Below, in pieces: positions 1 through 64,000 of a stretch of 64,000 nt of DNA (position 1 is its first letter; each line of letters starts with the position of its first letter). Location of the stretch: assembly GCA_046290225.1 (NCBI GenBank), contig JBKAGE010000038.1, positions 256,001-320,000 of the forward strand, read 5' to 3'. The position numbers and the translations under genes were made by a program. Source of the DNA: Bradymonadia bacterium (GTDB lineage: Bacteria > Myxococcota_A > Bradymonadia > UBA7976 > UBA1532). The notes beneath the pieces were generated by a model. The model had not been told where the DNA came from. It did no database searches and saw only the letters and a program-made list of their open reading frames with translations.

Positions 1-749
1 CGGCAGAGCTCTCTGCCGATCGCGTGGGTCTCATCTGCGCAGGTGATCCCGAGGCGGCGGCCTCAGGCTTCTTCAAGCTCGCCAGCGGCATCGCCAGCGA
101 CAAGCTCAAGCCCGATCTCGCCGCCTTCGCCCGTCAGGTGGAGAGCCTCGCCTCGGCCCCTGAGGCCCGGCAGAAGCCTCGCCCCGACGACGACACCCTC
201 GACTGCTTCAGCACGCACCCCTACAACCCGGTTCGGGTCCGGGCGGTGTGGGCCTTCAGCCGCTCGAAGCCCTACCTCGATTATGTGGGCCGTTCGAGCC
301 ACGATGCCCTGTCGATGGAGCAGGTCGAATCGATCATCGAGCGCGATCTCACCCTGATGGATCCGATCTACCTACAAGAGAAAGGCGACGACGCCGACGC
401 CCTGCGCCGCTTGCTGTTCACTGCAGGCATCCTCGTGGCCGACGCCTATCAAGGGGTGACGCAGAGCGAGCTCGAGGCCCTGGGCCTACTTCTCGGTGAG
501 GAGTACGCATCGGCCCCGGATGACATCGAGCTGGCCCGCAAGAACTTCCCCGGCCGCCTCGAGGCGGTGAAGGGGCTGCCCCTGGCGAACAAGGCCGCCC
601 TGATCCAGCACCTGACCATCATCGCCGCAGCTGACGGCGTGGTACAGGAGGAAGAGCTCCGGGTCATGGAGGATGTCGCCCATCAGCTCGAGGTCGATAT
701 TCGCATCATTCACGATACGCTTCGGGGATCGATGCACCCCCTCGATTAG
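1..749 (+). CDS. M48-family metallopeptidase with C-terminal TerB-like domain (5' partial)
   Basis: Frame open from the window edge reads AELSADRVGL (M48 ExxAD motif) and FSTHPYNPVRV (M48 THP motif). The C-terminus IAAADGVVQEEELRVMEDVAHQL resembles TerB helices. HExxH would lie upstream of the window. Confidence 0.7.
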   Translation, partial: AELSADRVGLICAGDPEAAASGFFKLASGIASDKLKPDLAAFARQVESLASAPEARQKPRPDDDTLDCFSTHPYNPVRVRAVWAFSRSKPYLDYVGRSSHDALSMEQVESIIERDLTLMDPIYLQEKGDDADALRRLLFTAGILVADAYQGVTQSELEALGLLLGEEYASAPDDIELARKNFPGRLEAVKGLPLANKAALIQHLTIIAAADGVVQEEELRVMEDVAHQLEVDIRIIHDTLRGSMHPLD

Positions 750-1153
750 AGAGAGTTTCGGGCACGGGCACGGGCACGGGCACGGGCACGAGTTGATTCG
801 GCTGTGGACAGTGCAGCCTGAGGCTGCATGTCTTGGAGCGAGTGTAGGCCTGCGTAGCCGGCCGGAGGGAGCGGAAAGACACCCGGAGGGCTGTCCACTG
901 GTCAACCTGACCCGTAACCCTACATGACTCCGCTCGTGGGTGTGTGATGGTGGAGGCTCTACTCAGCCCCATGTGTCTCTCATTGGAGGCTTTGTCCTCC
1001 ATACACCCCAAGACTTGAAACCTCAGGTCGTTCTGAAGCGCACCATCTCAGCCTCAATGACAACCATCGCCCTGAACCCAGGATGGGTCACGGGTCCACA
1101 CCCGAATCAACTCGTGCCCGTGCCCGTGCCCGTGCCCGTGCCCGAAACTCTCT
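750..1153 (+). repeat. Non-coding inverted-repeat element, copy 1: (GGGCAC)5 arms plus 188-nt conserved core (MITE/REPIN-like or structured RNA)
   Basis: 750-809 and 1094-1153 are reverse complements at 59/60 positions and each holds 5 hexamers. Core 909-1096 aligns without gaps to the reverse complement of 30771-30958. Confidence 0.9.
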
Positions 1154-1290
1154 TTTCCAGACTGATCAGAAAGCGTTCACTTAAAGATCGGAACGCCCTT
1201 TGCTTATTCACCTCAGCAGGGTGTCAGAAAAGTGAACGTGCCCCACGGGACACCCTGACGAGACATCTGGCAATGAGAGGTGGTCTGATC

Positions 1291-1647
1291 ATGATTGAGT
1301 CTGCAGTGTTGACGATGTGCCCCGACCGTCATCGGTTTGTTCCTCCCCACGCAGAGGTGGAGGAATGGGTCGATCTCTCCCGTCGGGTCAGCCTGCGCCG
1401 CATCTTGCGCGCCCTGGTGATCCAGCACATCGACCACCCAGGTGAGACTCTCTCCTTTGATCAGCTCGTGAGCGTAGGCTGGCCCGGTGAGCGCATCATC
1501 CTCCGCGCCGCCCGCAACCGTCTGCACGTGGCTTTGAGCACCCTGCGTCGCTTTGGTGTGCAGATCGAGTTCCACGAGAGCGGCTGGCGACTGCCCCCTC
1601 ACATCAAGGTGACCTGGGCCGAGGAGGCCACCGAAGCTGCAGCCTGA
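1291..1647 (+). CDS. Stand-alone OmpR/PhoB-type winged-helix DNA-binding protein
   Basis: LRRILRALV...PGETLSFDQLVSVGWPGE...ARNRLHVALSTLRRFG resembles a Trans_reg_C wHTH. GAGAGG lies upstream of ATG 1291. The longer ORF from 940 runs through the repeat element and is not credible. Confidence 0.7.
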   Translation: MIESAVLTMCPDRHRFVPPHAEVEEWVDLSRRVSLRRILRALVIQHIDHPGETLSFDQLVSVGWPGERIILRAARNRLHVALSTLRRFGVQIEFHESGWRLPPHIKVTWAEEATEAAA

Positions 1648-1694
1648 GGCTCAGCATGTGTGCTCGCTCGACTCCGTGTTTGAGTGCACTTGAC

Positions 1695-3020
1695 CTATAA
1701 GTCGACCCGCGTCCAGCCATCTCCCCGCCAGAGGGTGGCAAAGACGCCGGCCTGTATCAGCCGGTACCCGAGCTGTACCGCCCAGATGGCCAACAGCCCC
1801 CACTGCAAGGTCGGGCCCACCAGATAGACCATGGGCAAGGCCAGCCCCCACTGCAATCCGATCGACCAGATCATGACCCGACGGCTGTCTCCCGCACCGA
1901 GCAGCGCGTTCTGAAACACCATGCCCATGGCGTCGAGGCCGATGGTGAGCCCCATCAAGCGCAGAGGCCATGCTGCGAGCACCTGAAGGTGGGGCTCTTT
2001 CAAGAACGCCGACAAGATCAGCTCGGGCATGATGATGGCGGGCAAGGCGATGAGCGACACCGCGATGGCGGCGAGCTTGGCTACGTCCTGCCCCCACATC
2101 CGTGCCCCTGATGCATCTTTCTGGCCGAGTGACTGGCCCACCAGCGAGGCCGCGGAGATGCCAAAGCCCAGCCCTGGCAGGATCGCCACCAACAGCAAAT
2201 CGGTGAGCACCTTGGTGGTGGCCAACTCGTCGATGCCCACCTTTTCTACCATCGTGTAGAAAGTGGTCATGCCCGCAGCGAAGAAGAATTGCTGCAGCCC
2301 TGCGGGCCCTGCAGTCCTCAAGATGGTGGCCAACGTGGCCCGGCTCGGCAGACCTCTGAGGAACCCACCCTCTCGGGCGTGCTGCCAGCCCAGATAGCAG
2401 TAGTACACCGTGCCGAGGAACAGCGAGGCCGAGGTGCCGATGCCTGCGCCTGCGACCCCCATAGCCGGCAAGCCCAGATGACCGAAGATGAGCACATAGC
2501 TGATGATGATGTTGGCGATGTGCATGTAGATGAGGGTGCGCATGTAGAGCCGCGACAAGTCGACGGCGTTCCAATACCCTCGGAAGGCGAAGTTGGCCCC
2601 CACGGCCACCATGGCCACCACACGGGCTCTGAAATACACCACGGCGTCGCCGATGAGCGCCTGATCGTCCGCGAGCAGATCGAACAGCTCGGGGGCCAGG
2701 GCATAAGCGACAATGCTGGCAGGCACGGCGATGATGCCCACGAGCACGAGGCCACCGTTGAGCGGGATGGCGGTCTCGTCGTGGCGCCCCTCCCCTTTTC
2801 GCCGTGCGGACATGGCCTGCACGCCCACCGACATCCCAGTGATGAACGCCACGCACATGAAGTTGGCGAAGCTTGCCAGCCCCACAGCAGCGAGGGCGGT
2901 CTTGCCGAGGGTGCCCACCATGGCGGCGTCCACCAGGTTGAGCACGTTCTGGGAGAACATGCCTCCGATGATGGGCAGGGCGAGGGTGAGAATGCGTCGA
3001 CGACGCTCGGCGGTCAGCAT
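1695..3020 (-). CDS. MATE family efflux transporter
   Basis: ILTLALPII...[38 protein letters not shown] and about 12 hydrophobic segments. The start could be 3020 or 3032. Confidence 0.92.
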
Positions 3021-3075
3021 GGGGCGCACCATATCAGCAATGGGCCCCCTCTGCCTGTTGTTCACACTCCGCCGT

Positions 3076-3960
3076 TCAACACCGCCGGATGGCCACCAAT
3101 GCGTCTTTTCGCACCTTGGCGCAGGTGGCGGGGGTGAGCGTGAGCGGGATGGCGTCTTCGATTTCAGCAGGGCAGCCTTCGGCGCCCTGTGATGCCGCTG
3201 GAGATGGTGCGGGTGCAGAAAGAGCCTCAAGCCAGGGCTTTTCGTCGATGAGGCGCTCGAGATCATCCACCCCGAAACGAGGGCTTCGGACCCGCATCAG
3301 TTCGAAGACCATGCGCTGAAACGTCAGCTGATCGGCCTCGCTCGCGGCCCACATCAGATGTGCGAGGGAGCGAGATCGGATCAACGGCCCTGGCGTGAGG
3401 CCGCTGGCCTTCGCATCGAGCATGTGCATCAAGGTCGACCCCTGAGCAGGAGGCGCATCGGCGTTCTGCCATGCCTCCACCACCGCCTCGAGCAAGGTCA
3501 CGGGACACACTTCGGCCACGAACCCCTGAGGCCAGCCACCCTCGGGTCCTGTGAAGGCCCAATCTACGTCGCCCTCGGCGAAACGGGCCACCACCTGGTC
3601 CACGGTGTCACCATCCATGAGGGGACAGCCACCAGGAATGCGCACCACTGTCGTGGCACTCACAGCCCGTGCCGCATCCAGAAGCCGCTCGAGAGACGAG
3701 GACGCGTTGCTCCGATGGCACGAGACCCCGGCAACGGCACACCAGTCGGCGATGCCGTCGTCGTAGAGCTGATCTGAAGTCGAGACCCATACCGCCCTGA
3801 TCCGCCGTGCTCGACGCACCCTTTCGACAGTATGAGCCAGCAGGGTGCGCTCGGCGATGCGACTCAGCGTGTTCTGGCTGGCGCCAGTGCTGTCCAGGCT
3901 GACACTGATGAAGGCAACAGGCCGTTGCCGACTGTCGAAGCTCCGATATGACACATCCAT
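3076..3960 (-). CDS. SpsF/CMP-KDO-synthetase-like cytidylyltransferase-fold protein, nucleotide-binding motif degenerate
   Basis: [39 protein letters not shown] and WPQGFVAEV follow the SpsF pattern. The canonical QARMGSTRLPGK motif is absent. Confidence 0.65.
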
Positions 3961-4130
3961 CTCCTCAGTCTCTTGAGAGTCGTCATATCAGTGGTGTTGT
4001 CTTGAGGTTTGCACGATGAGACCGGCTGAGCACGTGTGACCATTCAACAGATGTTTCACGCTGACCCAACCTTCATCCCTCGACCGGGCGGTGCCGATGA
4101 TTTGATCAAGACGGACAAGTGGCCAGCTGT

Positions 4131-5360
4131 ATGCTCGACGAAACCCTCGCATCGCACGCTCAAGATCTGGAGGCCGACGCCCTCCACGGTCGAAGGAGCT
4201 CGGAGGATGATGGTTTCGAGCGACGCGAGGGCATGACCATCAGCGATCCGATGGCCATGGCCCGCCACCTTGCGGGCCTGCCCAAGCCCCTCCCAATTCG
4301 CATTCTGAGAGAGCCGGACTGGCAGGCGATCCGCGGCCTGGTCCGCATCGACCGCCGCGTCGATCTCTCTGTTCTGCTCAAGCGTTTGCGCTATGCAGTG
4401 AACGAAGGCGCTGTGGACGAGAGCTGGGTGGGCACTTCGGTGATCATCTCCTACAACGCGCAGGGCAAGCCCTGGTCATATCGCTCGGTGGTCAGGAGCC
4501 TTCAGAGAGGGGGCTTCGTTGCAGACGCCCCCATCGAGCTTCGACAAGGGCAGCTCGCTCTCCCGGGCAACTCCTGGTTGTCACTGCCTGGAGACGAGCT
4601 CGCGGATCCACGGTTTACCCGCCTGCCCATCAAAACGGTGCACGATCTGCCCACGCGTATGGCCTTCATGAGCATGATCGGCGGTGACCTGCAACTCCGC
4701 AGTGGCCGCTGCTCGGAGATCAACCACCCCAAACGTGTGGGAGAGATCATCGAGCGCCTCATCATGAGCCCCTCGATGCTCCTGACAACTTCAGGGGATC
4801 ACGGGGCCTGTGAAGCTGTCCTGGAAGCCACTCAACCTGGGGTACCGGTGCTGATGTTGCGGTGCAACCACCGCGGCATGCTCCCGGTGCGCCGAGGTCG
4901 GGTGGTCTTCCTCACCGGCATGCTCGGTCGCGAGCAGTTCACCTTAAAGACTGTGGTGCTCAAGGTCGATGGGGAACGCCTCGCGCTCCGACGGCCCAAA
5001 GAGGTCTTCCGACTCCAACGGCGGAAGAAGGTGCGCTACGAGCTGCGCCACCAGTCTTTTACCGTCTCGCTCTGGGACGGGATGAACATGAACGCCGTCG
5101 AAGGTGTGGTGGACCTCTCCGAAGAAGGGATCGGGGTGCTCATCAACCCCGACTCCACCACCCGCGTCGGTGACGTCTACAAGCTGGTGCTCTCCATGGG
5201 CAAGAAGCAGACGATGGGCGTCACCGGCATCTGCGTCTCGTGCGGAGAGTCGGGCTGGCATTACCGTCGATGCGGCTTCGAATTCGTCGACATCGACGAC
5301 CGCTCGCGTCGTGTGATCCAGCACTGGCTCGACAAATTCGGCCGCCCTGTCGGGCGATAG
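4131..5360 (+). CDS. PilZ-domain (c-di-GMP-binding, YcgR/flagellar-brake-like) protein
   Basis: C-terminal QRRKKVRY (RxxxR), DLSEEGIG (DxSxxG) and RCGFEFVDID. The start is uncertain (4119, 4131 or 4233). Confidence 0.8.
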   Translation: MLDETLASHAQDLEADALHGRRSSEDDGFERREGMTISDPMAMARHLAGLPKPLPIRILREPDWQAIRGLVRIDRRVDLSVLLKRLRYAVNEGAVDESWVGTSVIISYNAQGKPWSYRSVVRSLQRGGFVADAPIELRQGQLALPGNSWLSLPGDELADPRFTRLPIKTVHDLPTRMAFMSMIGGDLQLRSGRCSEINHPKRVGEIIERLIMSPSMLLTTSGDHGACEAVLEATQPGVPVLMLRCNHRGMLPVRRGRVVFLTGMLGREQFTLKTVVLKVDGERLALRRPKEVFRLQRRKKVRYELRHQSFTVSLWDGMNMNAVEGVVDLSEEGIGVLINPDSTTRVGDVYKLVLSMGKKQTMGVTGICVSCGESGWHYRRCGFEFVDIDDRSRRVIQHWLDKFGRPVGR

Positions 5361-5452
5361 TCGAACTCACCAGAGCAGGCGTTCAACACTTCCCCACGCC
5401 CATGCTTTCAACGACGTGTACCTGATCTACAGTGTGATTTGAGCGGATGGAT

Positions 5453-5902
5453 CTAGGTGTGAACGCCTGCCTCGACGATGAGGCTGCCCGCTTCGCCATC
5501 GAAGGGCACACAGATCCGTCGGGCGGTCTGTCGCAGTGAAGGCACGGTGATGTCCCACCCCACGACCCCTCGGGGCATCTCGACGTCCACGGTGCCGGGG
5601 TCGAGGTGCTCGACGGCCTTTTTGGCAATGCTCTGTGCCAACTCGGCGAGGGCAGCGAGACGCTCACCCGGCGCGGCGTCGCTGTTGCCCACGAGGGCGT
5701 CGGCCATCATCGCCGGAGTACTCACCATGAATTCCAGAGGACGAGCACCCTCCTGCTTCAGGGTGACGAGCACGTTGTACTCGTAAGGGGTGAGGGCCGC
5801 TTCTCGAGAGAAGGGTCGCCCGGGCCTGCTGCCGGACTCCATGCGCTCAGCGAGGATCGCCCCCGTGCTCGACAGCAGCTTGTTGATCAGGTGAGCATCC
5901 AT
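5453..5902 (-). CDS. CheX-like chemotaxis phosphatase-fold protein (ExxN motif reads ExxQ)
   Basis: MDAHLINKLL...GRPF...AALAELAQSIA...VDVEMPRGVVG...VPFDGEAGSLIVE follows the CheX layout. Its ATG overlaps the upstream TGA (TGATG). Confidence 0.55.
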   Translation of the reverse strand: MDAHLINKLLSSTGAILAERMESGSRPGRPFSREAALTPYEYNVLVTLKQEGARPLEFMVSTPAMMADALVGNSDAAPGERLAALAELAQSIAKKAVEHLDPGTVDVEMPRGVVGWDITVPSLRQTARRICVPFDGEAGSLIVEAGVHT

Positions 5903-6123
5903 CAGGCCACCACGTTGAGCTTGCCACCTACACCCGTGGCCAGCGTCTTGGCCAGCAGATCCATGGCTGCCCTGGGCTCGGCCTCGTTGGCTTGCTTGAA
6001 GATTTTGAGCGCCGCAGCCTGCTGGGCTTGCGAAGTCGCCTGGCCACTCTCGTCGGTGGGTGCCGCGAGATCCGGGGGGGGCAATGGTTGAGCCTGACCG
6101 GCGCCGCCAATGACCATGTGCAT
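5902..6123 (-). CDS. YjfB-like small putative motility protein
   Basis: 73 aa; AALKIFKQANE...AMDLLAK...GVGGKLNVVA resembles the YjfB family C-terminus. RBS AGGAGG is present and the gene is coupled to the CheX-like gene. Confidence 0.6.
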   Translation of the reverse strand: MHMVIGGAGQAQPLPPPDLAAPTDESGQATSQAQQAAALKIFKQANEAEPRAAMDLLAKTLATGVGGKLNVVA

Positions 6124-6272
6124 ACCTCCTGTGACAGGTCCACCCCATGTTCATCGGCACGATGCCTCTTCAGCCCAACTGGGCGGGTCAGGGCGATCAC
6201 CCTGTGATAGACTCCGCCGTCGCTTCAGTCCGCCGAGTTGTGATGTCGCTTTATAGATGTCGATGGCACGTC

Positions 6273-7268
6273 ATGTGGCTTCCCCTGGCCCTCATGCTCA
6301 CGGTGCTCAGCCCGTCGGCGCAGGGCCGCACGACATCTGATGATGCAACGCGAGGCCCCCGTGTGCCCATCGGCCCCACCCTCCCCCTCTGCCCAATGAG
6401 CACCGGAGGCCTCGATCTGCAGATGGGCCGTGAAGATGTACCTGATGCAGGGGAAGAGCTGGCCCCTCTGAGCGAAGAGGCCCGCACAGCTCTGAGGCAG
6501 AGCCTGCGAGCGGCCTTCGAGGGGGCGTGGCCCCAGGCAATGCAGGCGGCCCTTCGCTCAGAGCACCGCCTGTGCCGTGGCCTCGACGTGGTCATGTGGC
6601 GACCGGTGCACGCTCGACGAGGAGGTGTGCGCCTGCTCTGGCGCCCCAAGGCTCGACAGGCATTGATGCTGCAGGTCCCCCACCCGTTCTTCGATCGAGG
6701 CACCCTGCCCCAGGGCGTCGAAATCTTCGAGCAGCTCGGCGCCCGCCTCCTGCTCATCAGCGGACACCACCGATGTGCTGACAGCACCCCCTCGCGGTGT
6801 GATGGGCTGACGCACGTCTGCAGTGAAGATGCTCAGCCCTATGCGCGATCTGACGTGGCACACAACCCCAACAGCCTCTTCCATCTGCTCCACGAGGAGG
6901 CGCAACAGCATTGGCCCGACGATGTGGTGATCAGTCTGCACGGGATGGGGGGTGCAGGCTTCAGTGTCTCTGATGGCACCCGAGGGCCAGTCTCAGAGGA
7001 CAGCCTCGTGGCTCGCTTGGTGCGGGCCCTGCTTCGTCACGCACCCGATCTCCAAACCACGACGTGCAACCCGTTCCCCCTGAGCCCGCTCGTGCCCCGG
7101 CTCTGTGGCACCACCAACGTACAGGGCCGGGCCATGAACGGCTCGCCCAACCCCTGTACCGCTGCAGCCCAGGTGGCCTCTGGATATTTTCTGCATGTGG
7201 AGCAGGGCCGAAAAGCCCGGGCCCAGCCGGAGCTTCTGCTCGAGGCCCTGAGACAGGTGCTTCGATAG
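6273..7268 (+). CDS. Secreted hypothetical protein, possibly a metal-dependent hydrolase
   Basis: Signal peptide MWLPLALMLTVLSPSAQG; His-rich motifs QVPHP, GHHRC, SDVAH and SLHG. Start uncertain. Confidence 0.55.
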   Translation: MWLPLALMLTVLSPSAQGRTTSDDATRGPRVPIGPTLPLCPMSTGGLDLQMGREDVPDAGEELAPLSEEARTALRQSLRAAFEGAWPQAMQAALRSEHRLCRGLDVVMWRPVHARRGGVRLLWRPKARQALMLQVPHPFFDRGTLPQGVEIFEQLGARLLLISGHHRCADSTPSRCDGLTHVCSEDAQPYARSDVAHNPNSLFHLLHEEAQQHWPDDVVISLHGMGGAGFSVSDGTRGPVSEDSLVARLVRALLRHAPDLQTTTCNPFPLSPLVPRLCGTTNVQGRAMNGSPNPCTAAAQVASGYFLHVEQGRKARAQPELLLEALRQVLR

Positions 7269-7275
7269 AGCCCCT

Positions 7276-10200
7276 TTACTGAGTCTCGCGCACCAGGATC
7301 ATCCACTGACCTGTGGCGAGGTTCGACGTGCCACACACCCGAGCGGCGTTGTACTCGCCCCAGTCGGTACCGTCGCTGCGGTTGCCCCGGCTGCCACCGT
7401 CGTTGAAGTCGATGATGAAGTCACCGCCATCGGCGCAGCTGTCTTCGGCCACCAGCTGCCCCTGGCCCCAGTTCACCCCAGCGTCGATCTCCATCCCTGT
7501 GAGGTTGTTGCGCCGTGCGGGGGGCGGCCCCACAGGCTCGTCGGGGGTGAAGAAGCAGCTGTCGGCGTCGATGCCGCTGACGATCTCGGCGTACCAACCA
7601 TTGTCGTAGAAGCTCAGGTCGACGGTCATCGGATCAAAGGAGCTGCCCGCCCGATGATCTCGACAGGCGAAGCGGATGTCGAAGCGATCGCCAAGGGCCA
7701 GCATGCCACCCCAGACGCCTGTGCTGAGGCCACGGGGTGCCAGCGAGCTCAGGTAGTCACCACCATCGATGACCCGATCGTCCATCGTACCGCTCCCCCG
7801 ACCGTTCGAGGGCACCGCGCTCGAGGCCACAGTGGTCCAACCACCACCATCGGTGTTCTGATCACACCACACCTCGAATCCACGTGACCCGGGATCGGGC
7901 TGGATGATCTGGATGCCACTGTTGACCTCGCCGGCCTGACGTGCGGCGAGACAGCTCGGGTAGACCACACAGTTCTCCACACCTTCGTCGCTGATGCCGT
8001 CACAGTCGTCATCGAAGGCGTTGCACACCTCCTGACCTGGCGGCTCGGGCGTCGCGTCGCAGACCGCCTCTCCTGTCTGGAGATCACACTCGATCTCGCC
8101 TTCGGCCTGGCACGCGCCGACGCCGACAATACAGTCGCTCTCGAGGGCGAAGTCTTCATCGGTGCTGCCATCACAGTCGTCGTCGATGCCGTTGCACAGC
8201 TCATCTTCTGGTGGAGCAGCCTCGGCGCTGCAGGTGGCAGCGCCATCAAGACCGCAAATCACCTGACCGGGGGCGGCGCACCCGCCGATGCCGCTCACAC
8301 ATGCGGTGCCGAGGTCGAAGCCTTCGTCTACAGTGCCGTCGCAGTCGTCGTCGAAGGTGTTGCAGGCCTCGATCTCCGGGGGCAGCGGATCGGCACCACA
8401 CACCGCCACACCCACGGCGCCGTCAGTGGCCGTGCCGCTGCGATGGAAGATGAACCGCTCCCAGATGCCGCTGGCGTTGACGATCTCCTCACCACATCGG
8501 AAGCCCGGACGAACCTTGTCGTCGCTGGTGTACCAGCACACCCGCTGGTTGCTCGCCACGTTCTCCACCCGATCACAGGTGAAGACGTCGATCTCCACCC
8601 CGGCAGGGGCGAAGCCCCAGGCGTAGTCGATGTTGAAGTACCAGTTCACCCCGTTGTGCTCGTTCTCCGGCCGGCGCTCGGCGAACTCCGTGGGCTCCAG
8701 GATCTCCGCCCTGTCACCCATGGCCGCCACCGAGAGCGCCTCGGAGCCGATGCGACGACAGCCCATGAGCAAGACGTCTTCGTCGCACCGACCCAGGATG
8801 GGGGGGTTCCCCGTGACAGGATCAGCATTGTTGATGGTGGTCTGCCCTTCTTCGTAGACCTCGAGCCAGCACAGTTCGAAACCACCTGCCTCAGCCTCGG
8901 CCACGGTGAGATCGTTGCGCACCCCAGTGAAGGCGAGGGCTTCCTGCTCGGGGGTGCCGCTGCACACGTTGACGCCACCAGAGACGCAAATGCCGACGCC
9001 CACCTGACAGGCCTGGCCGATCGTGTCGAAGCCCTCGTCGATGTTGCCGTCGCAGTCGTCGTCGAAGTCGTTGCACGCTTCGGGCACGGGCACGCCACCC
9101 GGATCCGAGCACACGATCTCGCCTTGAGCGTTGCACACCGTAGCGCCGTCGAAGGCGCACCGCCCGATGCCGCCACTGCACGGGTCGCCGAGATCGAAGC
9201 CTTCGTCGGTGGTGCCGTCGCAGTCGTCGTCCACCCCATTGCACACCTCGGCTTGTGGATCTCCGGCCACTGCGTCGCACACCTGCTCGCCGTCGGGACC
9301 ACAGACTGTCGCCCCCTGCACCTCGCAGGCGCCGATGCCCACGCTGCAGGGCGCCCCGGCGATGGCGTCTTCGTCGATGTTGCCGTCGCAGTCGTCATCC
9401 TCACCGTCACAGGTCTCCACACCGGGCTCACCGGGGGTGGCATCGCAGAAGGACCGCTCGAAGATCTCGTCGCACTGCACCACCCCCTCCACGGCGCAGA
9501 TCCCAACGCCCGCGAAACAGGGCTGGCCCACATCCGTGGGGTTCTCGTCGGTGAAGCTGTCGCAGTCGTCGTCTTCCCCGTTGCACAACTCTGGCTGGGG
9601 CTGGCCGAGCTCGGCATCACAGACAACTCGATCCCCACCAGCGGAGCACGCGAAGGTGCCCTGAGCCAGACATGCACCGATGCCGCTCAAGCATGGCTGC
9701 CCGAGGTTGTTGAAGTTCTCGTCGGTGGCCCCATCGCAGTCATCGTCGAGGCCGTTGCACAGCTCCGCCACAGGTGAGGGCCCCTGGGCGCCGCCGCAGG
9801 TGGTGCCGATGCGCTCGACGTCGCAGACCAGCTGACCCTCCACAGCACAGAGTCCGAGGCCCCGAATACAGGCCGTGCCGAGGTCGAAGTCTTCGTCGAC
9901 GCTGCCATCGCAGTCGTTGTCAGCCTCGTCGCAGCGCTCGTTCCTCGGGGTGATCTCGTTCTGGCACTGGCCAAAGGCCCCACCCGCACAGGTGCGGTTG
10001 CCGGCGCGACACAAACCCTGGTCGAGAGTGCCCTCGGCGCCGGTGTAGCAGACTTCAGTGAGGGCACCTCCGTTGGGGCCCTCGTCGAAGCTGCCGTCAC
10101 AATCGTCGTCGAGGCCATTGCAGGTTTCATCCTGAGGCTCGCCGATGTCGGCGACGCACGCCACGCCGCCGTTGCCATTGCAGGCCAGGGTGCCTTCGTC

Positions 10201-13200
10201 CCGGCAAATGCCGAGACCGGCGAAGCACACATTGCCGACGCCGAAGCCTTCATCGATGCGGCCGTCACAGTCTTCATCGAGACCGTTGCACCGTTCGTTG
10301 GTGGGCAACACTTGACCATTGCACTGGCCCAGGCTGCCTTCGGCGCAGAGGGCCTCGCCCCCACGACACAGACCCACGCCCTCGGTGCCCGCGGGGCCTG
10401 TGTAGCACACCCCCACCAACGGCTGACCATTGCCACCTTCGTCGACATTGCCGTCACAGTCTTCATCAGCACCGTCACATGTCTCGCCTCGGGACTCGCC
10501 AGCGATGGCAGAGCACACCACTGCGCCACCCTCACCACACTGCAGCACGCCATCTGCGGCGCAGATGCCGAGGCCCTCGGTACAGGCGTCACCCAAGCCC
10601 AGGCCCTCGTCGGCCTGGCCGTCACAATCATCGTCGAGGCCGTTGCACGCCTCGTCCACCGACACACCCGGCGTCGCGTTGCAGCTCAGGCCGCCAGCGT
10701 CGGGGGCACAGACGACCTGCCCCCCGCGACGACACTGGCCGACACCGGTGCTGCAGTCTGCGCCGATGCCGTCGAGGTTCTCGTCGGCCTGACCGTCACA
10801 ATCATTGTCTTCGCCATCACACAGCTCGGCCTGGGGGGTGATCTGGGCCTCACAGGGGCCAAAACCGCCCTGGGGCTGACACACCTGAGTGCCTGCCTGA
10901 CAGAGGCCCACGCCCTCGGTGCCTTCGGGCCCTCCGTAACAGGCCCGACGCTCGCCCGGCTCGCAGTTGCAATCCACCCCGTCGTCGATCACGCCATTGC
11001 AGTCGTTGTCCACGCCATCGCAGATCTCCAACGAAGGCAGGACCTGCTCGATGCAGGCGCCCGGCACACCACCGGCGCATGCACGTACCCCGGGGGCGCA
11101 CTGGCCCACGCCCTCTGAGCCCTCAGGACCGTCGTAGCAAGGGGCCTGAGCCTCGTCGGTGGTGCCGTCGCAGTCGTTGTCCTCGCCATCACACACATCA
11201 TCCACGGGGCCCTGCTGACCCACGCACAGCCCAGGTGCACCTGCGACACATGCCTGTCGACCGTCGGCGCACAGGCCTACTCGGCGGGTACCTTCGGGGC
11301 CGTCGTAGCAAGCCACCTCCAACAGGGCTTCGTCCGCCTGACCATCACAGTCGTTGTCTTCGCCGTCACACAGCTCGGGGCTCGGCGCTGCAGGCACAGC
11401 GTCACACCGCAGGCCCTCGCCGTTGGGCTGGCACACCACCACCCCTTCGCGGCGACATTGCCCGATCCCGAGCTGGCAGGCGGCCCCTACCCCTTCGAAG
11501 CCTTCGTCGGTAACGCCGTCACAATCATCGTCGATGCCATTGCAGCGCTCCTGAATGGGCTCCCCGGGCTGAGCGGTACAAATCACGCCGCCCAGCTCAC
11601 TGCACAGGAACACCCCATCGGCGGCGCAGGCGCCGAGGCCCTCGGTGCAGGCGCTGCCGGGGCTGAAGTCCTCGTCGAAGCGGCCATCGCAGTCCTGGTC
11701 GAGACCATCACATGTCTCGTCGACGGGGATCACCTGCCCCTCACACACACCAAAGTCGCCATCGACACAGGCCTGGCTGCCTCCCTGACAGAGCCCCTGC
11801 CCCTCGGACCCCTCTGGGCCCTCGTAGCAAATGCGCCGGAGAGGCTGGCCGTTGCCCCCTTCGTCGGTGCGGCCGTCGCAGTCGTCGTCGATGCCATTGC
11901 ACGTCTCCAACCCGGGGAAGCCCGGTGAGACGTTGCAGCGCAGGTTGCCGTCGAGATCACACTGCGACATGCCGACGTTCTCGCACGCCCCCACGCCTAC
12001 GGTGCAGGCCCCGCCAATGTCGAAATCTTCGTCAGTGATGCCGTCGCAGTCGTCGTCCAGCTCGTTGCACAGTTCCATTTGAGGCGGCAGGGGCAGCGCG
12101 TCACAGCGTGTACCCTGACCGTTGGGATCACAGCTGATGAGCCCCTGGACTCTGCACTGCCCCACCCCCTGCTCACAGGCCTGCCCCAGTTCGGGGAAGC
12201 CTTCGTCAAGGCGGGTGTCGCAGTCGTTGTCCAGGCCATCGCACCGCTCGACGTCGGGCCTCTGCTCGCCGACGCACAGTCCGAAGATCCCTTCGTCGTC
12301 ACAAGTCTGCACGCCGCCACGACACACCCCGATGCCCTGGGTATCCTGAGGCCCCCCGTAGCAGGGCCGCTCTTCCCCGAGGGCACAACGGCACTGCACC
12401 CCTTCATCGATGTTGCCATCGCAGTCTTCATCGATGCCGGAGCACTGCTCTTCTCCAGGCGGCAGCGGGTTCCCTGCGCAGATGAGCGCCCCACGCATCT
12501 CATCGCAGGCGAGCTGGCCCATGGCCGTGCACTGGCCGAGGCCCACGACGCAGGCCTCTCCAATCTGCTCATAGCCTTCGTCGACGTTGCCGTCGCAGTC
12601 TTCGTCGCCCTCACCACACAGCTCGAGGCCAGGGATCACCTGCCCCTCACAGGCACCGTATGCACCCTCGGTGCACACCCGGCGGCCGCCTGCGCAGGTG
12701 CCGATCCCTTCGGACCCTTCAGGGCCCTCGTAGCAAGGCTCAGTCAGCGGGTTGCCGCCTTCACCCTCATCGGTGGTGCCATCGCAATCGTCGTCTTCGC
12801 CATTGCACAGCTCGACCGACGGCGCCCCTGCGGTGACGTTGCACTGCACGTCCTGACCATTGGGGCCACAGACCATGGAGCCTTCCTCAGCACACAGACC
12901 AAGGCCTTCGGTGCACGGGTTGCCCAGCTCGGGGAAGTCTTCGTCGGCCCGGCCGTCACAGTCATCGTCTTCGCCGTTGCACACGTCTTCGGGCCATTGG
13001 CATTCGCCCCATGTGCCGGCGTCGCAACTCTGCGTGCCGCCGCCACACGGATCATCCGGGCAATCGCGGACATCACCATCCCTGCACTCACCGGCAGCGC
13101 CGCCCATGCCGCCCGCTTCACCACCTGCACCACCAGGGGCACCACCCTCGGCGCCCGCTCCACCTTCACCGCCCGCACCAGCACCCCCATCGATCTCGAT

Positions 13201-13359
13201 GGGCTCTGCATCGGCGACGACCGCACCGTTGTTGTTGCCCCCACCATCGTCGCAGGCAATGGTGAGCGCGCAGAGGGCCAGCAACCATGTCCAGGTCAGC
13301 GCGGTGCGACTCAGCCCCTTTTGGCTCAGCGCGGTGGGGCGCGGCGCAATATAACGCAT
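7276..13359 (-). CDS. Giant Cys/Asp-rich surface lipoprotein with ~26 MopE-related (putative metal-binding) repeats and a C-terminal fibrinogen-like domain
   Basis: Lipobox LTIAC; repeated ExCNGxDDDCDGxxDE; C-terminal SCL...VWCDQNTDGGGWT fibrinogen-like signature. Start taken at MRYIAP (13359). Confidence 0.85.
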   Translation of the reverse strand: MRYIAPRPTALSQKGLSRTALTWTWLLALCALTIACDDGGGNNNGAVVADAEPIEIDGGAGAGGEGGAGAEGGAPGGAGGEAGGMGGAAGECRDGDVRDCPDDPCGGGTQSCDAGTWGECQWPEDVCNGEDDDCDGRADEDFPELGNPCTEGLGLCAEEGSMVCGPNGQDVQCNVTAGAPSVELCNGEDDDCDGTTDEGEGGNPLTEPCYEGPEGSEGIGTCAGGRRVCTEGAYGACEGQVIPGLELCGEGDEDCDGNVDEGYEQIGEACVVGLGQCTAMGQLACDEMRGALICAGNPLPPGEEQCSGIDEDCDGNIDEGVQCRCALGEERPCYGGPQDTQGIGVCRGGVQTCDDEGIFGLCVGEQRPDVERCDGLDNDCDTRLDEGFPELGQACEQGVGQCRVQGLISCDPNGQGTRCDALPLPPQMELCNELDDDCDGITDEDFDIGGACTVGVGACENVGMSQCDLDGNLRCNVSPGFPGLETCNGIDDDCDGRTDEGGNGQPLRRICYEGPEGSEGQGLCQGGSQACVDGDFGVCEGQVIPVDETCDGLDQDCDGRFDEDFSPGSACTEGLGACAADGVFLCSELGGVICTAQPGEPIQERCNGIDDDCDGVTDEGFEGVGAACQLGIGQCRREGVVVCQPNGEGLRCDAVPAAPSPELCDGEDNDCDGQADEALLEVACYDGPEGTRRVGLCADGRQACVAGAPGLCVGQQGPVDDVCDGEDNDCDGTTDEAQAPCYDGPEGSEGVGQCAPGVRACAGGVPGACIEQVLPSLEICDGVDNDCNGVIDDGVDCNCEPGERRACYGGPEGTEGVGLCQAGTQVCQPQGGFGPCEAQITPQAELCDGEDNDCDGQADENLDGIGADCSTGVGQCRRGGQVVCAPDAGGLSCNATPGVSVDEACNGLDDDCDGQADEGLGLGDACTEGLGICAADGVLQCGEGGAVVCSAIAGESRGETCDGADEDCDGNVDEGGNGQPLVGVCYTGPAGTEGVGLCRGGEALCAEGSLGQCNGQVLPTNERCNGLDEDCDGRIDEGFGVGNVCFAGLGICRDEGTLACNGNGGVACVADIGEPQDETCNGLDDDCDGSFDEGPNGGALTEVCYTGAEGTLDQGLCRAGNRTCAGGAFGQCQNEITPRNERCDEADNDCDGSVDEDFDLGTACIRGLGLCAVEGQLVCDVERIGTTCGGAQGPSPVAELCNGLDDDCDGATDENFNNLGQPCLSGIGACLAQGTFACSAGGDRVVCDAELGQPQPELCNGEDDDCDSFTDENPTDVGQPCFAGVGICAVEGVVQCDEIFERSFCDATPGEPGVETCDGEDDDCDGNIDEDAIAGAPCSVGIGACEVQGATVCGPDGEQVCDAVAGDPQAEVCNGVDDDCDGTTDEGFDLGDPCSGGIGRCAFDGATVCNAQGEIVCSDPGGVPVPEACNDFDDDCDGNIDEGFDTIGQACQVGVGICVSGGVNVCSGTPEQEALAFTGVRNDLTVAEAEAGGFELCWLEVYEEGQTTINNADPVTGNPPILGRCDEDVLLMGCRRIGSEALSVAAMGDRAEILEPTEFAERRPENEHNGVNWYFNIDYAWGFAPAGVEIDVFTCDRVENVASNQRVCWYTSDDKVRPGFRCGEEIVNASGIWERFIFHRSGTATDGAVGVAVCGADPLPPEIEACNTFDDDCDGTVDEGFDLGTACVSGIGGCAAPGQVICGLDGAATCSAEAAPPEDELCNGIDDDCDGSTDEDFALESDCIVGVGACQAEGEIECDLQTGEAVCDATPEPPGQEVCNAFDDDCDGISDEGVENCVVYPSCLAARQAGEVNSGIQIIQPDPGSRGFEVWCDQNTDGGGWTTVASSAVPSNGRGSGTMDDRVIDGGDYLSSLAPRGLSTGVWGGMLALGDRFDIRFACRDHRAGSSFDPMTVDLSFYDNGWYAEIVSGIDADSCFFTPDEPVGPPPARRNNLTGMEIDAGVNWGQGQLVAEDSCADGGDFIIDFNDGGSRGNRSDGTDWGEYNAARVCGTSNLATGQWMILVRETQ

Positions 13360-13506
13360 AGGTGATCTTTCGTGCGGGAGTGTCCGGTGAAGTGTGCTCA
13401 ATGATTCTGCCGGATAACGGGGGTCGACGCACTGTTGAATTTCCCAAGTGGATTCCAGTGGCCCCGATTGTGTAAACAAGGCCATCGAACCGCCTCAGGA
13501 GTTCCG

Positions 13507-16245
13507 ATGCATACTCTCCATCGCCGCCCTCTTCGGGGCTGGTCTCACGGCACCCTCGCCGTCCTCTTCGCCACCGGCATCACCCTCGCAGGGTGCGATG
13601 ACGACTCTGGTGAATCTACCCCCACCCCTGACGCCATGGCAGGTGCCGGCGGCGACACAGGAGGTGTCGGTGGTGAAGCCGGCGGCGCAGGTGGCGAAGC
13701 AGGCGCTGGGGGTGTTGTCGGCGGTGCTGGTGGCGAAGCGGGTATGGGTGGTGAGCCCGGTGGTGCCGGCGGCATGGGCGGAGATCCAGGCGGCGCAGGC
13801 GGCATGGGTGGAGATCCGGGCGGCGCAGGTGGCATGGGTGGCGACCCAGGCGGCATGGGCGGCATGGGCGGTGCTGGTGGCATGGGCGGAGATCCCGGTG
13901 GTGCCGGCGGCATGGGCGGAGACCCCGGTGGTATGGGCGGAATGGGCGGAATGGGCGGTATGCCCATGCCTGTGGAGTTCTCCACCGGGCCACTGCCAGA
14001 GACCCCATTCCCCCGTGGGCACATCGTCGCCCTCAGCGGCGAAGACGACGCGGCATACGTGGCCTGGATCCAGGACGGCATGCTGTGGGCGGCATGGTCC
14101 CCCGAGGCCGGCATGCTCGGCGAAGCGACACCCATCGTCGACGAAGTCATCGCCCCTGCCGAGCTGCAGGGCGCCTTTGTGAACGGCCGTTGGTGGGTGG
14201 TGGTGCCCACGGCCCCCGACGGCGCACTGGTGGCCATCGACCTCGCCGCTGATCCTGAAGATGTTGAGGGCCGCATCGAACTGGGCATGCTCGCTGACTT
14301 CGACGAGGGCGAGACCCCGCGCTATGCCCTCGCTCAGAGTGGCGAGACCGTGCTGGTGGTCGGTCGCGGGATCCCCCGTGACATCACCGAGCGCGTCGAC
14401 GGCGCCCCCCTGAACCTGCGCACGCTTCAAGGCAACCAGCGCGGCCCGCTGTTGAGCGACGGCCAGGGCCTGCCGTTCCCCATGACCATCGCCCCCGCTT
14501 TGGATGGTTGGGTCATGGGGGCTCTGGGCCACTGCGCCTGGTGGACCGACGAGCTGGTGTACCAGGGCCGTTGGCGCTGCCCCGATCTCGTGGCCGGTGG
14601 CCTCGTCGGCGAGGGTGAGCACCTGACCTTCGTGGGTGATCTGGCCGACGCCGCTGACCCCATGAGCGTGATGGGGGCCATGCAGGGGGCGACCCCGGGA
14701 GTGAGCCCCCTCGAGGCACCCTTCGTCGATCTCCCAGGCGCCCCCGATCTGGGCCACGCCTTGCTTCAACGCACTGGGGTGAGCGGCGATCAGCTGGCCC
14801 TCATCCAGGGTGTCAACGCTGAGGCTGGCGACGAGGTCTCGCTTGTCTTTGCCGACGCTGACGGCACCACCCGCGTGGCCATGCCTGGCGGTGAAGACGC
14901 CGCCCCAGTGATGGCGGTCATCTCCACGGAGAACCGACTTGAGCTTGTGGTCGTGGAAGACGAGAGCGTAGCGCTGATGGCCACCGCCGGCGAGGCCGGG
15001 CCGGAGACGCCCGCGTATGCGCGGCCCGACGAGGCCTGCCCACAGGCCCTGGTGGCACCGGAAGACTGCTCCCCACAGGACCGCGACTGCGATGGCAACC
15101 CCACCAACGGCCTCTGCTGTGCCGAAGAGCAGCCCCTCTTCGAGGGCTCGTTCTCTCGACGACTCCGCGTGGGCCAGCAAGGCTTGCCAGCGCCCACGGC
15201 GCTCACCCCCGACGGTGATGGGGTGTTCTTCGCCATCGATGTGGTCCCCACCCCCCTCGACCCCCGACGCAACGACGTGATCATGGGTCAGGTGAGCCTC
15301 GACGGTGAGCAGACCGAGATCCTGAACACCTTCAGCCTGATGCACGATCCCAGCATGTTCCGGGTCACCGACAACGCCGTGGTCTTCACCGCCCTGGCAG
15401 AAGACACCGACTTGCCGGTGCTGCTCTGGTACCTGCCTCAGATGGACGGTGAGTGGGTGACCTCTCAGAGCAACGCGCCTTGTGATCCCATCCTGGAGAT
15501 GGAGCTCGTGGAGGGTGATCGCCTTCGAGTGTACTGCCCTGATGGCATTCGTCAGGTGCCTCATGGTGGTGGGGGCTTCGCCGACATCGAGGTGGTCCGC
15601 TACCCCGATAACGTGCGCGATGTGCGCTGGATCCGGCGCCGCAGCTTCTCTGGCCCTGTGGAGAACGGCTCCGAAGAGTTGCTGGTGGCCACAGGCGTGG
15701 ACTATCAGCTGCGTCACTGGCGCAGCGACCTCTCTGGCGGCGCGGTCATCGTCGAAGACGAACTGCCTCACGAGGAGCTCGATCTCCTCGGCGCCGGCGA
15801 CTTCTTCGATCGTGAAGACGCAGTGTATGGCCCAGTGGCCCCAGGGGGTTACATGGTCCGCCGCACCCGCCGGCGCTGGCTCGAGGTCTTCGTGCCGGGG
15901 TATGGCTGGTCCCCGGTCCCCGGCTCGACCTGGCCCCTCGAGGCCCACGCCACCGCGGATTTGCCCTTCGCAGTGCAGTCCGTCTACCTCGGCCGTCGCC
16001 GCGATGCAGATCTGCGTATGCTCCCGGTGAGCTTCTTCGTGCACGATTTGCGGCCCGGTGGGGCCTGGTGGGGTCGCCCGCTGGTCTTCGAAGGGGGCCA
16101 GGTGGCCACCATCAACCACCGCAGCTTCGGCCTCACTGATTTCGCAGATGAAGAGGGATTGCCCCGGATGATGTTGCTGCGGGACAGCGATGAAGGCCGG
16201 GGCTATGTCACCGGCGTCTCGATCTCCTGCGGCGAGGCCCCTTGA
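13507..16245 (+). CDS. Large lipoprotein with Gly/Met-rich linker and one MopE-like Cys motif
   Basis: RBS AGGAG before ATG 13507; lipobox LAGC; (GGAGGMGGDP)n; EDCSPQDRDCDG. Confidence 0.75.
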   Translation: MHTLHRRPLRGWSHGTLAVLFATGITLAGCDDDSGESTPTPDAMAGAGGDTGGVGGEAGGAGGEAGAGGVVGGAGGEAGMGGEPGGAGGMGGDPGGAGGMGGDPGGAGGMGGDPGGMGGMGGAGGMGGDPGGAGGMGGDPGGMGGMGGMGGMPMPVEFSTGPLPETPFPRGHIVALSGEDDAAYVAWIQDGMLWAAWSPEAGMLGEATPIVDEVIAPAELQGAFVNGRWWVVVPTAPDGALVAIDLAADPEDVEGRIELGMLADFDEGETPRYALAQSGETVLVVGRGIPRDITERVDGAPLNLRTLQGNQRGPLLSDGQGLPFPMTIAPALDGWVMGALGHCAWWTDELVYQGRWRCPDLVAGGLVGEGEHLTFVGDLADAADPMSVMGAMQGATPGVSPLEAPFVDLPGAPDLGHALLQRTGVSGDQLALIQGVNAEAGDEVSLVFADADGTTRVAMPGGEDAAPVMAVISTENRLELVVVEDESVALMATAGEAGPETPAYARPDEACPQALVAPEDCSPQDRDCDGNPTNGLCCAEEQPLFEGSFSRRLRVGQQGLPAPTALTPDGDGVFFAIDVVPTPLDPRRNDVIMGQVSLDGEQTEILNTFSLMHDPSMFRVTDNAVVFTALAEDTDLPVLLWYLPQMDGEWVTSQSNAPCDPILEMELVEGDRLRVYCPDGIRQVPHGGGGFADIEVVRYPDNVRDVRWIRRRSFSGPVENGSEELLVATGVDYQLRHWRSDLSGGAVIVEDELPHEELDLLGAGDFFDREDAVYGPVAPGGYMVRRTRRRWLEVFVPGYGWSPVPGSTWPLEAHATADLPFAVQSVYLGRRRDADLRMLPVSFFVHDLRPGGAWWGRPLVFEGGQVATINHRSFGLTDFADEEGLPRMMLLRDSDEGRGYVTGVSISCGEAP
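13741..13960 (+). repeat. Intragenic imperfect tandem repeat encoding GGAGGMGGDP / GGM units
   Basis: Repeated ~30-nt ggcggcgcaggcggcatgggtggagatccg-like units and 9-nt ggcggcatg units. Confidence 0.8.
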
Positions 16246-16281
16246 GGATCTACTGAGCACCCCATCGCAGCCTGCCGAGCC

Positions 16282-17064
16282 TCAGAACAGGTTGTACCCG
16301 CCGTCTACTCGAACCACCTGCCCAGTCATGTACGAGGCTTCGTCCGAGGCCAGGTACACCACAATGTCCGCAATCTCCGAAGGCTGGCCGTAGCGCTTCT
16401 GAGCAGCGCGGTCGGTGTACATTTTGGCGAACTCGGGGTTCTCGGTGAGGCCCGCGGCGAGGCGGGTCTCCACGAGGCCAGGAGCCACAGCGTTGACACG
16501 GATGCCCAAGGGGCCGAGTTCGAGAGCGAAGGTCTGCGTCATGCTGATCATGGCGGCCTTGCTCATGCCGTACACCCCCTGAAGCGGCGCCGCCCCGAGC
16601 CCGGCGACGCTGGAGATGTTGATGATGCTCCCGGGCTTCTTGGCAGCAACCAGGGCCCCAGCCACAGCCTGAATCAGCGAGAAGGGCCCCTTGAGGTTCA
16701 CCTCCATCGTCTTGTCCCAGGCGGTCTCGGGGGTGTTGATGATGGGCCCGTAATAGGGGTTGGTGGCAGCATTGTTCACCAGGATGTCAGGCAGGCCAGG
16801 CCCCGCCTCGCTCCCCATCCAGGACAACAGCTCGGTGATGTGCTCTTGCTGGCCCACGTGGCACACACGGCCGATGACCTGACCACCGGTCTCCGCGACG
16901 ATGGCCTCTGCGGCGGCCTCGATGGCGGGCTGCTTGCGAGAGACGATGACCACCGTGGCCCCCTCCTCGGCGAAGCGGGTGGCGATGGCGTGGCCGATGC
17001 CCCGGCTGGCGCCGGTGACGAGGGCGATGCGGCCGTGAAGACGGCCTGGGCGTTCAGTCTGCAT
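16282..17064 (-). CDS. SDR family oxidoreductase
   Basis: LVTGASRGIG, LVNNAA, YGMSK (YxxxK) and IRVNAVAPG. Confidence 0.93.
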   Translation of the reverse strand: MQTERPGRLHGRIALVTGASRGIGHAIATRFAEEGATVVIVSRKQPAIEAAAEAIVAETGGQVIGRVCHVGQQEHITELLSWMGSEAGPGLPDILVNNAATNPYYGPIINTPETAWDKTMEVNLKGPFSLIQAVAGALVAAKKPGSIINISSVAGLGAAPLQGVYGMSKAAMISMTQTFALELGPLGIRVNAVAPGLVETRLAAGLTENPEFAKMYTDRAAQKRYGQPSEIADIVVYLASDEASYMTGQVVRVDGGYNLF

Positions 17065-17154
17065 GGATTGCGTGCTCCGCGACCTCGTGGTCGCTGTCTC
17101 GGCTCGAAGAATGGCCGAGACACAGAGCACCTGACGTGAGTCGGTGGGGTGCGT

Positions 17155-17844
17155 CTACCTCTTGGCCATGGCGATGCCGTTGAGCATACGCCAGGCCCGG
17201 GACATTCGGCGAGACATCCGTGTGGCCCGCCGCAGACCGTTCTCCATGCGCAGCCGCGCCATCTTGGCTTGCTTCTTGGCGTAGCGGTGCTCTTTGCGCA
17301 TCGTCTTCATCTGCGCCCGCACCCCCTCCATGCCCATGGGCCGGGCAGCCTCGAGCCGTGGGGGCTCGGGGGTGTCGCTGATGTCGATCTCCAGGGTGGG
17401 CACCTTCACAGTGGACTGCCCCGAGCGCAGCTGGTCCCGGGCGGCCTTGAGGCGCTCGATCTGCTTCTCGATGGCGGTAAGGGTGGTGATGCGGTCCGCC
17501 GCCCACCGTGCATCTCGGATCACGTCGGGGTGGGTGGCGTCGAGGGCGAGGTACAGCACGTGATGAATCGCCTCGCGCATGTCCTGACCTGGAGAGATGG
17601 CCCGGCTGGCGCTGCGCCACACCTCTTCGGCCTTGCCGTGCTCGTCGCGCTCGAGGTGACCAGCCACCTTCCGCAGCGCGGTCTTCTTCAGGCCCTTGGG
17701 GGTCTTGTCGGCCTTGGCGATGCGCATGAGCATGCGAGCATCCTCGCTCACCCCCTCCGCGAGGGCAGGGGTCGCCCAGAGCAGAGATGCGACGGCCAGC
17801 AAGAGGCCTGAAGCGCCGAGCTTTCGGGAGTGTGTGCTCACCAT
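17155..17844 (-). CDS. Secreted helical hypothetical protein
   Basis: RBS GGAGGGG; signal peptide ending LWATPALA; charged helical body. Confidence 0.6.
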   Translation of the reverse strand: MVSTHSRKLGASGLLLAVASLLWATPALAEGVSEDARMLMRIAKADKTPKGLKKTALRKVAGHLERDEHGKAEEVWRSASRAISPGQDMREAIHHVLYLALDATHPDVIRDARWAADRITTLTAIEKQIERLKAARDQLRSGQSTVKVPTLEIDISDTPEPPRLEAARPMGMEGVRAQMKTMRKEHRYAKKQAKMARLRMENGLRRATRMSRRMSRAWRMLNGIAMAKR

Positions 17845-18062
17845 GTTCCCCTCCAGAGGTCCGTACTGGGCCCCTATCGATTCGCCCGCCATCTGTCTCT
17901 CGCGACACGCTCTTCAGAAAGAGCGGGTCTCTTTTGTTTACCGAAAAATTCGGTATGAGACGAACGGTGGCTGCAGTTCTTTCATCAAATCTGAATTTTT
18001 CTGCGCGTATCCGTTGTTTTTATCCCTCGCCGCAGTGTGTACGCTCAGATTCACCTTTCGAT

Positions 18063-18228
18063 CTCATCGCACTCTGCAATCGGATTGAGTGTGAGTGCTT
18101 GCCTTGAGGGCAGATTTCGAGGTTGAAGATGCTCGACGATGCTTCGGCATCGCCTGCGCTCTTCGCCCCCGAACTCTGACCTCAATCCTGCGCCCTCCCG
18201 ACTCAATCCGATTGCAGAGCACGATCAG
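18063..18228. repeat. Intergenic inverted repeat (28-bp arms, 19-bp perfect core) with internal cUUCGg hairpin
   Basis: 18063-18090 vs 18201-18228 are complementary at 25/28; cgatgc-ttcg-gcatcg lies between them. A third copy of the arm is at 36221-36241. Confidence 0.75.
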
Positions 18229-18273
18229 GCCTTCGCCGACAGTGCATGCTGTCACAATCCGAGGAGAGGCACC

Positions 18274-19548
18274 ATGCCTGCTCAGAGCGCCACCAGCGCG
18301 TCCATCCGCTGGGGCCGTACGCTCACCATCGCACTGATCGCTGCAGGGGCCGCTGCCACGGGCCTGTTTCTCTATCTGAGATCACCTGTGGAGCCGCCCA
18401 AAGGTCCTGCACAACCTGAGGGCGAATCTTTTTCTGCAGGTGTCACTGCGGCCTTCGATGGTGCAGATCGCCAGCGCCAACGGCTCGCCGTCGACCTGAC
18501 CCCTGTGGGGCAGTTCGAGCTGCCCACCGACATTCAGTTCGCCCCCAATGGACTGATGATCGTCCTGCAGAAGCAGGGCGGCGCTCGCTGGCATGACCTC
18601 GAGACCGGAGAGCAGGGCACATGGTTCGACACCAAAGTGCTCACCCGATCAGAGCAGGGGCTGTTGGGTCTTGCCTTCCACCCTGATTATTCGGCGAACG
18701 GCAAGATCTACCTGAACATGGTGGTCTCGAAGCGGGGCAAGCCCTTCACCCGCATTCAGGTCTGGCAGATGCCCCAGGGGGCCAGCATCAAGGACACAGC
18801 CCCAACCCCCGGGCCAGTGCTCATGGATGTATTGCAGCCCTACGCCAACCACAACGCCGGCCAGGTGGCCTTTGGCCCCGACGGGTTTCTATACGTGGGC
18901 CTTGGCGACGGCGGCCACGCCAATGATCCACACGATCATGGGCAGAACACTCGGAGCTTTCTGGGATCGATGTTGCGCCTCGACGTCGATCACCCAGCAC
19001 TAGGCAAGCCATATGGGATCCCGAAGGACAACCCCTTCGTCGGTCAGGACACCCACAAGCCGGAGATGTGGGCGGTGGGTCTGCGCAACCCCTGGCGATA
19101 CAGCTTTACCCCCGATGGCCGCCTCGTCACCGGCGACGTGGGCCAGAACAAGTGGGAGGAGATCACGTTCGTCCCCAAGGGTGGAAACCTGGGCTGGCGC
19201 CTCAGAGAAGCCGCGCACTGCTTCAAGCCTGCTCGGGACTGCGTCGTCGATGGGTTGACCGACCCGGTGTACACATACAGCCACGCTGAGGGGCGCTCGG
19301 TGACAGGAGGCTTTGTCGCCACAGGTGATCAGGTGCCTGCCCTGAAGGGCATGTACGTCTTCGGCGACTTTGTCTCGGGGCGCCTGTGGGCCATGAAGCT
19401 GCCCGCGGATGATGCTCAGGTGAAAGATGTGACCACCCTCGGTCGATGGCCGATCAGCCCCTCCTCTTTTGGTCGTGATGCCCAGGGTCAACTCTATGTG
19501 GCGGACTTCCGGGGCGGCCAGGTCTACCGTTTGACGGTGGTTCGATGA
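18274..19548 (+). CDS. PQQ-dependent glucose/sorbosone dehydrogenase family beta-propeller
   Basis: EQGLLGLAFHPDY, NHNAGQVAFGPDGFLYVGLGDGG, GLRNPWRYSF and GDVGQNKWEEI; N-terminal membrane anchor; RBS GAGGAG. Confidence 0.92.
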   Translation: MPAQSATSASIRWGRTLTIALIAAGAAATGLFLYLRSPVEPPKGPAQPEGESFSAGVTAAFDGADRQRQRLAVDLTPVGQFELPTDIQFAPNGLMIVLQKQGGARWHDLETGEQGTWFDTKVLTRSEQGLLGLAFHPDYSANGKIYLNMVVSKRGKPFTRIQVWQMPQGASIKDTAPTPGPVLMDVLQPYANHNAGQVAFGPDGFLYVGLGDGGHANDPHDHGQNTRSFLGSMLRLDVDHPALGKPYGIPKDNPFVGQDTHKPEMWAVGLRNPWRYSFTPDGRLVTGDVGQNKWEEITFVPKGGNLGWRLREAAHCFKPARDCVVDGLTDPVYTYSHAEGRSVTGGFVATGDQVPALKGMYVFGDFVSGRLWAMKLPADDAQVKDVTTLGRWPISPSSFGRDAQGQLYVADFRGGQVYRLTVVR

Positions 19549-19561
19549 TCCCCTGCAACGC

Positions 19562-20023
19562 TCAGGCAAGCTCCCCAGAGACATAGGTTTCGAAGACCAC
19601 CAGATCCACAGAGGCCTGCTCACCCACTGCGGTCATCACCTCTTTGACTGAGAGCCACGACAACCCACCGAGCCCTGCGCCGATCCGCGGCAACCCAATG
19701 CGCTTGACCCCGCGCCGCTCTGCACCTCTCACCATCTGCTCCAGGGCCTGCTCCACGGCCCACAGTTCGGCTTTGGACCGCCAATGGGCCTGGGTGCCCA
19801 GATTGAAGATCGTCTCGCACGCAGTGGGCCACTCGAAGACATCACCGAGGGTGAATGTACCCTCGAGGCACCTCTGCCGATATGCGCGGTACATGGCCGG
19901 ATAGCGCCGCTTGAAGGGCACAGCGATGCCCTTGCCCATTGATCCCGCGCAATTGCATCCATGGGCGAGGCCGTCGAGGCCATCGAAGTGAAACAGGTCT
20001 CCGGAGATGTACTGAACCGACAT
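19562..20023 (-). CDS. Macrodomain (ADP-ribose-processing, DarG/TARG1-like) protein
   Basis: GDLF, AHGCNCAGSMGKGIA and LPRIGAGLGGLSW. Confidence 0.88.
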   Translation of the reverse strand: MSVQYISGDLFHFDGLDGLAHGCNCAGSMGKGIAVPFKRRYPAMYRAYRQRCLEGTFTLGDVFEWPTACETIFNLGTQAHWRSKAELWAVEQALEQMVRGAERRGVKRIGLPRIGAGLGGLSWLSVKEVMTAVGEQASVDLVVFETYVSGELA

Positions 20024-20175
20024 GGGGAACCTCTGAACGTTTGGTCAGAGCACCATAGCGAGGCCCCACCTTAACGTAAACAGAACACGAACCAATTCTC
20101 TCGTCGCCCCGACCTTGATCCACGGCGGTGGATGTCGCACACTTCCCCATTCTCTTCTGCCCCTGGGAGTCCGAG

Positions 20176-21372
20176 ATGGTGCCCACCCGCATGCTCCGAG
20201 CGCCCATCATGCTGTATCTGGCCTGCGTCGGGGCGCTGTCCGCCTGCGCAGATAGCCTCCCCTCGGAGGCGCCAGCCCCTGAAGAGAGCGCCAACGCAGG
20301 TGAGGGTGCCTACCTCGGCCACGATGTCAGCGCCGACTTTGAAGAGTTCGCCGCAGACGGCAAGGCCGACGCGCTCCCAAAGCGGTTCGATCAGGCGTGG
20401 CTGATGTCCGACGCCTTCTTCACCCAAGCAGACGCGATCACGGCAGACGATCTGCAGGCCTTCCTCGAGGCCACCCCTTACGACAAACGATCCTGGCTCG
20501 CTGACGAGATGGTCGGCGACTTACGGGCCGCCGACGCCATTGTCGCCGCTGGCCAGCATCAGGGCATCAACCCCGTGGTGCTCCTCGCCCGCATGCAGGT
20601 GGAGATGGGGGCCATCAGCAAGAGCGATCGCCCCAGCCGCCGCGCTGTTGACTTCGCCTTCGGCTGTGGCTGCCCCGACAACCGCCAGTGCATCGAGAGC
20701 TTTCGAGGCCTCGACAAGCAGATGGAGTGTGCAGCCGAGGTCATGCGAGAGCACTTCGACGGCTCTGTCGCCGGCACGGGCCAGTGGCGAGTGGGCAAAT
20801 CGAAGCGCACCCTCGACCGCATCTCGGTGGCGCCTCAAAACCACGCCACGGCCGCCCTCTACAGCTACACCCCCTGGGTGCTCCGAGGCCGCGGTGGCAA
20901 CTGGCTGGTCTGGAACGTCACCCGTAAGTTCGAGCAGTTCTTCCGAGACAAGGGCGCGTTGAGCGTACCCGAGGGCTGCCTCGGGGCCGCTTCGAGCGGT
21001 CTGCCCCCCTTCGTCGGCGCCCCCTGCAGCTGTGAATCGGACTGCGGCTTCGTGGCTCAGGGTCAGAGCGGCTGGTGCCACCCTGCGGGCTTTTGCACCA
21101 TCGGCTGCGAGGGCACCTGCCCGGATCGCAGTGGTTACGCCTCAACTTTCTGCATCTCCAGCAGCAACGGCGCCCTCGGCGGCATCTGCGCCTCCCAGGC
21201 CAGCGACGTCAACGGCGACTGCGCCGATCTCCCTGGCACCCTCGATCGCCCTCGCGAGCGCTATGTCGGCAGCAGCGGCGCCTCACCGCGCAGCGCTGTG
21301 GTGTGTGTGCCTGCAGAGGACGCCTTCGAGGATGGCTCCGACAGCAATGGCTCTGGCAGCGATCACGAGTGA
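20176..21372 (+). CDS. Lipoprotein with putative lysozyme-like domain and Cys-rich C-terminus
   Basis: Lipobox LSAC; INPVVLLARMQVE, FGCGCPD and NHATAALYSYTPW; Cys-rich tail. The lysozyme-like call is an inference. Confidence 0.55.
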   Translation: MVPTRMLRAPIMLYLACVGALSACADSLPSEAPAPEESANAGEGAYLGHDVSADFEEFAADGKADALPKRFDQAWLMSDAFFTQADAITADDLQAFLEATPYDKRSWLADEMVGDLRAADAIVAAGQHQGINPVVLLARMQVEMGAISKSDRPSRRAVDFAFGCGCPDNRQCIESFRGLDKQMECAAEVMREHFDGSVAGTGQWRVGKSKRTLDRISVAPQNHATAALYSYTPWVLRGRGGNWLVWNVTRKFEQFFRDKGALSVPEGCLGAASSGLPPFVGAPCSCESDCGFVAQGQSGWCHPAGFCTIGCEGTCPDRSGYASTFCISSSNGALGGICASQASDVNGDCADLPGTLDRPRERYVGSSGASPRSAVVCVPAEDAFEDGSDSNGSGSDHE

Positions 21373-21384
21373 GGGAGTGAGCAG

Positions 21385-22413
21385 GTGACCGGACCGGGGG
21401 GGCCTCGCCTCAAGAGCGTCGAGTTTCGCCGGGAGCGAGAGGCCGCCTGGCAAGATCTCGAGTTCCTCGTCGATCGCATCGAAAAAAGCGGTACACAGAA
21501 GCTCAGCGCCTCTGAGCTTACCCGACTGCCCATGCTTTACCGCAGCGCGCTCTCTTCTTTGAGCGTGGCCCGGGCCATCAGCCTCGATCAGAACCTCGTG
21601 CGGTACCTCGAGGCTCTCACCGCGCGGGCCTACTTCTGCGTCTACGGTGCCCGTCGCCACTTCCGCGAGGTCATGGCCGAGTACTTCGGCCGCACCCTCC
21701 CCGAGGCCATGCGGGCCCATCGATGGCACCTCCTCCTGGCTTTTGCTTTCTTCATGCTCGGCGGCATCGCCGCCTTCATGATGACCCTCGCGGATCCAGA
21801 TCTGTTCCACAGCTTCGTGAGCCCCGGCATGGCCGGTGGTCGAGGGCCTGAGGCCTCGACGGAGACACTGCGGGCGGTGCTCTACAACTCGGACAGCACT
21901 GGCTCTGACGAGCTCACAGCCTTCGCCTCGTTCTTGTTCAATAACAACGCCCGCATCGGCATCATGTGCTTCGCACTGGGCTTTGTCGGCGGGCTGCCGG
22001 TCTTCTACTTGTTGTTCACCAACGGCCTAGTGCTCGGCGCCTTCGCCGCCCTCTATCACAGCCGCGGGCTGTCGGTGGATCTGTGGGGCTGGCTCCTGCC
22101 CCACGGTGTCACCGAGCTGGGTGCCATCTTTGTGTGTGGTGCAGCAGGGCTGGCCATCGGCCAGGCGGTGATCTTCCCCGGCCGATACAGCCGCCTGAAC
22201 AACCTGCGCCTCAAAGGGCCTCCTGCCGGCACGCTGGTGGTGGGCGCGGTGATCATGCTGTTCATCGCTGCCCTCATCGAGGGGCTGTTCCGGCAGCTGG
22301 TGGACGACATCGTCGTGCGATACAGCGTGGCCACCTTCACCACGGTCTTCTGGCTCTGGTACTTCGGCACCGTCGGCCGGCCCCGTGGCTTGCGTGAGGG
22401 TGCCCGAGCATGA
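21385..22413 (+). CDS. Stage II sporulation protein M (DUF95) family membrane protein
   Basis: [39 protein letters not shown] and IAALIEG. Confidence 0.88.
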
Positions 22414-23339
22414 ACGAGAACCCGAACGCTGATCCGAACGCCCCTCACCGGGCCATCGTCACGCCCGAAGGCATCCCGCTCTTCTTCAGCATCGCTCAGA
22501 GCGGTGATCGCCTCGGCGCCTTCCTGCTCGACCTGACCGTGCTCTATGGCTCGGTGATCCTGTTCGCGCTCCTCACCATCGCCGCCCTCGACGAAGACGG
22601 TGGGTGGTTCCTGGCGTTCTTCTTGTTCGTCAGCTTCATCATCCGCAACGGCTACTTCATCTTCTTCGAGCTGCGTTGGAGAGGCAGCACGCCGGGCAAG
22701 CGAAAGCTGGGACTGCAGGTGGTCGACGCCCGAGGTGGGCCCCTCAAACCCCACTCGGTCATCGTCCGCAACCTCACCCGTGATCTCGAGGTGTTCCTGC
22801 CCCTGCAGTTGCTGCTGGCCCCCGACGCGGTCTGGCCCGGGGCGCCGCGCTGGGCCGCCCTCGCCTCGACGCTCTGGCTCCTGGTCTTTGCCTTGTTGCC
22901 TGCCTTCAACAAAGAGCGGCTCCGCGTGGGCGATCTGCTCGCAGGCACTCGGGTGGTGGTCTCGCCGAAGGCCATGCTCCTTGAAGACATCGGGGATCAA
23001 CGAGGTGGCTGGATCAAAGGCCCGGGGCACACCTTCACCGCAGAGCATCTCAGTCACTATGGCGAGTACGAGCTGAGCGTGCTGGAGCAGGTGATCCGCC
23101 AGGGCGTGGATGTCGATCCGCTCACCGTGGAAGAGGTCCGACGCAAAATCTGTAAACGCATTGGCTGGAAGACCCCGGTGAAGGACTCCATGGGCTTCCT
23201 CCGTGATTTCTATGCCGCTCAGCGGGCTCAGCTCGAGCGCGGCATGCTCTTCGGTGAGCGCCTCGCCGACAAGACCGCCGCCCGGCAACGAGCCCGTACC
23301 AAGAAAGGTCCACCGGGCTCGGGGCGCTCTGGGAGTTGA
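22410..23339 (+). CDS. RDD family membrane protein
   Basis: [30 protein letters not shown] and [16 protein letters not shown] overlap with the SpoIIM gene. Confidence 0.88.
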
Positions 23340-23342
23340 ACC

Positions 23343-24980
23343 ATGAACGATCGATCGAGGCGACTGGCCTCGATGCTGGCCACAGCCACGCTGAGCGCCG
23401 GGGCAATGAGTGCCGGCTCTCCGGCAGAGGCCTCTCCGACGGCCCGTGCGGCGGGGGCCCTCTCGGCCCCTGCTGACGAGGGTGGCGCCGGCCACCTGCA
23501 CGTGGCCCTGGACACCTGGCACGACAGCCTGAGCACCTTCGACCTCAACGGCGACGGCGACACATATGCTTTTGGGCAGGTGGGGGCACTCCGCCTTCGA
23601 CTCGGCGGCGACGTCGAGCTGGGCAAGGGGCTGACGTTCCACGGAGAGCTCGATGCCTATGCAGGCCGTACCTATGGTGATCCCACTGAGCTGGGCACCG
23701 ATCGGGTAGAAGCCCCTTTCCGTGACGCGGTGCGGTTTCAGCGATTGCCCATTCTGCCCCGGCGCTTCTCGCTCTCCTGGGCCAGCCCGGTGGGGGTGGT
23801 GGAGTTGGGTCACACGACGAGCCACTGGGGCTTGGGTCTTTTGGCCAACAGCGGTCAACGAGACGGCCGCCTCTTCGCTGATCCGCAGCGCGGCAACCTC
23901 GTGGAGCGGCTCTCTTTTGCCACGGCGCCCCTCATCGGCCTCAGCGACGATCCGAACAGCTATGCTCAGAGGCTCACCATGGCCGTCGCAGGGGATCTGG
24001 TCTTCGCCGACGCTCAGGCAGAGCTGCTCGACGAAGATCTCAACCACAAGGACACGGCCTGGCAGGGCATCTTCGCTCTGTTTCTCAGGCCACCCTCCGA
24101 GCAGGGCGAGCGCCCTCGTCATGCGCTGAGTGGTGGCGGGTACGTCGTCTACCGCGACCAGGAGTACGCCGACGGCGACACCCTGCAGGCGCTGATCTTC
24201 GACGGCCATGTGCGCTATGTGCAGCGCCTCGGCGCGTCGAGCCAGCTGCGCTACGAGCTGGAGACCGCCTGGATTCAGGGCGAGACCAACCGCCTCGTCA
24301 CCGAGCTGGGCACCGAAGGCGTCGACGTGGAGTCTTCGGGCACGGCCTTCGAGCTGGCCTGGTCTTCGATGGTCTCTGGCCTGCCCTTCGAGCTTGTGGG
24401 CCTCGCAGGCACCGCCAGTGGTGATGGTGATCCCGACGACGGCGTGCTCAACCGCTTTACGTTCCATGCTGACTATGATGCGGGGATGATCTTGTTCGCC
24501 CACGTGATCCCGGCGTTACAGCGTCAGGCGGTCTCCGAGGTGGACGACCCCCTCCGCACGGCAGAGCCCCCCGAGGGTCTGGAGTCCCTCCCCGGCTGGG
24601 GCGGCATCTCGGGTGCGAGCTATGGTGGCCTGCGACTGGTGGTAGGTCCCTGGCGCGATCTTGAGCTGGGCCTGCAGTACATCGCCGCCACCACCACGGC
24701 CCCCCTCACTGATCCGTATGCGAGCTTCTCTGCTGGCGGCTCACCGACCAACCCTTTCGGGGGCAATGGCTCTGGCAGTCTGGGTCAGGAGTTCAACGTG
24801 GCCGCACGTTATGCCTTCGAGCTGCCCGTGCTCGATGGACTCGCCGGGCAGTTTCGGCTGACCTACGGCGCCTTCCTCCCTGGCGAGGTCCTCGAAGGTC
24901 CCGAGGGCAAGATGGGCACCGTGCACCTCGCTCAGGCGGCCCTGTCCTTCGATTGTGACTGCGTCGGAGGTGATCGATGA
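23343..24980 (+). CDS. Probable outer-membrane beta-barrel protein
   Basis: Signal peptide; alternating amphipathic strands; GHTTSHWGLGLLANSG, GTASGD and LGQEFN...RY resemble alginate-export-like barrels. Confidence 0.55.
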   Translation: MNDRSRRLASMLATATLSAGAMSAGSPAEASPTARAAGALSAPADEGGAGHLHVALDTWHDSLSTFDLNGDGDTYAFGQVGALRLRLGGDVELGKGLTFHGELDAYAGRTYGDPTELGTDRVEAPFRDAVRFQRLPILPRRFSLSWASPVGVVELGHTTSHWGLGLLANSGQRDGRLFADPQRGNLVERLSFATAPLIGLSDDPNSYAQRLTMAVAGDLVFADAQAELLDEDLNHKDTAWQGIFALFLRPPSEQGERPRHALSGGGYVVYRDQEYADGDTLQALIFDGHVRYVQRLGASSQLRYELETAWIQGETNRLVTELGTEGVDVESSGTAFELAWSSMVSGLPFELVGLAGTASGDGDPDDGVLNRFTFHADYDAGMILFAHVIPALQRQAVSEVDDPLRTAEPPEGLESLPGWGGISGASYGGLRLVVGPWRDLELGLQYIAATTTAPLTDPYASFSAGGSPTNPFGGNGSGSLGQEFNVAARYAFELPVLDGLAGQFRLTYGAFLPGEVLEGPEGKMGTVHLAQAALSFDCDCVGGDR

Positions 24981-27900
24981 ACCGCACCGCACGACACGGC
25001 GCCCTCGCCCTGGCTCTGATCTGCGCCACGGCCTGCACCGAGACCTTCGACAACCGCCCCGAAGGGCTGCGCCTCACCTCCTCTGGTGGCGGCCCGAAGG
25101 TGATCTTCGATCCCGAGGCCCGGCCTCTGCCTGAGATCCCTTTTCCCAATGACGTGGCCACCCGCATCGATCCCACGAGCCCCACGGGGCGCCGGGTGAA
25201 CTTCCCGATCCTCGGGGAGACGCTCCGAGAGTCGGCCCTGCGGGAGAAAGCCAACAAGCTCGACGGCTTTGGCCTCTTCGCCCCCATCACGGTGCAGTTT
25301 GACGCCCCCATCGACGTGGTCGATTTGCAGGCCCGGCACAACAACCACGATCTCATCGACGACGCCATCTACCTGGTGAACGTCGACCCTGACAGCCCGG
25401 GCTTCGGGGAGCGCGTGCAGCTCGACATCGGGGCCAACGCGCCCCTGCCCGAGGCGATGCGGATCCACCCCGAGCAGCGCGCCCCCACCGCAGGCCGGTT
25501 CCCTGTGGCCCTCGATCGGCCCAGCCAGTACTTCGATCATGATCCTCGAACTGGATCCTCCACCCTCGTCTTCGAGACCCGATTCGAATTCGACGAGGAC
25601 AACGACGGGGTGCTCGACGACGCGGAAGACACGGACGGCGACGGGGTATTCGACCGCCCGAACACCATCGACGGCGAGGCCTACGCACCGGGCAGCATCG
25701 AAGAGGTGGACGCGGTGCTCTCGTTCTACGAGCGGGAGACCAACACCCTCATCATCCGCACGGTGATGCCCCTACGAGAGGCCACCACCTACGCCGTGGT
25801 GCTGTCGAAGTTCGTCACCGACGAGCAGGGCCGCCCCATCGAGTCCCCCTTCGACTTCATCAACCACACCCGCCAGAGCAAAGCCCTTGAGCCCCTGCCC
25901 GAGGTGCTGCCTCAGTACGGCCTGAACATGCGAGATGTGGCCTTCGCCTGGACCTTCACCACCCAGAGCGCCACCCTCGAGATGCAGATGATTCGCCGTG
26001 GCCTCTACGCTGATGGCCCCCTCAGCTGGCTGAGCGAGCGCTTCCCCGCTCGCCTCGACGCCCTCTGGAGTTGGACTGATGACGAGGCCCTCGCAGCCTG
26101 TGAGGAGGCGGCCAACGGCAACCCCGATCGCCTCGCCCGCTGCGAGCACCCCTACGGCGTGAAGGTGCTCACCGCGGAGAAGCTCAGGGCGATCGTGGGC
26201 CCGCTGGGATCTCAGCTCGTCGATGATCCCAGCCCCCTCGTCGACGCGTATCGCTATGTGGATTACATGATCGCGGGCACCTTCATCTCCCCCGACTTCC
26301 TCACGGATCGCGACGGCTACGCCGACGAGTTCCACCCCCAAAACGACGATGAGAGCTTCGAGATCGATCTCGCCAAGGGTGACGCCGTCGTCGGCGACGG
26401 CAAGGTGACTTTCTGGTGCACGATCCCCAAGAGCCTCGAGTACACCGATCTCGACGGCACCGTGCGCCGTCATGAGCCCCCCTTCCCCGTGGTGCTCTAC
26501 GGCCATGGGTACGGCGGCAGCCGCCTCGAGATGCTGGGCTTCGCCGGGCATCACGCCCGCTTCGGCCTGGCCACCTGCGCCACCGACGCTGTGGGCCACG
26601 GCCTCACGCTGCCTCAAGACCTGCTCGATCTCGCCACCAACCTGCTCCCGAACCTGGTGCAGCGCGACGGGATGGCGGTCGAGCCGGTGGTGCACAACAT
26701 CACCGAGGGCCGCCACCGCGATCTCAACAACGACGGCATCCGCGACTCCGGCGGCGATTTCTGGACAGAAGATGTGTTCCACACGCGGGACATGGTGCGT
26801 CAGAGCGCTGTGGACTGGCTGCAGCTGGTGCGGGTGCTGCGCAGCTTCGACGGCACCCGGGAGAGCGCCGTGGATCGGGACGGCGACGATGTGCCCGACG
26901 GCCTCGCTGGCGACTTCAATGGCGACGGCGTCGTCGATCTCGGCGGCCCCAGCAACGACTACTTCGCCTGGGGCCAGAGCCTCGGTGGCATCATGAGCGT
27001 GCTGGCCCCCGCCGTCGAGCCCTCCATGGTGGCCGTGGCCCCCACCGCCGGCGGCGCCGGTCTCATCGACATCGCCGTGCGATCCATCGACTCCGCGGTC
27101 CCCCGGGTGGTGGTCTTGCGGATGATGGGCCCCATGATCCTCGGCGATCCGATCAACGACGAAGAGGGCAACCCCACGGGCCGCTACCAGCTCAACTGGC
27201 TGGTCCCCAACACCTCGCCCCCGGCGAGCACGCCCAGGGCCCGTCGGATCCCCATCGCCGAGGTGCAGCTGAACCCTGGAGAGATCTTCTCAGCCCGCAA
27301 CCTGACCCGAGAGCGCCGAGCAGAGATCCCAGCGCCGGATCGCCACTTCGCCGTGGTGAAGCCCGAGGGCTTCCGCGTGCACTACGCCGCCGACGCCTGG
27401 AGCAGCTCCGACAAGCGCGCTCTGCTCGGCCTGAAGCCTGAAGAGGAAGGCTTCGAGCCGCTCCGCATGACTGAGGCGCAGGTCCTCGAATCAGGCGACG
27501 AGTTCATCTTCGAGGTCTACTCGCCCACCGAGCTCGATGTGCCCCGCCTCGTGGTGGACGCCTGGGGCGCCGACGCGGAGTGGCAAGGGGCCATCTACCC
27601 CGAGGGCAGCCCCATCGTGGCCACGGGCTCGGGCTATGGCCACGAGCGCCAGAGCTCTGATCTGAGGCGGTTCTTCAACATCGCCCAGGCCATCCTCGAC
27701 GCAGGAGATCCAGCGGCCTACGGGGTGCGCTACACCCGTGATCCCATCGACATGTCCGATCTCGAGCCCGACCGGCTCACGGAGACCCGGGCCCTGGTGG
27801 TGTCGACCACGGGTGATCAAAACGTGCCCATCAACACTGGCATTGCCCTGGCCCGGGTGATGGGCATCATCGACACCGAGAAGCCCCGTGGCGATCTGTT

Positions 27901-28342
27901 CGGCCTCACCGAGGACGAGTTCCTCATGGCAGTGGGCGCCTACGAGGGCACAGTGCAGTACCCCCGCTGGTGGGATGACGAGGGCCCGTACAACTTCGAC
28001 GTCGATGATCTCGACAACGGCCGCGACGGTTATGTGAACGACCCCCGGGGGAACTTCAAGCTGCGCCTCACTAAGCCCACACCTCAAGGGGGCCTCACGG
28101 CGCTGCGCATGCCATACATGGGCCGCTCCAACCGCGTGAGCGGCGTCGACGCCCACGGCATCGACGCCTCGACGCCGAGCCGCGACTTCGACATCAGCAC
28201 CTTCATGGCCAACCAGATCAGCTTGTACTTCTTGAAGCGCGGCCAGGGGCTCACCGCCCGACAGCTCGACGCCCCCTGTCTTCAGTTCCTGGGCAACGAT
28301 CCCCGTAGCTGCCCGATCGCCCCGCTGTATCCTGAGGACTGA
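24977..28342 (+). CDS. Large lipoprotein alpha/beta hydrolase (lipase/esterase-like) with N-terminal Ig-like region
   Basis: Lipobox ATAC; IPFPND, LDGFG, VLYGHGYGG, nucleophile elbow WGQSLGG and GDQNVP; Asp-rich DxDGDG loops; ATGA overlap with the upstream gene. Confidence 0.8.
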   Translation: MNRTARHGALALALICATACTETFDNRPEGLRLTSSGGGPKVIFDPEARPLPEIPFPNDVATRIDPTSPTGRRVNFPILGETLRESALREKANKLDGFGLFAPITVQFDAPIDVVDLQARHNNHDLIDDAIYLVNVDPDSPGFGERVQLDIGANAPLPEAMRIHPEQRAPTAGRFPVALDRPSQYFDHDPRTGSSTLVFETRFEFDEDNDGVLDDAEDTDGDGVFDRPNTIDGEAYAPGSIEEVDAVLSFYERETNTLIIRTVMPLREATTYAVVLSKFVTDEQGRPIESPFDFINHTRQSKALEPLPEVLPQYGLNMRDVAFAWTFTTQSATLEMQMIRRGLYADGPLSWLSERFPARLDALWSWTDDEALAACEEAANGNPDRLARCEHPYGVKVLTAEKLRAIVGPLGSQLVDDPSPLVDAYRYVDYMIAGTFISPDFLTDRDGYADEFHPQNDDESFEIDLAKGDAVVGDGKVTFWCTIPKSLEYTDLDGTVRRHEPPFPVVLYGHGYGGSRLEMLGFAGHHARFGLATCATDAVGHGLTLPQDLLDLATNLLPNLVQRDGMAVEPVVHNITEGRHRDLNNDGIRDSGGDFWTEDVFHTRDMVRQSAVDWLQLVRVLRSFDGTRESAVDRDGDDVPDGLAGDFNGDGVVDLGGPSNDYFAWGQSLGGIMSVLAPAVEPSMVAVAPTAGGAGLIDIAVRSIDSAVPRVVVLRMMGPMILGDPINDEEGNPTGRYQLNWLVPNTSPPASTPRARRIPIAEVQLNPGEIFSARNLTRERRAEIPAPDRHFAVVKPEGFRVHYAADAWSSSDKRALLGLKPEEEGFEPLRMTEAQVLESGDEFIFEVYSPTELDVPRLVVDAWGADAEWQGAIYPEGSPIVATGSGYGHERQSSDLRRFFNIAQAILDAGDPAAYGVRYTRDPIDMSDLEPDRLTETRALVVSTTGDQNVPINTGIALARVMGIIDTEKPRGDLFGLTEDEFLMAVGAYEGTVQYPRWWDDEGPYNFDVDDLDNGRDGYVNDPRGNFKLRLTKPTPQGGLTALRMPYMGRSNRVSGVDAHGIDASTPSRDFDISTFMANQISLYFLKRGQGLTARQLDAPCLQFLGNDPRSCPIAPLYPED

Positions 28343-28386
28343 TTCCAACCCCTCAGTAAAAAACACGGAATACATGGCCCGCCTCG

Positions 28387-29010
28387 ATGGTGGTCCAGCT
28401 CGGCATCAAACCTCAGAAACGCGCCTCCTGGCCCTGTTATCACATCCTGGCGTGGAGGCGGCATGACGTGCCCGCGGCAGTGTTGGTTTTCACTCCCAGT
28501 CAGGCTGTGGCCGATTGGGCTGCGGAGCCGGTCAAGATGGGCTTTGGTCAGACTTACTGCCCGATCGTGGTGGGACCTGACGGCATACCGCGCATCGAGG
28601 CGCCAGATGTGGCCATTCAAGTACCACAGCTTGCATTGCTCTCGGCTCTGGCTCATGGGAACCGAAAACACAGTCGACCAGTGCTCGAAGCGTGTATCGA
28701 GTCGTGGGCGAGCCTCGACGAGGGCCAGGTGACCGACTACCATGATCTATTGTTGATGCAGCTCAATGCAGCAGTTCGAAAGGTGCTCCACACCATGCTC
28801 AAAGAACGCAAGCGTGCATACCTGTCCGATACGTTCAACGATCTCGTTGACCAAGGCAAAAGGCAGACACTGCTCAAACTGGCACAGCTCAAGTTCGGCG
28901 AATTGACAGCGGAGCAAGAAACACGCGTTCGGCAGGCGGACGGTGAAATGCTCGAACGCTGGACCGAGAGCATCCTCACCGCCGAGACCGCTGACGACCT
29001 CTTCAACTGA
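28387..29010 (+). pseudogene. N-terminally truncated Rpn/DUF4351-type PD-(D/E)XK putative transposase-like protein
   Basis: VQLGIKPQKRASWPCY...AVADWAAEP...VVGPDGIP...LALLSALAHG and C-terminal LKFGEL...LERWTESILTAETADDLF. The upstream catalytic D and the E of EVQ are missing. Confidence 0.55.
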
Positions 29011-29016
29011 GCCTGC

Positions 29017-29688
29017 TCACCCGAAGTCTCGAGCCAACCCACGAATTTTGTGCTGCCAGTTGTAGACCACCTGTGTGTTTACCCCGAGGGCCTTCGCGGC
29101 ATCTGCCGGTGAGCACCCATCGACGTAGAGCGCTCTCAGAACGAGACGACCACGCTCGGGCAGTTGGGCGTCCAGATGGGCGAAGAGTGCCTTAGCTTCA
29201 GAGCGAGCAGCCACCTGACGCTCTGGATCTACCTGCTCGTCGGCGATTTGGCCCATGACCTCGGGGTTCACCGCCTTCTGGTCCCCTCCGCGCTTTTGAG
29301 CCAGGCGTTTGCGCAAGATGCTCACCACCGTGCGCTCGGTCACCACCCCAACATAGCCCTCAAAGCTGGCCCCACGATCAGGCTCGAAGGCCATCAGGCG
29401 CTTCCCGCTCTCTTCGAGCAAAGCCAGCCAGACCTCCTGGGCATACTCGTCTCTCACGTCAGAGGCTACAGGTCGACGCCAATGACGCCGTAGGGTGTAA
29501 CCCACCTGCGCCCGAACCACCGGCAACAGACGGCGGACCAGGCGGCGCATGGCCAGGGTGTTGCCCGAGAGGGCATCCCGCACCAGCGCAGCGTCGGCTT
29601 CGGGGTCTGAGGTTTGGCGTTCGTCGCGGCCTGCAGCCCCCACTGCCGCGGCGAACAACCCCAATATCCAGGAGAAGATGAGGGTCAT
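29017..29688 (-). CDS. ECF-type RNA polymerase sigma factor
   Basis: DAALVRDALSG, DEYAQEVWLALL, FEPDRGASFEGYV, and region 4 LPERGRLVLRALYVDGCSPADAAKALGVNTQVVYNWQHKIR. Confidence 0.88.
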   Translation of the reverse strand: MTLIFSWILGLFAAAVGAAGRDERQTSDPEADAALVRDALSGNTLAMRRLVRRLLPVVRAQVGYTLRRHWRRPVASDVRDEYAQEVWLALLEESGKRLMAFEPDRGASFEGYVGVVTERTVVSILRKRLAQKRGGDQKAVNPEVMGQIADEQVDPERQVAARSEAKALFAHLDAQLPERGRLVLRALYVDGCSPADAAKALGVNTQVVYNWQHKIRGLARDFG

Positions 29689-30593
29689 CAGGGCGGCTGC
29701 TCTCCTCGATAGGTGACGGGGATCTCGATCCAGCGCAGGGCGCTGTTCTCTCGGGCATTTTTGGCGGTGGTGCCTGCGAGCCCCTCGAGGCCCTTCGCTT
29801 CTTTGGCCAGGGCGACATACACGAAGCGCTTGCCGGTGCGCGTACCGAAGATCGCACCGGCTTTGGCCTTGAGCAAGAAGGCGCCCTTGCGCTCCTTGAT
29901 CTCGGTGGTGACGGCCTTCAGGCCCTCAGGGGTGTCAACAAAGACCTGCAGCGCGGGTGCCTTCCCGTCTGGGGCTTGCTCGGGCTTCAGGGTGATACGG
30001 ATCTCGCTCACAGCGTCGAAGATGCGCTTGGCGTGGGGGTCCTCCTCGCCACGGATCTCTTGAATCATGCCCTGAACGGCGGCGACCTGGTAAGGCGAAG
30101 GCGGGGGCAGGCTGTCGGGGCGCATCAGCACCAGCACCAGGGCAGCAGCGGCGGCGATCACCCCGCTCCCGGCCCACGTGGTCCACCTTTTGGGAAACGG
30201 CACCACATTGCTGGGGCCCTCCTTGATGTTGGACGCTTCGCTGGAAGAAACAGCCTTTGCGATTCCGGCGCCTTCACCTTCGAGGAGGGTGTCGGAGTTG
30301 ACCTGTTTCTCGATCTCGCCCACGGCCCACTGCTCCATGTCGCCAAGGGGCGCATCGAGGTCGTAGAGCATGGCTCTGGCGGCAGGATCTTCGACGAGCG
30401 CCTGCTCCACCTCGGCGGCCTCTTCGTCGCTGAGCGTGCCAGCCCGTAGAGCGAGGATGGTCTCGAGGGGTACCCCCTCGCCCTCTGGCTCAGCCGCTTC
30501 TTCATCTGGTGACGATGGCAAGTCTTCGAGCACGCCACCGAGGGCCCGGAGTCGGGCGTCGAGGGCTTCGTCGTTGGGTGTGTGCTCGGTCAT
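29688..30593 (-). CDS. Putative membrane-spanning anti-sigma factor
   Basis: ASD-like ETILALRAGTLSDEEAAEVEQAL (Zn ligands absent), NVVPFP, TM helix WAGSGVIAAAAALVLVLM and an extracytoplasmic domain. Its TGA overlaps the sigma ATG; RBS AAGGAA. Confidence 0.7.
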   Translation of the reverse strand: MTEHTPNDEALDARLRALGGVLEDLPSSPDEEAAEPEGEGVPLETILALRAGTLSDEEAAEVEQALVEDPAARAMLYDLDAPLGDMEQWAVGEIEKQVNSDTLLEGEGAGIAKAVSSSEASNIKEGPSNVVPFPKRWTTWAGSGVIAAAAALVLVLMRPDSLPPPSPYQVAAVQGMIQEIRGEEDPHAKRIFDAVSEIRITLKPEQAPDGKAPALQVFVDTPEGLKAVTTEIKERKGAFLLKAKAGAIFGTRTGKRFVYVALAKEAKGLEGLAGTTAKNARENSALRWIEIPVTYRGEQPP

Positions 30594-30717
30594 GGCGCGT
30601 TCCTTTTGGACCCTGCACGGGCCCACCGGCAGTCTGACACATTCTGACGATGGGCTCACCTTCTGTGGGTGAGCTCACTGGGATCTACGTGAAATGGGGT
30701 GGTGCTCTTTTGGTAAG

Positions 30718-31017
30718 AGAGAGTTTGTCGGGCACGGGCACGGGCACGGGCACGAGTTGATACATATTCTGACCCGTGGCCCTTCCTGAACTCAGGGCGA
30801 AGGTTACAACTGAAGCTGAGATGATGTGTTGTTGAACGACCTGAGAGTTCAGGTCTTGGGGTGTATGGAGGCCAAAAGTCGCACTGAGCAAAGCGTGGGG
30901 CTGGATGAAGGCTCCACCATCACAAACCCATGAGCGGAGTCATATAGGACAACGGGTCCAGATATGTATCAACTCGTGCCCGTGCCCGTGCCCGTGCCCG
31001 TGCCCGAAAAACTCTCT
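30718..31017 (-). repeat. Non-coding inverted-repeat element, copy 2: (GGGCAC)4/5 arms plus 188-nt conserved core
   Basis: Arms 30718-30777 and 30952-31017 are complementary apart from one hexamer and a few mismatches. Core 30771-30958 is homologous to 909-1096 in reverse orientation. Confidence 0.9.
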
Positions 31018-33442
31018 ATTTAAGCTGCATTGCCGAGGTATCCACAGCCCACGCCTTACCGAACTGAGTAATGGTGGCCACGAGCTGGGCTTTCTCGATG
31101 TTCACGATGCCCTTGGGCACCGCGAGATACTTGAAGAAGGCGCTGTCACCGGGGCGATAACCCTGACCATTGCTGGGCACAGCCAGGGGGAGGTAGGCCT
31201 GCTTGCCGTATTTGTCGGTGAGGAGCAGGTAAGGGCTGGTGAAGCGGGTGGTGGCGATGTCGTACTTGCTGCTGAAGTTGATGCTCACATTGAGGTAGGG
31301 GAAGAGGTTGAGTACGGCGCAATCTGGACAGAGGGGCACTCGAGGCTGCGGGCCCACAGCACCAAGCGCATCACGACGCAGTCGGTCAGGCGGCTCACCC
31401 ACAATCTGTGCAGGGCCAAAGCGCACATCATCATTGTTGGTGCAGTCCGTCCAGTCTACGCATGCATCATCACTCGTACCTGGCGCGTTGGCGGTGCACT
31501 GAGGTGCCGGCTCGGCCCCCTCCGGATCATACCCTGGCGGATTCCCGGGGAACGCATCACACACCTCCAGCCACTCCGCACATCGATCGATGACATCAGG
31601 GCCTTGGCCTTGAGCCAGGCACCCAATGGCGGAGAGCAGCTCCCCACACTGCACCAGGTCATCAGCCGCCCCGACATTGAGAGCCCGCACTGGATATCCC
31701 TGCCATGTTGAACGGTTGAGGTCATATGCGGTCAGGTAGAGCAGATCGCTCAGCTGGGCCCCACTCAACCGGGGTACTAGAGGGTCTGCGCTCCGCGCAG
31801 CGCCCAGATATGCCAACGCCCGTGCGAGGGCGCCCGTGGTCAGGGCAGCAGACACCGAAGTGCCCGTGTATGCTTCTGGGGCACCCGCGAGCGCACCTTG
31901 GGGTGTGAACACGTGCGCCCCTGGTGCGACGAGGCGGGGCTCTGCCAAGGCTCGGGGGATCGACACACCTGTCGGGGTGCCACGGGCATTGATCGCGCCG
32001 ACAGCAAAAGACAGCGCCTCCCCCGCAACACATCCTTGCTGTTGATCAGACTTCACAGTGGTGCGGCTGTACTCACCAGGAAACAGCATTGGAGGCCGTG
32101 TAAGCTCTCCTCCGAGCCACCACCCATCTGTGCACGCGTCGAGGGGCTGGTTCTCATCCACCTTGTGCAACTCGGCCCGCTCACCGTTCAGTGGGCGATT
32201 GCCTGCAGCGGCAACGGCGAGGATCGGCCTCGCTGCAGTGTCCTGCTCCTGGGCGACAGCGAGCATGTAGCGCACCACGGCGCCAACTCCGTCCTCCTCT
32301 ATGGCACAGCCCGGGCCACGAAGCGTACGTACACGCTCGTATTCTGGTAGCCAGCCGAGGCTGAGGTTCAACAGCAGGGGCCGGGCGGGGTCGAGCCCGT
32401 ACACGGCCTCATCGATGGCCACACCCGTGAAGGCGGTGACCCCGACCCCTTCTGCGTCCATCACTTGCCAGGAGAAGATCTCTGCCGCTGTATCCGGCAC
32501 CATCTGACGGATAAAGCCCACCATGGCGTCACCATGCTCGTTCACCCCAGCAGCAGCAGGATCAGGGTAGCGCCCCACGACGTCCACAGTGGGGATCGCC
32601 GCGTTGGAGACCCCAGTGTCGATGAGAGCGATTTGAGGCAGATCCCCCGCTGGTGGAGCGGGGACCTGCTGAGCAGGAGCGACGCTCATATAGTCGAGGT
32701 GCCATCGATCGACCCCCGCCATCGGGCTGACGTTGCACGCCTCTCGCCCGATCTTCACCTGAGCGGCCTGAGCTGCGGTGAGACCATAGTCGGGGGCGAG
32801 CTGTGACACGATCTGACGCACCTGGGCGACAGCGTTGCATTGGGCGGGACCCAAGATGGGCAGGTAGGGATCCTGAGCGATGCCCTGGCCCACAAATCGA
32901 ATACGCCAGAACCGCTGATGGCCATCAGCACGCCGACCATTCACATCTCGAAAAGGCAACACCGACGTCACCTCAACATCGACGCCGTTGCCGATGGCTG
33001 TACGGCATGGATCCCCACACGCATCGGCAGCACAAAACCAGGACTCGTCCACCACCCCAGTGAGCGCATCGTCGAGCTCTGTTTGGAACGCGCCCAAGAG
33101 TGGGTTCTGGGGTACCTCACTCGGCGCAGGTAGCCAAAGTGGGAAGTCCACGAAGAGCACTCGGGCTTCAGCACAGCTGTAGGGCGCCTCCGGCTCACCC
33201 GCGATCCCCAAGCTGGGGGGGGATGGATCACAGGGCCCCGGCGCAGGCTCTTGAGGCGTAGCAGACTGTATACATTGATTCTGAGCAGCACTCTGGCCCG
33301 CGAGGAGCAGGCCCGTGATCATGAGCAACATCACACGTGAGTGCTGCATGAAGGCTGAATGTTGTCGTGCTCGGTGCATCTTCATCCTCTCCGTCACCTG
33401 ATGGGCCAGGGCCCCCAATGCCCTGAACCTACGCAGTTCCAC
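31016..33442 (-). CDS. Secreted S8 (subtilisin-like) serine protease
   Basis: Triad IALIDTG / EHGDAM / TGTSVSAA; oxyanion AAAGN; signal peptide ending LLAGQSAA. The true start is probably a downstream Met. Confidence 0.85.
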   Translation of the reverse strand: MELRRFRALGALAHQVTERMKMHRARQHSAFMQHSRVMLLMITGLLLAGQSAAQNQCIQSATPQEPAPGPCDPSPPSLGIAGEPEAPYSCAEARVLFVDFPLWLPAPSEVPQNPLLGAFQTELDDALTGVVDESWFCAADACGDPCRTAIGNGVDVEVTSVLPFRDVNGRRADGHQRFWRIRFVGQGIAQDPYLPILGPAQCNAVAQVRQIVSQLAPDYGLTAAQAAQVKIGREACNVSPMAGVDRWHLDYMSVAPAQQVPAPPAGDLPQIALIDTGVSNAAIPTVDVVGRYPDPAAAGVNEHGDAMVGFIRQMVPDTAAEIFSWQVMDAEGVGVTAFTGVAIDEAVYGLDPARPLLLNLSLGWLPEYERVRTLRGPGCAIEEDGVGAVVRYMLAVAQEQDTAARPILAVAAAGNRPLNGERAELHKVDENQPLDACTDGWWLGGELTRPPMLFPGEYSRTTVKSDQQQGCVAGEALSFAVGAINARGTPTGVSIPRALAEPRLVAPGAHVFTPQGALAGAPEAYTGTSVSAALTTGALARALAYLGAARSADPLVPRLSGAQLSDLLYLTAYDLNRSTWQGYPVRALNVGAADDLVQCGELLSAIGCLAQGQGPDVIDRCAEWLEVCDAFPGNPPGYDPEGAEPAPQCTANAPGTSDDACVDWTDCTNNDDVRFGPAQIVGEPPDRLRRDALGAVGPQPRVPLCPDCAVLNLFPYLNVSINFSSKYDIATTRFTSPYLLLTDKYGKQAYLPLAVPSNGQGYRPGDSAFFKYLAVPKGIVNIEKAQLVATITQFGKAWAVDTSAMQLK

Positions 33443-33478
33443 GACGACTTCTTTTGGCGTCGGCGCTTTCGAGGCTGA

Positions 33479-36196
33479 TCACCTCGACCACAGCCGAAAG
33501 GCTCTCCACACCTCGTCACCACGCTGCTGGGCTCGCTTTTGGGCCTCGTGAAAGGCCCTCGGCGTGCCCTGGGTAGGATACAGGCGATAGAAGTCTTTCA
33601 TAAACTCTAAAGACTCCCCATCCTCAATTGGCCGTTCGGTCCCCACGACGAACCGGGCACCTGCGATCAAGAACGCCTCTGGTAGGCCAATGCGAGCACC
33701 CCCTTTGACATTGCCTCCCTTGCCGGTGTCGCACCCATTGAGCACCAGAGTCTCTGCTTTTACTTGTGTCTGAAGCACGTCTTCCACGCTGAGGGTCTGA
33801 CGCTCACTCAACCTGAGGTGTGAGGTCCAAGGATCTCCGTGTCGAATCACGCCATGGCCTGCAAAGTGAACGAGGCGGCTGTGTTGAATGCTCTCGATGA
33901 GGTTCGCTCGGGTGGCTTCGGAGCCAACCTTGAGGTTGATCTGCAGTGCGTTGTTGCCGAGCAGATCATTCAACGCCTGAGCCTCAACTCTCGCACCAGG
34001 TAGATTGCTTTCGGGGTCTGCCAGAAGCGTGAATGGCCCTTCGGAGAGCGCAGACGAAACACCAGGCACAGGCACCATGCTCGTCACGAGATGGCGTGCA
34101 CTGAGTGGCTGGCCGTTCAACTCGAGCTCAGCAAGATCGAACTCACGGAGCGGGCTGGTCAGCAAAACCTGAGTGCCCTCCCCCAGGGTACGCTTCGTGA
34201 GCCATGCCTTGAGCGTCTTCGAGTTGCACTCGCTCAAGTAATGATCTTTGAATGCAACCGCCTCGGCGGCTCGATGGAGCACCGTACAGGCATCGCCTGA
34301 GGGATAGACGATGAGTTCAAAGGTGTGACTACCCGCTTCAGGGCGGATCGCATAGCGAGTCGAATGCGTATCGGAGGGCTTGAAAAAGGCGCTCTCAACC
34401 TCTTTTTTCAGGCTGTGTTTGATAGCCTCGGCCTGACTGTTCAATACCCTAATCTCACGCTCATCATATGCCAGCGCGATCTCTGATTCGAGTGCCTCTA
34501 GACGCTTCTTGAGCAGCCTGGCTCCTTGACTCTCAGACACACTCCGTTGGGCAACCTGATACAACACAGTATAAAAATTGGATACGGCGAGCATGATAAC
34601 AGTCTCCACACAATCGGTATCCATCTGGGATTGGCAGAACCCCATCGCCTCTGAAAAGACATCACCATTGTCGCCAATGTAGCTCGAAAACCCGTGTCGT
34701 GCCGAGGCATTTGCCGCCGACGCCACCAATAGCCCCGACGCCTTGAGATACATTGTACGTGCCTCTACATGCGCCTTCTGCGCTCGATACACACGTGCGA
34801 GCCCCAAAGTAGCCCGCCAGACGAGATCTGATGCCTCACTCCGGGTCTGGCTCAGTTCGGCATCGAGAAGGGCCTGATAGCCACTCATGGCCTCTGATAC
34901 CTGCCCACGTGAGAACGCCAGCTCAGCTCGAATGAGACGCCAGAGCCTCTGGCTTTCGGGCTTCATACGGCCTTTTAGCCTGTTCAGATATGCCTCTGCC
35001 CTTTCGAGTTCTCCATATTGGTACTCGAACCACGCTAAGTTAAGCGCTGCTGAAACCTCGACATCCTCTTCTGACAGTGCCTTTGCATGCTCTAAGAGAT
35101 CAACCAAAGCCAGTTTCGACTGTTCGACCTTCTGATTTTGCTCAGATGCTGCATTGGCATTAAGTGCAATGCCTAGAATGCCAGCTTTGCCCTGCAGGCA
35201 GTAGGAAGCTGGAAGACCTTCACATCCCTCGACAATACTCAACAATTCAGGCAATAGCTGGCTGACCCCATCGAGTCGCCCAAGTCGATAGTTCACATCA
35301 AGAAGTTCCAGTCCCAAGGCACTTGTTTCCATTGGACTACCCCCTCCTCTGGAAACAGTATATGCCTCTCGATACTTCAATAGAGCTCTGTGAAACTCAG
35401 ACTCAGTAATGAGTTTGAGGGCTTCGTAGTAGAGTCCCCTCGCCCGCCCCCCATAGTCCACCTCCAGCACATATCGCTCCCCCGCCTTCAGCATCCCCGT
35501 CACATCATCCAGTCGCATGTCCATCAGCGCGTAGTACGCACACGCCCGATGTCGCGCCCCTGCCTCTGAGACCCAGCCCAGCGACTCCGCAGTCTTCGCC
35601 GCCTCGAGCCACATCTCGCAGGCCTCCCCCTGTCGCCCCAGGCGTCCGAGCACGCGGCCCAGCTCCACCTGAGCCCACATCAGGTCTTCGCCCTTCAGCT
35701 CGGTAACCCGCGCCCTCAACAGCGCTTCCGCCGGCTTCAGCTCGCCTTTCTTGCGCAGCTTCACCGCCTCAGCCTGGGTCGGGCGCTCACCTGGAGGCAC
35801 GTCCCAGCGGGCGCGCCAGCGGCCCACCTCTCGCTCGTGGGCGTCTACCAGTCGCAACACCCCAGAGCTCAGCTCAGGCAGGCCCTCGGCCTCCACTTGG
35901 AACAGCCAGCCCCCCATGCGCTCCAGCAGCTTCACCTTCAGCGGCCGCTCGGCCCCTTGCGCGGGTGCCCAGAGCACCTGCCAAGCCTTCACTTGAAGCG
36001 GACCCTCCACCCGGACCGATGGGCGCTTTTGCGCGTCGAACAGCCAGATCTCATCGCGATGAATCGCGCGGTAGCCCCAGAGTTGTAGCGCCACCGACTC
36101 CATCGGTGGAGGCGCGGGCTTTGGCGCAGGCGGAGGCTCCGAGCAAGCCCCGAGCAGGGCCATCCAGACGCACAGCCAGATCGTACGGTGACCCAT
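33479..36196 (-). CDS. Lipoprotein with TPR-like repeats and C-terminal CHAT (caspase-like) protease domain
   Basis: Lipobox LGAC; TPR-like helices; ADPESNLPGARVE, VHFAGHG (His), VLNGCDTG (Cys), GLPEAFLIAGA and WRAF; RBS AGGAGG. Confidence 0.88.
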   Translation of the reverse strand: MGHRTIWLCVWMALLGACSEPPPAPKPAPPPMESVALQLWGYRAIHRDEIWLFDAQKRPSVRVEGPLQVKAWQVLWAPAQGAERPLKVKLLERMGGWLFQVEAEGLPELSSGVLRLVDAHEREVGRWRARWDVPPGERPTQAEAVKLRKKGELKPAEALLRARVTELKGEDLMWAQVELGRVLGRLGRQGEACEMWLEAAKTAESLGWVSEAGARHRACAYYALMDMRLDDVTGMLKAGERYVLEVDYGGRARGLYYEALKLITESEFHRALLKYREAYTVSRGGGSPMETSALGLELLDVNYRLGRLDGVSQLLPELLSIVEGCEGLPASYCLQGKAGILGIALNANAASEQNQKVEQSKLALVDLLEHAKALSEEDVEVSAALNLAWFEYQYGELERAEAYLNRLKGRMKPESQRLWRLIRAELAFSRGQVSEAMSGYQALLDAELSQTRSEASDLVWRATLGLARVYRAQKAHVEARTMYLKASGLLVASAANASARHGFSSYIGDNGDVFSEAMGFCQSQMDTDCVETVIMLAVSNFYTVLYQVAQRSVSESQGARLLKKRLEALESEIALAYDEREIRVLNSQAEAIKHSLKKEVESAFFKPSDTHSTRYAIRPEAGSHTFELIVYPSGDACTVLHRAAEAVAFKDHYLSECNSKTLKAWLTKRTLGEGTQVLLTSPLREFDLAELELNGQPLSARHLVTSMVPVPGVSSALSEGPFTLLADPESNLPGARVEAQALNDLLGNNALQINLKVGSEATRANLIESIQHSRLVHFAGHGVIRHGDPWTSHLRLSERQTLSVEDVLQTQVKAETLVLNGCDTGKGGNVKGGARIGLPEAFLIAGARFVVGTERPIEDGESLEFMKDFYRLYPTQGTPRAFHEAQKRAQQRGDEVWRAFRLWSR

Positions 36197-36220
36197 GGGC
36201 CTCCTGACTCCTCAAGCGGC

Positions 36221-36241
36221 CTCATCGCACTCTGCAATCGG
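36221..36241 (-). promoter_or_regulatory. Third copy of the CTCATCGCACTCTGCAATCGG motif, 25 bp upstream of the CHAT gene
   Basis: 21/21 identical to 18063-18083. Confidence 0.5.
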
Positions 36242-36390
36242 CCACCAGCATACGCCCCCCGCCAGTTGAGCCAGGGTGTCTCTCAGCGGGGCAGCTTGTC
36301 CAGAGCCGGAGCAAACTCTGAGGCGGTGCCGCAAGGGTCAGTCAGCAAAATGTCTGAAGATCCTCCCGTCTCAGGACGTCGCCGAACAAC

Positions 36391-37395
36391 ATGCGATACA
36401 TCATGCCCCTTCTCCTGTGCCTCCCGATGCTCGCCCACAGCCATCCTGCCAGTCAGGGCACGCTCGTGCGGGCCATCGACACCTTCACCCACCACCTGCA
36501 AGACCAGCGATACCCTGCAGCCCTGTCCTCGGCGGCCAAGGCCTTGGGCAATGCCGCTGAAGATCTCGCGCACGCCCGGCGGGGAGACGGCCGCCGCCGT
36601 GCATATCACCAACAATACCGTCAGCTCAGAGTCATGGTGGCCCGTGAAGGCCAGCGAGATGACCTGCTGCTCGATCTTTGGGACGATGTCGTGCGTCACA
36701 GCCCTGCTCGACGCCATCGTCGATACGACAGGCCTGCTCTCAATACACAGAGCTTGGATACCCTCGGCCGGGCCTGTGACGACATTTTCCCTCGGGCTCA
36801 GATCCCACGATGTGTCTCTTTGATCCGTGGTCACCCTGACGGCATCGCCCTCGTGAAGGCCTGTGGCGACGCCATGGGCGACGATCGCGCCGAGCTTCAG
36901 TGCGTCGAATTTGCCAGTCAGACCCGCTTCGCAGCGGCCCCCATGGTGCAGATGTGCGAGCAGGCCATGGGCAACGATCAAAAAGAGCTCGAGTGCATCA
37001 AGGCCGCTCGCCAAGGTGACTCCAGCATCACCAAGGTCATCTCTGCCTGTGAAGACGTCATGGACGGTGACGACGCCGAGTTGAAGTGCGTGGTGGCGGC
37101 GAGCAGCCTTCATGGCTTCCCCGAGGCCACGGTGCGGGCCTGTGACGCGGCCTTCAGTGGAGACGACTGGGAGCTGCGGTGCATCGACGCAGCTGCCGGT
37201 GGCCATGACATGGGACCCGTGGTCAAAGCCTGTGAAGAGGCCATGAGCAATGACGAGAACGAGCTGAAGTGCGTGCAGCTCGTGGCCCAGCGATCAACCG
37301 GGCGGCGCGTCGGCGCTGAGGCGGTGCGGTGGTGTGACGATCAGTTCAGCCAGGACGCCCGGGCGCTCACGTGTATCCAAGAGACCTTCAGGTAG
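36391..37395 (+). CDS. Secreted protein with ~7 Cys-paired helical repeats
   Basis: Signal peptide; repeats of the type vxACxxAMxxDxxELxC. Confidence 0.7.
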   Translation: MRYIMPLLLCLPMLAHSHPASQGTLVRAIDTFTHHLQDQRYPAALSSAAKALGNAAEDLAHARRGDGRRRAYHQQYRQLRVMVAREGQRDDLLLDLWDDVVRHSPARRHRRYDRPALNTQSLDTLGRACDDIFPRAQIPRCVSLIRGHPDGIALVKACGDAMGDDRAELQCVEFASQTRFAAAPMVQMCEQAMGNDQKELECIKAARQGDSSITKVISACEDVMDGDDAELKCVVAASSLHGFPEATVRACDAAFSGDDWELRCIDAAAGGHDMGPVVKACEEAMSNDENELKCVQLVAQRSTGRRVGAEAVRWCDDQFSQDARALTCIQETFR

Positions 37396-37529
37396 CCATT
37401 CCTCCATACATGACACAGTGGATTCGCCTGACAGATGACTGTGGGCGTGGTAAGAGCAGGCCCCGATCATCTCGGATTTGCTCCACCCCACGATGGGTGG
37501 GCCCACCGGCAGGAGGAGGCCGGTTGCCT

Positions 37530-39650
37530 ATGCGTAATCTTCGATGGACCATCCCCGCCCTCGCACTGAGCACCGGCCTCGGCCTGAGCGCCTGTGGCGA
37601 CAAGGGTGGCAAGACCGACGGTAAGACGGGTGGCGACAAGGGCCAGACGGCTCAGGGCCAGAAGGCTGGTGGCGAGAAGAAGGGTGGCGGCGCCATGGCC
37701 ACCGAGCAGGCGGTCTTCGCCGTCGCCAACGACATCGTCAAGGCCATCCCCAAGGATGCCAAGCTCGCCTTCGTCACCACCGACTTCACGCAGATCGCCT
37801 CGGCGCTCGGTCGTGACGGCCTCATCAAGGCCTTCCCCGTCGAGTACGGTCAGATGCGCAAGGAGATGTCGGAGATCTATGGCGATCGCGACATCCTCGA
37901 CCCTGCGGCCTGGGCCGAGATGGGCCTCGACGCCTCCAAGCCCATGGCTGTGGCCATGCTCGACACCAAGTACGAGAGCATCGCCGCCTACCTGCCCCTC
38001 ACCGACGGGGCGAAGTTCGACGGCTTCGTGGGGCCCATCCTCGACAAGGCCGGCGCCCCCGCCGCCAAGCCCGGCTCCGCCGTACGGGCCATGAAGGACA
38101 ACAACAAGGAGACGTGGCAGCGGGCCTATTTGATCCGCAAGGGCAACCTCGCCATCACCCTCTACACCCGGGCATCGGATGCAGAGGCCACGGCCATGGC
38201 GGAGAAGATCGCCACCCTCACCCCCGAGGCCTCCCTGAGCAGCAACGGCGATGCCTCCGGCGCCTTCGCCGCTCTGAAGTATGGCAAGCACGCCAGCCTC
38301 TGGATCGATCTCATGGGCATGATCAACCAGCCCTACGACATCGAGTCCCAGTTCGGGGTCAAGCACGCCCGCGAGGAGCTCGCGAAGGCCGAGGCCGACA
38401 AAGATGAGACCCGCATCGCCTCGGCGAAGCGCCAGCTCGAGCAGGAGCTCGAGTTCACCAAGATGCGGGCCGACTTCCACGCCAAGGAGATGAAGATCCT
38501 CGGCACCGCCTTCAAGGGGCTCAAGGGCCTCGTTCTCGGCGCCACCACCGAGGGGCCCATGGTGGGCTTCAAGGGCAGCGTCGAGTTCGACAAGGGTGCC
38601 CCCCTCAAGGGCATCTTCAAGAAGGGCGACGGCGTGCCCATGCTGGTGCAGGCCCTCGACACCAAGCCCATCTTCATGGGCGTGGGCAACATCGACATCA
38701 AGGGCCTCGAGGCCTACATCGACACCATCATCGCCGCCACCGGCCAGCCCATGACCCTCGCGCAGGGCAAGGCCATGGTGGAGCCCATGATCGGGTTCAA
38801 GATCGACGATGTCCTGGCCCTGATCCACGGCGAGGCGGGCTTCGCCGTCACCTACGACGTCTCCAAGATGTCCACGGATGATCCGCAAAAGGCCTTCGGC
38901 GGCGCCGGCACCCTGCGCCTCACCGATGGCAAGAAGTTCCTCGAGACCGTCAACACGCTGCTGGCGAACCCTGCGCTGAAGGGCGCCCCCATCAAGAGCG
39001 TCGGCGAGGGCATGTGGGAGATCCCCGTGCCCGAGTTCAAGCCTGTCTACGTCGGCATCGTGGGCAACTACCTCGCCGCGAGCCCCGACAAGGGCTTCCT
39101 GGAGCGGTTGAAGGCCGGCGACGGCAGCAAGAGCTTCACCAACCAGCTCAGCCACCCTGGCCTCAAGAGCACCTTGAACACTGCCGACGCCAGCCAGATC
39201 TGGCTCAACGACACCACCCTCATGGGCTACCTGATGCTGAGCGTCGGCTACTGGGATCGCCCGGCCCCCTACAACAGCAACCCCTCCCCCGAGTTCACCG
39301 CGAAGCTCAAGGAGTACGAGGCTGCTCAGGCTGCGGCGAAGGCTCAGCGCGAGAAGGACCAGATGGCCTCCACCAAGGAGATGAGCGTGCTGATGGGCTT
39401 CATCGGCACCCAGGCCGGCACCGTCTCCCTCACCGATCGGGGCATCGAGCTCGCCGGCGGCCAGTACCTCGGCGCCAAGGATCTCGCCGACACCATCTTG
39501 AAGGTCATCCAGAAGGCCATGGCCATGGAGAAGATGGAGCGCGAGCAGCGCAACGCCCGCCGGCCCCTCGAGGAGAAGGTGGACAACCTCTACAACGAGC
39601 TGAGCAACATGAACGGCAACAACATGCCTCAGCCCTCCAAGGGCTTCTGA
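37530..39650 (+). CDS. Large lipoprotein (DUF3352-like), hypothetical
   Basis: RBS AGGAGGAGG; lipobox LSAC; Gly/Lys linker; strongly biased codon usage. Confidence 0.75.
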   Translation: MRNLRWTIPALALSTGLGLSACGDKGGKTDGKTGGDKGQTAQGQKAGGEKKGGGAMATEQAVFAVANDIVKAIPKDAKLAFVTTDFTQIASALGRDGLIKAFPVEYGQMRKEMSEIYGDRDILDPAAWAEMGLDASKPMAVAMLDTKYESIAAYLPLTDGAKFDGFVGPILDKAGAPAAKPGSAVRAMKDNNKETWQRAYLIRKGNLAITLYTRASDAEATAMAEKIATLTPEASLSSNGDASGAFAALKYGKHASLWIDLMGMINQPYDIESQFGVKHAREELAKAEADKDETRIASAKRQLEQELEFTKMRADFHAKEMKILGTAFKGLKGLVLGATTEGPMVGFKGSVEFDKGAPLKGIFKKGDGVPMLVQALDTKPIFMGVGNIDIKGLEAYIDTIIAATGQPMTLAQGKAMVEPMIGFKIDDVLALIHGEAGFAVTYDVSKMSTDDPQKAFGGAGTLRLTDGKKFLETVNTLLANPALKGAPIKSVGEGMWEIPVPEFKPVYVGIVGNYLAASPDKGFLERLKAGDGSKSFTNQLSHPGLKSTLNTADASQIWLNDTTLMGYLMLSVGYWDRPAPYNSNPSPEFTAKLKEYEAAQAAAKAQREKDQMASTKEMSVLMGFIGTQAGTVSLTDRGIELAGGQYLGAKDLADTILKVIQKAMAMEKMEREQRNARRPLEEKVDNLYNELSNMNGNNMPQPSKGF

Positions 39651-39711
39651 TTCAGGGGCCCCGCGCTGGGGCTTTCTGGCTCAAGCCCCCCCCTGAGTCA
39701 AGGCGCTCTGC

Positions 39712-41202
39712 TCAGTACCAGAGGGCCTTGAGCTCCCCCACCGCCTGCTTGACCCGCTCTGGGGTCAGCCTCGCCATGTCCATCAGATCGAGCACGAACT
39801 TCACCGCGGTCCGCGGGTTGGTGAACGAGCCATCTGAGAGACCATTGAAGATCAAATCACCGATGAGGCCCGCCAGTGGCTCCACCCGAGGCAGCAGCTT
39901 GGGGTGACGCTCGGCGTAGATCTGCACGATGCGCCGGGCCATGGCCCGATAGTCCTCGGTGTTCAGGGGGGACAGCTCGGTGAGTCGATGACTCGGCATC
40001 ATCTCTGTGAGCAGCGTCTCCCCTTCGGCAGTGGGGGTCATGGCCATGACTGTGTAGAGCGGACAATCCCCCGGGAACCGATGGGGCAGTGACTTCATGG
40101 CGCCTCGGCCACCCTTGGGCTCGGCCTCGGGGGCAAAGGGCAGCTCGTCAGGGGGCAGCGAAGCCGCCACGAGGGCCCGGAACAGGCGCTCGGCGAAGCG
40201 CCTGTTCTCGGCGCCGAGCACACGGAACAGCTCCCCCTCATCGAGCAGGATCACCAGCCCCTTGTAGCCCGCGCAACGGCACAGCCCCGCCACCCCGCTG
40301 ATGAGGTGGGCATAGATGTGAGCCCAGGGGCGATAGTCCATCATCGCCGGCAACGCCCGCTTGTTGTAGAGGCTGAACCGGCGGTTCATCGCCGGGGTGT
40401 GCTCCTGGGGCGCCCCTTCGAGCCATTCGATGACCGAGGCGGCCTCTTCTTCGTCGATGCGGGCGAGCAGCTTCAACGCCGGCGTCAGGTAGGGGTGGGG
40501 CACGACCGGATCGAGGAACCGGGTGTTCAGGCTCGCCGACTCCGTGGCCAGCGCCCGCTCCAGGAGAGGCTGCAGGCCGCGCCCCCCCTCCCCCTGGCCG
40601 TCGATGGCGGGGTGGCGCAGGCTCTTCATGAGCCCGCGGTACACCCGGCGGGGGTTGCTCGCAGGCACGTCGACGGGATCGAGAGAGACCATCCCCACGG
40701 CAAAGCCTGCATCGAGGGCGCGGGCGGCGATGCACTCGAGCAGGTGTGTCTTGCCGGTGCCATAGTCGCCGAGAAACACCCGCGCGGCGCCGCGGGCTTC
40801 TTCGGGGCTGTCGATGCAGGCCTTCAGATCTGCGTCGATGCGCGCCAGCTCTCGATCGCGGCCCACAGTGTAGAGTTCGAGGCCTCGGGCAGGCACTGTG
40901 CCCAAGCGCAACGCCTCGAGCAGCTGCAGACGATCTCGGGACAAATCGGGTGCGGTGAAGTCACCGGGCGGCTCTGGTGGCGCGCTGGGCTCGGGCTCTG
41001 GCGGCAGGCCACCTTGAGGGATGAGCTGGCCTACGGGCAGCTGGATGTCCACGCGGCCCAGATCGTCGAAGCGGACGAGGGCAGCGCGGCCCGCCCGCAC
41101 CAGACGCACCACCTCGCCGGCGCCATGGATACGATGGGTAATGCGATCTCCGGGCTGCAACACCCGCCGGGGTGAGGCTTCAGAAGTCGTCAAAGCCATC
41201 AT
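39712..41202 (-). CDS. BrxD/DUF2791-like P-loop ATPase with N-terminal Tudor/SH3-like domain
   Basis: LEALRLGTVP...YTVGR, Walker A GDYGTGKT, GYKGLVILLDEGE (Walker B); N-terminal GDRITHRIHGAGEVV...VRFDDLG. Confidence 0.8.
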   Translation of the reverse strand: MMALTTSEASPRRVLQPGDRITHRIHGAGEVVRLVRAGRAALVRFDDLGRVDIQLPVGQLIPQGGLPPEPEPSAPPEPPGDFTAPDLSRDRLQLLEALRLGTVPARGLELYTVGRDRELARIDADLKACIDSPEEARGAARVFLGDYGTGKTHLLECIAARALDAGFAVGMVSLDPVDVPASNPRRVYRGLMKSLRHPAIDGQGEGGRGLQPLLERALATESASLNTRFLDPVVPHPYLTPALKLLARIDEEEAASVIEWLEGAPQEHTPAMNRRFSLYNKRALPAMMDYRPWAHIYAHLISGVAGLCRCAGYKGLVILLDEGELFRVLGAENRRFAERLFRALVAASLPPDELPFAPEAEPKGGRGAMKSLPHRFPGDCPLYTVMAMTPTAEGETLLTEMMPSHRLTELSPLNTEDYRAMARRIVQIYAERHPKLLPRVEPLAGLIGDLIFNGLSDGSFTNPRTAVKFVLDLMDMARLTPERVKQAVGELKALWY

Positions 41203-42502
41203 CCTCTTCGTCGGCGTCGAGCAGCGTCTGGGCGCCCCCCATCACCCGCGCCCCAGCGTCGACGGCGTCGATTTGAGTCTCACCCGAGAGCGCCTGCTCC
41301 GTGAGCAACGCCACCCACGACTTCACGAAGATGCGCCGGTGGCTCACCTCGAACTGGGCCTCAGAGGCCTCTTCGGCGAGGGCCCGCAGGTTTCGGCCCT
41401 GCACCTCAGGGTCGAAGCGCCGTTTTCGGGCGATGGAGAAGACCTCCAGAATTCGGGCCCCGATGGCCTCGAGCAGCTTCGCAGGGGGCAGGTCGAGGGC
41501 CTCGAGATCGATGAGGGCCGACTGCGGGCTGGTCACCGAGAGGGGCACGGGGCTCGACAGCCGCTGCTGCAGCGCGGGGTACTCGGGCACCACGTTCCGC
41601 AAAAACTCCGGCGGCACGGCGTAGGCCACCATGACCCCCGGCAGCGCCGACTTGCCGCACAGATCCACCATCTCCCGCAGATTGTCCGTGAGGCGGGTGC
41701 GGTTGCGGGTGGTGGCCCCGATGCTCAGGTTGCGGTCGAGCTCGTCGAAGAGCAGCACGGTGCCGGTGAACTCGAGGCCCTTGAGGGCCTGACACACACC
41801 CCGCAGCATGGCGAAGGCGTTGCTCTTGGTGATCGATTCGAAGACCCCCACCTCGCGGTGACTGCTCGGCGGCACCTCTTCACCGAGCAGCCAGGCGGCG
41901 AGTACATCTTGCTTGCGCAGATCGTCGTCGAGCACCGCGAGGCCATACTCGGAGATGGCGTTGCGCAGAGAAGGGCTCTCCACAGGCAGGTTGCGCACGG
42001 TGCGGTAGAGCCACGCCCGGACCGCCCGATCGCCGTGCTCGTCCCGACGGGCCTCCACGAGATCCCGCAGCAGATCGGGCAGCCCCGTGGTGGGCAGCAG
42101 CGGCTCGTCACCGGGGGGCGGCGCCCGCAGGGCCTTCACCACGGCCCGATAGACCGCCAGGGGCTCGTGGAACGGACACTCGGAGGGCGAGAGCCCCACA
42201 TAGGCGCTGGCATAGCCCGAGGCCCAGGCGAGATCTCGCAGGCACATCAGGAAGTGGGTCTTGCCTCCGCCGTAGTAGGCCTGCACCAGCTTGAAGGTGG
42301 ATCCCCCGGCAGGGAGCAGCATGTCGAGATACTCGTCGCGGATCACGTCGAGGTAGGTGTGGTTGCCCACGTTGATGTGAGCCACACCACGCTCTGGAGG
42401 TGTACCCGTCTCTCCGAGGCTCTGGATGATGCGCATGGCCTGGGGCCTGGAGAGCGCGTCTACGGCGTCGGTGGCTGTTGCTACGTGAATGTCATCGCCC
42501 AT
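41180..42502 (-). CDS. BrxD/DUF2791-like P-loop ATPase
   Basis: IIQSLGETGTPP...NVG, FKLVQAYYGGGKTHFL (Walker A), GTVLLFDELD (Walker B) and YPALQQRL. Confidence 0.82.
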   Translation of the reverse strand: MGDDIHVATATDAVDALSRPQAMRIIQSLGETGTPPERGVAHINVGNHTYLDVIRDEYLDMLLPAGGSTFKLVQAYYGGGKTHFLMCLRDLAWASGYASAYVGLSPSECPFHEPLAVYRAVVKALRAPPPGDEPLLPTTGLPDLLRDLVEARRDEHGDRAVRAWLYRTVRNLPVESPSLRNAISEYGLAVLDDDLRKQDVLAAWLLGEEVPPSSHREVGVFESITKSNAFAMLRGVCQALKGLEFTGTVLLFDELDRNLSIGATTRNRTRLTDNLREMVDLCGKSALPGVMVAYAVPPEFLRNVVPEYPALQQRLSSPVPLSVTSPQSALIDLEALDLPPAKLLEAIGARILEVFSIARKRRFDPEVQGRNLRALAEEASEAQFEVSHRRIFVKSWVALLTEQALSGETQIDAVDAGARVMGGAQTLLDADEEDDGFDDF

Positions 42503-42503
42503 C

Positions 42504-43358
42504 TCAGGCTCCTGTCCGCTTGAGGGTGAACGACAGGTAGTACTGACCGCCTCCGGGGCCAGACTCCAAGAACAGCACCTTCTTCTTTTGAGAGGCAGAG
42601 CCTGCGGTGGCGGTGCCCAGCACGATGCGCCATCCGCCTTGCTCCAAGGCTCGAGCTTTCTGCAGCTGATCGAGCTCCCAGGCGAGGCGCGCCCGGGTCA
42701 CGGTGATCAGTCGGCGTGGATCCTGTCGCTTCCAGAAAGCGTCGCTCTGCCGCGCCGGCAACAGCTCGGGGATGAGATCGACGAGGAACACACGCTCACC
42801 CCCTGGCAATGACTTGCGGCCGAGGAGGGCTCGATAGGCCCCGGTGATCTGCTCGAAGACCTCTGCGGCGTCGAAGCCCCCCGAGGTGAGCTCGGCCATG
42901 GCCTTGCCCACCCCGCTGACCAGCGCTCGGGGCTCTGCTGAGACCTCCGTCAGGGGCTCTCGGGCGTAGCAAACCTTCGCCACGCCCTTGTCGAGATCGA
43001 GCACCGCCGTGGCCTCTCCAAGGCGCACCTCGCTCTGGGTGAGCCGGGCGAAGGCCACCCCCTGGCTCTGCGCCTCGGCCTTGAGTCCGTTGAGGAACTG
43101 CATGCGCCAGGCCCCGCGGGCTTGCTCTATGGCCCCCTTGAGGGCATCGACGGTGGCCTGCTCGATGGGGGCGCAGGACAACGCGGAGAGGGCGTCGAGG
43201 GCCTTGAGCGCCGCCACGGGCGAAGTGGCGGGATCACCGACGGCCTTGAGGGCCTTTTCGGCGGCGGTGGCGGCCTTCAGGGCCTGCTTCACCGCATCTC
43301 GGGCCTCGCCCCAGAGGGTCGCGAGATCGCCGTCTTGGGGAGGGTGAGCTGAGGTCAA
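42504..43358 (-). CDS. Hypothetical protein, first gene of the twin-ATPase operon
   Basis: TTG start with RBS AGGAG; helical N-terminus; the stop is 1 bp before the ATPase ATG. Confidence 0.7.
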   Translation of the reverse strand: MTSAHPPQDGDLATLWGEARDAVKQALKAATAAEKALKAVGDPATSPVAALKALDALSALSCAPIEQATVDALKGAIEQARGAWRMQFLNGLKAEAQSQGVAFARLTQSEVRLGEATAVLDLDKGVAKVCYAREPLTEVSAEPRALVSGVGKAMAELTSGGFDAAEVFEQITGAYRALLGRKSLPGGERVFLVDLIPELLPARQSDAFWKRQDPRRLITVTRARLAWELDQLQKARALEQGGWRIVLGTATAGSASQKKKVLFLESGPGGGQYYLSFTLKRTGA

Positions 43359-43569
43359 TGAGATACTCCTGGGCCGTGATTGCCGGCGCACGGCCTGTGA
43401 AGGCTCACCGCGTCCTTCGCGCGTTGCACTCTGGACGCGGTGTTTTGAGATCTGGGATTTGGAATCAGGGGTTGAAAGAGGTGGTATAGGAATCTTGCGG
43501 CGTGATCCAGCGTCACTTGGACACCTCGTTTTGAAGCCCGGAACACCACGCACCATTCATTGAGAGCCC

Positions 43570-44874
43570 ATGCCTGAGATCAATCCCGTCGTCGAGCTCT
43601 GGGCTCGGGACTTCTCCCCAGATGTCGTGCGCTGCCTCGCGGTTGCGTGTGGGACCCCCACCCGCGGGCCGAAGCGGCGCTTGCCCATCACCACGGTGGC
43701 CAAAAGGTGTGTCGAGGCCCTCCTCGCCGAGGGCCCCGACGAGCTGGTCCCCCACATGGAGCCGGGTGATCGAGAGCTGCTGCGCCAGGTCCTCGGCCAC
43801 ACCGCCGAGACCCTCGGCCCTGCAGATCCCTTTCGGGCAAGCTGGGCCGCGCTGCAGCGCATGGCTCCGCCAGAGCCCGTGAAGCCTGCGGCCCGCACGC
43901 CCGACGGCACCGCTGACGACCTGGTCGTGGTTCTGCAAGGCGGGCTCACGTGTCATGCACACCCCCTGCCCCACAGCGCCCGGTTGCTGGTTCATGGTCG
44001 AGAGGTGGCTGCACAAGTGGAGGCGCCGAAGGTCTTCGACGCCCTCAGAGGCAAGAAGCTCTGGCTGCCCTCTCAATGGCGCGAGACGCCGGAGCGCACC
44101 CTCGACCGCTTCACCGAATGCCTCGAAGGCCCTGACTTCACTCAGCGGCGTCTGCGGGCCCGCGCCTGGCCGCGGTTGTTGTCGCTGCTGCCCATGGTGC
44201 AGCCCGTGAGCAAGGTGAGCTTCGCCCTGGGAGAAGAAGGCGAGCGGCTCAAGGGCTGGACCCCACGGCAGCTGCTGCGGCTGGTCTTCTCGTCCTGGCT
44301 GCGGCACGACGATTACGATGGTCTCGAGTCTCTGATTCGAGTGAGCGAGCGCGACGAGATCGTCGATCTCACGGGGATCACCACAGCGCCTTTGCGGCGG
44401 CTCAAAGCAGTGGGCGCGCTCAAGCTGCTGCCTGTGGGTCAGTGGGTAGATATGGCGCGGTTTCTCGAACACGCCTATGCCCTCGACATGTTGCCTCAGG
44501 TGGCGCCCAACATGGTGATCTGGGGCTACGACCCAGGGCGCTGGATGGCGTTCCGTCTGCCCCCGGATGATCCCCGTGGGCCTCTCTACCGACTCACGGC
44601 CCCTTTCATGCTCACGGTGCTCTTCGAGGTGATGGCCACCCTCGGGATCATCGACGTGGCCTGGCTCCGGGGCGGGCTGGGCATCTTCCGACGCCACGAC
44701 ATGGTGTCGTACCCCGACATCAAGCGGGCACAGCCATACGATCGGCTGACGCACGTTCGGCTGACAGAGTTGGGGGCCTGGTTGCTGGATCCCTACAACG
44801 GGGTCCCAGAGGCATCAGGTGAGGCAGGAGGCGGCGCCGGAGATCTGGACGCCCTCGCGGACTTGCTGCTCTGA
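43570..44874 (+). CDS. Protein resembling the N-terminal part of XPB/Ssl2 helicase-associated proteins
   Basis: LFEVMATLGIIDVAW...YDRLTHVRLTELGAWLL is the segment that usually precedes the helicase-associated domain; the ORF ends shortly after it. Confidence 0.5.
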   Translation: MPEINPVVELWARDFSPDVVRCLAVACGTPTRGPKRRLPITTVAKRCVEALLAEGPDELVPHMEPGDRELLRQVLGHTAETLGPADPFRASWAALQRMAPPEPVKPAARTPDGTADDLVVVLQGGLTCHAHPLPHSARLLVHGREVAAQVEAPKVFDALRGKKLWLPSQWRETPERTLDRFTECLEGPDFTQRRLRARAWPRLLSLLPMVQPVSKVSFALGEEGERLKGWTPRQLLRLVFSSWLRHDDYDGLESLIRVSERDEIVDLTGITTAPLRRLKAVGALKLLPVGQWVDMARFLEHAYALDMLPQVAPNMVIWGYDPGRWMAFRLPPDDPRGPLYRLTAPFMLTVLFEVMATLGIIDVAWLRGGLGIFRRHDMVSYPDIKRAQPYDRLTHVRLTELGAWLLDPYNGVPEASGEAGGGAGDLDALADLLL

Positions 44875-44877
44875 ACG

Positions 44878-45537
44878 TCAGCGCAGGGTGCCCTGATCGA
44901 GGCGGGCGCAGGCCACCGCATATTGTGCGGCGGTCTCGTCGGCGACAGCCTTGAGGTTCCCCTTGCGGATCTTGCGATGCGCGCGTTTCGCCTTCTTGAA
45001 CAGCGCCTTGGAGAGGGCCTCTTCGCTGAGGTGCTTCTTGCTCCGTTTGCACATGGTCTCGGCCCAGGTGCCCATGTCAGCCCGCACCTCGTCGAGCGGG
45101 TCGATGTCCTCGCCCCCGTTGGCCACCTGATTCAGGTAGCGGGCGAAGGCCCCCGGTGACGAGACCTTGGTGACCCCCTTCACCTCGAAGCGGCTGGTGC
45201 ATTGTGCGGTGATCGAGTCGCTCTGTTTGCGCACCGAGCGCCCCACGGACTTGGCCATCTGGCCCTTGAGCACCACCCACACCTCGCTGGCGCCGGCGTC
45301 ACGGCCGTTGATGTTCAGGCTTTCTACCCGCATCAGATCGCCCGAGGAGGGCTTCCCGTTGGTGTCCCGATCCCAGAGGCTGCCCTGCAGCACATAGCGC
45401 CGCTTGCCCGCCTTGAAACTGTGACTGATGTCGGACCACTGAATCTGCCCGAGCTCTTTGGGACAGACTGGAGGGGCCGTCATCACTGGGGGGCTGCTCA
45501 ACCCCGCCCACAACATGCCCGCCAACCAGATACTCAT
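44878..45537 (-). CDS. Secreted hypothetical protein
   Basis: RBS AGGAGGT; hydrophobic N-terminus; DRDTNG loop. Confidence 0.6.
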   Translation of the reverse strand: MSIWLAGMLWAGLSSPPVMTAPPVCPKELGQIQWSDISHSFKAGKRRYVLQGSLWDRDTNGKPSSGDLMRVESLNINGRDAGASEVWVVLKGQMAKSVGRSVRKQSDSITAQCTSRFEVKGVTKVSSPGAFARYLNQVANGGEDIDPLDEVRADMGTWAETMCKRSKKHLSEEALSKALFKKAKRAHRKIRKGNLKAVADETAAQYAVACARLDQGTLR

Positions 45538-45742
45538 ATCACCTCCTGTAGGCGCTCGAGACACGCCCTCGGTGTGCATACGCTACAACAAGCGTGCCAT
45601 TCAACAGAGCTGGGATTTGATGAGGCAGGTCGACGGTTACGCCCGCGATGGCGCTGTACGCAGACGAGGGTGGGGTCAGGGTTGGAGACAGCGGTGGGGC
45701 CATCGGTCCGAGACCCGGAGGTCTCACTCCATGGCGGGTGGA

Positions 45743-46768
45743 TCAGCCCTCTGAGGGCGTCCCACCAGCGGCGAGCACAGGATCAACGAGCAGTTTCTTC
45801 TCCACAGGGGCCTCTTCTGCAGGAGCCTCTTCTACAGGGGCAGATTCAGCAGCAGCCTCAGGCGCAGCAGGGGTCACCGGCGGCGCGTCGGGGAGCACCT
45901 CGGCGAGGGGTTTCGGCGGTGCGGCGTCGGCGGCGCGGGCCTCGGCAGTCCGGCTGGCCTCGGCAGCCTGCGCCTCTGCGGCGACGGCGTCGCGGGCCTC
46001 ACCCTTGAGGGCCTCGAGCTTGTGGGCATAGGCCTGCTCGCGGCCCTTGTCCTTGTCGACGAGGGCTTCGTACTGCTGCTGCAGGATCTTGTAGGCCTTC
46101 CGCTCGGAGCGCAGGTGATGCTGCATGTCCCGGACGGCGGCCTCGGCCTTGTTGACCTCGCTGGCCCGGCGCTTCTCGGCGCCGCGGGCGTCACGCTCCG
46201 CTTTCTCTACGCGGGCCTTCAGGGCGTCGCGCTCGCTGGTGACGCCGTCGAGCTTCTCCTCGAGGCGCTGCAGCTTGAGATCGTCGTTCGAGCGACGGGG
46301 GCGAGGCGCTGGTGCAGGCTCGGGCCGAGGTGCCGGTGCAGCCTGGACCTTGGGGGCCGGAGCAGCCGAGGCCAGCTTGCGCTCGGCCTCCATGCGGCCG
46401 GCGAGGGCTTCCTCCGCAGCATCCTTGGCCTCGAGCATGGCCTTGCGCATTGTCTCGAGCTCGGCGGTGAGGCTGGCGTTCTTCTTCTCGCCCTGAGCAG
46501 CCTTCTCTTCGGCGGCAGCCCGACCCTGCTGGGCCTGCTGCACCTTCTTCTCGGCCTTCTTCCTGGCCTGGCGGGCATCGGCGAGGGCCTGCTCGTGATC
46601 ACTGGCCTTGTTGTTGGCCTTGCTCTTCGCCTTGCCCTTGGACTTCTGCTGTGCCTCAGCGAGGGCGCTCTCGGCATCAGCCAGTTTGCGGTTGGCCTCG
46701 TCGAGGGCCTGGCTCAGCTCGTCGTACTTCGCTTTGGCCACACCACCGAACAGCTCTGCCAGACCCAT
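45743..46768 (-). CDS. Coiled-coil hypothetical protein with Pro/Ala/Glu-rich tail
   Basis: Long Ala/Glu/Lys heptad stretches; RBS GAGAGG; strong codon bias. Confidence 0.75.
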   Translation of the reverse strand: MGLAELFGGVAKAKYDELSQALDEANRKLADAESALAEAQQKSKGKAKSKANNKASDHEQALADARQARKKAEKKVQQAQQGRAAAEEKAAQGEKKNASLTAELETMRKAMLEAKDAAEEALAGRMEAERKLASAAPAPKVQAAPAPRPEPAPAPRPRRSNDDLKLQRLEEKLDGVTSERDALKARVEKAERDARGAEKRRASEVNKAEAAVRDMQHHLRSERKAYKILQQQYEALVDKDKGREQAYAHKLEALKGEARDAVAAEAQAAEASRTAEARAADAAPPKPLAEVLPDAPPVTPAAPEAAAESAPVEEAPAEEAPVEKKLLVDPVLAAGGTPSEG

Positions 46769-46977
46769 ATTCGACCGCCTCTCTCAACAAGATCTGATAT
46801 ACGGTTGACACACGCTCGCCCACTGCACACCCAGATGTGTGCCGTGGCGCAAGGCGGCGAACGATAACCATGAAACCTGCCCAGGGCAAGAGTGCTGGAG
46901 CAGCGACGGATGAATCGTCTGCAGCCTTGACGTCGGCGGCTCGCCGGTGATGATCGGCGCGGTCCGGAGGCCCCTCG

Positions 46978-48336
46978 ATGCGCACACCACTCACCCGGCG
47001 TCTTTCACGCCCCCTCGCCCTGGCTTTCACCACAGCCACGACGTTGTGGTGCGCCGGCTGTGCATCCGGCGATGCCCAGATTGCGCCAGTGGCCCCGGAG
47101 ATCCCCTCGGAGGGTACTCTCGAGGTGCCCACCGATCGTGGCGCCGCCGCAGCGGCACACACAGCAGGTAAGGCTGATGGTGAGTGTGGTGATTTCCCCA
47201 GCTGGGCGCTGGAGCACCTCGACGACACCCGATGTCGCAAAGCACAGCCCTCCAGCAACGATCGCTCCTGGATGTGCCCCACAACGCACACCTCCGAGAA
47301 GGCCTCGCGCCTCGACACTGGCGCTGAGGTGGTCTACCGCTCAGAGGGTGCCTTTGTAGAGGTCGACGACACCGCCCTCGTCGATCTCGTGCCGCCTCAC
47401 ATCCGCATGACCCTCATCCTGATCCGCCGGATCGATGGGGTGCCGCACTTTCGCTACCTGAGCAATGGCGCCCACGACGAAGCCCGAGAAACTTGGAGTT
47501 CCTCGAAGTTCCTCGCCGTGGCCAACGCCGGCGCCCACATGCGAGAGGCCTCACAAGGTGTGGTGGGCCTCGACTCGGTGGTGAAACTCGACTCTGGCGA
47601 GGCGCTGCCCCTTGGTGATCTCGTCACTGTGATCCACAGCTATGATCAGCGGCGCTTCACCTCCAACGGGCTCGCTCGGTGGTTCCACGACATCGGCGGC
47701 CGCGACCGGGCCAACGCCCTGGTCCACGCCGGGTGGCTCGACCGTCCGGCCTCCGAGACCTTTGGTGGCAACTATGGCGCCCCGGCCCCTGCCCTGCCCC
47801 TGCGTTTCGACGGATCGGCAGGCGCCCTCACCCTCGAGGCCGATGACACCACCGGCCCCGACAACACACTCTCGACCTTCACCCTCGCCGAGGCCCTCAA
47901 ACGCCTGGTGCTCCATCGCGAGCTGGCAGGCAGCCGCATGCCCCACCTGACCTGGGCCGACGTGCAGGTCCTGCTTTATGGTGCACCACAGTCATCGGCA
48001 TACGGCCAGGACGCCCCCCAGGGCATGCAGGGCGACACCGCGATCTATGTGCAGCAGGCCCTCGACCTGCCCAGCCTCGAAGCCCGCAGCCAAGGGCAAT
48101 GGCGCATCTTCTCCAAGCTCGGGGCTGGCCCCTCACGGGGTGGAGAGATCGTGCACAATGCCTATGGATGCCTTCCGGTCCTCGACGAGGCAGGTCGACC
48201 TGTCGCAGACCAGGGCAAAGAATTCGTCATCGCCACCCACATGAGCGCGGGGGGCGACATGAAGGCCGCTGATCAGCAGCTGGCGCGCCTCTACTCTGCC
48301 CTCATCGAGCGTGTGCTCGATGGAAGGCTCAAGTGA
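46978..48336 (+). CDS. Lipoprotein of the serine beta-lactamase/PBP-like superfamily
   Basis: Cys-containing signal (CAGC); WSSSKF (SxxK), FTSNG and FSKLG (KTG-like). Confidence 0.6.
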   Translation: MRTPLTRRLSRPLALAFTTATTLWCAGCASGDAQIAPVAPEIPSEGTLEVPTDRGAAAAAHTAGKADGECGDFPSWALEHLDDTRCRKAQPSSNDRSWMCPTTHTSEKASRLDTGAEVVYRSEGAFVEVDDTALVDLVPPHIRMTLILIRRIDGVPHFRYLSNGAHDEARETWSSSKFLAVANAGAHMREASQGVVGLDSVVKLDSGEALPLGDLVTVIHSYDQRRFTSNGLARWFHDIGGRDRANALVHAGWLDRPASETFGGNYGAPAPALPLRFDGSAGALTLEADDTTGPDNTLSTFTLAEALKRLVLHRELAGSRMPHLTWADVQVLLYGAPQSSAYGQDAPQGMQGDTAIYVQQALDLPSLEARSQGQWRIFSKLGAGPSRGGEIVHNAYGCLPVLDEAGRPVADQGKEFVIATHMSAGGDMKAADQQLARLYSALIERVLDGRLK

Positions 48337-48402
48337 TCCCACAGACCTGCGTCCACGAGCAGGGGCCCTGCCTCCGCTCGAGGTCGCCTCAGGAGAGATG
48401 CT

Positions 48403-48564
48403 GTGATCGATAAACTTCTGGATCTCATCAAGCAGCTGATGATGGCCTTCTTCATGCGCATGGCCTCCGAGGTGGCCCGAGGCATCATCAACGGCCTCAT
48501 CCAGGGCCTCATGGCCGCCTTCGCCGAGGCCCTCGGGCGCAAGCAGCAGGCAGCTGCGAGCTGA
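48403..48564 (+). CDS. Small 53-aa amphipathic protein (not in ORF track)
   Basis: AGGAGAG precedes GTG; reads MIDKLLDLIKQLMMAFFMRMASEVARGIINGLIQGLMAAFAEALGRKQQAAAS with host-like GC3 bias. Confidence 0.6.
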   Translation: MIDKLLDLIKQLMMAFFMRMASEVARGIINGLIQGLMAAFAEALGRKQQAAAS

Positions 48565-48612
48565 GCGTCTCCCTATCTTTCACCTTCACCCCCCAATCGA
48601 GAGGGATCCCCC

Positions 48613-49992
48613 ATGATGCACGGCGCAGTGGCCAACGTGGTCGAGGCCATCGGCAACACCCCCATCGTCAAACTCAACACCCTGGCGGCGGGCCTCAAGG
48701 CCAACATCTTCTGCAAACTCGAGTACATGAACCCCGGCGGCTCCGTGAAGGATCGCATCGGCGTGCACATGCTCCGAGAGGCGGAGCGTCGCGGTGAGAT
48801 TCAGCCTGGCGGCACCATCATCGAGGCCACCAGCGGCAACACCGGCATGGGGCTGGCCCTCTACGCCGCCCTCAAGGGCTACCGCTGCATCTTCGTCATG
48901 GCCGACAAGCAGTCCATGGAGAAGGTCCGGGCCCTGCGGGCCGTGGGGGCCAAGGTGGTGATCACCCCCACCGACGTCGAGCCCGAGGATCCCCGAAGCT
49001 ACTACTCCGTGGCCAAGCGCCTCTACAAAGAGACGCCGAACTCGTTCTACGCCAACCAGTATCACAACCCCGACAACCCCGAGACCCACTACCAGTGGAC
49101 CGGCCCTGAGCTCTGGAAGCAGACCAACGGCCAGATCGACGCCTTCGTGGCGGGCCTGGGCACCGGGGGCACCATCTCGGGCACCGGGCGCTACCTCAAA
49201 GAGCAGAGCCCCGACGTGCAGCTGGTGGGCATCGACATCGAAGGCTCGGTCTATTACGACTTCTGGAAGTCCGGGAAGGTGGTCCCCGCCTACTCGTACA
49301 AGACCGAAGGCATCGGCGAGGACTTCTTCCCCAGCACCATCTCTCTCGACATCATCGACGAGGTGGTCCAGGTGAACGACAAAGACTCCTTCGACATGAC
49401 CCGCAAGCTCGCCCGTCTCGAGGGCATCTTGACTGGGGGTTCCGGGGGCTCTGCCGTGCTCGGGGCGATCCGCTACGCCGAGAAGATCGACCGCGAGGCC
49501 AACATCGTGGTGCTGCTCCCCGACAGCGCCACCCGCTACCTGAACAAGATCTTCGACGACGAGTGGATGCGGGAGAATGGCTTCCTCGATCCCGAAGAAG
49601 AGCTGGGCACCATCCGCGAGCTGCTCACCGGCAAGAGCGGTGAGGTCTTCACCCTCGATCACGCCACCCCGATTCGGCAGGTCATCGAGCTGATGAAGGC
49701 CCACGGCATCAGCCAGGTGCCGTTGATGGACGGCGGTCGGCTCAAGGGCATCGTCAACGAGTCGGCCCTGCTGAGCTACATCCTCGACGGCGAGGGCAAC
49801 CTCGACAAGCCTGTGGGCGAGATCGCCTCCGACGCCTTCGAGGTGGCCGATCCGGATGCGCCGGTGGGCCTGTTCAACCACATCTTCGGCCAGGGCAAGG
49901 TGATCATCGTCTGGGAGCGGGGCACCTGCCGCGGCATCATCACCAAGATCGACGTCCTCGACTACCTGGCCCACCGCCGCCGCGTCTCTTAA
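48613..49992 (+). CDS. cbs: Cystathionine beta-synthase with C-terminal CBS domains
   Basis: IGNTPIVKL, KLEYMNPGGSVKDRIG (PLP Lys), EATSGNTG, GLGTGGTISG and a tandem CBS pair. Confidence 0.92.
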   Translation: MMHGAVANVVEAIGNTPIVKLNTLAAGLKANIFCKLEYMNPGGSVKDRIGVHMLREAERRGEIQPGGTIIEATSGNTGMGLALYAALKGYRCIFVMADKQSMEKVRALRAVGAKVVITPTDVEPEDPRSYYSVAKRLYKETPNSFYANQYHNPDNPETHYQWTGPELWKQTNGQIDAFVAGLGTGGTISGTGRYLKEQSPDVQLVGIDIEGSVYYDFWKSGKVVPAYSYKTEGIGEDFFPSTISLDIIDEVVQVNDKDSFDMTRKLARLEGILTGGSGGSAVLGAIRYAEKIDREANIVVLLPDSATRYLNKIFDDEWMRENGFLDPEEELGTIRELLTGKSGEVFTLDHATPIRQVIELMKAHGISQVPLMDGGRLKGIVNESALLSYILDGEGNLDKPVGEIASDAFEVADPDAPVGLFNHIFGQGKVIIVWERGTCRGIITKIDVLDYLAHRRRVS

Positions 49993-50002
49993 GGAGCCTG
50001 CC

Positions 50003-51196
50003 GTGAGTGATCATCCGAACCCCAACGCCCCTCAGCCGGTGAACCCCGAGGGGCACCGCTTCGAGACCCTGGCGATCCACGCTGGCCAAGCGCCCGACCC
50101 TTCGACGGGGGCGGTGAACGTGCCGGTCTACCTCAACAGCACTTATGTGCAGGCGGGGCCCGGCGAACATCAAGGCTACGAGTACAGCCGCACAGCCAAT
50201 CCCACCCGCACCGCCCTGGAGCGCAACCTCGCCGCCCTCGAGGGGGGCCGGTCGGGCGTCTGCTTCTCCAGCGGCTGCGCGGCCTCGGCGGCCCTGGCCC
50301 ACTGGATCGGCCCCAACGGCCACATGATCTGCTGTGACGACGTCTACGGGGGCACCTTCCGCCTCTTCGACAAGATGTTCACTCAGGCTGATCGGCAGTT
50401 CACCTTCACCGATCTCACTGATCCCGACGCCCTCTTCGAGCACATCCGGCCCAACACCAAGGCGGTGTGGCTCGAGACGCCGACGAACCCCCTGCTCAAG
50501 CTCATCGACATCGAGGCCATCGCCGAGCGCGCCCACAGCAAGGGGCTCAAGGTCATCGTCGACAACACCTTCATGTCGCCCTTCTTCCAGCGCCCGCTGG
50601 ATCTCGGAGCCGACATCGTGGTGCACAGCTGTACCAAGTACCTCGGGGGTCACTCCGACGTAGTGCTCGGGGTGGCCATCACCAACGACGACGCCATCGC
50701 CGAGCGGCTGCACTTCATCCAGAACTCCTCTGGTGGCATGCCGGGCCCCATGGATTGCTTCCTTGCGCTGCGGGGCACCAAGACGCTCCATGTGCGCATG
50801 GCCCGCCATGCGGAGAACGCTGGCATCCTCGCGCCGTGGCTCGAAGCTCACCCCAAGGTGGAGAAGGTCATCTACCCGGGCCTGCCCAGCCACCCGCAAT
50901 ATGACCTGGCCCAGCGCCAGATGAGCGGCTTCGGTGGCATGATCAGCTTCGTGGTGAAGGGGGGCCTGCCCGCAGCGACCCGTCTGCTGAAGGCCTGCAA
51001 GGTCTTCGCCCTCGCCGAGAGCCTCGGTGGTGTGGAGTCACTCATCGAGCACCCCGCCATCATGACCCACGCCAGCGTGCCCGCCGAGACCCGCGCCCGT
51101 CTGGGCATCGACGACGGCTTGATCCGCATCAGCGTCGGCATCGAGCACATCGACGATCTGCAGGGCGAGCTCGCCCACGCCCTCGAACTGGCATGA
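50003..51196 (+). CDS. metB: Cystathionine gamma-synthase/gamma-lyase
   Basis: YSRTANPT, WLETPTNP, VDNTF, HSCTKYLGGHSD and AESLGGVESL. Position after cbs favours gamma-lyase activity (reverse transsulfuration). Confidence 0.88.
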   Translation: MSDHPNPNAPQPVNPEGHRFETLAIHAGQAPDPSTGAVNVPVYLNSTYVQAGPGEHQGYEYSRTANPTRTALERNLAALEGGRSGVCFSSGCAASAALAHWIGPNGHMICCDDVYGGTFRLFDKMFTQADRQFTFTDLTDPDALFEHIRPNTKAVWLETPTNPLLKLIDIEAIAERAHSKGLKVIVDNTFMSPFFQRPLDLGADIVVHSCTKYLGGHSDVVLGVAITNDDAIAERLHFIQNSSGGMPGPMDCFLALRGTKTLHVRMARHAENAGILAPWLEAHPKVEKVIYPGLPSHPQYDLAQRQMSGFGGMISFVVKGGLPAATRLLKACKVFALAESLGGVESLIEHPAIMTHASVPAETRARLGIDDGLIRISVGIEHIDDLQGELAHALELA

Positions 51197-51618
51197 GCTC
51201 AAGGCTCACCATCGCCCTCCTGCTTCTGCCACTTTGGGCTGGTTGTGGGGGCTCTCGCGAAGAGCCTGCCACTGGGAAGGCCACTTCAGCTGATGCTGCG
51301 CCTGCTCAGGCCACACCGCCGAAACCGGTGGTGGGCAAGGCGATCAAAGCTCAAGTGGGGCACCCGGGCATGGCCAGCTTCCTGGCGGAGGGCTTTGGCG
51401 ACGCCAACAAGGTGAGCGCGGCGCTGAAGCGCTTCGCCCCTGAGGGCCTCGACCTTGCCGACATGGACGTCTTCGAGTTGCGCGATCCTCAGATCACCGC
51501 TCAGGCCGATGTCTGTTTCACTGTGGAGGCCACGGCGGGCATCACGCTGAGAACCTATGTGCTGTGCTGGGCAAGCGACGCCCAGCTGGCTTCGGTGAAG
51601 TTCAAGGGCATGCGCTGA
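51193..51618 (+). CDS. Small lipoprotein, hypothetical
   Basis: Lipobox WAGC; ATGA overlap with the upstream gene. Confidence 0.65.
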   Translation: MSSRLTIALLLLPLWAGCGGSREEPATGKATSADAAPAQATPPKPVVGKAIKAQVGHPGMASFLAEGFGDANKVSAALKRFAPEGLDLADMDVFELRDPQITAQADVCFTVEATAGITLRTYVLCWASDAQLASVKFKGMR

Positions 51619-51625
51619 GCGCGCG

Positions 51626-52678
51626 TCAGGGCGACAACACATAGTCGGGTTTTGGGCCTTGCCCCTGACCCAGCGCCCACAGCAACCCCGCCACACACCT
51701 GCCGGCCATCCCCACGTCAGCCTGTGGGGAGAGGCGCGTCTCTTCGGTACCCGATCCGAAATGGTGAAACACACGCACGCGATCGGCGAGCTCGGGGTGC
51801 AGCAGTGGGCTGTGCTGCGGCAACGGCTCTGTCTCGAAGACGTCGAGGGCCACGCCACCGAGATGGCCGCCCCTCAACACCTGGGCGAGGGCCTCTTCGT
51901 CCACCACTGCCCCCCGGGCAGTGTTCACCAACAGCGCAGAGGGCTTCAGCCGGGCGAGGGCCGAAGCGTCGATCAGGTGCCGGGTCTCGTCGGTGAGGGG
52001 CACGTGCAGCGAGAGCGCGTCAGACTCGGCGAGCACAGTGTCGAGGGTGCCATAGCGTGCAGTTCGCGGCCTTTGTGCGCCTGTGGACGCGAGGGTGTCC
52101 ATCACCAACTGCAGCGCGGCGAGGAACGTCGGATCTTCGTGGCGGGGATCACACAGCAACAGATCGACGTCGAGGGCGGCACATCGAGCGGCGAAGGCCC
52201 TGCCGATGCGGCCCAGCCCCACCACACCGATGGTCATGCCCGCCACCTCACGACCGAGGAAGGGCTGTGAAGGGTGCCAGCTCGACCATGCACCATCGCG
52301 GACGAGGGCTTCAGAGGCCCGCAACCTGCGCGCCAGAGCCCCGAGGGCGAAGAGCGCGAACTCTGCCGTGGCCCCCGTGAGCACGCCTGGCGTGTGGGTC
52401 ACCGTGATCCCCAGTCGGTGGGCGGCATCGACGTCGATGTTGTCGAGCCCCACGGCACACTGGGCCACCACCTTCAGATGAGGCACCCCCACCTGGAGCA
52501 TCTGCGCGTCGATCGGATCCCGCAGCGTGGTGATCAGCCCCGCCACCCCGCTGCGCAGCTGGGCCTCGATGACTGAACGCTCGGGGGGCTCCGGTGAAGG
52601 ATGTACCTCCAGCGTGTACCCCGCGTCGCGGATCTGCGAGAGCGCTGGCCCCAGATCACACGTGGCGTATACCCTCAC
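51626..52678 (-). CDS. D-isomer-specific 2-hydroxyacid dehydrogenase (glyoxylate reductase-like)
   Basis: AVGLDNIDV, GVVGLGRIG, LVNTARG, ALDVFETEP and HHFGSGT. Confidence 0.92.
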   Translation of the reverse strand: MRVYATCDLGPALSQIRDAGYTLEVHPSPEPPERSVIEAQLRSGVAGLITTLRDPIDAQMLQVGVPHLKVVAQCAVGLDNIDVDAAHRLGITVTHTPGVLTGATAEFALFALGALARRLRASEALVRDGAWSSWHPSQPFLGREVAGMTIGVVGLGRIGRAFAARCAALDVDLLLCDPRHEDPTFLAALQLVMDTLASTGAQRPRTARYGTLDTVLAESDALSLHVPLTDETRHLIDASALARLKPSALLVNTARGAVVDEEALAQVLRGGHLGGVALDVFETEPLPQHSPLLHPELADRVRVFHHFGSGTEETRLSPQADVGMAGRCVAGLLWALGQGQGPKPDYVLSP

Positions 52679-53727
52679 CCGCTCAACTCACCAGCAAGAT
52701 CTTGTGACATCAAGATACGGGCCTCTCCGGGCGTGCGCCCAGTGCCCAGCAACACGTAGAGCTTGGTCAGGGCCGCCTCAGGGGTCATGTCCTGTCCGGA
52801 GATCACCCCCACACTCGACAGCCCCTGCCCCGTGCGATAGCGGTCCTGCTCCACCCGCCCCGAGTGGCACTGGCTCGTGTTTACCACCAGCACGTTGCGA
52901 TCAGGCGCCGTCGCCCGGGCCAGGGCCGCCATCAGATCGTGATCCCCTCGGGGAAAGTTCCCCGTGCCGTAGGTCTCCAGAATCACCCCCTCCGTGGGGG
53001 GCGCCAGGATACGGTCGAGGGCCTGTGCGGTCATGCCAGGGTAGAGCCGGAGCGCCACCACCTCGGGTACCCGATCAGGACGCCGAGCGATGAGGGGCCC
53101 TTCACCCGGTGGCCGGATCAGGTGGGCGTTGAGCTCGATGTCCACGCCCACGTCGGCGAGGGGCGGCAGGTTGCCGCTGGCGAAGGCCACGAAGTCGGCG
53201 CTGTGCAGCTTCTGCACCCGGTTGCCGCGATAGAGCTGGGATCCGAAGTACACACACACTTCGGGGATCGCCAGAGAGCCCGCGAGGATGAGGGCGGTGG
53301 TGATGTGGGCCCGACCATCGCTGCGTACATGCTCCAGGCTGAGCTGAGCCCCGGTGAGGATGACCGGCTTGGTGAGCCCGGTGAGCAGGAAAGAGAGCGC
53401 CGAGGCGGTGTAGGCCATGGTGTCGGTGCCATGGAGCACCACGAAGCCGTCGAACTCGTCGTACCTGCGCTCGATGGCCCGGGCGATGCGCCACCAGTCC
53501 ACCGGGCGCATGTCGGCGCTGTCGAGCAGGGGCTCGAGCCGCTCCCGCTCGAAGGCAGGCACGTCGTCGTGAAACAGCAAGCGACTCTCGCGGAGGAACC
53601 GGTCGAGGACCTCGGCGTCGGGTACGTACCCTGTAGAGGTCTCGGTCATCCCGATGGTGCCGCCGACGTGGAGCAACAACACCCGAGGTCGACGACCCTG
53701 CCTGGCGTTCTCTGAGATTCGAGCCAC
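52675..53727 (-). CDS. ansA: Type I (cytoplasmic) L-asparaginase
   Basis: HVGGTIGM, LLDSADM, VVLHGTDTMAYTASALSF, KPVILTGAQ and DMTPEAALTKL. Confidence 0.9.
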   Translation of the reverse strand: MARISENARQGRRPRVLLLHVGGTIGMTETSTGYVPDAEVLDRFLRESRLLFHDDVPAFERERLEPLLDSADMRPVDWWRIARAIERRYDEFDGFVVLHGTDTMAYTASALSFLLTGLTKPVILTGAQLSLEHVRSDGRAHITTALILAGSLAIPEVCVYFGSQLYRGNRVQKLHSADFVAFASGNLPPLADVGVDIELNAHLIRPPGEGPLIARRPDRVPEVVALRLYPGMTAQALDRILAPPTEGVILETYGTGNFPRGDHDLMAALARATAPDRNVLVVNTSQCHSGRVEQDRYRTGQGLSSVGVISGQDMTPEAALTKLYVLLGTGRTPGEARILMSQDLAGELSG

Positions 53728-54101
53728 GGTGGGCCTCCCATAGAGCGAAATGGTGCACGTGCTGCACCTGCGGGGGCGCACCATGCCACAGGCGCCAGGG
53801 CGGCGTCACCCGGTGCCGAGGGCCTCGGCGCACGATCAGATCACCCCACCTGGATCTGAACACCCCGGTCTACATATCCTACTATCCGTTGAGTCCTCAG
53901 GGGTTTGAGACGCGGGCCATTAAATTGTCGAAACACAGGGAGCTGACACAGTTGTCTCGATGACGTGTCGCATCTACCCTTCTCGGCGAAACGTGACCCG
54001 GGGCCTTCAGCCTTAAGGGCTCATTCGAAAAAACCGACCCTGTGCACGGCGATCAACCGTGGCACATCTCGCATCAGCATTCCGAGTTTACGGAGTTCAG
54101 G

Positions 54102-57506
<3,405 letters not shown>

Positions 57507-57660
57507 ACCTGACGAGGGCTTACCTGCGGGTGAACCCTCGGCAAATTTGACACATCTGATATAACCGTTCGGTGAAATCCTGCCCGGCGAAGATGCCCAT
57601 CTGATGGCGTTTTCGACCGGGCTTTTCAGCTGAATGAGCTCTTCGTTTTCGTCGCTTGTG

Positions 57661-57689
57661 GCAGATGGCGTGAAATTTACGCCATCTGC
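57661..57689. promoter_or_regulatory. 29-bp near-perfect palindrome upstream of rpoC
   Basis: gcagatggcgtgaa-a-tttacgccatctgc, 13/14 complementary; no U-tract. Confidence 0.45.
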
Positions 57690-57853
57690 ACTGGCATCGA
57701 ACTGGTCGATCGTGTAGATCCGGCGATTCGTCGTGGAAGGTATGCCCTGATCTTCCACAGTTGACCCCGACAAAGGTGATCGACCACTGCGGCAGGCGCT
57801 GGGGGGCCCACCGGCGCCAAGAGGTCGCTTGACACCACAGGGTGGGAGACAAG

Positions 57854-61972
<4,119 letters not shown>

Positions 61973-62099
61973 GGCGAAATGCTTGCATGACGCAGGCACG
62001 CTTCAGCTCGAAGATCCCCCACCACACCCCTCAAGTTCGACGGGCAAGGCACCGAAGCAACAAGGTGCCATGCATGCCCCTCATCCCACTGCGAGTCAC

Positions 62100-64000
62100 A
62101 TGCAGCCCGCTCTCCTGAGCGGCCGCTATCGCCTTGGCCCCAAACTCGGGGCTGGGACGGGGGGCGTGGTGTATCAAGGCCACGACCGGCTCCTCGATCG
62201 GGCCGTGGCCATCAAGATCCTGCCATCGACCGCGAGCAATCGGGACGAGTTCCTGGTGGCCCGCAGCCTCGATCACCCCTTCGTCGTGGCCACACACGAC
62301 TTTGGCCAGGTCGACGCCGAGCACGACTTTGTGGTGATGGATCTCGTCAAGGGCCAGCCCCTGGACGCCTGGGGCCAGTCTCAGGACATCACCGCCAAGT
62401 TGAAGGTGGCGCTCTGTGGGGCCCTTGCCCTCGCGCACTTGCACACGCGCAGGCTGACCCACGCCGACATCAAGCCCGACAACCTGCTCGTGGAGGACAC
62501 CGAGCAGGGCCCAGTGGCCCGTCTCATCGACTTCGGCATGGCCACCGACGCTCAGCATGGCTTCAAAGGCACCCCTGCGTATGCTGCCCCGGAGATCTTC
62601 CAGGGCGGCGCCCCCACCTCTTCTTCTGATGTCTACGCCTTCGGTGTCTCTCTCTACGAGATGCTCAGCGGCATCAACCCCTTCGCTGCCGAGACCATCG
62701 AGGAGACCAGCGAGCGCCAGCGCACGCTGACCCCACCTCTGCTCGAGCAGATCCCGGCGCAGCTCGCTCAGGTCATCGCGAAGTGCATGGCCAAGCCCAT
62801 CGAGAGCCGCTATGCCGATGCGGAGGCCTTGCTCTTTGCTCTGACAGATGCGTTGCCAGAGCTGACAGCCACCGTCGATGCCAGCACGCTGATCCGCCCT
62901 GAGGGGTTGCCGCTGCAAGAGCGAGAAGACCTCGTCGAGAAGCTCGGCCAGACCCTCGACAACATCAGCGAAGGCCCCTTCCGCATCAGCGCCCCGAAGG
63001 GCGGCGGGCTCTCACGCGTCCTCGACACGATCTACAGTCAGGCCAGGCTGCTCGGACGCCGTGTGTTCTGGCTTTCGGGTCGTCAGGCAGAGCACCATCT
63101 GCACCATCAGCTCGAGCAGTGGCTCTCCGATGCGCCCATCGAGCCCGCAGCGATCCCTTCTCTGAGCTCGGAGCAGCTCGACGCGTTGCTCGCTCGGCTC
63201 TCCAGCGAGCCCACGGTGATCTTGATCGACGATCTCGACGCCGCCTCGACCCCAGAGCTGACCTTCCTGAGCACGTTGTGCGGGCGCATGACGCCCAAGC
63301 AACCCCTGTGGCTTTACTACACGACCCGACCCGCTGGCTGCCGGAAGCAGGCGCAGTTGAACCTGCCTGGGCACACCCACCGGCTCACGGCGCTGACCCC
63401 TGCCGGCGTCCACGGTGCCCTCCAGAGCGCCTTGGGCACGATTGATCCCGAGCAGCGCTTCGCGCGTTTGTGCCACACCGCCACCGAGGGCACACCCGGA
63501 GCCTTGTGGGCGCTGATTCGCCATCAGATACAATCAGGCCGCATCTGGTGGGGTGAAGGGCGCTGGCGCCTCGATGATCGCTTGCTGCTGATGGCGCCTG
63601 AGGCTCTGTGCCCGCCAGACAGCGCCGACGATGCGCCCCCCCTTGATCTGACTCAACTCACCGCCCATGGCCGAGAGGCGCTGCTCAGCGTGGCGGTGCT
63701 CAGCTCAGGGCCCGCCAAGGGGACCTCGCTCAAGCGACAGGTGGTGGACGCGATGTTGTCGGCCAACCACCGCAAGGCGCTCAAAAACCTCCTCAAGGGT
63801 GGGCTGTTGACCACGCGAGGGACCACCTTGAAGCTCACGCACGGGGGCCACCTGGAGCCCCTGCTCGCTCAGCTCAAGACGCTCAAGCATCGCCGCCTGC
63901 ACCGCCTGGCGGCCATCGCTTACTCCGAAGCAGATCCCAACTCCCTCACCCGCTGGGCTTACCATACCCGGGAGGCCGGCTACCCTGAGCAGGCCATCCC
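62100..64000 (+). CDS. Ser/Thr protein kinase fused to a degenerate STAND/AAA-like domain (3' partial)
   Basis: Manual translation gives GRYRLGPKLGAGTGGVVY, VAIKIL, HADIKPDNLL, IDFG and GTPAYAAPE, then APKGGGLS and ILIDDLD. The frame appears open to the window end. Confidence 0.88.
   Translation, partial: MQPALLSGRYRLGPKLGAGTGGVVYQGHDRLLDRAVAIKILPSTASNRDEFLVARSLDHPFVVATHDFGQVDAEHDFVVMDLVKGQPLDAWGQSQDITAKLKVALCGALALAHLHTRRLTHADIKPDNLLVEDTEQGPVARLIDFGMATDAQHGFKGTPAYAAPEIFQGGAPTSSSDVYAFGVSLYEMLSGINPFAAETIEETSERQRTLTPPLLEQIPAQLAQVIAKCMAKPIESRYADAEALLFALTDALPELTATVDASTLIRPEGLPLQEREDLVEKLGQTLDNISEGPFRISAPKGGGLSRVLDTIYSQARLLGRRVFWLSGRQAEHHLHHQLEQWLSDAPIEPAAIPSLSSEQLDALLARLSSEPTVILIDDLDAASTPELTFLSTLCGRMTPKQPLWLYYTTRPAGCRKQAQLNLPGHTHRLTALTPAGVHGALQSALGTIDPEQRFARLCHTATEGTPGALWALIRHQIQSGRIWWGEGRWRLDDRLLLMAPEALCPPDSADDAPPLDLTQLTAHGREALLSVAVLSSGPAKGTSLKRQVVDAMLSANHRKALKNLLKGGLLTTRGTTLKLTHGGHLEPLLAQLKTLKHRRLHRLAAIAYSEADPNSLTRWAYHTREAGYPEQAI

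Follow-up and report, generated by a model that had tools for sequence, protein, structure and literature searches.

The window, i.e. the whole 64-kb stretch of DNA that was analyzed (64,000 nt), harbors two copies of a palindromic repeat, each of which adjoins the stop codon of a protein-coding gene. The first copy (748..1153, + strand, 406 nt, core in + orientation) lies behind a TerB-domain gene (Pfam PF05099), the 3' part of which spans positions 3..749 of the + strand and ends at the element. The left linker of this copy, AGAGAGAGTTTC (748..759), supplies with its first bases the end of the TAG stop codon (747-749) of the TerB-like gene, and is followed by the left hexamer array (GGGCAC)5 (760..789), a G3N3 run of the G-quadruplex type, and by GAGTTGAT together with a 9-nt variable stem segment (790..806). 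One unit of an optional hairpin module of ~100 nt, designated H (803..908), precedes the 188-nt core (909..1096), which is bounded by the two sides of an inner stem (GACCCGT.. and ..ACGGGTC). The right half consists of a variable stem segment with ATCAACTC (1097..1113), the array (GTGCCC)5 (1114..1143) and the linker GAAACTCTCT (1144..1153); all of these features are given on the + strand. The outer stem that most other copies of the repeat have is missing from copy 1.

The second copy (30716..31017, - strand) is a standard element with its core in - orientation and without module H. Along the window it comprises a linker (30716-30729), (GGGCAC)4 (30730-30753), GAGTTGAT with the variable stem (30754-30770), the core (30771-30958, - strand), the variable stem with ATCAACTC (30959-30975), (GTGCCC)5 (30976-31005) and the other linker (31006-31017), and its 55-nt arms show a 91% inverted match. 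The 3' end of a subtilase (S8 peptidase) gene of 808 aa (31016..33442, - strand) abuts this copy, and the stop codon of the gene (31016-31018, - strand) overlaps the end of the element. The first-pass annotation of the window had reported that the arms of copy 1 (750-809 and 1094-1153) are complementary at 59/60 positions, and that its core (909-1096) and the reverse complement of 30771-30958 form a gap-free alignment with 145/188 identities. Both counts were confirmed, and 28 of the 43 core differences between the two copies are transitions. Three features come in addition to that earlier description: the H module of copy 1 (803-908), the outer stem found on copies elsewhere, and the 9-nt variable stem inward of GAGTTGAT, which is unlike between copies 1 and 2 and self-pairing within each. 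The predicted folding energies are -244 kcal/mol for copy 1 (z -13.2 versus shuffles) and -160 kcal/mol for copy 2 (z -13.5 versus shuffles), and 11 instances of (GGGCAC)3 were counted in the window, as against 0 in 100 shuffles.

The repeat had been taken for a two-copy element, a count that applies to the window and not to the genome. In the host genome (8.58 Mb in 83 contigs, 64% G+C, 99.4% complete by markers), GGGCAC stands three or more times in a row, without deviation, in 127 arrays across the 83 contigs. A looser pattern that allows a few variant units, AGAGAGTTTC-(GGGCAC)n-GAGTT, retrieved 129 arms genome-wide, among which there are 45 left/right pairs. The core yielded 54 BLAST matches with 68-100% identity and 65 matches to a sequence profile, a figure that also counts incomplete copies where contigs break off, as well as faint echoes of the palindromic ends on the opposite strand. 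Contig starts and ends often fall inside a copy of the family, and the true copy number must therefore lie somewhat above these counts. An assembly artefact was ruled out, since the copies have many different flanks that are independent of each other and since two further public sequencing runs contain related contigs. The family is thus a set of roughly sixty non-coding, modular foldback repeats, found in one genome. With respect to coding capacity, at most 7 of 30 standard copies are free of stop codons in any frame of either strand, and single-base indels separate copies, the lengths of which vary by 1-2 nt. The family is non-coding, and the proposal of a non-coding, non-autonomous repeat is borne out by these frames and by copies that are dispersed, palindromic and intergenic; it also holds that no transposase is encoded within the element. 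The fixed length that had been attributed to it is roughly right as a description, but the inner lengths of the 30 standard copies range from 215 to 225 nt and 1-nt indels occur.

Each element is a single long imperfect palindrome, the arms of which enclose a cargo. From the outside inwards, the layers follow in the order of an optional outer stem, a linker, the hexamer array, GAGTTGAT, the 9-nt variable stem and the inner stem GACCCGTGGCCC. The outer stem is GC-rich, 18-30 nt long and of three related types, according to which the arms fall into classes A (23), B (12) and C (45), the remaining class of 49 arms without an outer stem including some contig-end artefacts. The notion that outer stems are pre-existing REP targets was rejected, since their motifs lie mostly beside arms (roughly 28 of 42, 13 of 22, and 40 or more of 130 in a tally of the contexts listed). 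The linker reads AGAGAGTTT(T)C or GATCAGTTTTC, the array comprises three to seven GGGCAC units, with five units in 97 of the 129 arms, and GAGTT follows the array in 120 of the 129. Standard elements, which enclose the core alone, have inner lengths of 209-225 nt, and inner lengths of 321-335 and 425 nt correspond to the addition of one or two H modules. Module H has 34 BLAST matches, which group into 19 arrays with one, two or three units in tandem, at a median identity of 94%. Larger cargos were also found. In an element on contig 72, with an inner length of 971 nt, a 141-aa gene of the PF05635 family (E 3e-21), which is the protein family of 23S rRNA intervening sequences (IVS), is flanked on either side by two H modules, and a second PF05635 gene lies inside another inverted repeat of ~300 nt. 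On contig 50, an element with an inner length of 1499 nt contains a complete core that is split by a nested, single-copy insertion sequence (IS) encoding a 392-aa DDE_Tnp_1 protein. Solo arms exist as well, placed in front of other sequence, and 12 of the 129 arms are followed by a second palindromic repeat family that occupies ~60 places in the genome.

Divergence is distributed very unevenly over these layers. Genome-wide, 602 of the 611 hexamer units read exactly GGGCAC, which amounts to 9 departures in 3666 positions, or 0.25%, a lower bound given that the search pattern admits only some variant units. Across the central 170 nt of the core, by comparison, the mean pairwise identity of 30 standard copies is 77.6% (range 64-94%), i.e. 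22% divergence, and divergence in the arms is roughly 70-fold below that of the core. The core is also a mosaic by the four-gamete test: all four combinations are present in 1130 of 1431 informative column pairs, and in 176 of 250 pairs of columns within 15 nt of each other. The two arms of an element, on the other hand, tend to match in their variable layers. Left and right arms share the 9-nt variable allele in 15 of the 45 pairs (random mean 2.3, maximum 8, over 2000 permutations), the outer class in 25 of 45 (random mean 13, maximum 23) and the linker in 19 of 45 (random mean 5.9, maximum 16). There are at least eight different variable alleles that form perfect palindromes. Concordance of the outer layer is independent of that of the inner layer; among 33 pairs, 13 agree in the outer layer only, 9 in the inner layer only, 6 in both and 5 in neither.

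That the arms are nearly identical and carry matched left and right alleles is probably the result of gene conversion, both between the arms of an element and between copies, for which the identical 40-50-nt segments of the arms would provide the seeds. The core (78% identical), devoid of such seeds, would drift and turn into a mosaic, and the outer and inner layers would be shuffled independently of each other. Alternatively, the arms may be a functional cis element that the host maintains by purifying selection, with the core as a passenger. The 0.25% versus 22% divergence fits such selection as well as it fits conversion, and the retention of GAGTT in nearly all arms, the solo arms placed before other cargo and the arms followed by the second palindromic family point in the same direction. 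The roles that may be proposed for selected arms include a bidirectional 3'-end hairpin, acting as a terminator devoid of a U-tract, as an mRNA stabilizer or as an RNase III site, a G-quadruplex block that transcription from either side would encounter first, and an array bound by a putative protein. It is textbook knowledge, however, that tandem arrays and long inverted repeats become homogenized through slippage and conversion in the absence of selection. Furthermore, the arms show no U-tract after the stem and no terminator was called at them by a terminator scan, which counts against a host-selected signal. Maintenance of the arms by the host is regarded as possible rather than probable.

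A further reading, the IS110/IS1111 form of which had been suggested in the first-pass annotation, takes the element as a structured ncRNA and, more specifically, as a guide-bearing RNA similar to the bridge or seek RNAs of IS110/IS1111 elements, or to omega RNAs, in which the variable windows within the core would serve as programmable guides. Conserved blocks do alternate with variable windows over a near-fixed length, and three small hairpins can be drawn on the consensus. These internal hairpins, which had been described as kept in both copies, are 82-84% paired, but the substitutions in them mostly break pairs, and their covariation (0.075) is that of shuffled alignments (0.070), with 70 of 500 shuffles reaching as high a value. 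RNAalifold on the copies retains the terminal stem only, and an all-against-all helix scan recovered no helix with real covariation apart from this stem. The terminal stem itself covaries, with 10 pairs changed on both sides in 63 cells of the 30 aligned standard copies, a level that 0 of 500 shuffles reach; beyond the terminal stem, the covariation check gives no support for a structured RNA. As a side observation, mismatches in the stem are of the G:U type in 27 cases and of the A:C type in 16 (tally), and because these numbers show no clear strand bias, they leave undecided whether the stem acts at the RNA or at the DNA level.

Other lines of evidence also speak against a guide function. 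For 36 elements, the longest exact match of the central core to its own flanks averaged 8.47 nt, as compared with 8.39 nt for the flanks of other elements, and the corresponding means for own and other variable stems were 5.75 and 5.59 nt; the core has no preference for its own flanks. Searches for the enzymes that such an RNA would accompany retrieved 0 matches to PF01548 (IS110 DEDD recombinase) in the 99.4%-complete genome, with a control that matched in 6 of 14 genomes, and 0 matches to PF01797 (IS200/RAYT Y1 transposase). The four TnpB loci of the genome carry no arrays and bear no likeness to the element beyond chance matches of 15 nt. Neither the window nor any of six further loci reached the gathering threshold of an Rfam family, so that the element corresponds to no RNA family described there, and a permissive scan returned only three chance matches to snoRNAs (E 0.1-0.5), all of them below threshold. 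The 1-nt indels between copies, and a search for sigma-70-like promoters that found none in or beside copy 1, add to this evidence. A guide RNA, of whichever of these types, is therefore considered extremely unlikely, and the roughly sixty intergenic repeats should not be annotated as sRNA genes or guide RNAs.

The position of the elements relative to genes is markedly biased. Among the 36 elements with genes on both sides, the neighbors are convergent in 19 cases, tandem in 13 and divergent in 4, and the share of convergent pairs exceeds the background of 310 of 1742 gene pairs (18%; Fisher p = 3e-6), which were taken from the six largest contigs. Genes were called throughout with a simple, crude GC3 filter, which overlooked one or more genuine genes, among them that of the S8 peptidase beside copy 2. 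The nearest 3' gene end usually lies 10-60 nt from the array, i.e. at the edge of the element or within a few bases of it, and all 45 paired elements are located between protein genes. The TerB-domain gene allows a comparison with loci that have no element. Orthologs are present in 10 of 27 genomes of the host's taxonomic family, and at 9 of 9 TerB-like orthologous loci, all in other genera, the protein ends in HP[IL]D followed by TGA, and no element lies behind the gene. The gene beside copy 1 ends with the same residue, followed by a TAG of which the AG is element sequence. Downstream synteny is not kept at the orthologous loci, the comparison genomes all belonging to other genera, and the exact empty site can therefore not be reconstructed. 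For the S8 peptidase gene beside copy 2, the search gave three distant matches only, with 42-46% identity. These observations suggest that the elements are later insertions that went in directly after stop codons, mostly where neighboring genes converge. Enrichment at such sites is at the same time a point in favor of arms selected by the host.

The same set of positions bears on whether the elements might be invertons, in which a recombinase or RecA would flip the core and thereby alter the expression of neighboring genes. Near-perfect inverted repeats of 60-100 bp around a short asymmetric core are what such a switch would look like, and the core stands in + orientation in 21 and in - orientation in 18 of the 39 core-bearing pairs. 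Against it, the core contains no promoter-like site, the elements lie behind genes and not in front of them, and no invertase gene is adjacent at the loci with listed ORFs. The sole joint of the 'opposite strands' type comes from a single low-depth metagenome contig and carries no evidential weight. An invertible switch is, on balance, very unlikely.

The means by which the family spread was sought among mobile elements of the same genome. No match to PF13358 (IS630) was found in the genome, and a search of it for IS91 was equally empty but carries no weight, its control having matched nowhere. An autonomous IS with the same ends was not found in the 83-contig draft, in which repeats may be unassembled. 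The nested IS of contig 50 was rejected as a parent, being single-copy and interrupting a complete core. Two inverted pairs of the motif GAGAGTTT occur in the genome without arrays, and the one that was inspected flanks no sequence of further likeness to the family, the locus encoding a tyrosine recombinase and a pentapeptide protein. When all flanks, including those of the five pairs without outer stem, were inspected by eye, no consistent direct repeat indicative of a target-site duplication was seen; TA precedes the end of the element in ~15 of ~40 arms without outer stem (by eye), and does so on both sides in only one of the five pairs. Readings of the element as an integron attC site, as a retron msr-msd or as part of a diversity-generating retroelement (DGR) were dropped under the generally known criteria for these systems, as there is no cassette array and no reverse transcriptase or integrase beside the inspected copies.

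At the level of related genomes, the family appears confined to its host. A BLAST search of 31 genomes of the order produced matches outside the host genome to the array part alone, and the core profile, scored on 93 candidates per genome in 27 genomes of the taxonomic family, gave one match of 21.7 bits (E 7e-4), which is probably due to chance. The arm pattern is present in 0 of 40 relatives, all from other genera, and a search of a collection of 185,579 species genomes returned six loci, none of them with an element: five look like coding sequence or arrays that arose by chance, and the sixth, in a metagenome-assembled genome of Phycisphaera, is a short hairpin. An 18-nt block of the core had three chance matches among metagenome contigs, with no further likeness. 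In a sister genus, two of three genomes contain about 97 and 114 overlapping matches to (GGGCAC)3. Typically two such arrays are separated by 90-450 nt of sequence unrelated to the core, the C-rich one coming first, which is the reverse of the order seen here, and they adjoin other hexamer arrays such as (GGTCAA)n. To judge from this distribution, the hexamer array predates the core-bearing family. Arrays around different sequence in the sister genus would mean that the array outlives its cargo, as expected for arms that are useful to the host, but their reversed order argues against one fixed, polarity-dependent role. Three public sequencing runs contain small shares of the family's sequence (0.06-0.14), as contigs only and with no piece that spans an element, and one RNA library includes a 36-nt array contig together with the downstream gene. 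In the literature, the repeat string GGGCACGGGCAC is absent from the full texts searched, a coverage outside which most subscription journals lie, and the same coverage holds nothing on palindromic repeats of Bradymonadales or on quadruplex-armed bacterial MITEs.

Taken as a whole, the evidence makes it reasonably probable that the family is a genome-specific, modular, non-autonomous foldback repeat, similar to MITEs, BIMEs and BOX elements, that spread by insertion and the arms of which have been homogenized by conversion. Non-autonomous foldback elements of this kind would spread and then persist at sites that tolerate a long hairpin or benefit from it, i.e. where 3' ends converge. Transcription into an element would generate a perfect hairpin of 60-100 bp at the 3' end of the transcript, and the transcribed stem might be a natural substrate of RNase III, by analogy with the stems of IVS as described in PMC4990558. 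Because no matching transposase is present in the assembly, the family may be dead, or it may be moved in trans by something unrecognised. A variation on this reading would make the arms the living part of the element: a (GGGCAC)5 hairpin scaffold, common to this genome and a sister genus, would be a cousin of the IVS outside the rRNA genes, with a changeable cargo of core, H arrays or PF05635 gene. It would be copied by a hairpin-dependent process in which either arm serves to rebuild its partner, and the host would retain it as a G-quadruplex or double-stranded RNA signal at 3' ends. Such rebuilding would explain the matched variable stems, the absence of a target duplication and the absence of a transposase at once, and is nevertheless offered as a conjecture that we think improbable.

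A layered palindrome with hexamer arms, in which concerted arms enclose a mosaic core, is unusual, and by itself opens no long-standing question. For annotation, one repeat family accounts for about sixty intergenic stretches and for many contig breaks. Near-identical arms next to a diverged, mosaic cargo also amount to a natural experiment that sets the concerted evolution of palindromes against selection for a hairpin or G-quadruplex, and PF05635 'IVS protein' genes become tied to extragenic hairpin elements. If the arms are functional, they would represent a new type of 3'-end signal in Bradymonadia, a little-studied predatory lineage.

Among known systems, MITEs such as the Correia elements of Neisseria (CREE/NEMIS) and the ERIC/IRU elements of enterobacteria are short, non-coding, dispersed and hairpin-forming, and have terminal inverted repeats. 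Correia and ERIC elements are found beside genes, are co-transcribed with them and occur in size variants that arose through internal insertions. The present family resembles MITEs, which measure less than about 600 bp, in its standard size of ~300 nt, its non-coding nature, its terminal inverted repeats and its many dispersed copies. It differs from them in arms that are 60-100 nt long, layered and equipped with a tandem (GGGCAC)5 array, in that neither a duplication of TA or another target has been observed nor a parent IS detected, and in that its left and right arms share variable alleles. BIMEs are extragenic mosaics of REP units in E. coli and its relatives, with a preference for gene 3' ends and for the gaps between converging genes. 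The family is likewise an extragenic mosaic of palindromic units and linkers that is enriched at 3' ends, but its units measure 60-100 nt, as against 20-40 nt for REPs, and the genome contains no RAYT/Y1 gene. REP elements are treated in PMC3733652 and PMC1525189. In build, the paired end modules and the internal module in variable tandem number (one to three H units) recall a further type of mosaic. The BOX elements of Streptococcus pneumoniae have the composition boxA-boxB(n)-boxC. They belong to a host of another phylum, and the family adds to such an arrangement a hexamer array and a 190-nt core; the likeness is one of construction.

The resemblance to the bridge (seek) RNAs of IS110/IS1111 elements is an outward one, confined to a length of ~190 nt and to conserved blocks that alternate with variable windows; for the family, neither a cognate recombinase nor a match between guide and target was found, and its loops do not covary. 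IS110 elements are not known to carry long terminal inverted repeats. From derivatives of IS200/IS605 (PATE, omega RNA), the family is set apart by the lack of a Y1 gene and by TnpB loci that do not share its ends. The IVS of 23S rRNA, according to PMC4990558, is a selfish hairpin with a long stem of terminal inverted repeats that RNase III cuts, and with an optional PF05635 gene. The member of the family on contig 72, which encloses a PF05635 gene between the same arms, is built in a similar manner; the paired elements differ in being intergenic, outside helices 25 and 45 of 23S rRNA, and most of them have no ORF. Because no target duplication was seen and neither a parent IS nor a RAYT gene was found, the family falls outside the named families, and it is a palindromic interspersed repeat that is a member of none of them. 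Its closest counterparts in behavior and position are MITEs of the Correia/ERIC type and the BIME and BOX mosaics, and in build, the IVS of 23S rRNA.

Both copies of the GGGCAC element in the window carry a terminal (T)AGAGAG that overlaps an adjacent gene's stop codon, that of the TerB-like gene at 747-749 for copy 1 and that of the S8 subtilase gene at 31016-31018 for copy 2. The TerB-like gene ends in TAG in the window versus TGA in all nine of the nine relatives compared, and on this sequence comparison the element therefore appears to supply or replace its stop codon. In several further copies, the element end is likewise fused to TAA or TAG. Immediately 3' of copy 1 lies a 118-aa ORF (window 1291-1647), which has no Pfam match and is not kept beside the TerB-like gene in relatives.

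At 14 places in the source genome (e.g. contig 72: 92-140; contig 6: 70152), a variant arm comprises just two hexamer units followed directly by a sequence starting with GGACTCTCTATCAA, and is thus the same linker paired with a different inner partner. On contig 10 (~51700-51760), the C-type outer stem consists of an 11-nt unit in tandem, CTCGCTTCGGT x3; growth by slippage is thereby suggested for the outer layer of the elements as well. A further arm neighbour is a sequence of ~70 nt common to ~10 contig ends of this genome (e.g. contig 51: 1-70; contig 5: 76773-76843; contig 37: 413380-413448), where it is joined to three hexamer units only. An adapter origin was considered for this sequence and rejected, since the same junction recurs in a marine metagenome run, where it likewise forms a loose end; the ~70-nt sequence is therefore a real repeated neighbour of the arms that breaks the assembly.

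Other mobile and repetitive sequences occur in the same genome, some of them within or close to GGGCAC elements. A single-copy IS of ~1.28 kb, encoding a 392-aa DDE_Tnp_1 transposase, is nested in an otherwise complete element (contig 50: 55594-57092; locus L061). Four TnpB (Cas12f1-like_TNB) genes are located on contigs 35, 64 and 45 (loci L099-L102), and the 86-88% identity of three of them across ~1.3 kb indicates a small IS1341-type family. A second palindromic repeat family, unrelated to the GGGCAC elements, has a unit of ~170-230 nt (e.g. locus L068, contig 75: ~41890-42120), recognisable by GTCGTCGTGAGG and by a long, perfect hairpin with a folding energy of -142 kcal/mol. Its 62 BLAST matches represent ~60 places across the genome, a search of Rfam returned zero matches for it, and 12 of the 129 GGGCAC arms carry it within 400 nt inward.

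Both PF05635 (23S rRNA IVS protein/four-helix-bundle) genes of the source genome are enclosed by long inverted repeats, one flanked by the GGGCAC arms together with duplicated copies of the hairpin-forming H module (contig 72: 82299-83329; L062/L104) and one in another, ~300-nt inverted repeat (contig 77: ~106900-108100; L103). These two structures are IVS-like hairpin elements located outside rRNA.

Hexamer arrays are also found in the sister genus, where two genomes (G019 and G041; loci L082-L088) carry dozens of (GTGCCC)5 - 90-450 nt - (GGGCAC)5 pairs, some immediately 5' of gene starts, and a third genome has none. (GGTCAA)n and (GGGCAA)n arrays adjoin these pairs, as do tandem units made up of a hexamer array and a conserved ~52-nt spacer. 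The order of the arrays in the G019 and G041 pairs is the reverse of that in the GGGCAC family of the window.

Follow-up and report, generated by a model that had tools for sequence, protein, structure and literature searches.

Partial covariation between the arms of a gene-less foldback repeat family in a Bradymonadia genome

Introduction

The window analysed here, a 64,000-nucleotide stretch of a contig from a Bradymonadia bacterium, carries two copies of a foldback element (copies 1 and 2; Table 1), which raise the question of why the two arms of one copy resemble each other where the copies differ. An earlier note on this DNA described TCGG(C/G)TGTGGAC on each arm of copy 1, and five and five hexamers there against four and five in copy 2; both descriptions hold. 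It also called the arms of copy 2 self-matching, and they read as described there: the left arm reads GAGTTGAT-ACATATTCTG-ACCCGT and the right arm GAGTTGAT-ACATATCTGG-ACCCGT, so that ACAT...ACCCGT is found on both, but three mismatches lie inside the 10-nt segment. The two window copies alone are weak evidence for covariation, because a match of the ACAT/TCG class is expected by chance in half of the copies (16.0 of 32).

Table 1. Features of the two foldback copies and of the neighbouring genes in the window
Feature	Position	Strand	Remark
Copy 1 of the family	750..1153	.	inverted relative to copy 2; first base directly follows the TAG stop at 747-749
101-nt arm module (T unit)	809..900	+	copy 1, on one arm only
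Left arm terminus, copy 2	30718..30729	+	AGAGAG and T-run; without the outer mini-hairpin module
Left hexamer array, copy 2	30730..30753	+	4 x GGGCAC
Conserved arm core, left arm of copy 2	30754..30761	+	GAGTTGAT
Left 10-nt variable segment, copy 2	30762..30771	+	first 6 bases as in the right arm; 3 mismatches in total
Left arm inner end, copy 2	30772..30782	+	family-wide covariation weakens here
Interior, copy 2	30783..30946	.	non-coding, common to the family; mean pairwise distance 22%
Right arm, copy 2	30947..30975	-	inner end; 10-nt variable segment 30958-30967; core GAGTTGAT 30968-30975
Right hexamer array, copy 2	30976..31005	-	5 x GGGCAC
Right arm terminus, copy 2	31006..31017	-	final two bases within the TAG stop of the subtilase gene
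Neighbouring subtilase-family ORF (Peptidase_S8)	31016..33442	-	3′ end abuts copy 2
Neighbouring ORF without Pfam match	29688..30659	-	directly upstream of ECF sigma factor ORF (29017-29688)

Results

The foldback family and its genomic setting

Across the genome we found 135 arm matches, of which 96 form 48 inward-facing pairs, i.e. about 48 copies (family 1), and 39 are unpaired, three of these being duplicates or false. At its outer end an arm has AGAGAG or AGATCAG, in some cases preceded by an outer module; the T-run, the (GGGCAC)n array, the core GAGTTGAT, the 10-nt variable segment and finally an inner end of 11 nt follow inwards. The interior is ~165 nt long in most copies. An HMM search that started from the interior returned 52 matches, namely 43 known copies and nine interrupted by a contig end or an insertion; every end that is present has an intact arm. 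Variant hexamer units are rare (5 of 448), compared to interiors that lie 13-15% from consensus. A 101-nt hairpin module with 35 blast hits in the genome occurs as one to three tandem units in 10 copies, on a single arm in nine of them and on both arms (two units per arm) in the gene-bearing copy at C72:82329-83299; the arms of copy 1 diverge after 60 nt because it carries this module on one arm only. The outer mini-hairpin module is absent from both window copies. We rejected the idea that the outer modules are an independent target repeat, since they lie on the element in 32/32, 12/13, 11/12 and 22/28 of their occurrences.

Folded as ssDNA, positions 30710-31025 give a predicted energy of -94.7 kcal/mol (z -11.0). 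A conserved fold of the interior was not found in the 11 copies folded, where the consensus is weak, compensatory pairs are few and z is mostly near 0. The Rfam search gave no score near the gathering threshold, and the promoter and terminator scans gave none. Copy 2 and the other scored copies sit between predicted protein genes, not inside an rRNA gene. Gene 3′ ends, as placed by a home-made gene caller, are faced by 55 of 85 scored element sides; convergent-gene spacers hold 16 of 37 copies compared to 160 of 1094 background spacers, and divergent-gene spacers 3 of 37 compared to 405 of 1094. Orientation relative to transcription is even (27 versus 23). In the window, copy 2 interrupts a same-strand series at 29017-36196 of a CHAT-domain protein, a subtilase, an unknown ORF and an ECF sigma factor, lying between the second and the third. 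The window also contains two long arrays of ~170-nt coding repeats with Cys/Asp-rich units, on opposite strands (7985-12987 and 54600-56820), of a kind usual in repeat surface proteins.

The arm pattern matched once among 40 relatives and twice in metagenomes, none of the three being this element, and close strains were not found among the 40 relatives or in the metagenome scan. Four copies, the two in the window among them, have sharp ends on either side, and none of these four shows a target-site duplication; the other 44 copies are ragged or broken. Repeats break up the assembly, and many of the contig ends fall within family 1 elements. Inside the (GGGCAC)n arrays, 14 left and 10 right ends of an unassembled multicopy element stand at contig termini (e.g. 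C7, C8, C17, C35, C41 and C47), and this element looks like a site-specific IS that targets the array. At C50:55594-57092 a 1.4-kb insertion with a ~400-aa ORF, transposase-like by eye, breaks the interior of one copy near an arm, and at C35:240438 an unpaired arm leads into the apparent end of a tRNA gene ~60 nt inward.

Arms covary within copies, in part

The check suggested in the earlier note, a genome-wide comparison of arm identity within and between copies, was run on those 32 copies, from 49 pairs (one hand-added), in which both arms carry GAGTTGA, the 101-nt module is absent and the interior can be aligned. The two 10-nt segments are identical in 14 of the 32 copies, whereas 50,000 permutations gave a mean of 2.16 and never more than 8; away from contig ends they are identical in 11 of 24 copies (1.8 expected). 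Further out, the two arms agree in T-run (15/28, 7.8 expected), terminal 8-mer (12/28, 3.5 expected) and outer module class (16/25, 7.3 expected). Hexamer number does not covary (20/28 the same, 19.4 expected). The 10-nt segments are non-identical in 18 of the 32 copies, copy 2 included, with four to seven mismatches in 10 copies, and some copies combine an ACAT arm with a TCGG arm. Arms that diverge independently, which the note had named as the refuting case, are thus present in many copies, yet the excess of identity is still large. Within-copy arm covariation is real but partial. Of the excess inner mismatch that the second family shows (see below), family 1 has a weaker trace at positions 24-30 (p 0.023), a marginal result in one of five windows.

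Matching is patchy and independent of interior ancestry

Arm alleles and interior distance are uncorrelated (Mantel r -0.11 and -0.02), and the closest interior pair, 4% apart, has no arm allele in common. The 64 arms hold 27 alleles, eight of which occur in concordant copies. Fifteen alleles occur exactly two times among 132 arms, and for three of them the two arms belong to the same copy (p 2e-4). Agreement of the outer and of the inner arm is unlinked (outer-same/inner-same counts 4, 7, 4 and 4), four copies match inside and not outside, and no outside-in polarity was found inside the 10-nt segment (p 0.21). Mismatched copies have nearer interior relatives, with a median nearest distance of 0.093 compared to 0.16 (p 0.024); the better matching of interior-isolated copies is consistent with in-place copying and is also predicted by survivor bias. 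The note had suggested that one arm is templated from the other during mobilisation. Templating fits as short local patches, but templating of a whole arm per move is not supported, because outer and inner matches are unlinked, the 101-nt module is one-sided in 9 of 10 copies and copies with near relatives are more often mismatched.

G·U pairs have no strand bias (39 versus 32). Outer arm expansion into unique flanks was not evident in family 1, where a copy's own extension outdoes those of the other arms in no more than 3 of the 16 long cases. One exactly flipped allele pair exists (C2:1951 and C41:93), and general flipping of family 1 interiors was not found, with flipped and straight values of 8.43 and 8.46. 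The final k, as suggested by contig overlaps of 99 nt, exceeds the longest exact arm-to-arm match (93 nt), and assembly collapse is unlikely for this reason.

A second family is matched outside and mismatched inside

The locus C77:107007-107857 carries the genome's other PF05635 gene between 195-nt arms of stacked mini-hairpins. This second family has 94 arm matches and 38 usable paired copies, one 372-nt pair having been dropped. Its outer 60 columns covary, and columns 16-30 are identical in 13 of 38 copies, compared to 0.7 expected. Perfect outer runs of at least 20 nt occur in 11 of 38 copies, compared to 0.4% of cross pairs; for 10 of these copies the run is longer than that with any other family 2 arm (e.g. 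44 versus 14, 38 versus 2). The outer ~60 nt anchor these private tracts, which extend outward into ragged, copy-specific sequence.

The inner arm behaves differently. Three modules in columns 61-180, with classes set by eye from the same alignment and the gene-bearing copy excluded, differ within the copy in 29, 29 and 33 of 37 copies, compared to 22.5, 23.2 and 24.5 expected (p 0.002, 0.015 and 0.001). Three alleles of the innermost module are common; they occur in all six mixed arrangements, and only four copies are matched, a pattern that simple inversion of one master could not produce. Modules A and B are each on the minority side in 5 of 37 copies. In family 2, the outer arms agree within copies, and the inner arms disagree there more often than expected by chance.

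Each arm family encloses one four-helix-bundle gene

The family 1 copy at C72:82329-83299 encloses a 117-aa four-helix-bundle ORF (TIGR02436, PF05635) at C72:82594-82947, and the family 2 gene is near C77:107267-107524, giving one PF05635 gene per arm family. The model of the C72 protein has a pLDDT of 91.8; its Z scores are 17.8 and 17.7 with S23-family structures, 15.5 and 14.6 with Avd chains, and up to 14.9 with unrelated helical bundles. Among 78 related loci with enough flank, inverted arms lie within ~300 nt in 48 and arms in direct orientation in five. In a set of 58 related loci, in which a multicopy Chlamydiae MAG is represented by a single locus, 33 have their own partner as the best-matching arm, and the two arms share the dominant hexamer in 31 of 38. 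These comparisons span different genomes and do not show within-genome copying.

Gene-less interiors have no homology to gene-bearing interiors above shuffles, and the idea that they are remnants of the gene cassette was rejected on this ground. We infer from the arms, the part they have in common, that the gene-less copies may descend from the cassette. This Chlamydiae MAG (contigs CAWCVY01) has at least 21 copies of a four-helix-bundle cassette, some in tandem; in 20 of 21, the arms lie farther out and enclose a degraded transposase (DDE_Tnp_4 in the one copy scanned). By eye, one base differs between the arms, and in 18 of the 20 copies for which both arms were found the difference is confined to the upstream arm.

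Mini-hairpins of DNA type and candidate mobilising enzymes

Among 87 family 1 arms, GCGNAGC or GCGNNAGC is present in all 65 outer modules on the outward strand and in none on the inward strand, and among the 76 arms of family 2 the GCGN(N)AGC mini-hairpins number 75 on the outward strand and 1 on the inward strand. Such sequences form stable DNA mini-hairpins that are much weaker as RNA (PMC13037366), and their strand specificity fits a role for ssDNA. The SRM pattern was found in 0 of 48 family 1 and 0 of 38 family 2 copies.

Candidates for a mobilising enzyme were sought among known families. RAYT genes (PF01797, Y1_Tnp) gave no match in the genome, which is 99% complete and whose assembly misses multicopy elements, RAYTs being described as single-copy. 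No ISL2-type transposase (DDE_Tnp_4, PF13359) was found in the assembly, where multicopy IS bodies are unassembled. A single-domain GIY-YIG protein (PF01541, Ssn) was not found, the sole match being within a 625-aa frame, and an sbcD-like match scores below the family cut-off. The PF00078 search found two reverse transcriptase ORFs that are not inside paired arms and are on a different contig from the four-helix-bundle genes. These two ORFs (540 and 453 aa) are convergent and retron-like by eye (C79:178175-181200), with a short family 2 arm remnant between them, and each is preceded by an ORF that we take to carry a SWIM-like motif. A repeated sequence, its body unassembled, stands at several contig termini (C5, C23, C62, C65, C66 and C72) and appears to resemble the 3′ end of a group II intron.

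Discussion

Origin of the arm matching

From the sequence comparisons, we consider it fairly probable that the element is a gene-less dispersed foldback repeat, with arms in common with a four-helix-bundle cassette, in which matching arises from repeated and patchy DNA-level copying of arm onto arm, probably while the arms pair as ssDNA. The copying may be polymerase template switching or hairpin-directed repair, and it would compete with exchange among the other ~130 arms; the partner arm would have been the last donor roughly 40% of the time, (14-2.2)/(32-2.2). Arms identical close to the spacer may be unstable or non-functional and be turned over, which would leave the inner modules mismatched. 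Such turnover near the spacer could reflect palindrome fragility from closer arm identity or, in line with a proposal made for REPINs (PMC3116915, Fig. S11 legend), the need to keep local hairpins free. In the accessible text of the sources, closer arm identity makes palindromes more fragile (PMC7999016), and template switching homogenises and expands imperfect arms (PMC13100816). The four-helix-bundle protein may be a family-specific binding factor. Points against this reading are the missing outside-in polarity in the 10-nt segment, the survivor-bias account of the better matched isolated copies, spacers longer than those admitted in the cited yeast survey and the failure to find a mobilising enzyme in the searches above.

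Templating could instead occur once, at the birth of a copy, if the free end of an ssDNA foldback intermediate were trimmed and resynthesised on the other arm and later exchange between copies scrambled the result. We think this unlikely, although it would account for the anchoring of the perfect private tracts of family 2 in the outer ~60 nt and for the strand-specific DNA mini-hairpins at the outer ends, and the nearly decay-free hexamers beside diverged interiors are as expected if the copies moved recently. The tracts, however, are not nested from the end, as the four copies matched only inside illustrate; copies with close interior relatives are the more often mismatched; and the one-base difference in the Chlamydiae MAG stays upstream. 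Selection on arm pairing, the other cause put forward in the earlier note, could act on RNA, with the arms forming an RNase III substrate like that of the 23S rRNA intervening sequences or a 3′-end stabiliser, and with mismatched copies being lost. The preference for gene 3′ ends and convergent spacers, the better matching of isolated copies and a PF05635 ORF in terminal inverted repeats, the layout of the RNase III-excised intervening sequences (IVS; PMC4990558), all speak for it. Nevertheless, selection of this kind appears improbable as the cause: copies carry five to seven mismatches or a one-sided 101-nt module, neither G·U pairs nor orientation to transcription are biased, selection could hardly act on private changes of one base, present on both arms, in a stem of -95 kcal/mol, and the inner arms of family 2 are matched less than chance.

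We also give little credence to shared descent from a few symmetric masters, or to merging of both arms by the assembler. The limited allele pool would suit the former, and the fragmentation of the assembly at repeats, with many contigs ending within elements, the latter. Descent is contradicted by arm alleles that are independent of the interior tree and by the variety of concordant alleles. An assembly artefact is at odds with a longest arm match below the contig overlap and with covariation that persists away from contig ends, and it would not yield inner modules less alike than chance. Local arm-to-arm copying, the reading that we favour, leaves room for a further and more tentative proposal, which is possible but in our view doubtful: the PF05635 genes may head an undescribed class of ssDNA foldback elements, with one protein per arm family, in which the pentamer would read the mini-hairpins or hexamer arrays, host repair would match the outer ends, and the inner arms would be kept mismatched so that local hairpins form and not one long stem.

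Relation to known systems

Bacterial MITEs such as Correia, RUP and ERIC are short non-coding multicopy elements with terminal inverted repeats. The present element is MITE-like in having terminal inverted repeats, no ORF and many copies; however, it has no target-site duplication in the four copies scored, its outer ends are ragged and its arms do not decay with the interior. Inverted repeats homogenised by template switching (the Ripley/Lovett model; PMC13100816) are alike, as far as the accessible text describes them, in the copying of arm onto arm and the expansion of arms into flanks, and their occasional spacer inversion may have a counterpart in the single flipped allele pair of family 1 and the minority-side modules of family 2. 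Variants private to a locus and present on both arms, as in that model, were found here in the doubleton alleles of family 1 (3/15) and in 10 of 38 family 2 copies. In contrast to those repeats, ours form a dispersed family with 120-165 nt spacers, exchange between copies competes, and matching stops or reverses near the spacer; the spacer of ~165 nt compares with a filter of <=70 bp in the cited yeast survey.

REPINs and RAYTs (PMC3116915, PMC8049555), according to the available parts of these papers, share with our families the dispersed extragenic inverted doublets, conserved ends, a variable spacer, compensatory hairpin changes and one resident gene per repeat group, and a less stable 'clover' fold has been proposed as the active form of REPINs (PMC3116915, Fig. 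S11 legend). Here, in contrast, no Y1_Tnp gene was found, the arms contain hexamer arrays or stacked mini-hairpins over 60-195 nt, and the product of the resident gene is a four-helix-bundle protein without known catalytic activity. The share of symmetric REPINs is the subject of File S4 of 10.1101/119743, which may bear on prior quantification of REPIN arm matching. The 23S rRNA IVS with an S23p/PF05635 ORF (PMC4990558, as far as accessible) have the same protein family inside terminal inverted repeats and short tandem repeats beside the ORF. This layout is present at C72:82329-83299 and C77:107007-107857, and copy 2 has no ORF. Unlike the IVS, our cassettes lie between protein genes, dozens of copies are gene-less and the loop motifs are those of DNA-type mini-hairpins. 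Ssn nucleases with SRM/NTS repeats (PMC11893778, in its accessible part) also combine a small gene flanked by its own hairpin repeats, many gene-less repeats and ssDNA recognition, but single-domain GIY-YIG proteins and the SRM pattern were not found here, the latter in either family. Finally, the DGR accessory protein Avd (10.1101/2023.10.23.563531, seen in its accessible part) has a similar fold, with Z scores below those of the S23 family and close to those of unrelated bundles, but the two reverse transcriptase genes of this genome are not within paired arms. Further comparison literature includes the accessible text of PMC3337134 and PMC4679880. A literature search with most subscription journals outside its scope found no report of PF05635 cassettes that carry repeat arms and lie outside rRNA, nor of covariation of their arms.

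The process behind the covariation is of a known kind, homogenisation of inverted-repeat arms having been described already, whereas the gradient from matched outer to mismatched inner arms is unexpected and the element class was not found in print. The S23p/PF05635 protein has no known function according to the accessible text of PMC4990558. A bacterial family that is matched outside and mismatched inside is a natural read-out of the persistence of long palindromes, and the pairing of one gene with each arm family, together with the strand-specific DNA mini-hairpins, gives the S23p/PF05635 protein a defined candidate substrate.
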